Both the position numbers and the translations under genes were made by a program. DNA of 64,000 nucleotides from Heterodontus francisci (Eukaryota): positions 27,101,284 through 27,165,283 of the forward strand of contig NC_090401.1 of assembly GCF_036365525.1 (NCBI RefSeq), written 5' to 3'. This document shows positions 1 to 64,000 of the stretch, piece by piece. Under the pieces are notes generated by a model. It saw only the letters and a program-made list of their open reading frames with translations, made no database searches and was not told the origin of the DNA. Each line of letters opens with the position of its first letter. The first letter of the stretch is position 1.

Positions 1-494
1 TGTCTATCAATTGCATGATGGCATATCTGTAGAGAATGCGAGAGATGATGATAAAACTGAGATGCTATTTTCATAATCATAACTTATTGCTAAAACACTT
101 AAAAAAAAATGCAGATCTTTTTATTCTGATTTTATTTAAAGATCTCCTGCATTATAATTAAGAGCTACCTGCTAGATTGCTGATTCCTGGTATCTTAAGT
201 ATGCATTTGATGTTTATGCTATTTTAAAATTTATACACTGAATAATTATAAAAACTGATTTTATATCCCTTTTCCAAAAGTAAATGTGCAGGTCCTCGCT
301 CCAATATAATGTATCCATTTTCAACGATCTAGCAGTTCAAGCTCTTAATTACAATGCAGGACATCTTCAAACAGGATTATAATAAAATGGGGTTGATTTT
401 TTTTCAATTGAATGTTTTAGCAATGATGAGTTCTGATTATGAAAATTGTATCTTCGTTTTAACATTGATACAAATCTAATCGATCAGAAGGTCC

Positions 495-1155
495 GGAGTA
501 TGTCATTCAGTGCCCTTGACTCTGTTCTGCCATTCAATTTGGATCAGGGCTGATCTGTGCCTCAACTCCATTTATCCACCTTTGTTCAATTCCTCGACAC
601 TCTACCGAACAAAAAATTATTGATCTCAGTCTTGAAAATTTCAATTGATCCAGCATCCACAGCTTTTGGGGGAGTGAGTTCCACATTCACAATACCCTTT
701 GTGTGAAATAATGCTTCCTGATTTCTCTTCTAAATGGCCGAGCTCTAATTTTAAGATGATACACCCTCGTTCTGGATTCCCCACAACAGAGGAAATAGTT
801 TCTACCAACTCGCTATAAAGTCCCTTTATCATTTTAAACATCTCAATTGGATCACCTTCAAAATTAAAGGAAATACAAGCCAAGAATATGCAACCCTCCT
901 CATGGTAAATCTGTGCTGTAGTCCTTCCAAAGCCAATTTATCTTTACTGCCCAAAACGGAATGCTGTCCTCCAGGTACGGTCTGAACAAAGCTCTGTACA
1001 ATTGAAGCATAACTGCCTCATTTTTGAATACCAAACCACTTGTGATAAAGCCCAACGTTTCGTTAGCCATTTTGCTTACTTTTTGTACCAGTGCATAAGC
1101 TCCCTGTGGTTTGTGTGCATGGACACCGAAATCTCTTACTTCTCCCCAGTTCCGA
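495..1155 (-). mobile_element. Old CR1 LINE 3' fragment; continues at ~8083-8330 after the Harbinger insertion
   Basis: ORF 900..1175(-) contains AVMLQLYRALFRPYLE (CR1 ORF2 C-terminus). The sequence ...cccagttcc resumes as tagtctctcaccatt at 8083. Confidence 0.75.
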
Positions 1156-2356
1156 GGCCGGATTTTTACCTTCATAAATCGGGCGTCCTCCGAGCCAGCT
1201 GAGCCAAAAGATGGCAGGCGATGACATCAGGTGGGGTCCATGACGTCACAACGCTCAACCCCCACCTTACACAGGTTGGACGGTGGGCGAGATGGAGGCG
1301 CTGTTCTCCGTCCATTTTACAACATTTTAGGGCCAATTGAACTATTTTAAAATCCAATTGACAGCTATTTTACGTCGGCTGTCATATTTTGAATCTGGCA
1401 AAAGAGTTGAAGGGTGAGTCGAGAACCCAACAGCTTTACAAGAGCGGCAACCAGTGTATCTGTGAAGGCGTTGGAGGTACTGAATTTTTTATTAATCTAT
1501 GTTAGATTTGTGCATTGTTTGCAAGGTCGGGGCTGTTATTGCTGGCTCACCAGGGTTCACCTGAGTGAGTGAAACTCCTGGTAGGGCCACAGCATCACTG
1601 ATTTATTCAGTGTAGGGGAGTGGGGTTGTGAGTGCCTGACCTTGCAGCAGGCAGCAAATAGCTGTCCTCATTCCAACTCGGGGAAACAGCAGCCATGGAA
1701 ATTGTCCACTGTGGAGGCAGCTCGTCCAGTGAGGAAGAGAACGCCACAAGGAGGGACAGGATGACAAGTGGCCAGGGAAATCAGCAACCTGCTGGCCAAG
1801 TGCAGCCTGGTAATAGGGGAGGGGCAGCAGGACTCATACTGCACTGGGAGCAACCACCTATGAGGAGACGAGTCTACCCAGTAGGCAGGATGTACCGCCA
1901 GCGGTTGAGCTTTCTGCAGATGTAAGAACTCCAGTGCCGAAGAAGACTGCACCTGTCCCGAGAGACTGTCACATCTCTATGAGACACTGGCAGCGGAAGT
2001 CGCTTCCAGCTGCATGGGTGGCCATCCAGTGCTGGTCGCACTAAAAGTAATAGTCGCTCTGAATCTCTAGGCATCAGGCTCCTTGCAGGCTTCCACAGGA
2101 GACATGCGCGGAATCTCACAGTCATCAGCGCAGCACTGCATCAAGGTGGTAATTGATGCCATATTCAAGCAGGCCAACCAGTTCATCAAGTTCCAGACAG
2201 ACTCCGCCAGTCAGGCCAAGAGAGCCAGAGACTTCGGTGCCATTGCTGGTTTCCCCATGGTCCAAGGCGTAATTGATTGCACTCATGTGGCCATTAGAGC
2301 ACCTGCAGGTCAGTCGGGGGCCTTCGTTGATTGAAGGCTGCGTTTGCTCACAATGC

Positions 2357-2372
2357 TGCCACTAGGTGGTGC
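2357..2372 (+). promoter_or_regulatory. CTCF-like motif TGCCACTAGGTGGTGC
   Basis: Close match to the CTCF core CCACTAGGTGGCGC with one CpG-type change; binding is not demonstrated. Confidence 0.5.
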
Positions 2373-2384
2373 TGCATTGGCACA

Positions 2385-4660
2385 GAGAACAAAGAACAGT
2401 ACAGCACAGGAACAGGCCATTCGGCCCTCCAAGCCTGCGTCGATCTTGATGCCTGCCTAAACTAAAACCTTCTGCACTTCCTGGGCCCATATCCCTCTAC
2501 TCCCTTCCTATTCATATATTTGTCAAGATATCTCTTAAACGTCGCTATCGTATCTGCTTCCACCTCCTCCCCTGGCAGCAAGTTCCAGGCACTCACCACT
2601 CTCTGTGTAAAAAAATTGCCTCGCACATCCCCTCTAAACTTTGCCCCTCACACCTTAAACCTATGTCCCCTAGTAACTGACTCTTCCACCCTGGGAAAAA
2701 GCTTCTGACTATCCACTCTGTCCATGCCGCTCATAACTTTGTAAACCTCTATCATGTCGCCCCTCCACCTCCGTTGTTCCAGTGAAAACAATCCGAGTTT
2801 TTCCAACCTCTCCTCATAGCTAATGCCCTCTCACCAGGCAACATCCTGGTAAACCTCCTCTGTACCCTCTCCAAAGCCTCCACGTCCTTCTGGTAGTGTG
2901 GCGACCAGAATTGCACACAATATTCTAAGTGTGGCCTAACTAAGGTTCTGTACAGCTGCAACATGACTTGCCAATTTTTATACTCTATGCCCCAACCGAT
3001 GAAGGCAAGCATGCCGTATGCCTTCTTGACTACCTTATCCACCTGCGTTTCCACTTTCAGTGACCTGTGGACCTGTACGCCCAGATCTCTCTGCCTGTCA
3101 ATACTCCTAAGGGTTCTACCATTTACTGTATACCTCCCACCTGCATTAGATCTTCCAAAATGCATTACCTCACATTTGTCCGGATTAAACTCCATCTGCC
3201 ATTTCTCCGCCCAAGTCTTCAACCGATCTATATCCTGCTGTATCCTCTGACAATCCTCATCATTATCCGCAACTCCACCGACCTTTGTGTCATCCGCAAA
3301 CGTACTAATCAGACCAGCTGCATTTTCCTCCAAATCATTTATATATACTCCAAACAGCAAAGGTCCCAGCACTGATCCCTGCGGAACACCACAAGTCACA
3401 TCCCTCCATTCAGAAAAACACCCATCCAATGATACCCTCTGTCTTCAATGACCGAGCCAGTTCTGTATCCATCTTGCCAGCTCACCTCTGATCCCGTGTG
3501 ACTTCACCTTTAGCACCAGTCTGCCATGCGGGACCTTGTCAAAGGCTTTACTAAAGTCCATATAGACAACATCCACCGCCCTTCCCTCATCAATCATCTT
3601 CGTCACTTCCTCAAAAAACTCAATCAAATTAGTAAGACACGACCTCCCCTTCACAAAACTATGCTGTCTCTCGCTAATAAGTTCGTTTGTTTCCAAATGG
3701 GAGTAAATCCTGTCCTGAAGAATCCTCTCTAATAGTTTCCCTACCACTGACGTAAGGCTCACCGGCCTATAATTTCCTGGATTATCCTTGCCACCCTTCT
3801 TAAACAAAGGAACAACATTGGCTATTCTCCAGTCCTCTGGGACCTCACCTGTAGCCAATGAGGATGCAAAGATTTCTGTCAAGGCCCCAGCAATTTCTTC
3901 CCTTGCCTCCCTCAGTATTCTGGGGTAGATCCCATCAGGCCCTAGGGACTTATCTACCTTAATGCTTTGCAAGACACCCAACACCACCTCCTTTTTGATA
4001 ATGAGATGACTGAGACTATCTGCACTCCCTTCCCTAGGCTCATCATCCACCAAGTCCTTTTGCTTGGTGAATACTGATGCAAAGTACTCATTTAGCACCT
4101 CGCCCATTTCCTCTGGCTTCACACATAGATTCCCATCTCTGTCCTTGAGTGGGCCAACCCTTTCCCTGGTTACCCTCTTACTCTTTATATGTGTATAAAA
4201 AGCCTTGGGATTTTTCTTAATCCTGTTTGCCAATGACTTTTCATGACCCCTTTTAGCCCTCCTAACTCCTTGCTTAAGTTCCCTCCTACTGTCTTTATAT
4301 TCCTCAAGTGCTTCATCTGTTCCTAGCCTTCCAGCCCTTACAAATGCTTCCTTTTTCTTTTTGACGAGGCTCACAATATCCCGTGTTATCCAAGCTTCCC
4401 GAAACTTGCCAAACTTGTCTTTCTTCCTCACAGGAACATGCTGGTCCTGGATTCTAATCAGCTGACGTTTGAAAGACTCCCACACGTCAGATGTTGATTT
4501 ACCCTCAAACAGCCGCCCCCAATCTAAATTCTTCAGTTCCTGCCTAGTATTGTTATAATTAGCCTTCCCCCAATTTAGCACCTTCACCCGAGGGCTACTC
4601 TTATCCTTATCCACAAGGACCTTAAAGCTTATGGAATTATGGTCACTGCTCCCGAAATGC
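2385..4660 (-). mobile_element. Young 5'-truncated CR1 LINE (ORF2 reverse transcriptase)
   Basis: ORFs 3445..4680 and 2752..3429: [37 protein letters not shown]; CR1 3' end near 2385-2440. Confidence 0.95.
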
Positions 4661-6139
4661 GCAAATGCAGCCTGTGCCACTAAAACGTCACAGTCTGCGA
4701 CGTCAGGCAGCTGCCAGGATTAAAGATGGCACTGCTCAAATAATCACGTGATGGCATCCTAAACACATGGCAGCACACAATGGCCAGGGGGGGTGGGGGG
4801 AGCGAGCGGGCCGGGAAGGGGAGGGGAGGAAGCGAGCGGGCTGGTGGGGGAGGGAGCGGGTGGGTGGGTGAGCCGCAGTCGGGGGTGGGGGGGAGGCGGC
4901 GGTGAGTGCACGGGCCTGGGGGGGTGGTGCAGTGAGTAAGCAGGCGGGCGGCAGAGGGAAGGAGGAGAGCGCAGCCGCCACCAGCATGCTCTTTGGCTGC
5001 GTTCTCCCCGCACCCGCTCTCCACCCGCTCCACACCCACACCCACTCTCTACCCGCTCCCCAGACCCCCTCTCCCCCCACCATCTGCCCGCGTTACGCGA
5101 TGATGTCATCTGCGCATGCGCCAACCAATCTTGGCACTGCGGAACGCAACGCATGCGCAGAGGGTAGGGACCAATCTGTGCATGTGTGCAGATTGGCGCA
5201 GTTGGATGATGTAAGCTGCGGGCTGCGTTGTCAGTAAACACTTTGTTGATTGAAAGGGGTTTCACTCAATGAATGTGCAACTTGTCTGTGACCTCAGTAA
5301 AAGTATATTGCAGGTGTGTAATCATTATCCAGGAAGCAGTCATGACGCATTCATTCTCGGGAACTCCCAGGTACCAGCAATATTCAGCTCCCCCACCCCA
5401 CTGCAAGTGCCTGCAAGGATGGATACTTGGCGACAGGGGTTACCCACTGAAGACATGGCTGATGACACTGGTGAGGAACCGACAGAATGAAGCAGAGGAA
5501 CAGTACAATGCGAGTCATGCGACCACCAGAGTCACCATAGAACAGACCATAGGTCTTCTGAAAATGAGATTTAGGTATCTGGATTGCTCAGGTGGTGCCC
5601 TGCAGTATTCACTAGCAAGGGTGTCTCGCATTGTTGTCTCCTGCTGCACCTTACATAAGCTGGTGCTGCAGAGGGGGAGGCCCTGGAGGATGAGGACATT
5701 GTTCAGCACGAGCCTTCCTCAGACGGGGCTGGTGAAAGGGTTGAGGAGGAGGAGCAGGGGGCGCAGCCACCTGAACGGTGGGGGGAGGGAGCTGGAGGTG
5801 TGCAGGAGTTGAGTGCATGGGAGGCTCGAACCCTCAGGCGTTCCTCCTGAATGGAGGCTCATCACCCGGCGATTGACATGTCAGTCTGAAATGAGGCATT
5901 CACATCAACTTGAAGCGCAAAAGCACTCACCTGCATTTGGAAATCTCAGCTGCAGTGGTCCACCTTTCCCTCAAACACAACAAGGCCCAAATGTGTCACC
6001 TTCCCAAGTCTCCATCTCATGCAGGACAACAGGATTGCCTAAAACATCATCATTGACTTGAGACAGAGGGAAATGCCAAGTGAGGAATCTAATAGATTTT
6101 GTGTGAAGTATAACAACAAATAAACATTTTCAAATTGCA

Positions 6140-7668
6140 CCAGTGACCCCTCAGTGCAGTTATAGTGATTTGCTGACATGTTTGCGAGTGCTCACGTGTG
6201 TGGATGACCCCTCATCGCCAGCCACGGCAGAGGCAGATGGCTGTTCAGGATGCCCCGTGACTTTGGTTGACCTTGGCGGGCGCCCTCTGCCTGCGCAAGG
6301 CCGTGAGGGCCCCAGCATGTTGAGGTGACACTGAGCAGTCTCAGGACTACCCTCTGACACCCTGGGATTCTGAGGTGCTGATGTCACTGGCAGAGAGGAC
6401 AAGGAGCCACTGTACGCATCAGGAGCGCCCTGAGAGGAGCCCTCGGATGCATTCTGCTGTTGCTTCTGTGCCCTCGGCTCAATTGGGCTCCCTGCTGACC
6501 TCAGAGGGATGAGCAGCTTCCGGATGACGCAGGAGCCTCATTGACAGCTCTCTAAGGCTTTGCTCCATAGAGCTCACTTTCTCTGTGATGTTCTGCAGGG
6601 CCTACAGGATCGGCCCCTCCACTGCAGCCTCCAATCTATCAATGGAGAAGCCAGATGCACAGAGGACAGGGACTGTGCGTTACTCATGGCCTGGATGGAG
6701 ATCTCCAAAGTCCGAGCCAGAGCACGCATTATGTTTGGTAACTCCGCAAGATCTCCACGCACCTCACGCTGCACCTGCAGCATCTCCCATCGAATGATGT
6801 GCCGCGGAGATGCTACCTGGCCTCTGCTATGCTTCACCTGCAGGAAAATGGAATGATCAGGTGTGATCAGCCCTCTTGACTGAAGGGTATGCCATTGACT
6901 GCAGTGTGGCCACATGTGTGTGACTTTGAACTTGCGAGCAACCTTCATTGCTTGAGTCAATTCAACACCACTTCCCCCGCCCCCCCCCAACCACACTCTA
7001 AAGAACTCAGCCTCCTGGCCATGTGCTCTGGCCTCACCATTGGATACTAAGCATCCCCCGTTCTCCCCAGTAAGCAGCAATGCCTCCTCCTTCACACTGG
7101 TGAGAATTGCGAGGTTGGCCACGCCGCCACTGCTCCGGGGCCCCCCTCGGCCATTCTGTTCACTATTCTTTGGAAACACATGGCAATTAGTTTAGTTCCT
7201 TGACTTGAAGGAGCACCCACTCACCCCTTGTGCTGCATGCTGCATCGAGAACCAATGCCATTGAAGTGCACAGTTGGCACACCTCTGGACCATTGTGCGT
7301 TTCAGATGTGCCCAGTATATGCCCCACAACAGGGCTGCAGCCATCACTGCAGATGGATGGCTTCGACTTTGCAGCATCAACACCCGGTGACCCTCCCACG
7401 TTAGTTCAAAGCTGCGATGATGGCAAAATGCCCCTTACCCTGGCAGAGCGCAGAAGGTAATTGACCCACTGAAGCCATGTCCTCTTCACAATCCCACGGC
7501 TGCTGAATTCCTCCACAACTTCCAACCATGCCTTCTTAGTGACCTGGGGAGGCCTCCTCCTTCTGTCTGCTGGGAAGAGGACCTCTCCCGCCTTGTCTTA
7601 ACCTGGAGGAGGACATGCAGAGAGTCTTCGGAGAACCTGGGTGCCATCTGGTTTCTTTGCTGTGCCAT
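6140..7668 (-). pseudogene. Harbinger Myb/SANT-like DNA-binding protein pseudogene (spliced)
   Basis: MAQQRNQMAPRFSEDSLHVLLQ, frameshift, then LFPADRRRRPPQVTKKAWLEVVEEFSSRGIVKRTWLQ; AGG|GTAAGG donor near 7438; coiled-coil-like remnant EMLQVQREVRGDLAELP near 6700-6800. Confidence 0.8.
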
Positions 7669-8799
7669 TGCCTCGAACGGGTTCTGGTCCTGTGATGTCT
7701 CTGGTAGATTAATGTTTAATGGATGGGTCGCCCCTTTAATTCCTATTACACTCCTTTCTCCCTCAGCAGTTCTATTCCTTCTGCTCAGATGCAGCTCCTC
7801 CCAATGTCCTCCTTGATGCAGGTAGCCCTCTCAGAGCCACTGAGGATGCTGAAAGCCCTTTAAATGGCTTTCAGGTCCTTCTTTTGGCTCGAGCCCTGCC
7901 CCTGTTGACAATTTCCCTCCCCCCAGCGCGCGCCCTTTTTGGACATTAATACGCCGCCGAGCCGCTAATTCGTCAGTTAACGTGCTATCGGGGCGGCAGC
8001 TAGGTAGGGAGCCGGAGTGACTTCGGCACCCGCTTCCGCCTCCCGGACTGCGGAGCTGCCGAGAGAGGTAAAATTCCAAACCTAGTCTCTCACCATTAAG
8101 TAATTCATCCAGTTTCTCTTTCTTAGATGCAAAGTGGATGACCTCAAATCTTACATAGTTTGTTCATTCACTTAGTTTGTTTATGGCCCTTTGCAACTTC
8201 CTGCTCCCATTCACACAGCTTACTGCATGCCACTTTACATGGTGTCATCTGCAGATTTGGATTATATGCCTCTTTTCTTTCACCCAAATCATTAATATGT
8301 GTGGTGAAAAACTGAGGCCCCTTGCAGTACTGGTCAATGTATTTCTCACCCCTGAGAATTTAAATTTAAAACCTTGTGACTTTCCTTTTTTGGTCTCTAA
8401 CTTCATATTAAGTTCAATCGTATTATGGTCACTATTTGAAACAAGCTTACTTACTGGCAAGAATTGCAGAGATTGGAAGATAAGAGCCTGTAAAATGCAT
8501 GCACATGTATATCCCAATGAGTCATGATACATAGTGATCACTAACAATTTATCGAACCACAGGCCAGCAGTATCACACTGATTTTGTAGCACTCTAAAGT
8601 TCTACTGCGTGTCTAGCAAACATCTGTCACATAGCAATCAACATACATATACATTTGAACAAATCTGGCTGCTCTCCTAGACTAATTACTAGATGTGTTT
8701 AATGGGATCATGTTGATTTAAAGTTGTTTCATTTTGAGAGTTCTTCCAAAAATTAACACCAACATCCCTACTGAACCGTCTTTATTGGGGTTTTCTTTG

Positions 8800-9865
8800 T
8801 CCATTCATAGGATGTGAGTGCCACTGAAAAGGTGAGCATTTATTGCCCATCCCTAATTGCCCTTGAGAAGGTGCTGGTAAGTTGCCGCCTTGAACCGCTG
8901 CAGTCCATGTGGTGAAGTTACTCCCACAGTGCTATTGGTAGGAGTTCCAAGATTTTGCCCTGTGGTGATACATTTCCACATCAGAACGGTGTGTGACTTG
9001 GATAGGAGTTGGAGGTGGTGGTGTGCCCATGTGCCTGCTGCCCTTGTCCTTCAAGGTGGTAGAGGTCGCTGGTTTGGAAGGTGTTGTTGAAGAAACCTTG
9101 GTGCGTTGCTGCAGTGCACCATGTAGATGTTACATACTGCAGCTGTGCTGTGCCAGTGGTGGAGGATGTGAATGTTTAAGGTATTGGATGAGATGCCAAT
9201 CAAGTGGCTGCTTTGTCCTGAATGGTGTTGAACTTCTTAAGTGTTGTTGGAGCTGTACCCATCCAGGCAAGTGGAGAGTATTTCATCACACTCCTGACTT
9301 GTGCCTTGTAGATGGTAGACAGGCTTTGAGATTCAGGTGTTGAGTTGCTTGCTGCTGAATACCCAGCCTCTGACTTGCTCTTTTAGCCACAGTATTTATG
9401 TGACTGGTCCAGTTCAGTTTCTGGTCAATGATGATCCCAGGGTGTAGATGATGGGGTTTCAGTGATAGTAATGCTGTTAAATGTCAAGGAGCGATAGTTA
9501 AATTCTCTCATTGGAGTTGGTCATTGCCTGACACTTGTGTGGCGCAAATGTTATTTGGCAATTAGCAGCCCAAGTCTGGATGTTGTCCAGGTCTTGCTGC
9601 GTGTGGGCACTGATTGTTTCATTATCTGAGGAGTTGCGAATGGAACTGAACATTGCAATCATCAGTGAACATCCCCACTTTTGACCTTATGATGGAGGGA
9701 AGGTCATTGATGATGTAGCTGAAGATGGTTGAGCCTAGGACACCATTCTAAGCGAAGACCTGGGGCTGAGATGATTGGTCTCTAACAACTATATTCACAT
9801 TCCTTTTTGCTAGGTATGACTCCAGACAGTGGAGAACTTTCCTCCTGATTCCCATTGACTTCAAT
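8800..9865 (-). mobile_element. CR1/L2-group LINE 3' fragment (second family, same as 16227-17430)
   Basis: Reverse complement of the 3' end and RT region seen at 16370-17400 (gggcaattagggatgggcaataaatgct tail). Confidence 0.8.
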
Positions 9866-11329
9866 AAAGTGTAACATTTGGTGCAAGTATAAGTTACAAA
9901 ACAGGCAGTCTCCATTTCATGCTCTATTGGCTAAATAAGAATTCACTTATACCTTTAGGGTAAATGCTCACCTTTTTGTAAAACTAGGATTTTATGAATT
10001 AAAACAGTACAAGGTGATTTTTTTCAGCAGTATTTGGAGTTAGTAATTCAAAGGAATTACGTTTTCCCATACCAGTAAAACCTAAAATAAGCTCCCAAGT
10101 TAATCCAAGTTTTCATATTCAAAAAAAAACCCCACGAATAATAAAAAAGGCAGTTAATAAACCAAGATATGACCAAATACTACAACACGGAATAACCAAT
10201 GCCAAGAAAGAACTTAAAGGTAATAATCTAGTTAAGGGTTCAGAAATTGAAATTCATGTCTAAGGCAAATCAATTAATTCTTTATAAAAATTGTGTAATT
10301 CTGATTTTAAATTACAGCCTTGAAATTAGTTCCAGATATTCGTTTGTTCATTTTTGGAGCTGTTTTAAACCAGCCATGACTGCTGATGGATTCCTTGTTG
10401 TTAACATGATCAGATTCACATCTGAGGATTAATCATTATGATGTCATTACTGCAGGAAGGAAAATAATGTCTTTTGAATCCTTGCATTTTTTGGTACTGA
10501 ATCATCAAGGATTTATTTGCCCTTTTTTCCTTTGATGCGATCTACGGTTGGCACATGGTAGTAGAATTAACTTGGCCCTAGCACTAATTTTGCTGTGAAA
10601 ATGCTAATGTAATCATTTTGCTAAGCAGTATAGGGCTTTGTATCTGCATTATGGAGTAATGCCACTTTGCCAACAGCTTGCACAGCTAATGTGATATCAA
10701 CCACTATTTTATTATTCAAAAATTCAGTACATTATCATTCCTCAAAACAACTTAAATACAAGATTGGAATTATGTTTCGATCTTTGATGCTGCTTTCCTT
10801 CTTGCTTGTTACTTTCCTCCCCCTCATTCCACTGATCGGCACAGGCAATAGCTAACCAATTTCTAGCCAAATGTCCTCTTTTTAACAAAGCACAGAAGGA
10901 GATACTGCAAGTTGTATGTGCTGGTATGCACTCCTAATCTGGCTGAGGTCTGAAGCTCAATCTTAAAGCAAATTATTGATATGATCCTGCAATTGCAACC
11001 CTCCACACTGCTGTAGCATGTTGCTACATTAATAGACTGTGTTAAAACATTACAATATCTTGGCTTTCAGTTGTCTTTTCTGTATTTTAGGAAATATCAC
11101 TTGTGTATGGATTTGTATGACATGGTAATGCATTTCCAGAGTTGATTTTTTTTCTGTAAGCCAATTGGAAAATTTCCACTATGAGGAATGCCACCCCATC
11201 AAATTATTGCAATGGTTTAACAAGTGTAGATCTTAATACTATTGTGGAATAGTATTTTGAACATTTGCAGAGGATATTTAAAACAAAAGTCACTAATTGC
11301 TAAATCCCATGTACCTTGTCGACTCCTAT

Positions 11330-12317
11330 GGCACCCTACAGTACAGAAGGAGACCTGACTGAGCACTGAAATGGCCCTAACTAATGTCAAAAATAATGTA
11401 ATCTGTGACCGTAGTGCATTACCCTTCTTTATCCTACTTGACTTCCCTATAGCCTTTGACGCAGTCAGCTACAGCTATCTTCTGCTCCATTGTCCATCTT
11501 CCTGCCTCCACACCACTACCTCTGGTGTTTCCCAAGCATCAATTCTTGTTCCTGCTCTTCCTCATATACATGTTGTCCCTTGATGATATCATCCACAGAT
11601 CTGCAGCCAGCATCCACATGTACGCCGATGACACTCAACTCCAATTCTTCACCACTCTTCTTCTCTCAATTGCTTGTCCAACATCCAAATTGCTCCAGGT
11701 AAACATTGGGAATATTGAAGCCATCTTCTTTAGCTCCTGCCACAAACTCCCGCACCTTGCCACTGACTCTATCCTTCCTCTGGTCAATGTCTAGCTGAAC
11801 TAAACTGTTGCTAACCTAAGTATCTTATTTGACCTTGCGCTGAACTTCCAAATCCATATCCTCTCCATCACAAAGACCAGCTATTTCCATCTCCATAACA
11901 TAACCCCCCCCGCCCCCCCAGCCCCTGCCTCAACTTAGCTGTGACTGAAGCCGCCATTCATAATTTGGCAATTCCAGAGTCAACTATTCAATGTTCCCCA
12001 GTTGGTTTCTGTCCTCCACTTTGCCTATACTTCAGCTAATTCAAAACACTGATGCCCATCTCCCATCCCGCACTGTCCCCGTGATCCCTAATCCACATTA
12101 GCTCCCAATTCCCCAACAGCTTCAATTTAAAATTCTCATCCTTGGGTTTAAGTCTCTTGATATCATGGTCTCACCTCTCCCCATCTTTGCAACTTCAACT
12201 CCACAACCTTCCCCTCCCACCAAACTCTCCATTCCTGTGACTCTAACCTCTATATCCCCACTCCCTTCACCCTACCATCAGCCTCCTCCTTCTAAAACCA
12301 AGTTTTTGGCCAACCCT
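11330..12317 (+). mobile_element. Decayed L2-type LINE RT fragment; tail remnants at ~13126-13190 and ~13520-13560
   Basis: ILLDFPIAFDAV, SGVSQASIL, LFLIYML, IHMYADDTQL in ORFs 11371..11583 and 11456..11794. Confidence 0.75.
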
Positions 12318-13125
12318 TGTTACGGTCAAGTAAGGAGGGGTCGAAGGGCTTCCCTCTTTTTCCTCTCTTTGTTTGACCACAGCAGGTTTAATTCTTTCTT
12401 AAAGTGGATGTACTGGCCAATTCAGTTGTTGTTTCATTACTTACTTTATATGATCATAACAAGAACCAAAGAAAGAGGTTAACTTTATTGTACCTAAACT
12501 GAACTACTGAAAATAATAAACCTGTTGTGGTCTAACAAGGCGAGGGAAAAGAGGGAAGTCCTTCAACCCTTCTTCACTTGACCATAACAGAGACGCTGGT
12601 TTGGTGCGTCCCTTGGAGACGGCGATGTGGATGATTTCTTCCAGTGGGATTTCTGATTGTAGCCCAAGTATGCAAAGATGTTGAGTCAACAGGCAGAGTT
12701 TGAAGCTTGTAAGCTGAAATGGAAAGAGAGAATGAGGGACCCCCACTTAGGTCTGAGTCCAGAAGCTTCTCCTATGCTGCAGAGAAAATACCAGCTTAAA
12801 ACCATAGATGGGAAGGGGCTTGTCACATGGCAGTCACTCAGTGATTCAAACATAGCAGTATTTCTTCTTGCTAAAAGAAAAAGAACAAACAGTTCCCTTA
12901 AACTTCCTGTGTTTTGGTTCTTGCTGGGAAATGCAGCCATTTTGTCTCCCTCCTCACAAGCCTTGAAATGTAGGATACAGTGTTGCAAATTGGGTGGCCA
13001 TCCCAAGCTGCCAGAAAAGTCATCCTTTTAGCTGTTATTTTTGTAAATGTCTTTGAAAAAAAGTCCAGAACTCCAGTCAGTGGATTAATGAAAATTATCA
13101 TTCAATAAAGCACATTGGTGTGACA
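12318..13125 (-). mobile_element. Solo LTR (808 bp), probably Gypsy-type
   Basis: TGTTAC...GTGACA termini with a 4-bp TSD ccct (12314-12317 and 13126-13129); one end is the reverse complement of the end of the 50749-51546 LTR. Confidence 0.85.
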
Positions 13126-13191
13126 CCCTTCTAATATCATCAGCTTTGATTCGAAATTTTTTAATACAACTTTGATGAAGCGCTTTACCTT

Positions 13192-13517
13192 GTGGTTAGC
13201 ACCGCAGCCTCACAGCTCCAGGGACCCGGGTTCGATTCTGGGTACTGCCTGTGTGGAGTTTGCAAGTTCTCCCTGTGTCTGCGTGGGTTTTCTCCGGGTG
13301 CTCCGGTTTCCTCCCACAAGCCAAAAGACTTGCAGGTTGGTAGGTAAATTGGCCATTATAAATTGTCACTAGTATAGGTAGGTGGTAGGGAAATATAGGG
13401 ACAGGTGGGGATGTTTGGTAGGAATATGGGATTAGTGTAGGATTAGTATAAATGGGTGGTTGATGGTCGGCACAGACTCGGTGGGCCGAAGGGCCTGTTT
13501 CAGTGCTGTATCTCTAA
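13192..13517 (+). mobile_element. HE1-type tRNA-derived V-SINE, slightly 5'-truncated
   Basis: B-box ggttcgattc, V-domain (gtgtggagtttgca.gttctccc...gggtgctccggtttcctccc), CR1-like tail gggccgaagggcctgtttcagtgctgtatctcta. Confidence 0.9.
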
Positions 13518-13714
13518 TCATTGTATTTCAATGTTAAAGACACTATAAAATGCATGTTGTTCTGGATATTTTCACATCATATTTGTGTTGTCTTTTGCTA
13601 GAACTATCCAAGACTAAACCCATTGCCCAGCATATTCCCCAATACCTTGCATATTCCTGTGTTTCAATTATATATTCACTTTTCCCTTAAAAGATTCGCT
13701 GCTCCAACAATACA

Positions 13715-14165
13715 AACACTGCAGCCAATTTGTGTACAAATTGGTCCCACAAAGAGCAGTGTGATAATGATTAGATCATCTGTTTTAGTATTGTTAATTC
13801 ATGGATAAATATTGGCTAGGACACTGGGAAGAACTCTCATCAGATAGGTCTGATGAAAGTTCATATATCTGAAATGTTAACTCTGCTTGTCTCTCCACAG
13901 ATGCTGCCTGACCCGTTGAGTATTTTCAGCATATCTGTTTCTGTTTGATTTCCAACATCCGCAGTATTTTGTTTTTGTAGTGGAAATAACCCCCCTGCTC
14001 TTCTGTGCCACAATTTCAAAGATTCTTTTGTATCCAACTTCGAGGGCAGACAGGACCTTGGCTTAACATCTCATCCAAAATATGACACTTCCAACAGTGC
14101 AGCACTCCCTGAACACTGCCCGTGCAGTGGAGTGGCAGCCTAGATTTTGTGGATGAGTCTCTGAA
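13715..14165 (-). mobile_element. DeuSINE (SacSINE1/AmnSINE1-like), interrupted by a PLE-tail insertion
   Basis: Reverse complement of the Deu-domain seen at 24790-25118 (gataaatattggctaggacac; ctgctcttc...aacatctcatccaaaa). Confidence 0.7.
13837..13980 (+). mobile_element. Short Penelope-tail insertion headed by a degenerate hammerhead motif
   Basis: ctgatgaaag...gaaatgttaactctg...ctctccacagatgctgcctgacc; small 5' fold-back tcatcaga-tagg-tctgatga; degenerate flanking repeat tgggaagaactc/tggaaataaccc. Confidence 0.75.
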
Positions 14166-16226
14166 ATACAGCCAAACTGTATTAAGATATATAACTGTAT
14201 TTACTCTCTCCCATCACACCAAGAAAGATGGAAGTAACATTCCATAGGTCAAATAAAGTTATATATCTGAAGATCATCTCTTGATATTTTCAGCAGAACA
14301 TTTTAAATCTATTTTAGAATTAGTTTTCTGCCATTTTTTAGAGGATGAGAATTTTACTTCTGTCTCAAGTACCAAGCTTAAGCAGAAAGAGCTGCTCAAG
14401 AGATGATTCTCAGATACAGAACATTGACTTCAAAGGAAAAACTGTTGCAGTCTGTGCATTAGTCACAGTGTGCATCAAATGTATATCAGATGATGGATGT
14501 ACCATTGTCTTTTTCTCACCCATTAGTAAAAGTTAAAATGATCCGATTGATGGCGGAACTCTCCTAATGTGAAAAGCAGGCCAAACTACTTCTAACTTAT
14601 AATATCCGATATAAAGTACAAAGTGAGGAGGAAGTGCAGGGTTGAGGCTGGAAGCTCACTTTCCTGTACAGAATAATGTTGAATGGCATTGAAAAATAAT
14701 TCTCCAGGAGAATATTTTAAGGAGTAGATTCCTCCTTTCTGCAGTTCCTGCTCTGATTATTTGTAAATTTTCAAATATCTTGAATATAACCCTAGAGCAA
14801 CAAATAGAAATGTAGAATAAACAGCAGTTTCACCATTTCTGTTTGCTGTTGTTGGATGACTGAAGCTGCTGCAACAGGATTTCGAAGAAGTCAAATGAGC
14901 AGAGTTTTTTTTATTATACCCAAGGATCTATATAAATGGGGAGGGGGGGAGACATTCATTTTGATTCATGAACTGTAAGTTTAAAACAAAATCATTTTAC
15001 ATTGCATTAAAGTTGCACGGTACATTGGAGCCAGTCAGAGGGGAAAAATGCAATATGCTGTTATTGTGAGCTTTTATGTTGCAATCCTCAGACATGAAAT
15101 TAAATTACCATCACGTATCTAGTAATAGCTTTAGCTGTGATCTTTTGATTTGTTCTGCAGTACAATATTTTTCACAGTCTAAACAAAATGGGACAGTTAA
15201 AAGCCATTAAAAAAAATGTGCATTGCTTATCACTCCAAGTTCTGATGTGTACAGAGCAGCTTTAGAAAACTGAAGTGACTTTCACCTCTAAAAGCTATTT
15301 TAAGTGTGGTTTATGCATGCCATGAATGAAATGAGTGTCACCTTCTCAGTCTAGATCTCAGTCAAACTTTCAACGATTAAGTTATTTTGTTCAGAAAGTA
15401 AGTTAGAATTAGCAGCTGTCGGCAGTGATGCTGTTCTTCTAGTGCAGGATATGAGTAAACACACTGTTAGTCAGTATACTATAAGGAGGGAACTTTTATG
15501 TGTGATTATCATTATACCTATACTTCAAAGTACTTCCTTGGCTATAATGCACTTTTGGATATCCTAAGGTCATGAAAGGCACTATAGAAATGGAAGTACG
15601 TTCTTTCTCTATCTGCTTGAGTGCAGTACATTTCTGTTGGGTACAGAGAGCATCTCATTCACTGGAAAGGTAGATTTTCAAAAATATAAAATAAACTGTG
15701 ATCAAGGGGTGTTAATATATTGAGATGGTCATAATTTTGGGACTTTGCAATTGCCCAGTGATTAAGTGAGGGTTTAGCTTTTATGCCTATTTTGTGGACA
15801 TTGCGGTTATCAAGTGTCCATGTGATTTACTCCAGTACAACTATGGTTAAAGAGTAATGCCTGAAGACAGAAATGCAGGAAATTTGTACAGTTTTATATT
15901 TCATTCCTGCATAGTGTGCATTCATTTGACTAATTGTAACAGGTTGAATCATAAGGTATGAAATGGGAAAGGGCCATTAACTGCATGATTTTTACTACTT
16001 TGGAATTTCTCACTTTGAGACAACATTCACCAAATAATTACAGGAAAACTTGGTACTGCGGCTTATAAAACTTTTGATGAGTTGCTAATATTGCTTCTTT
16101 ACCAAAACTTTGCTTCCAAATATACAGTAAAATCATTCTTGCTGAGAGGAAGAAAGACTTTAATTTATACAGCGTCCTTCAGGACAACCAGACATCTCAA
16201 AGCACTTTACACACAAAGAAGTACTT

Positions 16227-17430
16227 TTATACCTCATTATAGCCTTGGTCCAATGAAGGAAAAAAGAGCTGAATTCCAGAGTTGTGATGAGAGTGACTGC
16301 CCTTGACATCAAGGCAGCATCTGAATGAGTGTTTTCCAAGGAGCCCTAACAAAATTGAAGTCAATGGGAAGCAGATTGAAAACGCTCTGCTAGTTGAAGT
16401 CATACCTAGCACAAAGGAAGATGGTTGTGGTTGTTGGAGGCCAATCATCTCAGCCCCGGCACATCGTTGCAGGTGTTCCTCAGGGTAGTGTCCTGGGCCC
16501 AACCATCTTCAGATGCTTCATCAGTGACCTCCCCTTCAACTTAAGGTCAGAAGTGAGGATATATGCTGATGATTGCATAATGTTCAGTACCATTTGCAAC
16601 TCTTAAGATACTGAAACAGACCCTGCTCGCATGCAGCAAGACCTGGACAACCTTCAGGCTTGGGCTGATAAGTGGCAAGTAACATTTGTGCCACACAAGT
16701 GCCAGGTAATGACCATCTCCAACAAGACAGAATCTAACCATCTCCCCTTGACATTCAATGGCATTACCATTGCTGAATCCCCCGCTATCAACATCCTAGG
16801 GGGTTATCATTGAACAGAAACTTAACTGAACCAGCCACATAAATACCGTGGCTGCAAAAGCAGGTGAGAGTTGGGAATTCTACATCACCTCCTGACTTCC
16901 CAAAGTCTGCCCACCATCTACAAGGCACAAGTCAGGAGTGTGATGGAATACTCTGCACTTTCCTGGATGGGTGCAGCTCCAACAACATACAAGAAGCTCA
17001 ACACCATCCAAGACATAGCAGCCCGCTTGATTGGCATCCTATCCATCGGCGCACAGTAGCAGCAGTATGTACTGGCTGCAAAATGCACTGCAGCAACTCA
17101 CCAAGGCTCCTTTGACAAGACCTTCCAAACCTGCAACCTCTACCACTTAGAAGGGCAAGGGCAGCAGACACATAGGAAGACCACCACCTGCATGTTCCCT
17201 TCCAAGTCATACACCATCCTTACTTGAACTATATCGCTGTTCCTTCACTGTTGCTGGGTCAAAATTCTGGAACTCCCTCCCCAACAGTACTGTGGGTGTA
17301 CCTACACTGCATAGACTGTAGCGGTTCAAGAAGGTGATGCACCACCACCTTATCAAGGGCAATTAGAGATGGGCAATAAATGCTGGCCTTGCCAGTGATG
17401 CTCCCATCCTAAGAATAAATCATAAAAAAA
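16227..17430 (+). mobile_element. CR1/L2-group LINE 3' part (RT), second family
   Basis: [58 protein letters not shown]; A-rich end near 17425. Confidence 0.88.
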
Positions 17431-17745
17431 AGAGTGCAATAAAGTCAGGGCTTCTTTGAAATAGGTTCCAGGACTAACCTCCTAGATGTATAATGCACTT
17501 CATGGTCACAGGCACAATAAGGTCTTGATTAATGTGCTGAAAAGAGAATTGTAGAAAATAATTGAAAACTATTCCAAAAATTGGTTCAGAAGAAATGAAT
17601 AATAATTTTGTGGTTCACGGCGAAGGAACAGTACTCAACTTTGACCTTGAATAAAGTTGTCCACAAAGTATTAGAGGACTCTGGAGAACAGACTTCATCA
17701 ATTCCAACATCAGTTTGAATTTGGCACCTTCTACAAGGGATCAAT

Positions 17746-18642
17746 GAGCCGGAATTTTTGTTATGGGGTCGTGAAACTGACGTCCGGAACATTTCCAGGG
17801 CCCAACTCTGTACTGCATCAGCGTCAGTGATGCGGTGCAATTTTCATCTGTAAAAGATATAATTGGCCACGGGATGAGTCTAACTCCCAAATTTGAGGCA
17901 CTGAACGTGTCCTGGATGCAGGAACAGGTTACTGAGGGGCATTTTAAAAGACAAGCAGCAGCCATGACTGGGCTTGCTGTTTCCTTCAGAAATGCAGCAC
18001 CAGGGAGATCGGAGGGCCTGTATTGACATGGGCATGCGTGCCTGGGAAGCACCAAGTTTCTCTGATGCCTCACTGGAGGTGCTGATTGATGTAGGCTCAC
18101 AGAGGAGAGAGCTCTTTTTCCCAGCCTCAGGAAGGAGGAATCCACCCAGCGAGACCAAGAAGGCTTGGATGGAGGTGGCAATGGTGGTCAGCAGCTGGGG
18201 ACCCGGAAGAAGACCTGGGTCCAATGTAGGAGATTCCTACCACTCACCATTGAGAAAAGCAAGTCTTTCAGCTCTAGCAATTGCTGCTCTGTGGCACTTT
18301 TGGAGCAGCTGAACTTTATGTTGGATCTTCACATTATGTTCATCAGCCCTTCCCATAGCTCTCATGGCCCTCCGCATTGTTCACATCTTCTACACTTTGC
18401 AATGTTCCAGACATGGCGTTTTCCCTGTGCCCTTCCACTGAAAATCACAAACTGCTGTTAATGAGCTCCACGGGTGAATAATTGGAGGCACGCGGGCTTG
18501 CCATTACTTCCCTTCTTGTGTCTCTTTAAAAATAGCTTTGCGTTCCGGCGGCGGTGGGAGCCAGTGCTGACCTCTGAGAACGCGATCTTCAAATCGCGTG
18601 CACAGCTACTTTCACTCCAAATGGACTTTGAAAATCTGGCCC
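17746..18642 (+). mobile_element. Non-autonomous Harbinger derivative retaining a Myb/SANT exon
   Basis: TIR-like gagccggaatttt and gaaaatctggccc; APSFSDASLEVLIDV...RRELFFPASGRRNPPSETKKAWMEVA...WVQCRRF at ~18030-18240. Confidence 0.75.
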
Positions 18643-20525
18643 CTAGTGCCAACCAATAGGACAGGCAGCAGGCAGGCTGCTCAACCAATCAGATTGGAGA
18701 ATTGTCACAGACAACAAAGGAGAAAGTAAAAAGCATGGAATATAAATCATATTTAAATTATGGTACAGAAAGCAAAATAAAGATTGGGACCTACAAATGT
18801 GACAAAGGGAAAAACTTAAATAGAAAAACACAAACATTAAAAAATTATATTTAAAAATCTGCAACATTAAATTTTCTTGGGGAATAAGACTCCACATGAT
18901 GAATTCTGTGATTGTATAAAACTGCTAGAGTTGATGTTTGTTCAGACTTGCATACCAACCTCGAAAAATAGCAAACTGATACAGACCCAAATGAACTGAT
19001 AATGCAGTAGGGCACAATTATCATAATTTAAGGTGGAATTTTGGCCAACATTCCTTCACTTGTATAGCAGAAACTTGTGTCAATAAATGATTCTTGAAGA
19101 GGAATTCTGGCTATAGTGGATATGTGTTGTAAATCTGATAAATTATTGGCACATTGTCAGCCTTGACTCAATGAAAACACTCTGGTCTCTGAGTCAGAAA
19201 GTTGTGAAAAATGAATTACCTGCACAAGATGGATTGCTCTTGTGAGGCATCCTTCTAATGATTGATCTCACTTCAACCCAAGATGCTAGGAAACAAGGGG
19301 CCATGAAGTGTATAGCGTTCACTCGGCAGGCTCTGGTAGCTTGACTTAGGTACACAATGTGAAGTTTCTCAGAACTGTCCTGAGGGAAAGAGTTAATAGA
19401 AAGAGGACAAGACCAGTCAAACTCATGATGCTATCTGCTCTGCTGAGTGACCCTTGTAATACGACCGATGTATTCAACTGGAAAGGCAACACTTCTCTTT
19501 TGGCTGTAGGTGACTTATTGCATTTCAGCTGAGCTGCAGCATTTACAAGACATTGTGTAAAATTCAATATCAATAGCTGGTAATGTCAAATCAAGGAACA
19601 CTTATTAGCCCTAGATTCTGAAATAATATAGATTTAAAATTTTAGCAATTTTAGCAGGTACAATTTTGCATATGTGCCCCTGTATTTTTGGCATAAAAGG
19701 GGCATAAATCATACCTATTTAGTAGTTGCACAGTTTTTGTTCAGTTTACACAGGTGTTAGTTCCATTGCAAAATTCATGGCTCATTTCTTGGGAATTCTG
19801 GGCAGATACCAAGACCAAGTTCTCCAAAGCCTCCAATTTAAATATCACAAACTTGTGTTTAAATCCCTCAGTGGTCCCATACCACCCTGTGTCTGAAATT
19901 TCCCAAGCCCAACAAAGCCCTTACCTTTAACTCTGCCCTTTCAATTCACCAAATCATTCAGGCACTTCTGGTCACAGTTTCTGATATCTCCTTTGACTCA
20001 ACTTCCATATTTGGTTGTGCCTTTGTGAACCACATTGAGATGCTTTGCTATGTTAAACATGTTGTATGAATCCAAGGTGTTGTTGAATTCATCCAGTGAG
20101 GAGCTGAGCAATAGTCGCAGATTTGATAATTGTTCTGTGCTTGGGTAGCTGACCTTACTAACTAGTAAGTAATTTTAACTAAAGCAACAGCACAGTTATT
20201 TAAATTCTGCTTGTGCTGTGGGTTTGGGAGCAATAAAGCAACTAGTGTTCCCACACTTAATTGTGAATTAGTAACCCTAGCTGGGCTTTGTCGCAAGAGC
20301 ATTTTTGTAGGTTAAGTTTCTTGTACAGTGTAAATTTTAGTTCACTGTAATAATCAATTTTAAAGTGTGTGCAATCCTGGCATGACACATGGCTGTTTCT
20401 ATGACTTAATGAACTGCTTTTGACTGCCTGGCCTATATCTATAACTGCCTAATTCAGATCTTTTTTTAAAAGGAGAAAGACTCCAATTTTAATCCCCAGG
20501 AGAGGTGGAATTTCTTTGTGTGTAA

Positions 20526-20672
<147 letters not shown>

Positions 20673-21300
20673 TAATCTTATATTCTTCGATTGAGATATT
20701 ATCTTGGTCTTTTTTGTGTTGTATTGCTGCAACTTATAATTTTAAAGTCATCCAAGAAAACAATTAGATGTTACAGTAAAACAGAAGTCCCATATTTTTC
20801 ATGCTGTGGAGTACAAAAGGGATATCACATTTTTGTTTGTTGAATATTGAAAATGGGAGAAAAAGAAAATGACCTATTCACAGTTACTTTAAGAAAATTC
20901 ATGTATTCAAGACAAAAGTTTGAACATTATGCTATTTTTTCTTATTTTGAATGTTTCAATATTTGTGCAGGTACAAGTGCATTATGAGAAGTGTATGGTG
21001 CAGTATGCATTTTTAAATGCTGGTAGCAAAAAGAATCTGAAAATGTGGTGTTGACTCTGGGAGATTGGTTGATTAAGGCGTAATTATATTCCCACAATAA
21101 TCAAGAAGAAAAGAGTCAAATTGTACCTGTACAACTCTGATAAAGACTTGGAATTCCTCAAGCAAATCTTTTTGGAACAACTATTTACCCAAACAGTGTG
21201 ACCCCTTCATACTTGTAGCTTTGACTAGTCTGGAATCATCCGGAATGAGCCATTAATTGGAAACCGTTTCTCGTTCCAAGAATCCCAAGCTCATATCAGT

Positions 21301-21397
21301 GGGGTGAATTTTCACTTTTACTACCGGTTTTTCATTTCCATAGACCCACGACCACCTGTTTTCAGGGAAAACAGCAGGGGAAATGAAAATTCACCTC
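21301..21397. mobile_element. 97-bp MITE with Harbinger-like TIRs
   Basis: ggggtgaattttca ... tgaaaattcacctc; 3-bp flanks agt/aat. Confidence 0.7.
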
Positions 21398-23495
21398 AAT
21401 GTATTTTTGGTCAATTTTCCTAGAATTCCAGTACAAACAACTTCAACTTTTCCAGAATTCAACATTGTGGTTTAAAATACCATTTTTCCTACACTATATT
21501 TTAGGAGGGCAAAAGCAACCTATGTATGAGTCCAGTATAATCAACCATAAATGACACGAATGCCACTAACATAAGAGATGTACTGCATCTATTAACATGG
21601 TGTGTCATGCTCTCAAATACTGGCTCCTTTGGTATGGTGGACTTATAGCTTACTCACATTATCCTGTATATGCACAAGTAAAAGTAACCAAGATTTGTGT
21701 ATTGACATGATTCTGGTTTTATTTGAAAATTACAAGTTAATTTAGTGTGCCAAATGAAAATTAATGAGTAAACAGATTCTTTTGAAAGGAAATGACAGAT
21801 TAGGTGACTTTGATTAATTTGTACAGCAATAGCTACCGAGATCTGAGTTGTACACCAGCCATATGTTGCCAGATGTTTTGCCACTTAGCAGCTTGCAACT
21901 AATGTGTATTGTTTGGCCATGCTGGGACCAGAGATGACCTGCCAGACATCTGTTAATCAAAATCAATCGTTGTTTAGTAAGGGAATTCACTAGCATATAG
22001 GTGATTTGGGTTGCTGTCTTTAAAAAAAAACAAAGAACATCATGAGGCTGCAGCCAAAGAGGGAGAGGGAAAGTGAGGGATAAATTTAGTAACACTCAGA
22101 GTAAAGCTCAAATGGGGAAGACTTCATCTTTTAATAATTTGTATTGCAATAATAAATGTGTATTTAATATTTACGTTTGCAATTTCACAAAATTTGTGAG
22201 ACAGTTTCTCAATTGTTTTCCTGGTCGTTTGAACTGCATAAATTATTTAAACCATGAAATACACCCAATAATAAGACTCTTTAAGGATGCATACTCCAGC
22301 TTGGTTTACTTTTTGATTGATTTGCAACTAGATGTTGCAACTATTGTAACTGCATCTTAGAGTAGTTTGTGTGGCAAATAAACTTTCTGGTAGTTGCAGC
22401 AGATACTGAACGTCAGTAGGATTTATCCCATTGTTTAGACTTGGCAATAGATACTCAGTAGTTATTATTTAATGGGATAAGATGTGGCAGACATGATATG
22501 ACATTCTTGTTCTTTTATTCTCATTTTTTAACTGATGATTCTTTCACAGCAGTGACATTCTGTGGTAAAGATGCTGATTTAAATCTGTGATGATTCAGTT
22601 TAGTCAAATATTTGAAACGGGAGTTTGCTCAACAACCCGTTCATATGCAAAATACTGAACAAACAATTCACTGAAAAGTGATACTAGTGAGATTTTTCAA
22701 TGGAATTTATGATTTTCACACAATTGCTGAGGGGAAAAACGTAAGGTTAGAAACACACTTCAATGTTTGTTGTACTGTTGTAAAGATGTCAGCAATATAA
22801 TGTAGAAGAGAGGCTGAACAAAGAGATCAGATGTAACTGCAGTAATTTACTGAATCTAAACCACTGAGTTGAATAACAAGATTAAATTATTAATTTTCTG
22901 TTGAATCTTTAAAGAGGAAGTCTTTTACCAGAACTATCTTCAAAAATCACAGGCTCGAAGAAGTATGATTAAGATGAATGCCCCCTAGTCTGTCTTAATC
23001 AATTTCAGAATATTTATGATTCCTCAGTAGCATTTCTTTTCAAAATATAGTCGTCATCAGAAAAACAAAACTTTAAACAAACCTTTGGATACATCACCTA
23101 CCAAGATCTTCTCTTCATTGTTATATTGCTAAAAATATATTAATGACTCATTAAAACTGCTGGAAAAATATGTTGTAACTTTTAATGATCACTTTTACCT
23201 CATTTCTTCAGCTGGCAGTCAGCCCAACAGTTATAAGGAAACACTAGTCCATTTTGTAAAAACACTATTAGAAATTTGAATGAAATCTCTGCATGTGAGC
23301 AATGTTCTCAAAATCCATAGGAACATCAAATATTTTATGAAAGTGTTGCAAAATTATTGACTGCATGTAACAGAATATGGTAAAAATGCTAGCACACGTA
23401 ATTAAGAGGAATGTGGCTACATGGTGAGAGAAATGTTTAGATGGCAGAATGCCAAGGCTAGGGAAAAAAGGCCACTTCTCAGACTGGAAAGATAT

Positions 23496-23975
23496 GGGCC
23501 AGGATTTTGTCTTGGCAATGGGGTTCTCAACCACCAACAAAAGCATCGTCGAGAGCCCCCGGTCGCCTCCTCTGGGGAAGGTCTGCCAAATCAAATGCCA
23601 ACGGGTCACTTAAGTGAACAGCAGTAGCCCTTCCCAGGATCAAGGACCCCAGTGACAAAGGCCCGCATGCCGAGAGCTAGCAGCCAATCAGATGCTGGCA
23701 GCTCTTTAACTGAGCAGCGCCACAGCAGAGGCAGTGGCTGCTGCTGGTACTGGACTCAACTGAGGCCCTGGACCCAGGACACCGGTAAGTCACAGCAGGA
23801 GGGGTTTTGCAGGATGGGGGTTGTGGGGGAGGGGAGTGTAGGGGGGTCAGCAGCAAGGGCAGTGGGGTGGATCTCAGTAGTCCCACCATCTCCCCCCTTC
23901 CCGATGTCGGGTCCCTCGTTCAGGCACTGTGCCTTTTAATGAGGGAAACCCCCACCCCCACTGGAGCCAGCAAGG
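23496..23975. mobile_element. Fragment of a GC-rich Harbinger-type non-autonomous element
   Basis: Starts gggccaggatttt, similar to the other TIRs in the window; abrupt GC-rich island; second TIR not found. Confidence 0.45.
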
Positions 23976-24789
23976 TTTTAATAATGTGGTCTCGAACACA
24001 TCTGCAGAAACATGGGGCAAATGATTGCACAAGGCAGGTACAGTAAAGAGTAGAAATGCAGTGGTCATAGGGGATTCTATAGTTGGGAATTGGCAGCTGT
24101 TTCAGCAACCATCAATGTAAATCTCAAGGTGAAGAGATTTTCTTTTTACAAAGTAGCTTGTTAGGAGCATGAAATGCTTTGCAGTAGGGAATGGTTAATG
24201 CAGAGACCAGTGCATCTTTTAAGAGAAAATTCGATAAATGTTTGTAGCAGTATTGATGGAAGCCTACAAAGAGAGAGCAGGCAGTGGCATTGGTTTTGAT
24301 TGCCCTGGGAAAGAGACAGCACAGACACAATAAAGTGAATGACTTCCTGCTGTCCTGTAAACCTTTGTGGTTTGAGCACGATGGAATGCCCTGTCGGAAA
24401 GAATCGTGGAAGCAGAATTCATGGTACTTTGTATGAAAGAAATGAATAAATACTTGAAACAAGATTAAAGGTCATGAGGAAATTGAAAGTGGATAGCATT
24501 TTCAAGAGAGGTGGCATAGGTACAATGGATGGAAAAGACTCTTCTTGTGCCAGAAAATTCTAATATAAAACACAATTAGTGAAAGCACAAATTGTTGGAA
24601 ATGCACTTCCTAGCCTTTCCCAAAATGCATAAATTAGCATCTAAAATAGAAACAAGAGTTTTGCAACCTTAAGTAAACTTTTGGCTATTTCAGACACGCT
24701 CCAACCTTCTAGCCTTATCTCACTCCTATTTGTTAGCTATGAGCTATTTCTTATTGACTACGTCTACAAGCATGGGCATCATTTGTATG

Positions 24790-25118
24790 AATGCAGTGTG
24801 GGGGTGCCGTCTTTCAGATGAAATGTTAAACTGATGCCCTATTTGCCCTTTCAGGTGGACATAAAGGATCCCAAGGTACTTTTGGAAGAAGAGCAGGGGA
24901 GTTCTTCTCATTGTCCTCGGCCAATATTTAGCACTGAGACAGAATATCTGGCCATTATCACATTGCTATTTGTGGGATCTTGCTATGTGAAAATTAACTG
25001 CTGTATTTCCGACATTACATTACACTACTGATTAAACTTCAAAAGTACTTCATTGGCTGTAAAGCATGTTGGGCTGTCTGACGTGGGGAAAGATGTTATC
25101 TAAATGAAAATCTTTCTT
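24790..25118 (+). mobile_element. DeuSINE (SacSINE1-like)
   Basis: Deu-domain ggtgccgtctttcagatgaaatgttaaac...caggtggacataaaggatccc...gaagaagagcaggggagttct and tail cttcaaaagtacttcattggctgtaaagc. Confidence 0.8.
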
Positions 25119-26539
25119 TATAAAGGCCAGCCTCGAGATATTTTTGAATCACTCTGTGAGCAGAGGCTAATGATGAGATCAGAGACATCATCGATGACGA
25201 AGTTGATCTTCTCCAAGAGAAACAACTTAGTTACACATAAAGCAAAGGGCAGCATGGATAATGCTGGGCACTACCCACATATGGGCATATAAAATTGAGG
25301 GGCAGGGAAGACCAGCTTGTCCTTCGAGCCTGCTCCAGCGTGAGCAAGGACCAGGGCTGTAGCTTCATTGCCCCAATATGTTGATCTCAGTGATAGTATC
25401 TCCCACCATTGGCAGGGATTGCAAAGCAGAGAAGGAAATCCCTCAATCCCACCTCCCGCAGGGCTTTCTTCTACCACCTGTCCAGTTAGAATATAGTCCT
25501 GGTCACAAGTGGGTGCAAGGTTCTCAGTGAACCTCTGTGGTACAGTGGGAGGTGAGGAAAAGAACTTGCAGGCCAGAAAATATTTCAAAAACCTGGAATA
25601 AAAAGATTTTCATTAATCATTTGCTCGACTCAATTTTTAAGTGGAGGCCCTGGAATTCTGATAAGGCTGTCGGGTGGGGGTGGGTGTGGGGGTGGGGGGG
25701 GGGGGTGCGATGGTGGTGAGGCACGTGGTGGGCAGCAAGAGTAAAACTGCCCTCTGATACAATCAGCACCACTCCATTGTACCTCCTTGGAAAAGAGGCT
25801 GCTTTAACAGGGAGGCAGTTATTCTATTCATTGGAACACTGCACTTGTCCAATAACTGATTTTCAGGCATTAGGATTCAGAGGCTTGAAAAGAAGTCAGG
25901 AAATAGGTGAGGAGTCTTGATCTAGGTTTGAATATCCAGGTGAAGTCACTTTGTGGGAAGGGAAATTCCCCATTTCCAGTTGACTGTGCCAATGAATTCA
26001 CTCACCATTTCCAGTGTGTCAAAGGTGCTGGAACTGATCTTTCTATGTTGTGAGGCTGAGAATTTGGCCATAGAATTGTGATTGTGTCTATAACTTTGAG
26101 CAGTCTGTGCACTGAGACTGTTGCAGCAAATGAGGGAGGATTGAGTAGGATAACCAAAACCGGTACGGCCTAAAAGAGGTTGATCTGTTAAGAACATCAG
26201 AGCATAATAAATAAGAGAAGGAGTTGGCCATACAGCCCCTCGAGCATTTCAGTAAGATCACGGCTGATCTTCGACCTCCACTCCACTCTCCCACCCGATC
26301 TTCATTATTGTCATTATCAGCTGAGATTAAAGCAGAAGAAAGATTTTCAGTAGCTGTGCGTAATGGGAGATGGAAACTCATTGCAGGATACCAAATTCAT
26401 GAAACGCTGGATGTGAATGCAGTGTGGTGCCCAAGTAAGAGTTAACACTGAGTATCAGTCCTGGGGGTGAGCGTGAGGCACTGAGTGCCTGTCTGGCAGG
26501 TGAGAGGCGGGTACTGAGTGTCTGTTCTATGAAATTAAG

Positions 26540-27420
26540 GAAACTACAAAGACATGAGAGGCAAGTTGGCTGTGGTGGATTGGGAAAATACACCAGAAGA
26601 TTTGACGAGACAGGCAATGGCTAGTATTTAAAGACGTATTTCATGGTCTGCAACAAATATGCATTCCTCTAAAACACAAAAGCCCAATAGGAAAGATGAA
26701 TCAACCATGGCTAACAAAAGACATTGTAGATTGTATTAGATCAAAGGAAATAGCTTATAATATTGCCAGAAAAAGTGGTAAGCCCAAGGATTGGGAGCAA
26801 TTTAGAATCAAGCAAAGGATGACCAAGAAACTGATAAAGAAAGTGAAAAGAGAATATGAATACAAGCTAGTGTGAAACATAAAGGCGGCCTGTAAAAGTT
26901 TCTTTAGGTATGTGAAAACAAAAACATTAGCAAGGACAAATGTGGGTCCATTACTGGTGAGGACAAGAGAATTTATAATGGGGAATAGGGAAATGGCAGA
27001 GAAACTAAAAAAATTACTTTGTGTCTGTCTTCATGCAGAAAGATACAGAAAATCTCCCAGAAATACTAGGGAACCAAGGGACTTGTGAAAATGAGGAACT
27101 GAAAGATTGAAGGTTGATAAATTCCCTGGGCCAGATGAGCTACATCCCTGAGTATTGAAGAAGATGGCTGTAGACATAGTGGATGCATTGGTGGTTATCT
27201 TTCAAAATTCAATAGATTCTGGAAAGGTTCCTGCAGACTGGAAAGTAGAAAATGTAGCCCTACTATTTTAAGAAAGGAGGGAGAGAGAAAACGGGGAATT
27301 ATAGACCTGTTAATTTGACATCAGTAGTAGAGAAAATGTTAGAACTATTATAAAGGATGTGATAACTAGACACTAAGAAAATAATATGATTGGGCAGAGT
27401 CAACATGGATTTATGTAAGG
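26540..27420 (+). mobile_element. Decayed CR1 ORF2 internal fragment
   Basis: Encodes remnants DKFPGPDELHP, DWKVENVALLFKKG, GNYRPVNLTS, QHGFM. Confidence 0.8.
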
Positions 27421-28689
27421 GATTGTACATTTAAAACTTAACCCAATGAAAAATCAGAGCACTTTTATAAGCAAGACGGAAACCATTTTTGGCTTCCATC
27501 AGAAACTTCATACCTTTGTTTCTTGCCCCATCTCTCTTCTGAACTCAAGCTCAAGCTAAATCTATAGGTGCCAAAACCTCAATGTCCTGATCAATCCTGA
27601 ACTAAGCTTCAGTTCCCACATTGAATCCATTGATAGGACCTACTACTTTTACCTCTGGAACAGTCCACATCTATGTTCCTATCTTAAGCACACGGCCTTC
27701 ATAACCCTTATCCATGCATTTACTGCCAGAAATTTCAACTATTCCAATGCTTTCCTTGTTAGATTCCCAAGGTGATCCACAACTTTGTGTCCAGTGGCTT
27801 GTCCTCCACATCCCAGTTTTCAAATCTCTTCGTAGCCTTTTTCTGTAACAATCTCCAACCTTAAGAACCTGCAAGCAGAATGCACTCTTCATATTCTGGT
27901 CTAAAGTCAGGTCTTCTGATTTCGGTCAGTGGTCAGTGACAGGAGGGTGTGGCTGTGAGTGAGGCAGGTAAGGGTATTGAGAAGGCAGAAGTGGAGGAGC
28001 CTCAGCCCTTGCAATTGTCCAACAGGTTTGAGGTTCTTTCAGCTAATACGGGTGAGAGTGAGGGATACAGGATGGATGAGCAAACTGACCAGTGGTACAG
28101 GAAGCCATTCAAATGGGGGGAGTAAATAGGAATGTAGTGTAGTAGGAGATAGTATAGTCAGAGTGATAGACACAGTTCTCTGCAGCCAAGAGTGAGAGTC
28201 GGAAGGCTGTGTTGCCTGCCCAGTACCAGGCTTGGGACATCTGCTCAGGGCTGGAGAGGAACCTGCACTGGGAGGGGGAGGGGCCAGATGTTATGGTCCA
28301 TGTGGGTACCAACAACACAGATAGGATGAAGAAAGAGGTTCTGCATAGGGAGTGTGAGCAGCTAGGGGCTAAATTAAAAAGCAGAACCTCAAAAGTAATA
28401 ATCTCAGAATTAATACCTGATCAACAAGCAAATTGGCAGAGCGTAAATAAGATTAGAGAGTTAACTGCGTGGCTCAAAGATTGGTGTGGGAGAAATGGGT
28501 TTCGATTCATGGGGCACTGGCACCAGTACTGGGGAAAGTAGGAGCTGTACTGTTGGGATGGTCCTCACCTGAACCATGCTGGGACCAGTGTTCTGGTGAG
28601 TTGTGTAGCTAGGGTGGTAGAGAGGGCTTCAAACTAAATAGTGGCGGTGAGGAACCAAGTGAGAAAAGATGTGATAAATCATAGAGAGA

Positions 28690-29043
28690 GGACGGCACAG
28701 TGGCGCAGTGGTTAGCACCGATGCCTCACAGCTCCAGCGACCCGGGTTCAATTCTGGGTACTGCCTGTGTGGAGTTTGCAAGTTCTCCCTGTGTCTGCGT
28801 GGGTTTCCTCCGGGTGCTCCGGTTTCCCCCCACATGCCAAAGACTTGCAGGTTGATAGGTAAATTGGCCATTATAAATTGCCCCTAGTATAGGTAGGTGG
28901 TAGGGAAATATAGGGACAGGTGGGGATTTGGTAGGAATATGGAATTAGTGTAGGATTAGTATAAATGGGTGGTTGATGGTCGGCACAGACTCGGTGGGCC
29001 GAAGGGCCTGTTTCAGTGCTCTATCTCTAAACTATCTAAACTA
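28690..29043 (+). mobile_element. HE1-type V-SINE, full length
   Basis: tRNA-like head gacggcacagtggcgcagtggttagc, B-box ggttcaattc, V-domain, tail ending ctaaactatctaaactaa; near-identical to 13192-13517. Confidence 0.92.
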
Positions 29044-29579
29044 AGGAGAAGGCAAGAGAGCAAGGTAGTAATCAGGGTAATGCTAATCAGAGTGTGGTAG
29101 GAAGGGACTTAAGAGTGCCCTAGCAGATAAGGCTAGACATTGTGAAATAATAAAAAAGGCAGAATTAAAGGCACTCTACCTGAAAGCACACAGCATTTAC
29201 AAGGATATTCATCATTTAGGATGGATCGGCAAAAGGGAAAAGGAAGTGAGGTAGTGCTGTTAATAAAGGATGAGATCAGTACATTAGTGAGAGAGATCGA
29301 AAGATCGAGATGTACAATCAATTTGGGTAGAACTGAGAAACAGCAAAGGGTAGCAAACATTGGTAAGAGTTGTTTATAGACCACCAAACAATTGTGGGTA
29401 ATGTAGGGCATAGTGTAAATCTGGAAATTAGAGGTGCATATGACAAGGGTAATGTAGTAATCATGGGGGACTTCAATCTACACATGGACTGTGTAAACAT
29501 CATTAGCACTAATGCTGTGGAGGGCAAATTCCACACAAGGTAGTTTTCTAGATCAGTATGTTGGGGAACCAACTAGAGA

Positions 29580-29714
29580 TGATTAAGAGTCACTGACCTG
29601 AAAGGTTAACTCTGCTTCTCTCTCCACAGATGCTGCCAGACCTGCTGCGTATTTCCAGCATTTCTTGTTTTTATTTCAGATTTCCAGCATCTGCAGTATT
29701 TTGCTTTTATTATT
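29580..29714 (+). mobile_element. Short Penelope-tail insertion starting within a hammerhead core
   Basis: tgattaagagtcactgacctgaaaggttaactctg...gcttttatt; flanks actagaga/attagaga; interrupts the CR1 APE region. Confidence 0.8.
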
Positions 29715-31276
29715 ATTAGAGAATGGGCTGTTTTAAATCTGGTATTGTGTGATGAGAAAGGGCTAATTAATAATCTCATTGTGAAGAAGCCCTTAGGGAA
29801 GAGTGACCATAATATGATAGAATTTTACTTTAAGTTTGAAAGTGATATAGTTCGATCCGAAACTAGGGTCTTAAATTTATAATGGGGAATAGGAACTGGC
29901 AAAGCAACTAAACAAATACTTTGTGTCTGTGTTCATGGAGGAAAATACAAAAAACCTCCCTGAAATACTAGAGAGCCAAGTGATTAGCGAGAATGAGGAA
30001 CTGAAGGAGATTAGTATTAGCAAAAAATTAGCACTGGAGAAATTAATGGGACTGAAAGTTGATAAATCCCCTGGAACCTGATGATCTACATCTCCAGAGT
30101 GTTGAAAGAGGTGGCTGTAAAGATAGGAATGCATTAGTGATCATCTTCCAAAATTCTATAAATTCTGGAGCGGTTCCTGAAGATTGGAAGGTAGCAAATG
30201 TAACCCCCACTATTTAAGAAATGAAGGAGAGAGAAAACGAAGAACTACAGACCTGTTAGCCTGACATCAGTACTGGGAAATGCTAGAATCTATTATAAAG
30301 GATGTGATAACTGGATACTTAGAAAATAATGTAGGATTGGGCAGAGTCAATGTAGATTTATGAAAGGGAAATCATGTTTGACAAACCTTTTGAAGTTTTT
30401 TGGAGGTGTAGCTAGCAGAATAGATAAGGGGAACCAGTGGATGTGAAGTATTTGGATTTTCAGAAGGCTTTTGATAAGGTCCCACACAAGAGGTTAGTAA
30501 TCAGAATTAGATCATATGGAATTGGGGATAATATACTGGCATGGATTGAAAATTGGTAAACAGACAGAAAACAGAGAGTAGGAATAAACAGAATAAATTT
30601 TCAGGTTGTGAGGCTGAGAGTCATGGGATACCGCAAGGATCAGTGCTTGGGCCCCAGCTATTCACAAACTATATAAATGATTTGGATGTGTGGACCAAAT
30701 GTAATATTTCCAAATTTGCTGATGACACGTAAAAAAACTAGGCGGGAATGTGAGTTGTGAGGAGGATGCAAACAGTCATAGAGTCAAGGGGATTTAAACG
30801 CGCAAGTGAATGGGCAAGAACATGGCAGGTGGAAGATGATGTGGAAAAATGTGAAGTTATCCACTTTGGTAGGAAAAACAGAAATGCTAAGTATTTCTTA
30901 AATGGGGAGAAATTGGGAAGTGTTGATGTCCAAAGGGACCTGGGTGTCCTTGTGCATAAGTCAGTGAAAGCTAATGTGCAGCTGCAGCAAGCAATTAGGA
31001 AGGCAAATGGTATGTTGGCCTTCATTGCAAGAGGATTTGAGTGCAGGAGTAAAGCAGTCTTGTTGCAATTATATAGAGCCTTGGTGTAATATTGTGTACA
31101 GCTTTGGCCTCCTTACCTAAAGAAGGATATATTTGCGACAGAGGGAGTGCAACGAATGTTCAGCAGACTGATTACTGGGATGGTGGGATTATCCCATGAG
31201 GTGACTGGGCCTGTATTCTCTCGAGTTTAGAAGAATGAAAGGTGAACTCCTTGAAGTGTACAAAATTCTTACAGGG

Positions 31277-31497
31277 CTCGACAGGGTTGATACAGAAAAG
31301 ATGTTTCCCTTGGCTGGGGGGGTCTAGAACTGGGGACATCTTCTTTGGCCTCCTTATCTCGAGAGACAATGGATACGCGCCTGGAGGTGGTCAGGCGCGT
31401 ATCCATTGTCTCTCGAGATAAGGAGGCCAAAGAAGATGTCCCCAGTTCTAGACCCCCCAGCCAAGGGAAACATCTTTTCTGCATCAACCCTGTCGAG
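31277..31497. repeat. Near-perfect 221-bp palindrome (107/106-bp arms, 8-nt loop)
   Basis: 31277-31383 is the reverse complement of 31392-31497 with one mismatch and one G-run indel; loop gaggtggt. Confidence 0.98.
31340..31394 (-). mobile_element. 55-bp non-CR1 insert, probably the extreme 3' end of an RTE-type LINE
   Basis: cttctttggcctccttatctcgagagacaatggatacgcgcctggaggtggtcag interrupts CR1 at gggacat|agtctcag; its reverse complement ends in ggccaaagaag, a GAA-type tail. The RTE assignment is from recollection, not a search. Confidence 0.6.
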
Positions 31498-32099
31498 TAG
31501 TCTCAGAATAAGAGGTAAGCCATTTAGGGCTGAGAAGAGAAGGAATTTCTTCATTCAGAATGTGGTGAATCTTTGGAATTCTGCACCCCAGAGGGCTGTG
31601 GATGCTCAGTCATTGAGTCTGTTGAAGACAGAGATCGATAGGTTTCCAGATATTAAAGACATCAAGGGATATTGGGATAATGTGGGAAAATGGCATTGAG
31701 GTAGAAGATCAGCCTTGATCTAAGAGAATGGTGGAGCAGGCTCGAGCGGCCAAATGGCCTACTCCTGTTACTATGTTCTGCCCTCCACCATCATTGGAGA
31801 CTTTAGCCATCAAGCCCCTATACTTTTGCTCTGGTGCTACTTTCTTGTTTTCCCTGCCCCCTACTTCAAAAGCCTCTGCGGACTTAACTCTTCAACTGCT
31901 CAGTCACTTTCCTCCCAACATGTCTCAAAGACATCAAATGTAATCAATGTGGAATGTTTTACCATAAAAAAAAATGTGATCTTTTTCAGGATTTGATCAT
32001 ATTGCTCTAAAATAACCATACAGTTTTGCTTTGTACACCTACTATGCACAGTAGTTTGAGAAGTATTTTGAAGTAATATAAGTAACTCAACATAATTTA

Positions 32100-32560
32100 A
32101 TGTAAGCTCGAGGAACAACACCTCATCTTTCAACTAGGCACTTTATAGCCTTCCTGACTCAACATTGAGTTCAACAATTTGAGATGATAATCTCTGTCCC
32201 CATTTCTGTGGCTGGCAGCTGTTAATTCAGATAATCCCATTTACACCTCCTTTAGACCCATCTTTTGTTTCTTTACTTGTTCCATTCTTATCTTCTTATG
32301 CCTTGCACCATCATCCCTTTTGTCATTTAATCTTTACTACCTTCCACCCAATAAGAGACCTGCCCTTTGGTTCTTTCCTCCCTTCCTTCCCTTTCCCAGC
32401 CTTACATAAAAACTGTTACATCTCTCAGTATTCCCAGTTCTGACGAAAGGTCATCGACCTGAAATGTTAACTCTGTAGCTCTCTCCACAGATGTTTCCGG
32501 ACCTGCTAAGTATTTACAGCATTTTCTGTTTCTATTTCAGATTTGCAGCATTTTCAGTAT
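32100..32560 (+). mobile_element. Penelope-like element 3' fragment (end of GIY-YIG ORF plus 3' UTR)
   Basis: KLEEQHLIFQLGTL.P...LNIEFNNL followed by a pyrimidine-rich UTR and hammerhead tail, as in 57460-58000. Confidence 0.8.
32436..32472 (+). ncRNA. Minimal type I hammerhead ribozyme motif
   Basis: agtt CUGACGA a [aggtc-atc-gacct] GAAA tgUU aact: catalytic boxes, stem II and stem I present; helix III ACGU decayed to AUGU. Confidence 0.75.
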
Positions 32561-32590
32561 CTTGCTCTTGTTGAAGCAACATCTTATTTG

Positions 32591-32690
32591 AGTTCCGATG
32601 AAGGGTCACTGACCCGAAACGTTAACTCTGCTTCTCTTTCCACAGATGCTGCCAGACCTGCTGAGTGGTTCCAGCATTTCTTGTTTTTAT
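32591..32690 (+). mobile_element. 100-bp hammerhead-headed PLE-tail insertion with a perfect 10-bp TSD
   Basis: atcttatttg at 32581-32590 and 32691-32700; motif agtt CCGAUGA a [gggtc-act-gaccc] GAAA cgUU aact at 32591-32627 (U4 changed to C). Confidence 0.85.
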
Positions 32691-33884
32691 ATCTTATTTG
32701 TTCAATTATTTACAGAAATATAAAATAAATGGAAGAAAGCTGCAATGTATAAAACATGAAATGAAAATGCTGACTTTTTCATACTTAACGTCAGAGCAGC
32801 AAATTTGTTTTATATCAGTAACTGGTTTCTGTTAAAGTGATATACTAATCTTGTGATAAAAATAGTTTAATGGAATTTCATTGTAAACAGGTAGAAGTAC
32901 CATCTGTCGCTGGTGAGATATTTAGGATATATTTATATACGTGCTATAAAATTGATACGATTCACAATTGCAAAACAGCATTTTTTCCATGATATCAAAT
33001 TACAACTCCAGTTTGTGGAAAGCTTTCTGTCATAAAATAAAAATGTTATTTCTGTAAAAGTTATACAGTGCTGTGGTATCCAGAGTGATCGTTTATATTT
33101 CCGAAAGCAACCACTAAATTTTTCTTACAATACATGAGGAGACTCTTCACCACTAAATATGTCTTGATCATATCTTGTGCCTACTTTCCAAGGTTTAGGG
33201 CTCCTGACAGGTTTCAATATACCATTCTTGCTCTTGCTCTTTCTCTTTCTCGGTGTTGTTTTTCCCCAAGGTTTCCTTTTCCTCCTGCTTTATATGCTAT
33301 ACGACCAGATACTGAATTGGTTTCTCAGTCCACAGTCTGGACCCAGAAAGTTTGACTGTGAAGCTGCAAATAATGTTACTAATATATATAAAATATATTT
33401 CTATCTTATTTAGAAACATAGGAACAGGAGTAGGCCATTCAGCCCGAGCTTGTTCTGAGTACTTGAGTTAGATCACACCTCCACATTCCAAACTCAAAAG
33501 AATGCAAGTAATGGAATCTGACCTCATTTAACCCTTGAACCCCCCTAATATCATTTTAGTAAATCTGCAGTGTAACCTTTCCAAGGTAACATATTTTTTC
33601 TGAGGTTTGATGCCCAAAACTGAGTGCCATAAGATGTGGTCTGAGTAAGGCTCTGTACAACTGAAACATCACTTCCATTCTTTTGAATACTAATCTCCTT
33701 GAGATGAAGGCCAACATTCCAATAACTTTTTGTTTACTTTTAGCCTTTTGGATTCTTTTGTCAACTCCATTTAAGGCTATTTTATGTGTGGATGGGATGT
33801 CTGTTCTTTTATGCGCTCATGCTATGGTTTATATTTTGTGAACACCATTTCTTTTCTTTCTTTTAAAGAAAGTCTTTACCACAG

Positions 33885-34458
33885 TTATTGTGTGCAAAAG
33901 AGCTGAACTGAAGAGGTGAGGTGAGAGTGACCACCCTTGTCATCAAGGCAGCATTTGACTGAGTAGGGCATCGAGGGGCCCTAGCAAAACTGGAGTCAAT
34001 GGGAATCGGGGGGGAAACTCTCCGCTGGTTGGAATCATACCTAACGCAAAGGAAGATGGTTGTGGTTGTTGGTGATCAATCATCTCAGCTCCAGGACATC
34101 ACTGCAGGAGTTCCTGAGGGTAGTGTCCTTGGCCCAACCATCTTCAGCTGCTTCATCAATGACCTTCTTTCAATCATAAGGTCATAAGTGGGAATGTTCG
34201 CTGATTGCACAATGTTCAGCACCATTTGCGACTCCTCAGATGCTGAAACAGTCCATGTAGAAATGCAGCAAGAACTGGACAATATCCAGGCTTGTGCTGA
34301 TAAGTGGCAAGTAACATTCACGTCACACAAGTGCCAGGCATTGATCATCTCCAATAAGAGAGAAACTAGCCATCTCCCCTTGACATTCAATGGCATTACG
34401 ATCACTGACTCCCCTATGATCAACATCCTGGGGGTTATCATTGACCAGAAACTGAACA
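33885..34458 (+). mobile_element. CR1/L2-group LINE RT fragment (second family)
   Basis: GVPEGSVLGPTIFSCFINDL; QQELDNIQACADKWQVTF. Confidence 0.85.
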
Positions 34459-35190
34459 GGCGTAGGCCATTCAGCTCCTGAGCTTGTTCCACCATTTAGC
34501 CAGATCATGTCTGATCTGTACCTCACTCCATTTGTTCTCTATCACTTAACAAAAAACTGTTGTTCTCGGACTTGAAAATGTCAGTGAAGCCATCATCCAC
34601 ATCCTTTGGGGAAGAGAGTGCCAGATTTCTACTACTGATTGGGAGAAGAAAAAGCTTCCCAGTTTCACTGCTAAATGGCCTGTCTCTAATTTTATGATTA
34701 CACCCCCTTGCTCTGGATTCCCCTCTGGAAAAAATTGTTTCTCTGCAACTACCCTAACAAATCCCTTAATTGTTTTGAGTACTTGAGTTAGATTCACTTT
34801 CCAGCCCTATCCTCATATCCTTTGATTCCCATAGATTGCAAAAACCTACCAGTCTCAATCTTGAATATACTCCATGACTGAGCATCCACAGGTTTCTGGG
34901 ACAGAGAATTCCAAGAATTCACAACTCTCTTAGTGAAGGTGTTTCTTCTCAGCTCAGTTTTAAATGGTTGACCCCTTATCCTGAGTCTGTGACCCCCTAG
35001 TCCTGGCTCTCCAGTTAGGGTAAACAGCCTCTCAGCATCTACCCTGTCAAGCCTTCTAAGAATTGTATATGTTTCGATGAAATCACGTCTATTTCTTTTA
35101 AACTACAGGGAATATAGGCCAATTTGACTCAATCTGTCCTCATAGGACAACCCTCTGATCCCAGGAATCAATCTAGTGAAACTTTTTTGC
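34458..35190 (-). mobile_element. Two adjacent CR1 3'-end fragments
   Basis: ORF 34546..34797(-) contains VLKTIKGFVRV...FFSQSVVEIWHSLP; a second similar segment lies at 34800-35190. Confidence 0.7.
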
Positions 35191-35197
35191 AGCCTAG

Positions 35198-37150
35198 GTG
35201 TCAAGGGATATAGAGAATTGGATCTGAAAAAAGGAGGCTTATGGCAAATTCAGAGCGCTGAAAACAGCGGAGGCCCTAGAGGAGTATAGAAAGTGTAGGG
35301 GGGTACTTAAAAAAGTAATTAGGAGAGTGAAGAGGAGACATGAAAAAACATTTGCGGGCAAGATAAAGGAAAATCCTAAGGCGTTTTATAAGTATATTAA
35401 GGGCAAGCGGATAACCAGGGAAAGAGTGGGTCCCATTAGGGACCAAAGTGGCCATCTATGTGTGGAGCAGGAGGACATAGGTGAGGTTTTAAATGATTAA
35501 TTTTCATCTGTGTTCACTATGGAGAAGGACGATGTAGGTGTAGAGATCAGGGAGGGGGTTATGATATACTTGAACATATCAGCATTGAAAGGGAGGAAGT
35601 ATTAGCTGTTTTAAAAGTGGATAAATCCCCAGGCCCAGATGAGATGTATCCCTGGCTGTTGTGTGAGGCAAGGGAGGAGAAAGCAGGGGCTCTGACACAA
35701 ATTTTCAAATCCTCCCTGGCCACAGGAGAGATACCAGAGGATTGGAGGACAGTGAATGTGGTACCATTATTCAAGAAGGGTAACAGGGATAAACCAGGTA
35801 ATTACATGCCGGTGAGTCTAACATCAGTGGTAGGGAAACTATTGGAAAAAATTCTGAGGGACAGGATTAATCTCCACTTGGAGAGGCAGGGAATAATCAG
35901 GAACAGTCAGCATGGCTTTGTCTGGGGAGGATTGTGTCTAACTAACTTGATTGTATTTTTCGAGGTGGTGACTAGATGTGTAGATGAGGGTAAAGCAGTT
36001 GATGTAGTCTACATGGACTTCAGTAAGGCTTTTGATAAGGTCCTGCAGGGGAGATTGGTTAAGAAGTTAAATGCCCATGGGAAGCAGGGCAAATTGGGTC
36101 CAAAATTGGCTTAGTGGCAGGAGGCAGAGGGTGATGGTCGAAGCCTGTGACTAGTGGTGTACCGCAAGGATCGGTGCTGGGACTCTTGCTGTTTGTAGTG
36201 TACATTAATGATTTTGACGTGAATATAGGAGATATGATCAGTAAGTTTGCAGATGACACGAAAATTGGTGGTGTCGTAAATAGTGAGGAGGAAAGCCTTA
36301 GATTACAGGACGATATAGATGGGCTGGTAAGATGGGTGGAGCAGTGGCAAATGGAATTTAATCCTGAGAAATTTGAGGTGATGCATTTTGGGAAGACTAA
36401 CAAAGCAAGGGAATATACAATGGATGGTAGGACCCTAGGAAGTACAGAGGGTCAGCGGGACCTTGGTGTACATGTCCATCGATCACTGAAGGCAGCAGCA
36501 CCGGTAGGTAAGGTGGTTAGGAAGGCATATGGAATACTTGCCTTTATTAGCTGAGGCATAGAATATAAGAGCAGGGAGGTTATATAAGAGCAGGGAGCTG
36601 TATTAAACGCTAGTTGGGCCACAGCTGGAGTACTATGTACAGTTCTGGGCACCACACTATAGGAAGGATGTGATTGCACTGGAGAGGGTGCAGAGGAGAT
36701 TCATCAATATGTTGCCTGGACTGGAGCATTTCAGCTATGAAGAGAGACTGAAAAGGCTATGTTTGTTTTCCTTAGAGCAGAGAAAGCTGAGGGGGGACAT
36801 GATTGAGGTATACAAATTATGAGGGGCATTGATAGGTTAGATAGGAAGAAACTTTTTCCCTTAGCGGAGGGGTCAATAACCAGGGGGCATAGATTTAAGG
36901 TAAGGGGCAGAAGGTTTAGATGGGATTTGAGGAAAAATGTTTTCACCCCGAGGGTGGTTGGAATCTGGAACGCACTGCCTGAAGAGGTGGTAGAGGCAGG
37001 AACCCTCACAACATTTAAGAAGTATTTAGATGAGCACTTGAAACGCCATAACATACAAGGCTACGGGCCAAATGCTGGAAAATGGGATTAGAATTGTTAG
37101 GTGCTTGATGGGCCGAAGGGCCTGTTTCTGTGCTGCATAACTCTCTGACA
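35198..37150 (+). mobile_element. 5'-truncated CR1 LINE, same subfamily as 39961-44400
   Basis: DKSPGPDEMYP, YMDFSKAFDKV, GVPQGSVLG, FADDTK; long near-identity to 42430-44400. Confidence 0.93.
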
Positions 37151-37169
37151 CTGTGAGGTATGTATATCC

Positions 37170-39030
37170 TTCCCTCGTGAAGGACACCAAAAATGTACAC
37201 AGTCCTTGGAGTGTGGTCTCACCTAATTAAGTGCAGCAAAACCTCTTTACTCTTGAACAACAACTCTCTTGCAATAAAGGCTCACATGCTATTTGCTTTC
37301 CTCATTGCTTGATATACCTGCATGTTGACTCTGAGGACTCACAAATCCCTCATTTATTAATTTCTCATCTTTTAAAAAAAAAATATCTTTCTATTCATCC
37401 CAGCAAAGAGGATAATTTCTTTTTTTACCCTCATTATACTCCATCTCTAACCTGTCCACTCAGTTAACCTGTCTAGAGCCTTTTTCAGCCTCTTTGCATC
37501 CTCCACATAGCTTACTTTCCCACCCAGCTTTGTATTGTCAGCAAACTTGGATGCAATACATTCGGTACCCTAATCTAAATAATTGATACAGATTGCAAAT
37601 AGGTGAGGTCCAAGCAATGATCCATTTGGCACTCCTGGTAACAAATTGCCAACCTGAAAATGATCCATTTATTGCTATTTTATTTTCTGTCTGCTAACCC
37701 ATCCTAAATCCATGCTAATATATTTCTCTCAATCTCGTGAGCCCTCATCTTGTAGAACAAGCTCTTGTGTGACACCTCATCAAATATGTTTTGAAAATCG
37801 AAATATACTACATCCATTGGTTCCCCCTTATCCACCTTGCTAGTTAGGTCCTCAAAAAACACAATTTCCCTTTGATAAAAGTGTTAATTCTGCCTATGAT
37901 TTTCTAAGTGCCCTTTTACCATGTCCCTCATGTTAGATTCTAACATTTTTCCTATTGTTCATGTCAGGCTAACTGCCCTCTAGTTCCTGTTTTCTCTCTC
38001 CCTCCTTTATGGAACAGTTTGGCTACATTGTCTACGTTCTAATCCATGAGGCCAATCAAGAATCTAGGGAATTCTGGAAGATCAAAACCAATGCATCACT
38101 ATCTCTGCAGCTACCTCTTTTAAAACCTGAGGATATAGGCCATTAGGTTCAGGGGTTTTATTGGCTTTTAGTCTCATGAATTTCTTCAATAGTTCCTCAC
38201 TCTCATGAGACACTTCATTCTCAACTATTTGTTGCGCCTTCTACTGTGGAGATGGATACAATATATTTGTTTAACGTCTCTGCCATTTCCTTTTTCCACA
38301 TTATATTTTCTCCTGTCTCTGCCCTGCGGGATCTACCTTTTTCTTTGTTTATCTCCTCCCATTTACATAGTTGTAGATGCTCTTATAGTCTGTTTTTCCA
38401 TTTCTTGCTAGTTTACTCTTGGATTGCACTTTCTCCCTGTTGTTTAACTTCTTGGTCATCCTTTCTTGAATTCTAAAATCCTCCCAATCCTCAGGCTGAC
38501 TACTCTTTTTGACAACATTGTAAGTCTCTTTAACTCAATACGATCCTTACTTTCTCCAGTTAGCCACGGTTGGACCATTTATCCTGTGAGGTTTTTATTT
38601 CTTAAGGGAATGTGTATTCTTTGAGATTATTCATTTTGGTAGACAGGTTTTTGATCCTTCAGGGAATTGAGGGATATGGGAAGCAGAAAATCAGCTATGA
38701 TCATATTGAATCACAGAGCAGGGTCGAAGAGCTGTATGGTCTATTCTTATTATATTTTTATATTTTAATGTTCTTAAATGTCCTTAAATATTCTTAAATG
38801 TTCATCATTGCTGACCTACTGTGATATCTGTTAATCTGATTCCTGTTTCTTCCTTGGCAACTCGCTTCTCATGACCATATAATTGGCTTTGTTTAACATT
38901 AAGACCCTCATTTCATATTTAACTATATCGCTCTAAAACTCAACATGAAATTCATGATGATAACTCTTCCCTAGAGAATCATTTACCAGAAAATTACTAA
39001 ATAATCCTCTGTTATTACACAATAATAGAT
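37170..39030 (-). mobile_element. Heavily decayed CR1 ORF2 fragments, with a small + strand CR1 tail at ~38625-38765
   Basis: Reverse-strand remnants such as ttgtcagcaaacttgg (KFADN) and aatatactacatccattggttcccc (GEPMDVVY). Confidence 0.6.
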
Positions 39031-40493
39031 TTGAATATGTGGAACTGCTTGAATGTTAGCAGCTTAGAACTGATGTCCTTGGGTTACTAAATGTTTGATA
39101 ACATTCGGTATTCTCATAATTTATTGATGGTAAAATTGAATAGTTTGTGTATGCAGATTTCACTTTTGATAGTTTCATATTCCTTAGCAATTCATAAAGA
39201 TAGGTAGGCAAGAGTGAGTGAAGCAATAGTTAGCTTATCAAATTGCACTTGCATCGACCAGTTTGGATTGAAAGACATTTATTTTACCAATCCTCTATTA
39301 ATATACCCACAATCTGCTCAGTGAATGAATTAGTTCTTTCAAATCCTTGAAAACAATGTGAGATAAGGGTTTCCTGTCATTCAGTGCGCACCTGGTATGC
39401 GAACATCACAGGACAATTCTGTAGGTGTGTGCAAAATTTCCAAGGAGCTGCCATGATGCCTTTATCCTCCGGCAGACTCAGTTGCCCCAGCTGGCTGCCA
39501 AGGGGTATGTGGTGATGACCTGGCTGCTGACATCAGTGTGTAAGCCCATCACAGAGGCACACGGGAGGTACAGTAAATGCCTTCTAACCATCAGGGCTTG
39601 CTCAAAATGCAGTTCAGGTGTCATGATTGTTCTGGGGTGCCCTTCAGTATGGGCCAGCAAGGGTATCATGCACGGTAGTGGTGTGCTGCACCCTGCACAA
39701 CCTGGCGCTTCAAACAGGAGTGGAACCGGCACCTGAAGATGTTGGGGACAGGCCTGCTTCCTCATTGAAGGAGGACGAAGAGGAGGTTGTCCCAGCAGAA
39801 CCTGAACATTCAGTGGTGCTTATGATACATTCAGGCATAGACCCGCATGCCAGAGAAGCCTGTGACGCCCTCATCCAGGTATACTTCAACTGAAGGCATT
39901 GGACCATTATTGGTCTGATGCTATTCGTTGCCCTGCCACTCAAACTGCATACGCACAAACCACCCTCTTCCTGAAAACTGGCCTGACTAATCTGACGTCC
40001 GGGGCAGCAGCGGACCTGAAAGGAACAGGGCTGAAGAGCTCTAAAAGAAAGAACAGGTCTTGAGGCCCTTCACCTACCTGCCATCCGGGGCGGCGGCAGG
40101 CTCTCTGACTGTTTCTGCGCACGCTCTGTTTGGATTAAGTGAAAAAAAACCTAATAGTGGCATCCCTGAAATTCTGTGCGTTGATTGGTCAGTGGATGGC
40201 AGCTGTTATTGCCTGGGGATAGCTGAGATAGATTGGAGTAAAAAAAAAAGGTTCCTTTTAAATTCAAGCCCTAGGATAGCTGCCTGTAAATAATTCGTAA
40301 TTACGAGCTGTACTAGTGCTGTTTGCACAGAGTGAGGCTGTAAGTTAAATGTGGGTATTTTCACTGGCTGGGGGCGGTGGAAGGTGCTCTTTGGTCTCTT
40401 TCTTTCTCAGCCTCAAAGGTACAGGGGATAAAAGCTGATTGTAAACAGCTGGTAAGTTATTACACCAGAAAATTTTCATTGTAAAGTTAAGTA

Positions 40494-41453
40494 ATGGCAG
40501 GGTAGCTTGGCCAAGTGGCATGTGCCTCCTGTGCAATGTGGGAAGTTGTGGACGTGCCATGTGACCTTGGCAAACATGTGTGCAGAAAGTGTCTCCAGTT
40601 GCAGAAACTTGAGCTTCGGGTTTCAGAGCTCGAGCAGCGGCTGGAGTCACTGTGATGCATCTAGAAGGTGGAGGACTATGTGAATGGCATGTTGCAGGAG
40701 GTAGTCAAACCGGTGCCCAGGCAAGCACAGTCGGTGGGGGGACTGGGTGGCTGACGGACGGACAAAGAAGTCCGGGCAGGTAGTGCAGGAGTTCCCAGAG
40801 GACATCCCACTTTCTAACCGGTATTCAGTTCTGAGTACAGATGGGAAAGAGGGTTCCTCTGGAGAATGCACCGAGAGTCATAACCGGAATATCATGGGTG
40901 ACTGAGCTGTGCTGAGATGGAGAAAAAGTGACAAGAGGGCAATAGTGGTAGGGGATTCTATGGTTAGAGGAACAGATAGGTGTTTCTGTGGTCGCAGACG
41001 TGATTCCAGGATGGTATGTTGCCTCCCTGGTGCAAGGGTCATGGATATTACCGAGCGGTTACAGAGTACTCTGGAGGATGAGGGTGCATAGCCGGAGGTT
41101 GTGGTCCACATTGGTACCAATGACCTCGGTAGAAAGAGGGATGAGGTCCTGCAAAAAGAATTTAGGGAGCTAGGTAGCAGATTTAAAAAGTAGGACCTCA
41201 AGGGTTGTAATCTCTGGGTTTCTCCCGGTACCACGGGCTAGTGAGTATAGGAATAGGAAGTTAGAGCAGATGCATGGCTGAAGAGTTGGTGCAGGAGAGA
41301 GGGCTTTAGTTCCCTGGATCACTGGGCCTGTTTCTGGCGTAGGTGGGATCTGTACAACTTGGACGGGTTGCGCCTGAACCAGAACGGCACCAACATCCTT
41401 GCTGGGAGGTTTGCTAGTGCTGTTGTGGGGTGGGGGGGGGGGGGGGTGTAAAC
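40494..41453 (+). pseudogene. CR1 ORF1: zinc finger/leucine zipper plus SGNH esterase
   Basis: VACASCAMWE...HVCRKCLQLQKLELRVSELEQRLESL; AIVVGDSMVRGTD...CCLPGARV; VVVHIGTNDL; internal stops. Confidence 0.85.
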
Positions 41454-41569
41454 TAATTTGGCAGGGGGAGGGAGGTACAGTAGGGGATGATGTACAATCA
41501 AATCGAGAAGAGAAGCTAAGTCAGTTTGGAGGGCAGAGTAAATATAGACCTGTTAAGGCTCAAGCAAAT

Positions 41570-44327
41570 AATACAAGGCTGGATTGTATCTGTTTTAATG
41601 CAAGGAGTCTTACTAGTAAGGCAGATGTATTGAGGGCATTGATTAACACATGGGAATATGATATTGCTATCACTGAGACATGGTTGAGGGACGGGCAGGA
41701 CTGGCAGCTCGAAATCCCAGGGTATAGAATCTTCAGACGTGATAGGGGAGGGGGTAAAAGAGGAGGTGGCATTGCACTGTTGATTAAGGAGTCAATTACT
41801 GCAATAAGGAGGGATGATATCTTCGAAGGTTCCTCTAATGAGGCCATATAGGTAGAACTTAAAAACAAAAAGGAGGCAATCACTTGGCTGGGAGTGTACT
41901 ATACAGGCCTCCAAACAGTCAGGGAGAGATAAAGGAGCAGATATGTAGACAAATCTCAGAAAGATGCAAAAATAATAGGGGATTTCAACTTCTATATTAG
42001 AGGGGATAGTATTAGTGCAAAAGGCTTAAAAGGAGTAGAATTCTTAAAGTGCATTCAGGAGAGCATTTTGAGCCAGCACGTAGCGAGTCCTTCAAGAAGA
42101 GGAGCGGTACGGGACTTAATCCTAGGGAATGAAGCCAGACAAGTGGTAGAAGTGGCAGTGGGGGAACATTTCGGGGATAGTGACCATAACTCTAAGATTT
42201 AAGGTAGTTATGGAAAAGGACATAGAGGGACCAGAAATAAAAGTACTGAATTGGGAGAAAGCAGATTTCAATATGATAAAACAGGATCTGGCCAAAGTGG
42301 ACTGGGAGCAGCTTCTTGTAGGAAGGCCTACATCAGACCAGTGGAAGTCATTCAGAAAGGAAATAGTGAGGGTTCAGGTCCAACATGTTCCTGTAAAGGT
42401 GAAGAGTAGGACCAACAAGTCAAGGGAACCCTGGATGTCAAGGGATATTGAGGATTGGATGAAGAAAAAAAAAGGAGGCTTTGGCAGATTCAGAGCGCTG
42501 AAAACAGCGGAGGCCCTAGAGGAGTATAGAAAGTGTAGGAGGGGGTACTTAAAAAAGTAATTCGGAAAACGAAGAGGGGACATGAAAAAACACTGGCAGA
42601 CAAGATAAAGGAAAATACCAAGGCATTTTATAAGTATATTAAGGGCAAGCGGATAACCAGGGAAAGAGTGGGCCCGTTAGGGATCAAAGAGGCAATCTGT
42701 GTGTGGAGCAGGAAGACATAGGTGAGGTTTTGAATGATTACTTTTCACCTGTGTTTACTATGGAGAGGGACGATGTAGGTATAGTGATCAGGGAGGGGGA
42801 TTGTGGTATACTTGAACAAATTAACATTGAAAAGGAGGAAGTATTAGCTGTATTAGCGGGCTCAAATGTGAATAAGTCCGCAGGCCCAGATGAGATGTAT
42901 CCCAGGCTGCTATGTGAGGCAAGGGAGGAGATAGCAGGGGCTCTGACACAAATTTTCAAATCCTCTCTGGCCACAGGAGAGGCAGCAGAGTACTGGCGAA
43001 CAGTGAATGTGGTACCATTATTCAAGAAGGTAGCAGGGATAAACCAGGTAATTACAGGCCGGTGAGTCTAACATCAGTGGTAGGGAAACTATTGGAAAAA
43101 ATTCTGAGGGACAGGATTAATCTCCACTTGGAGAGGCAGGGAATAATCAGGGATAGTCAGCATGGCTTTGTCGGGGGAAGGTTGTGTCTAACAAACTTGA
43201 TTAAATTTTTCGAGGAGGAGACTAGATGTGTAGATGAGGGTAAAGTAGTCTACATGAACTTCAGTAAGGCTTTTGACAAGGTCCCACATGGGAGATTGGT
43301 TAAGAAGGTAAGAGCCCATGGGATCCAGGGCAATTTGGCAAATTGGATCCAAAATTGGCTTAGTATCAGGAGGCAGAGGGTGATGGTCGATGGTTGTTTT
43401 TGCGACTGTAAGCCTGTGACCAGTGGGATACCACAGGGATCGGTGCTGGGACCCTTACTGTTTGTAGTGTACATTAATGATTTAGACGTGAATACAGGAG
43501 GTAGGATCAGTAAGTTTGCAGATGACACGAAAATTGGTGGTGTCGTAAATAGTGAGGAGGAAAGCCTTAGATTACAGGGTGATATAGTTGGGCTGGTAAG
43601 ATGGGCAGAGCAGTGGCAGATGGAATTTAATCCTGAAAAGTGTGAGGTATTGCACTTTGGGGGGACTAACAAAGCAAGGGAATATACAATGGATGGTAGG
43701 ACCCTAGGGAGTACTGTGGGTCAGAGGGTGCTTGTCCATAGATCACTGAAGGCAGCAGCACAGGTAGATAAGGTGGTTAGGAAGGCATATGGGATACTTG
43801 CCTTTATTAGCCAAGGCATAGAATATAAGAGCAGGGAGGTTATGTTAGAGCTGTATTAAACGCTAGTTAGGCCACAGCTGGAGTACTGTGTACAGTTCTG
43901 GTCGACACACTATAGGAAGGATGTGATTGCACTGGAGAGGGTGCAGGGGAGATTCACCAGGATTTTACCTGAGCTGGAGCATTTCAGCTAGGATTGGGTT
44001 GTTTTCCTTGGAGTGGAGAAGGCTGAGGGGGTACCTAATTGAGGTATATAAAATTATGAGGGGCATTGATAGGATAGATAGGAAGAAATGTTTTCCTTCG
44101 CGGAGGGGTCCATAACCAGGAGGCATAGATTTAAGGTAAGGGGCAGGAGGTTTAGAGGAGATTTGAGGAAAGAAAATTTCACCCAGAGGGTGGTTGGAAT
44201 CTGGAACACACTGCCTGAAGAGGTGGTCGAGGCAGGAACCCTCACAACATTTAAGAAGTATTTAGATGAGCACTTGAAATGCCATAGCATACAAGGCTAT
44301 GGGCCAAGTGCGGGAAAATGGGATTAG
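41570..44327 (+). pseudogene. CR1 ORF2: APE endonuclease plus reverse transcriptase, frameshifted
   Basis: [47 protein letters not shown]. Confidence 0.92.
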
Positions 44328-46250
44328 ATTGGATGGGTGCTTGATGGTCGGCGCAGACGCATTGGGCTGAAGGGCTGTGCTGTAAAACTCTATGACTATG
44401 ACAAACAAAGCTCCCCATTCTGAGAAATCTTAAACTTTTATGTTCTCTGCCCTGCATTGAGAATCCACATTCTCATACTTTACTCCACACATGGTCAATG
44501 TGGGATTGGAAATAAAGCACACCATGACACTTGCGAGGGAATGCAAGATGTGGCTCTTGGAAATAAATGTTCATCATCCCTCTATAACATTAGAAGCTGC
44601 AGCCAAGTGAAGCCCTTTGGGCCACCAAGACAGTTCCAGCATCCTGTTTCTCTTACTTCTAAGTGGTGCTGCTCCTGTGGCTACGGTAGAGCTGGGGGCA
44701 GCCTGCTTGTTTCTAGGCTGTGACACTCTAGATGCTAATAGTGGATATTCTCCGGGTTGTGCAATTTGTGGGGGCCCCTCCAAAGATTGTCCAAATGCAT
44801 ATGTGCAGTGGGAGCCTCAGTCATGGGGTTAGGAGTCAGCTGTATACCTCTGTCAGAGGGGCTGCGAGAAGGTCTGTGACCTAGCAGTACCTTGAGGAGA
44901 GCCCCCAGTGCCATAATTCCTGTCTATCTCTTCCCTCCCAAGGCTGCATGTCCTTGTTAACCAAGTGCGAGTGAGCACTTAGATGCATTTGAATGTAGAG
45001 TTTTGCCATAAAGGTGACTCTTTGATCAATGCTTTTCAAGAAAAATTTAGGGATGAGGACTTTTATGAGTTCAATCTTCACTTAGGATGTATGCATGACA
45101 TTTGAGGGGGCTCAGTGTGGGATGGGGAGTGCTAGATCAGCAAATGCAGCGACAGTGTCATTGCTATATATGGAGATATACAGTTAAGGTGGAGCCTGGA
45201 CAGACATTCTTATGTGTGGTTGCAAATAGAGTGATTCAAAGGATATGTGTGCTGGAGAAGGCTAGAGGTGAGAGAGTGATGGTTGTCAGCTGAAACTTGC
45301 ATGCCTCTCACCTTGCTGGATCTCAAGAGGTCATTGAAGTCCTGCACTGGATCCATGTCTTCCGTCCCACAGTCCGACCGACTACTCACCCCGTCTGCAA
45401 CCTCCAGACATGCCTGTTTGGTGAGGTTGGCTGGCCTCCTCCTGCCATGCTCTGGAAAGAGCACCTGCCCCTGTGCTCTCGTAGCTTCCACCATGACCTC
45501 TAGTGTCGTGTCCATAAATTGTGAGGCTGCCCTTCCTCTTCTGGCATCCATCTTTCGCTTCTGCAAATTTGCTACCCACAGTTCTGCCACTGTGAGTGCT
45601 GCAGTGCCCCTTTTAAATACTCAGTCCTCATTCAGGCTTTTGACTGCATCTCCCACCTGCTACACCTCATTGGATGCCAATCATGCAGGCGTGCTCCCAA
45701 TTGACTGGCCCCTGCAAAGTTTACCCGGAAGGCCTGCTACTCTCAGGGTCACGTTGCTGACCGGATATGATCCAGATACTCATCAAAAACTAAGTCCATA
45801 AGATTCCACCCTGTGTCGTGGTGAAGTGGATTATAATCCTAGTCCCTTTTTGGAACTATCCTGGATCAGGTGTACTCCCCAGATGATCACTCGCACTTAA
45901 GGTTGAGAAAGACAGATCTCACAGTCACTTGATTGGGTCTGAGGAACTGATCTAACTCTCCCCAAAGGAAAGGAACCAGCTGAAGATATTCCCATCTTCC
46001 AGGCAGCGTTTTTAACAAGTTTTAGCCAGATTATAACAACCCGCATATTATAAGGGTTCGGGCATCTCTGTTCAATAATGTACCTCCCACTAAAGAGTGT
46101 ACAGAGATGGGTTCTAGAATTGAGATATAGAAGACTGTATGACACAATATATTTTCTAAATTATATATGTATTCAAGAACTGAACATGCAATTCACACTT
46201 TGATGGGTAAAACAATTGCAATGTTGATAGTTCCAGGAAAAGAAAGACAG

Positions 46251-48607
46251 TGTAGGGCGTGATATTCCCCTGCGCAGTCTCACTTGGGTTCGGAGCCGTA
46301 CTCTAGACATAACAGGAATAAATGACTCAACACCAAATAATGTGTTAAAACAGTAATTTTATTGAGTAATTATTCAGTAATTATTGAACAATTATTAATA
46401 AACAAGGAAAGAAAGATAACTTTATTCAAAAGAAAGGAAGGAAAAGAGTGTAGAAAGATAAAAAACTTGTACACACTGCTATAACACCAAATTAGTCTGT
46501 TCACGACAGCTCCCAATTTTGGTTCTGTTCTCCCTTGGTACATACATAACCAAGTCTCTGGAGAATCTTGCACAGGGGTGGACTCTGTGGTCAGTCACTC
46601 TACCGACGTCCATTCCTCCGTAGTCTTCAGTGGTTGACTAGTCCACTCTGGCTATAGCCCTGCACATTGGATGCTATGCCCCTTTAAGTCCAATTTCTGG
46701 CTCTCTGAGGCATCCCTCAGACTTTCTCAAAACAAGAGTCTGACAACCATGAGTCCTTATCAAATTCTTCTCACAGGCATTACGAGGCTGTTCAGGCTGT
46801 TGATGCATCCTTTGATGATGTCTCTCACCTGCCATCAATTAGCTTATATTGTCCATCAATTAAATTACATCTTCTGATACCACACCATAGTGGACCACCC
46901 CATGTGTAAATTTATCCATTGTCCTGGCTTGCAGTTCAAGGGTTTTCGAATACCCTAAGAACTGACTTCTGTTTAAACAATGGGAGACCACTGTTATTTT
47001 CAAGAAAACAGTCGTTTAGACAAAACAACAGCTGTGCAAGGCCTACCCTAACCAGCATGAAAACAAAAGGAAAACGTTCTTAGAAAAACAATTTCATAGT
47101 TAATACTGATTGCCATTGATTACATAATTGATTAATTACTTGACTTAATCAGAGCACAATCACACTTCGTTTTAAAACATTGTCTACAAAGTAACCTTTA
47201 AAAATCCACTGCAGGTTTAATATAGTTTTTAAAAAAAGCAAAAGCAATGCAGAAGTAAAATGCAAAATATAAAATGTACAAAAAGTAGTGTCTGCAGGCC
47301 TCAGGTCTACAAAAGTATCATCTTATTCCTTGTAAAGAATCCAAGTTTTAAGACTAAATAATGTTACAGTAAAAGATTTAAGAGATCCATCAAAATTTAA
47401 AGCAGCATTTACCTTAGATTCCCGTGTAGAACGCTACAGAGTTTAGCGAGATACCTCTATCTCAATTAAGGGGAGAACTATCGTCGCTGTACCAGGTAGC
47501 CCGTACCTTTACCATGAGAAAGGCTGTAATGAATCCAAAGATTCATAAAGATCCACTGTATGATTCCAATATTTATACTATTTCTAAGCTGCATAATTTT
47601 TTTAACGTATTTAAGGTTACTTCTCTTGCAAGTAGGTTCAACCCCTTCTATTTCCCAAAAAAGACTGTATAACTGTCAATTTCGAGTTGAAATCCACATG
47701 ATTTAATTTCTAAGTAAAGGCTGAGTTCACAGGAAGCTGTGAGCACGGATATTGGTCAATATCTCTAAAGCTAGCAGGATAGTGCATTTCCTAACAACAC
47801 AATAGTGCTTTAAGGTTAAAACTCAGTTTCCTGGATTCATTTGACAGGTAAGTTAACTGCATCCATAGAAAACAATACCATCCATTGTTAGGTTGTGGCA
47901 AGTTTCAATGATTATGTACAAGACTTGTATTGTCAGGACTTTTCTGATGTAAATATGTTTCTGCTTTTCAAAAGTGAGTTCCTGTTTTTCAGAACCTGCC
48001 ATTATGTTCTTAGAAAGAGGCAATTATGCTACGTCCTTGACTGCAGGGACATGTTACAGGCATGCTTATGAGACTTTTTTTAACCTTCCAGGCAGATCAA
48101 TCCGGCCTTTAATTTTTTAATCCCTAATTCATAGGAAAATAACTCTTTTAAACTTAGAACCCCTTATTATGGCCAGATTCCTTCACATTGGTATCCAGTT
48201 TTTTCATCAAAGATAAGACACAAGGTGTTTCACACAAGTATGAGGGAATTTGACATGTATGTTTCCTCAAGAGTTTTTTTACAGAAATGGGGAGATATGA
48301 CATCTCTATTCCCCTAAATTTTGTTCTAAATGATTGCAGGGGTAATAGCTTTTAACACTGGTATGGGATATCTATTAAATAAACAAGCCTTTCTGGGGTC
48401 AGTATTTAAGACCTTTTATGGCTTTTAGCATAGAAAGTTTTTATGGCTTAATTATCTGGGAACTTCTGTGGCTAAAAGCTTGGGTGATGATTTGAATTAG
48501 CTTGCTTCTCAGCATTCATTCAACAGCTGAACTCCATTTTGTGGACAGCTTCTAAGCTGAAACTCTACTTTAGACACTCAGGCAATTTACAGGGCATTTC
48601 CCCCACA
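46251..48607 (-). mobile_element. Putative long solo LTR (2357 bp)
   Basis: Minus strand begins TGTGGGGG and ends CCCTACA (imperfect inverted TG..CA termini); minus-strand AATAAA ~110 bp from the 3' end (~46358-46363). No clean TSD. Confidence 0.5.
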
Positions 48608-48695
48608 AACCTTGCATAAATCCAAAATAGGCTGGGATAGGGCAAAATGTTTGTGGTAACAAAGCAGAGGTTTTTTGCTGCGCATTAGGACTGTA

Positions 48696-49285
48696 CTAGC
48701 AGAGACCCATAAAACATTTGCAGTGAAATCAGTATCTTTATTGCATCAGTACTTCTTTAAATACAGGATTTCTACTTATTCTTTCACCAAAGACTTTAAC
48801 AGAATCAAAACTTCTCACTCTGGAAAAAGCTACATAAAGCTGTCCCTGTGTAAAAACAGGCCTAGGAATATAAACACAAATTTTGTCAAAAGTTTGGCCT
48901 TGTGACTTGTTTATAGTCATAGAATATGAAAGTCTAATTGGGAAAACTCTTTTCTCCTAATTTGAAAAGGCAGGTTTATATCTAATGGGCTCAATATTAT
49001 TTGAGGAATAAACACTGTCTCCTTGAAATCTGCCTATGATAATTTCAGTATCTCTCATCAAACAGCTTCATATCACATTATAAGTGCTCCTTCCTTGATT
49101 GTCTAAGTTTATGCAGTGACATTCCCATTGAAGTTAGACTGTAAAAACTCTGGAGTGTATAGACTATTATCATCTTTGTTTATAGAATCAACGCTGATGT
49201 ATTCTTTAAATTCCTCTGACAGCTTTTCTAAATTTTTTTCATTCTAATCTAGTGAATCGTCATTTTTTAGCGCAAACAATTGTTT
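48696..49285 (-). mobile_element. Helitron 3' remnant: C-terminus of the PIF1-like helicase plus CTAG terminus
   Basis: [43 protein letters not shown] (48738..48920 and upstream), YTPEFLQS; minus-strand end gggtctctgCTAG|t about 40 bp after the stop. Confidence 0.88.
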
Positions 49286-50748
49286 TCAAATAATAAGTTG
49301 TATCATATAAATGTCCTCACCATTTTGCCACACTTAACTAATTCCATCATCACCTCAACTCATCCCATGCCACACCCTCCCTCCCATGCTTTCCGCATTC
49401 CATTCCTTCCATCCATCCCATCTGATCCCATCCTCTCTTGCCATCCCCATCCCTCCCATTAATCCCAATCTCTTCAGTCAGGGTTACCACAAATCAAAGC
49501 TCATGATGGTTATAAAATCCCATACAAACATTGTCACTGGGATTTCAACATAACCTGACTATAGACATGTAAATGTTTATTCACTTGAATAGTGAAAGCT
49601 GGTAGTACAATTATAGATTTTTGTCCTTCCAAACCTGGGTTAGGTCTGGAGAAACTGTGGTGAAGGCTGGGTGGTTATAAATCTCTCACTGATTGATTAT
49701 GTAAGTAGTGGGAATAATTTAAACTGGTGTAACACTCAAACATTTTGGGTTCTGTGCACTACAGGCAAGATTGCATTGATCCAGGTATGTTAAATAGGTC
49801 TAGAGATAATACATCCACAGATACCAATCATATCCCTCTCTGCACAATGGAATACTATTAAGTATCTCATATCACACTCTTCCCTTCTGCTGTTTCTGAC
49901 TCCACCGTCACCACCAATCATTGGCAGTGATGTGAGTGTCACATGCTCCAGTCCTGTGCATACCCCACATGCCTCTGTGTGCGCCAGACTCCACCCACTA
50001 AATCAACCTACCGACCAACCAGAACAGTCCAAACAACCAAAATCCAAATATTGTTATCACGGATGTTTTTACTTCAACGAAGAAGGAAGCATGTTCACCT
50101 GGTTGTATTGAACTAAGTTGGTGACCTACAAATAGGAGAACATTTGTGACATAAAATTAAATTCAGTGCAGTAACAGGAAAAGAAAAGAAGTTGAGGACA
50201 AGGGTACTGACTAGATAAAGGGGGAATTGAGCAAGATATTATGGAATCAAATAAAATGGAAGGAAAAATTGGCAAATTTAACTAGTTAGCTATTGAGGGG
50301 TTAGCTCTAAGGTAACATTGCCAACATTAATAGTCTCGGACTCTAGCCATTGCTATAATTAATATTCAGCATTCATTATTATAGATTTACAAGTAATGAA
50401 CTGAATTGCCCATGTAACTTCCATTACTTTGGTACGTAACTCTGTCCATTAATGATCAGCTATTCACACTACTAGATAATTCTGACTGCATCTTTTCACA
50501 TCTATTAAGCGCTCATGCACCCAAGCTTAAGTTTTGACTTTGTGATCAATAAATAACCCTGGTTCTTTAATGTTGTCTTTGATGATTTGTCAAGGAAGAA
50601 TTAATTTATTCACTCAGCACCTTGTGGATATCTTAATAGAGGAGTGGTAAAATAAAGGGTTGTGGCAATTTGCAGGACAGTGCTCCTACAATGCCTCATG
50701 AAAAAGGTCTGAATTATAAGGGGAAATAAGAGACTGGAGCTTTTCAGC

Positions 50749-51546
50749 TGTCACGAAAACGTGCTAGGTCGAATGATTGATTATTTTTGAATCCACCGGT
50801 TGAAAACCTGAATATTAAACTGGTGGAGACGAACCACTCAAACCTTACATGTTTCAAACTCTGTCTGCTGACTGTGGGCATTGAGGCATTTTGCCTGCTG
50901 CAGACTGTGGTGGCCTGTGGTTTGATTGATCTGTGTTTGATGATATTAGTCTGTTCACCGATTGATGCACACTGTGCTTGGTGACTTGAGCCTGCGGGGG
51001 AGCTATTGAGCAGTTTACATTAAATTTCCGAAAGAGAACATACCGAAACCTCCTTCAGTTACACAGTTTAGAGAACTTTCCGGAAAGGACAGATCGAGAT
51101 CTCCTTCGCAAAGGAAAACAGCCACTTTGCTGTCTGAATCACTGCCCACCTCTTCAAACTGAAAACCTTAGGACTACCAAATTCAGCCTGAAGCCAGCTA
51201 AGTCAGTAACCTTCACAGACTGTATACCCCTTTTATTTCTCTGGACTCTAATTTGACCAAACTATCTTCCCAACTTTGAAACCTAGTTGTGTGTATATGT
51301 GTGTCAAAGTAGGAACGTATTTTATTATTTTAACCAAGATTGGTTTAAGTACAATGAAGCTAACCTTTTTTTTTGTTCAACGCAAGAAAACCTGTCCAAT
51401 TGGCTCTTTCTATGATCATGGCACGTAAACAAGTAAACACTCACAGAATTGGCAAGTATATCCTGTTAAATAAAGCAATAAATGTGGTCAAACATGAAGA
51501 GGGAGAAGAGGTAGCCCCTTCGACCCCTCCTCACCTGATCGTAACA
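50749..51546 (+). mobile_element. Solo LTR (798 bp), related at its terminus to 12318-13125
   Basis: TGTCAC...GTAACA with 4-bp TSD cagc (50745-50748 and 51547-51550); AATAAA at ~51470-51482; splits a decayed CR1 3' fragment. Confidence 0.85.
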
Positions 51547-52914
51547 CAGCCTGAAAAGAAAGAATCTTTAAAAAATGATCATACAAGTGTATAAGATTGA
51601 AAATGGAATAGATGGGAAGACGCTTGTGTGGAACATGTCCTCTGGAATAGACCTTGTTAGCCTGTTTCGGTGGTGGACATTCTATGTAAAACTATCTTCT
51701 CCACTGCAAATTTGTTTTCTAACAGTGAGAGTTGACTGTGATATCTGTTTATTGCATTTAAGTACACAGGACCAGATAGAGTGATTTGTTGGAATGAACT
51801 GTTCCAGCAGGCATATTAGAAAAGCTACTTAAAGTTCTCAACAATCTTTTTCTACATTATCTTCAACTGAATGTAATTATGCTGAAGTTCCACTATTAAA
51901 TCAATACACAATTGTACATTTAAATTTTAAAAGATAATTGAAGTTGAAAACGGGATTGAATATGGAGAAATGTTAATTGAAAATTTACGTTGACTGTTTA
52001 TGATTTCCATTATATTCATGCTGCTTTGCAAAGAAAAAGTGCTAACTTCATCTTAAAACCACAGCATTGTTTATAGTAGCAATATGATTTCAAACTCTCC
52101 TGTTTCAAATTTAGCAGTGGTAATAAGATACAAAAAAACCCCATTGTGTTCGCTAAAAGCGTGGTTTTAAACCAATATGCTTTCTCTGCAGATACATCAA
52201 TAAGTTTAACTGAAAAAAGCGAAGTCAGTTGTCAGAACTGTCAAAGCCCATTAGTAAAAATGGGAAATTGTGCTGCAGGTGTTCAAGAAACAAGCATGAA
52301 AAATCTGCATGAAATGAACCACCTTTCCATTAATTTCAATTGTGAAAGACAAGTGCTTCACGCAGCGACAAACATATTATTGTGCATTTCAAAAGAAAAT
52401 CTTTTGAACAAACTAAAACATACCTTAAAATGGGAATACAGATAGAAATTCAGTGTTGCCATGCATATCGTACAGGAAGTACATAGAGACATCTTTAATC
52501 ACAACAAAAGCATTGAGTCATATGAGTATCCCCGGAATGGTTTAGTGGGCAAATGAACTGCCAATATGGTACTGAGCTATACAGACAAGAAAGGTCCTTG
52601 TTTTGATCCCTAAAGTACAACAAGTTAGAGGATCTCAACCTTGGCTAATATAGATGGATGCAGTAATGATCCTCGATGCTAACCTCTAAGAAAGCTGCCC
52701 ACAGTGTCGCAGACTTCCCCTTTACCATCATCAGTTTGAATCAATTCAAGAGCATCTCCAGGCATCAAGCAACAGTGATGTTATAATGTCATCAAGTAGA
52801 GTAAGCAACCAATCACATTTCAGTATTCTCACAGACAGCAAAGCAACAAGTTTAAAACCTTCACTGTTAATTAAAAAAAAATTACAGATTGTGAAATGAT
52901 TGGGACTTCCACAT

Positions 52915-53390
52915 GGAGTTTCACCAGGATGTTGCCTGGGCTGGAGCATTTCAGTTATGAAGACAGACTGGATAGGCTGGGGTTTTTTTCCTTGGAGCAG
53001 AGAAGGCTGAGGGGGGACCTGATTGAGGTATCAAAAATTATGAGGAGCATTGATAGGATAGATGGGAAGAAACTTTTTTGCTTAGTGGAGAGGTCACTAA
53101 CTAGGGGGCATAGATTTAAGGTAAGGGGCAGAAGGTTTAGAGTGGAATTGAGAAATTCTTTCACCCAGAAGGTGGTTGGAATCTGGATCACACTGCCTGA
53201 AGAGGTGGTAGAGGCAGGGACACGCACGACATTCAACAAGTATTTAGATGAGCACTTGAAACGCCATAACATACAAGGCTGTGGGCCAAGTGTGGGGAAA
53301 TGGGATTAGTTAGGACGGGTGCTTGATGGTCGGGGTTGACGCATTGGGCCAAAGGGCCTGTTACTGTGCTGTAAAACTCTATGACTCTAT
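52915..53390 (+). mobile_element. CR1 3' fragment
   Basis: [36 protein letters not shown]; tail ctctatgactctatg. Confidence 0.92.
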
Positions 53391-53481
53391 GGGAGGCTAA
53401 AATATCATAAGTTTTAAAAATAATCAAAATATGTGGAATCTTGTATCCGAAGGGAGAAATTTCACATTTAACAAAAATAAA

Positions 53482-54280
53482 TGGCTGCAATTTATGGCGG
53501 GGCGCACAGGTGGGATTTGCTTCGTGGAGCTGCAGCGATATATGCGGCAGCTCATCTACATGGCCAGGGGGGCTGCACCCCCCCCCACCCCAGATGACAA
53601 GGAGGGGGCGGGCAATCCGTCCCCAGCAACAGCATCCGGCGCCACTGCGCAGGCGCCATTTTTAAAGGGCTTACTGCCCTTACTGACAGTTTAAATTTTT
53701 AAAGAAACAGTGAATTTTAAAGTATTAAAAATAATTAGAAAAATGTTTCCAGCCGCTCTCCCACCCCCCAGTAGCCTTGCATATCATTCCTGCCCTCTCC
53801 TCCACCAAAATACTTACTTTGAGTACCTGCCCTTTCCCCTCCCCAAAGTTCAGAAACTTTTACCTTTACCCCTTCCCAACACCCCCTCGACCAATCAGGT
53901 AAGTTTTTTTTCCTCTTCCCCTCCCCCACCCCCACCGACCCCACACTGAAATACTTGCTTCCTCCGCCCTCCTGACCAGTGTCCCACATCAGATCTCCGG
54001 TCGGAGATCTGACGGCATGGGAGTGCCCGCCACCCACTGTAATGGGGACGGCTGACGGGATGAGGTGAGTAATTATTCTTTCATTTATATCTCTTAGCAT
54101 ACTTAACTGGATGTCCCTTTGCCGAGCAGCGGTGGGGCCACCAGGAGGCCCCGCCGCCACTGCCGGTAATATGGGGCTTGGCTTTCCTGGCGTCAAGGCC
54201 CATGGCGGGCCTCTCCCGGAGGCATTTTCCGGGACTCCTCGCCACAACCCCCGATGCCAGGGATCTGTTAAATTCAGCCC
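53482..54280. mobile_element. GC-rich Harbinger-type MITE nested in an older AT-rich element (~52760-54635)
   Basis: Termini tggctgcaattta and ttaaattcagccc; sharp GC contrast with the flanks. Confidence 0.65.
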
Positions 54281-56483
54281 AAAATTACTCTTTCAGGGCC
54301 AGTAAAGCTGTTTGGCAGTAATTATGAACTTAGTACACAGTTAAAACAAAGATATACCTCATCCAACAAGGTGTTACTTTTTTAAGGGATTTACAGCAAA
54401 ACTGAAGCATAAATGGGCAAGTTCTCATCAGTTCAATGATTTCTAATTGATTGTAGTCGTGGGGAATCTCAACAGCGCGTTCTCTGGAGAAGTATACAAT
54501 CACTGACAGCAGCTTCTAGATTTCCGTGTTTAATTGCGCCTGTGTATACTCCAGAAGTTGCTGTCAGTTTCAGAGAAATAATGACAGGGAACGCTAACTA
54601 CTTTGCCAACATTAGTACTGTAAAATACAGGCCTATCTGTTTCAAACCATAATTGCTGCCCAGCAAATGTAAGTATGTTCCAGCTACATGTGGACCTTAG
54701 GTGAGGACAGGATATAGAATGGCTGTAATGCATTCCAAGGTGTCTAATAATGAGTTGAAAGTCATCAGCCTCAATATTAAACCCCCATGCTCGATAAGGG
54801 AGGGTAAAAAAGTTAAGTGGGCCATCCCCCAGGGTGTCCTCTTGCCATTGGTGTTCAGTTTCCCCTCTCCCATACTCTCTTGCCTTGTTGGCTAAGCTAT
54901 TTAACTGGTTATCACTTGGGAAACAACGCTAAAAATGTTAATTAGATCCTGCCATTAGGATTGCCAGGACGTCCTCATCCCTGGCCTAATCAGGTTCTTC
55001 CACTGTTTTTGTTCTCATCTGTTCCTTCTCTGTAAATATCAGGGCCATTGTCTTTCTCTAATAGAGAACAGTAAAGATGTGTATGATGAAAGAGAAAAGT
55101 GCATCAGTCAGTTACGACCACATAACGCCAAATATTGGTTTTAAAGGTGTTTAGATTGTTTGAGGAAGGTGTTATGACCATAAAAACAAGAAACGCTGGA
55201 AATATTTAGCAGGTCTGGCATCATCTGTGGAGGGAGAAGCGGAGTTAATGTTTCAGGTCAGTGACCCTTGATGAGAACTGGCAGATGTAAGAAATGTAAA
55301 AGATTTTAAGCAAGTAAAGCGGGGGTGGGGCAAGAGATAACAAAAGAGAAGGCGTTGATAGGACAAGGTCACAGAATAGCTGACCAGAAGATCATGGAGC
55401 AAAGGCAAACAATATGTTAATGGTGTGCTGAAAGACAAAGCATTAGTACAGATAGGTTGTTAATGGACTGAAAACTGAACAGCAGCAAGCACAAACATGA
55501 AAAAAACAGCGGGTAGCCACAGTAAAAACAAAATTAACAAACTCAAATAAAATAAACACAAAAAAGAAAAAAAGTAACTAAAAATAAAAGTAAACAGGGG
55601 GGCCCGTTATGCTCTGAAATTATTGAACTCCATGTTCAGTCCGGCAGGCTGTAGCATGCCTAATCGGAAAATGAGATGCTGTTCCTTGAGCTTGCGTTGA
55701 TGTTCTCTGCAACACTGCAGCAATCCCAGGAGAGATGTGAACATGAGAGCAGGGTGGGGGGTGTTGTTGAAATGGCCAGCAACCGGGAAGCTCATGGTCA
55801 TGCTTTCGGACTGAGCAGAGGTGTTCCGCAAAGTGGTCACCCAGTCTGCATTTGGTCTCCCCAATGTAGAGGAGACCACATTGTGAGCAGTGAATACAGT
55901 ATACTACGTTAAAAGAAGTACAAGTAAATCACTGCTTCACCTGAAAGGAGTGTTTGGGGCCTAGGATAGGCCTCTGCCAGTCCCCATCCACCGCCACCTT
56001 CTTCTGCATGGCTGAACTTGTTCTTACATTGAACAACTTCTCCTTCAATTCCACTCACTTCCTTCAAGTAGAAAGTGTTGTTATGGGTACCCGCAAGGAC
56101 CCTAGTTATCCCTGTCTTTTTGTGGGATATGTCGAACATTCCTTGTTCCAGTCCTGCTCAGGGCCCCTCCCCCAACTCTTTTTCCAGTACATTGATGACT
56201 GTATCGGTACTGTTTCCTGCTCCCGCCCTGAACTGGAAAACTTTATCAACTTTGCTTCTAATTTCCACCCTTCTTTCACCTTTACATGGTCCATGTCCGA
56301 CACTTCCCTCCCCTTCCTTGACTTCTCTGTCTCCATCTCTGGGGATAGGCTGTCCATTAATATTAATTATAAGCTCACCGACTCCCACAGCTACTTCAAC
56401 TACACTTTTTCACACCCTGCCTCCTGTAAGGACTCCATTCCATTATCCCAGTTTCTCCATCTCCGACACATCTGCTCTGATGA

Positions 56484-56790
56484 TTTTTTTTTGGAGATAC
56501 AGCACTGAAACAGGCCCTTTGGCCCACTGAGTCTGTGCCGACCAACAACCACCCATTTATACTCACCCTACAGTAATTCCATATTCCCTACCACCTGCCT
56601 ACACTCGGGGCGATTTGCAATGGCCAATTTACCTATCACCTGCAAGTCTTTGGCTGTGGGAGGAAACCGGAGCACCCGGCGAAAACCCACACGGTCACAG
56701 GGAGAACTTGCAAATTCCACACAGGCAGTACCCAGAATCGAACCCGGGTCCCTGGAGCTGTGAGGCTGCGGTGCTAACCACTGTGCCACC
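56484..56790 (-). mobile_element. HE1-type V-SINE inserted in the PLE RT region
   Basis: Reverse complement of the 28690-29043 SINE; the PLE reading frame stops at RHICSDD and resumes after 56790. Confidence 0.9.
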
Positions 56791-57869
56791 CCATGTGCTA
56801 CCTTGCATGACAGCGCTTCTGATATGTCTTCCTTTTTCCTCAACTGAGGAATCCCCCCCACTGTGGTTGACAGGCCCTCAACCATGTCCGGCCCATTTCC
56901 CGCACCTCTACTCTCACACCTTCCCCTCCCTCCCAGAACTGCGACAGGGTTCCCGTTCTTACTTTCCACGCCATCAGCCTCCATATCCAAAAGATCATCC
57001 TCCACCATTTCCGCCAGCTCCAGCATGATGCCACTACCAAAGGCATCTTCCCCTCCCTTCCCCTGTCAGAATTCTGAAGGGATTGTTCCCTCCGCGAAGC
57101 CCTGGCCCACTTCTCAATTACCCCCACTACCTCGTCCCCTTCCCACGGCACCTTCCCCTGCAATCGCAGGAGGTGTAATACCTGCCCATTTACCTACTTC
57201 TTTCAATGTGATATATTGTATTTGCTGCATACAATGTGGTCTCCTCTACATTGGGGAGACCAAATGTAGACTGAGTGACCACTTTGCGGAACACCTCCGC
57301 TCAGTCTGAAAGCATGACCCTGAGCTTCCAGTTGCTGGCCATTTCAACACTCCCCCCTCCTCCCCCACCACCCCCCCCCCCCCACCCCCCTAACCCCAGT
57401 GCTCTCATGCTCACATCTCTATCCTGGGATTGCTGCAGTGTTCCAGTGAACATCAACGCAAACTCGAGGAACAGCATCTCCTTTACCGATTAGGCACACT
57501 GAGGCCTGCCGGACTGAACATTGAGTTCAATAATTTCAGACCATGATGGGCCCCCCATTTTGCTTTTATTTTCAGTTATTTTTTTTCTTCTTTTTTGTAC
57601 TTTTAGTTTGTTCATTTTGTTTCTACTTTGCCTGCCCACTGTTTTTTTCATGTTTGTGCTTGTGGCTGTTCAGTTTTTTCAGTCCATTAACACCCTATCT
57701 GTACTAATGCTTTGTCTTTCAGCCTCCCATTCACATATTGTTTGCCTTTGCTCCATGACCTTCTGGTCAGCTATTCTGTGACCTTGTCCTATCAACACCT
57801 TCTCTTTTGTTATCTCTTGCACCCCCCAGCTTTACTTGCTTAAAATCTTTTACATTTCTAATATTTGTC

Positions 57870-57906
57870 AGTTCTGAAGAAGGGTCACTGACCTGAAACG
57901 TTAGCA
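57870..57906 (+). ncRNA. Minimal hammerhead ribozyme motif in the PLE 3' region (degenerate mirror copy at 55243-55279, - strand)
   Basis: agtt CUGAAGA a [gggtc-act-gacct] GAAA cgUU agca: catalytic core and palindromic ACGU intact; stem I weakened. Confidence 0.75.
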
Positions 57907-58003
57907 TTGCTTCTCTCTCCACAGATGCTGCCAGACCTGCTGAGTATTTCCAGCAATTTTATTTCAAATTTCCAGCATCCACAGTATTTTGCTTTTATTT
58001 TAG

Positions 58004-58922
58004 TGTTATGACCATGTTGTGACATGGATGTTTCCCCCATTCAAATCCTTGCCTGACAACAGCATGTGTATTTGCATTAGAGTTTAGCCCCGTGGGGTGT
58101 TTTATTTTTCAAATCAGCAGTGACAGGTTGTCTTGTCGGTTTTATAAAAACAGTAAGTAAATTGATTATTGATCAATCGCCTTATCCCGAAGTTATCGCA
58201 ACTACATTCGCTCGCGTGCATGCACGCACACACACACCCACACGCACGCACAAAAGAATAAACAGGTAGAGAAGGGAAAGAGGAAAGTGGTTTTTAGTGG
58301 GGGGAATTCTGTTGAATTCTCTTGAGAATCAAGTTCTAGATGGATGCAGGCCTGCAATGATTGTAGATTTCTCTCTTGATTGAAGGTTCTGTTGAAGATA
58401 GTGGGTTACTTCTAGCTCTCACTGCTGTATAATGTCATTGTCAGATTTTTTCAGCAGGGTATTGTGCTTCCTGGCTTGGCTGGAACTCAAGCTGTTAGAA
58501 GTAGCTTCACCTTCTGGGTCAGTCTCTCCCTCTCTCCCTCTATCTCTCTCCCTGTGTGTCTTTTTTATGGTCAAGTGGTGTCACTTCTCACTTCCTGTTA
58601 GGTGACATTGTCATCTCTTTCCCATGGTGATTGCACAATGGCCCAGGATGTGACTACTTCATACCTTCTTTGTTTCAGAAGAAAACATTCAATCTGGAAT
58701 GTTTTTAGGATAGGTGTAAGATGGGTTCCATTAATATCTTTTGATTTTGAAGATTTGTCCTTTGTCTTTGTCAGACCTTTTGAATACACAAAAGGCCTAT
58801 CCTTTTTTCTTTGGCAGCCATTTTGGACCATTTTTCACTTTTTAAAATAAAGCTTCATTTTTTTACGGACAGAGTATGTTTTTCATAACTCTTCAGAGTT
58901 AGTCCATGACTATTGTATAACA
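58004..58922 (-). mobile_element. Probable solo LTR whose terminus was the PLE target site
   Basis: TGTTAT...ATAACA inverted termini, about 0.9 kb; TSD not resolved because a CR1 abuts the right end. Confidence 0.6.
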
Positions 58923-60030
58923 GAAACGTAGGAACATCGGAGCAGGAGTAAGCCAGTCAGCCATTGAGCTTGCTCTGCCATGCAATACGATCATGGCTGA
59001 TCATCCACTTCAATGCCTTTTTCCCACACTATCCACATGTCCCTTAATGTCATTGGTATTTAGAAATCTGTCAATCTCTGCTTTAAACATACTCAATGAC
59101 TGAGCTTCCAAAGCCCTCTGGGGTAGAGAATTCCAAAGATTCACAACCCTCTGAGTAAAGAAATTTCTCCTCACCTCTGTCCCAAGTGGTTTCCCCCTTA
59201 TTTTAAAATTGCGTCCACTTGTTCTAGACTCCCCAACCAGGTGAACCATCTTAGCTGCACCTACCCTGTCTATCCCTTTAAGTATTTTGTAGGTTTCAAT
59301 GAGATTACCTCTCATTCTTCGAAACTCTAGAGAATACAGGCCCAGTTTCCCTAATCTCTCTTCATAGGACAGTCCCAACATCCCGGGAACAAGTCTGGTG
59401 CACCTTTGTTGCACTCCCTCTATGGCAATAATATCCATCCTAAGATAAGGGGAACAAAACTGCCCACAGTACTCCAGGTGTGATCTAACCAAGGTCCTAT
59501 ACAATTGAAGCAAGACTTCACTACTCCTGTACTCAAATCCTCTTGCAATAAAGACTAACATACTATTAGCCTTCCTAATTGCTTACAAACCTGCATGTTT
59601 GCTTTCAGTGGCTTATTGACAAGAACACCCAGGTCACTTTGTACATCTATATTTTCTAATGTCGACATTTAAGAGATACTCTGCACATCTATTCCTCCTA
59701 CCAAAGTGGATAACCTCACATTTTTCCACATTAAATTCTATTTTCCGTGTTCTTTCCCACTCACTTAGCTTGTCCAGATTCCCTTGAAGTCGCTTTGCAT
59801 CTTCCTCACAACACACATTCCCACCTAGTTTTGTGTCATCCGTGACCTTGGAAATATTACATTCGGTCCCCGCATCTAAATTATTGATGTATATTGTGAA
59901 CAGCCTGGGCCCAAGTACTGATTCTTGTGGCACCCCACTAGTCACAGCCTGCCAATACGAGAATGATCTGTGTATTCCTCCTCTCTGTTTTCTGTCAGTT
60001 AACCAATCCTTAATCCATGCCAGAATATGG
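58922..60030 (-). mobile_element. 5'-truncated CR1 LINE
   Basis: GVPQESVLGPRLFTIYIN, VTDDTKLGG, LLQLYRTLVRSHLEYC, NFFTQRVVNLWNSLP. Confidence 0.92.
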
Positions 60031-60198
60031 CCTTCTGAAAATCCAAGTATACTATGCCCACTGACTCCCCTTCCGGTGTGCGTGACAAAGGGAAAACCAA
60101 GAAAGGCTTGGAATTGCACAATTTTGAGGTCAGGGGAAAGAATGAATTAACGTAGCTACTGTTGAGAGAAATCTTGACTTAACAGAGAGAGGGGAAAG

Positions 60199-62680
60199 TG
60201 GGGACCAAATTGGATAGCCCCTGAGACGGACGCACAACGTGCGATTAACCCATGCCCATTGATTGAAATGTTGGCAACACGCCAACTTCACGCTGCTTGC
60301 TTATTCTCATGATTTTTGTGTGTAACCATTGCTAAGGTTATTGTTCATTGGCTGCACACATCAGCAGGAGGCCAAAATCTTAACTTTCCAGCATCACTTG
60401 AAGCGGGGTGCATTCTGGTTGGAGCAGGTGCTATGAATTGTGCAGGAAGAGAATCTGTCCTGGGAAACTTTGAATAATGGCACAGTGTGGGAGGGACTAC
60501 TCTCCAAGGTTTTGAGATGCTGCACTGGAGATCTTGAATGGAGGAAGTGGATACTAGGAGAGATGTTCTGTATTTATGGGGGAAGGAGGCCCTCCAGACA
60601 CATTGTCAAAAGGCATGGAAACAGAGAGCCGTGGAGGTCAATGACAAGAGTCAAGTCCCAAGGACCTGAATGCAGTGTCGCAAGAATTTCAAGAACCCGA
60701 GTGGTCAAGGTCAGTGAATACATTCTATCATATCCCACCAACTACAGCACTAGCTTCAGACACTGCTCAAATCACCACATCGTTGACCTACACATAATCT
60801 CTATCAATCAGGAATTCTACCTGACATTAAGATGATTCACCTTATTATCATGCACTGAGCACTGCTGCAAGCCTGACACCCCATCTCACAGCATGCACAC
60901 ACTGCCACCTATTCAACCATGACAGCCACGTCAGCCAGATTTCACGACATTCACTGATATGTATGTGTCTCTCTCTCGCAGGACAAGGTGGCGCACAACT
61001 AAAGGTAGCAGGAGCTACCAGGTGTACCTGAATATCCAAATGGAGTCCACCCTTTATAGCATGGAACAGGTGGCCAACTCCATTCACCAATTGTGAACCC
61101 AGGCATGATGCAGCATCTGATCGATGTCACAACTTTCATTGTGGCAGAAGCAAAAGCCCATCAATGTTTGAAGGCACAGTGAAGCTCATACTGCTATCAT
61201 GCAAGGTCAGCTCATACTGCTGCTATCATGGCTGCATATACCAATGTTCAAAGGGGCTTGCAGGGCATCACAACAGTTCAGCAATCTTTCTTCCAACAGA
61301 TTACTAAGATTGCTGAGGTGCTGGCTCGGGGTAATGCCAGTGGCTCCATGGAGCACGAACCTGCTATCCTCTCTCAGTATGTCACACCATTCATCCTCCC
61401 ACGCTTGCCACTCTGCCAGTGTCCTTGCTGTTGCCTGTTAACCAGCCAGACCAGACTGCTGCCACCCATGCCGAGATGGTGCAGTCTGCAGCCTGACCTT
61501 CTAGGCTCAAAGCTGCTCCAGATTGTCCACCAAGGCAATCTTCCACTGAAAGTCAGCAGCCTTCCACCAGCCATGCTACAGTCACTGGGTAGCACTGTGT
61601 TGGAGCACAAGGACAGGCAAAGGCACAGGCAAGACGGGCATGATGGGAATGCACAGGGGTGATTAATTTATGTTCCTATGAAATATAGCATGATTTCATT
61701 TGTAAATTTGTTTCGGAATCTTTATTTAGTGATGATGTTATTTATGTATTATGGTCAAGTGACCACTGTGATCATCAGTACCACAGGGACGGTAAGATTT
61801 GGGACTGTGATGAATGGGAAATTAAGGTTGCAGTTACTGGTATCACACTTGACTTGGGCAGAAAGGGGCTGTCTAGGTTCCGTCCTCGTTGTCCTCATCA
61901 TCCTCCTGCTGCTCAGCTGCTCACCATATATCTGTTGGCAAGGGGTTTTCCTTCATGATGGTGAAGTTGTGGAACATAGAATAAACCACCACAAATTTCT
62001 ACTTCCACTCAGCCGAGCACTGCAGGGTTCAGGCAGCGGAAGCATTGCTGCAGCATGTCAATGGTCTGTGCTGTCACATTTGATGGTGGCAGCATGGCTT
62101 TCAATGTATGCATACTGCGTATGAGTGCATGGATTGTCACAGAAGTTATGAGCCATGTCATCAGTGGATAGTCCTTATTTCTCAATAAGCACCCTTTGGT
62201 TTGCCGTGATGGCTCAAATGTCACTGGCACAGCAGAGTACCACAGAAAGAAGGTATGATGATTGCTGTCAGGACACCAGGCATTGACTTGCATGATTCAA
62301 TGGTCATGCACTCGCAATTCAAAGTTGAGAAGGCATCGACTGGAGCATTGAGCTCCAAAGTGGCACTGCTAGCATCAAATCAGCATTGCACACCAATTGA
62401 TGTCATGGTCTGCCTGCTCTGCATACTTCCAATAATGTTGACTGTGCACGTGCTAATGCCGCCTTCAATGTGGCATCCGGCATGGCTTGTGGCAAAAGTG
62501 CACATGCATTACCATTTTGTTTCCCAAATGGCACCAGTAACACCAGAAAACTAGATCTTATCGTGCCCATTGGGTCCAGAAAATATAGAGAACATGTAGA
62601 CTCACATGAAGAATTACTGCTTGAGTGAGACACTGGAGGGTATCTGCCACCTATTATGCACGAGGGATGAAAACTGGCAG
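60199..62680. mobile_element. Third, heavily decayed Harbinger (Myb/SANT + at ~60477-60710; transposase - at ~61900-62600)
   Basis: Myb remnant SPRF.DAALEIL...GGRRPSRH...MQCRKNFKN with AAG|GTCAGT donor; transposase remnant MQVNAWCPDSNHHTFFL...GCLLRNKDYPLMTWLIT. Boundaries approximate. Confidence 0.7.
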
Positions 62681-63354
62681 CAAAAGGTTATTTTTTCCTT
62701 TGAATTGAAGCAGTTTTATCACCTGAGACATTCTCAACAATGAAATAGACAGCCATGAGCTGCAACAAATGCTGATTCAGTTGTAGCATTTGGAAGAGAA
62801 ATGGACAGCTTCCCTGATTTAGCGCAAAATAAAGTAATACAGGATTAGTATCGCCGCAGGAGGGAGATAGAAATAATTACTGCATCTCAAAGAGGATTTA
62901 AATGACAGAGTGAGCTTGATGCAATGAATGCCCTTTTTATTCTTTGCTTCTGTTCTTAAATAATGCATTTTGAACTAATTAGAGGCTTCTGTTCTGGATG
63001 TGTTGGTCTTAGAAATAGTGAAATCCATCAAAATACAATTTGCATAAAAGAATATTATTGGTAAACATTTGTATTTTACTGCAAGCTTATTGCTCTCAAG
63101 GTAACTCCTAGTCTAATAATTGCTGTTGTTCTGCCCCGACAGATAACCAGACAGCATTGTAATATGCAGTCTAGTTTATGTTACAGTGATAAAGTCTAGT
63201 TCTTCAATGTTTCAGTTAAAATTATTTTGCTTTATGTGAGAAATATTTCTTTTATGCCAAAGTTAGAGTTTGTTGAACTGTCCATGTAAAGTAATATTCA
63301 ATTTGTTATGCTGAGTGAATTTCAAATATTTGTAAAGGAATTTAGTTTGTCAGG

Positions 63355-64000
63355 AAACTCCTGCCCTTTTACTTCCTCACTCCTCACTGTCCAAGGCCCC
63401 AAACACTCCTTCCAAGTGAAACAGCAATTTGCTTGTGTTACTTACAATTTAATGTACTGTATTCTCTGTTTGCAATGCAGTCTGCTCCACACTGGGGAAA
63501 CCAAATGCAGATGAGATGACCGCTTTGTAGAACACCTTTGTTCAGTCCGCAAGTGTGCGCCCGATCTCCTGGTCCCCTGTCATTTTAATTCCCCACCTTG
63601 CTCCCACACTGACCTCACTGTCCTCGGCCTCCTGCAGAATTCCAATGAAGCTCAAAGCAAGCTTGAGGAACAGCTGTTCATCTTTTAATTAGGCACTTTA
63701 CAGCCTTCTGACCTCAAAATTGAGTTCAGCAATTTCAGATCGTAATCTCTGACTCCATTTTGTTTCCTTTTTCTTGGCAGGTTTTGGCTTTACTCTCTTG
63801 TTTTTCTCTTTCTTTGCTTTCAGGCAGCAGCTATTCATTCTTCTGCCATACACTTTTGTTTCTTTTCTTGCCCTATTACCACTCCCTTGACTTTATACCT
63901 CCATTCCTTTTGACATTTAATCTCTCCCATCTTCCACCCGATTACAGACCTTCCCTTTTATTCTTTTCCCACCCTCCCGCTTTCACTTGCTGAAAACTTA
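63355..64000 (+). mobile_element. Penelope-like GIY-YIG/3' UTR fragment running off the window
   Basis: VQGPKHSFQVKQQFACVTYNLMYCILCLQCSLLHTGETKCR; KLEEQLFIF...LKIEFSNFR. Confidence 0.85.

Follow-up and report, generated by a model that had tools for sequence, protein, structure and literature searches.

A 221-bp palindrome in the genome of the shark Heterodontus francisci, very probably left by self-priming of a LINE cDNA during its insertion

Introduction

Junctions at which a DNA end folds back and primes synthesis have been described in several systems. Insertions made in human cells with the R2 protein (PRINT) include snap-back 5' junctions as a low-frequency class: according to the accessible parts of both reports, further synthesis, templated by the cDNA or by adjacent target, starts from the cDNA 3' end ahead of 5' junction formation (PMC11371274, PMC11331408). 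Snap-back repair also takes place at breaks without any retrotransposon. In SD-MMEJ, as the available text describes it, a short inverted repeat primes a limited, non-processive synthesis, the strand then unwinds and anneals by the new microhomology, a longer inverted repeat is left, and local hairpins influence the outcome (PMC5728401). For L1, the accessible portion of a preprint describes two inverted flank duplications primed by a 2-bp self-annealing hairpin, with the target duplication preserved; they lie at the reciprocal end and involve genomic DNA only (bioRxiv 10.1101/2024.12.14.628481). Zebrafish ZfL2 LINEs carry extra bases at their 5' joins, templated by flanking genomic or LINE DNA, which the accessible sections explain by the annealing of two ends, a hairpin-defined hot spot being absent from these sections (PMC4760211, PMC4245944). 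The consulted part of PMC2912911 held nothing relevant, and a search of the openly accessible literature, judged from its listings, found no description of hairpin hot spots or of natural self-primed palindromes.

We analysed a palindrome located in a stretch of 64,000 nucleotides of H. francisci DNA, hereafter the window, which contains no N. As in the R2 insertions, a cDNA 3' end seems to have primed synthesis; unlike them, the shark case is natural, lies in an assembled genome and concerns an RTE-like family inserted at scattered sites. Moreover the shark synthesis spans the whole cDNA and enters the target, which the accessible parts of PMC11371274 and PMC11331408 do not explicitly describe for R2. 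The priming by a short inverted repeat is shared with SD-MMEJ, but the shark tracts reach about 100–430 nt, and it is a retrotransposon cDNA that forms the broken end; the self-annealing hairpin is shared with L1, but the shark fold sits on the cDNA end; and with ZfL2 the likeness is in junction bases templated by flanking or LINE DNA. The class of snap-back junctions is already known, and what this locus appears to add, judging from its sequence, is a natural case in an assembled vertebrate genome.

Results

Structure of the palindrome and of its surroundings

The features are as follows, in window positions.

20553..20665, + strand: exon encoding a CUB domain, with AG...GT splice sites, from the likely host gene; Pfam CUB match slightly short of the cut-off (E 5e-4)
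30035..31339, + strand: left part of the host LINE, presumably CR1-type; left limit approximate; 66–82% matches to other copies in the window; RVT_1 fragment at 30550–30729
31277..31339, + strand: copied target segment, the outer 63 nt of the left arm; its 3' end would be the primer nick
31340..31394, − strand: 3' end of a LINE that we take to be RTE-like: 51-nt 3' UTR with a short GAA-type tail, then the stop codon plus a single coding base; the cDNA corresponds to the + strand
31381..31394, + strand: fold point; 3-bp stem of 31381–31383 with 31392–31394; 8-nt loop
31395..31435, + strand: 41 nt newly copied back from the cDNA, without difference from the left arm
31436..31497, − strand: 62 nt of the CR1 target copied in inverse orientation, with the ancestral base and run length retained
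31498..31498, + strand: single T, a 1-nt target duplication or an added base
31499..31790, + strand: right part of the host CR1, resuming at the insertion site

The left arm (31277–31383, 107 nt) and the right arm (31392–31497, 106 nt) are separated by a loop of 8 nt. Their alignment, over 107 columns, contains one mismatch (31292, A versus G) and one gap in a G homopolymer: the palindrome is real and its arms differ by one substitution and one homopolymer indel, as the initial annotation had reported. The sizes proposed there, i.e. an insert of 55 nt, a primer stem of 3 bp and 62 nt of copied target, hold as well, the back-copy amounting in total to 103 nt that are the reverse complement of the cDNA and the adjoining target. 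As RNA, 31250–31520 folds at −225.8 kcal/mol (z −27.9), none of 200 shuffles being equally good. The stem at the fold point is itself weak (+0.6 kcal/mol, rank 193 among 2070 positions).

The host element (30035–31790) was thought to be broken and then rejoined past the palindrome, and its relatives bear this out: both flanks are contiguous within 0–1 nt in 15 of 17 alignment rows, a contiguity that is approximate as the relatives are 70–87% alike. No target bases were thus lost, and at most one T (31498) was duplicated or added. The final join shows 0–1 nt of microhomology or duplication and no clear target-site duplication. At the substituted site the relatives mostly carry G, and their homopolymer run is of 6 nt. 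They match the right arm in both respects, so that both differences must have arisen later, in the left arm.

The palindrome is probably intronic, a position deduced from the CUB exon upstream. This exon matches the CUB domains of cubilin and neuropilin (a PDB search returned only other CUB proteins) and presumably belongs to a CSMD-like gene; a motif scan of the window did not pick it up, and the 191 filtered ORFs of the window contain no second exon of the host gene. Elsewhere in the window we noted DDE_Tnp_4 transposase fragments (5254–5809, + strand, E 8e-18), likely from a Harbinger-type DNA transposon, and inverted repeats at 55195–55735 and 57418–57954, 85–94% alike and about 2 kb apart. 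Two matches are weak and below the cut-off: a superfamily-1 helicase C-terminus (48741–48956, − strand), possibly a Helitron remnant, and a GDSL-like hydrolase (28170–28538, + strand), possibly a LINE ORF1 remnant.

The inserted LINE 3' end

A search of the 6.0-Gb genome with 31336–31397 gave at least 41 matches, with 40 of the 799 candidates scored; over 58–59 nt, nine loci besides this one are 100% identical. The normal element sequence continues exactly at the fold in 27 of 29 other loci; the remaining two end a few bases later. This agrees with the prediction that the 55-mer is a LINE 3' terminus from which the locus diverges at the fold. The native 22-mer spanning the fold has 50,682 exact matches in the genome, hence a family of at least that number of copies. 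These are mostly 96–97% alike and variably 5'-truncated with a common 3' end (75 visible 5' ends, at 80 to 3596 nt), and their 3' region has a 51-nt UTR and GAA/GAAA-type tails that vary in length. The longest ORF terminates 54 nt before the 3' end in 13 of 27 loci, and the ORF upstream on the same strand is a reverse transcriptase (RVT_1, E 7.7e-32 in locus L006; a DUF6451 match is below the cut-off); the 55-mer therefore corresponds, as cDNA, to the LINE 3' UTR, the stop codon and one coding base. A short 3' UTR with a short simple-repeat tail is, we assume, a feature of the RTE clade, whence our label.

The initial annotation had left the choice between a recent event and homogenised arms. 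The former suffices, the LINE family being young enough for two differences in 107 nt; homogenisation is not needed, one substitution in 107 nt suiting such a family.

Recurrence in the genome

Two outward-facing 3' ends were sought by pattern searches with limited spacers and exact anchors, so that the numbers of loci are lower bounds. One search retrieved 10 loci including the palindrome, all of them head-to-head; eight carry a copy of their own flank, of about 17–265 nt; two of these flanks are tandem repeats and less certain. Further events are L036, L041–L043 (one event in three copies), L112, L113/L114 (one event) and L223, which brings the distinct head-to-head events to at least 15, i.e. 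14 besides the palindrome. L223 (L223:1084-1940) is an 857-bp palindrome, 99% matched, made of the last 445 nt of the element; its flank is not copied. L041 and L112, whose arms are 90–94% alike and whose flank is not copied, could be double insertions.

Four events fold at cDNA nt 55: the palindrome and, with this breakpoint and a complete second arm in each case, L224/L031, L226 and L036. In L224, L229, L230 and L036, target-site duplications of 12, 10, 43 and 11 bp respectively come directly after the second arm, which points to a fold made in the course of insertion.

Long fold-backs are uncommon: some 15 were detected in a family exceeding 50,000 copies. Among 90 copies picked by position, an inverted copy reaching 11 nt is present at none of the 75 visible junctions, the swapped controls giving the same result; in 39 of the 75 the best target-site-duplication match is 7 bp or less. 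Shorter events were found at the same fold point, with back-copies of 4–6 nt in L035, L037 and L038. Of 56 non-native junctions at nt 55, about 50 are plain truncations and three have a 4-nt back-copy (about 0.25–0.5 by chance, estimated by hand), which suggests that a few percent of the nt-55 truncations snap back. No special role of the stop codon at the fold point was apparent: truncation there (about 0.25% per nt, an estimate) does not exceed that at a control site.

Other irregularities were seen in the sampled family. In L046, L094 and L081, the extra bases of the 5' junction are partly copied from the element's own cDNA; L044, L053, L206 and L211 have internal deletions between short repeats.

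Junctions at cDNA nt 445

In a sampled copy, L123, 7 nt are copied back at a native hairpin (5-bp stem, 3-nt loop) that ends at nt 445 and ranks 5 of 2070 positions in energy; the 857-bp palindrome of L223 is folded at the same hairpin. A genome search for non-native junctions at nt 445 gave 177 matches, of which 100 were listed; five of these, by eye, are native copies with a small deletion. Among the remaining 95 listed junctions, the first base is the one templated by the hairpin in 66 (by eye), for a background of 28–34%, and the match extends to two bases in 34, three in 10, four in eight and five in three. A count by script agrees: 23 first-base and 11 two-base matches in the first 30 listed rows. 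As the third base is not in excess (10/34), most extensions would be of 1–2 nt; part of the first-base bias could come from untemplated addition or from a preference for certain targets. In nine loci at least five bases match: the back-copies are of 5, 5, 7, 12, 19, 37 and about 430 nt, with one duplicate and one locus of another geometry, and those of 7, 12, 19 and 37 nt end in 2–3 nt of microhomology with the target duplication. A 24-nt inverted piece was also observed at this hairpin (L217:1495-1951), its loop oppositely oriented; it may be twin priming.

As a control we took a site at a distance of 20 nt that lacks a hairpin but ends in the same five bases: it yielded 14 matches, and 2–3 of the 10 examined were true junctions. 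Of 69 copies, 11 conserve the anchor of this control and 63 that of the nt-445 site, and the corrected enrichment is roughly 8-fold, an estimate with a range of about 3–25. Two trivial origins of this excess find no support. The native base follows the hairpin in 96 of 99 cases, which rejects a subfamily with another base. As for a single 445-nt master element, a tree of 33 of the 39 hot-spot loci (excluded were a repeat, a native locus and four whose 3' end was not located) and 69 ordinary copies needs 23 changes, against a shuffled mean of 26.3 (49 of 500 as low), and the nt-445 copies are scattered among the ordinary ones. Among unbiased junctions, 4 of 69 end in a stem of at least 5 bp for 0.5 expected, and eight in a stem of 4 bp for 2.7, two of these stem-ending junctions being the nt-445 discovery site itself. 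Together these counts are suggestive of a 5'-truncation hot spot at the hairpin, without settling it.

Discussion

We consider it very probable that the palindrome arose from cDNA self-priming during target-primed reverse transcription. The element endonuclease would have nicked the old CR1 at 31339 and reverse transcription proceeded over 55 nt, where it ended by a stall or by the end of a truncated RNA. The RNA once removed, the cDNA 3' end would have paired with itself over 3 bp, and a polymerase (candidates are Pol theta, Pol delta and the RT) would have copied back 41 nt of cDNA and then 62 nt of target that was exposed or displaced. [quoted passage not shown] The same scheme had been proposed initially; its core is strengthened by the junction positions and by the sister loci, but the stall it assumed is one option only, a truncated RNA fitting equally well. 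The junction positions suggest that fold and insertion were one event. We count against this that the locus, unlike four sister loci, has no clear target-site duplication; about half of the ordinary copies are alike in this respect. The weak 3-bp stem, the low share of back-copies at nt 55 (3 of 56) and the lack of long inverted copies among the 75 unbiased junctions also weigh against it, and an empty allele was not encountered.

The same sequence might have been reached otherwise. A plain short insertion could have come first, the fold-back being made afterwards by a template switch or a double-strand break inside it: plain truncations at nt 55 do exist, as does snap-back repair at breaks independent of retrotransposition (PMC5728401, accessible text). 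A later event, however, would have no reason to respect the insertion points, whereas the return occurs exactly at the insertion site here and just before the target-site duplication in the four sister loci; this order of events is thus disfavoured, and we regard it as unlikely. Quite improbable is a cDNA end covalently joined to the opposite target strand as a hairpin and nicked open 62 nt into the target, the outer arm being then the original DNA. Such a route yields an identical final sequence, and hairpin intermediates have been invoked for L1 rearrangements in the portion of the preprint available (bioRxiv 10.1101/2024.12.14.628481), but it requires nicks 5–265 nt from the junction, and the nt-445 back-copies of 7, 12, 19 and 37 nt ending in 2–3 nt of microhomology are what synthesis and release predict.

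That the palindrome is an assembly or library fold-back artefact is very improbable, even though the contig records do not fully cover its centre or right junction. In one short-read sample, possibly the assembly's own, contigs X1 and X3 hold 31301–31360 without differences (the 7-G version of the left arm) and X2 and X4 hold 31429–31475 without differences (the 6-C version of the right arm); these pieces are below our 31-letter bridging rule, the centre and 31481–31494 lying outside contig coverage, a gap that is no evidence of absence. Two sites distinguish the arms, and the short-read contigs contain both versions; the CR1 is re-entered exactly and sister loci have target-site duplications. 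A native MITE-like hairpin element, or two separate head-to-head insertions, is scarcely credible. The low arm identity and uncopied flank of L041 and L112 recall double insertions, but both explanations leave aside the inverted copy of the locus's own flank; the flanks, which form the outer arms, differ between loci, and Rfam has no family matching the palindrome. In twin priming, the inverted piece derives from RNA upstream of the first piece; here the second arm carries once more the 3' end already present in the first, together with target, not upstream RNA, and a twin-priming 5' inversion is rejected.

Self-priming during insertion, which we retain for the palindrome, may have a wider bearing: terminal cDNA hairpins might help to set LINE 5'-truncation points, and self-priming be a routine finish of insertion, the palindrome then belonging to the long tail of the usual additions of 1–2 bases. 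On this proposal we are evenly divided. If it is true, the genome holds hundreds of natural records of where the snap-back starts and how far it reaches into the target, and further hot spots would be predicted at nt 264, 273 and 1215.

The product is likely a neutral intronic scar with no function; use as an ADAR or Drosha/Dicer substrate or as a cruciform site, suggested initially, is hypothetical. The locus itself is probably inert, and its value lies in the class it represents and in the possible hairpin-set hot spot. A junction type known from engineered R2 insertions and from L1 in cell and cancer genomes would also be natural, and persist in an assembled vertebrate genome; the lengths of copied target (5–265 nt) gauge how far the target opens during insertion. 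If the nt-445 hot spot holds, the question of where LINEs are truncated would become testable by altering one hairpin, and the answer would bear on template design for retrotransposon-based gene insertion.
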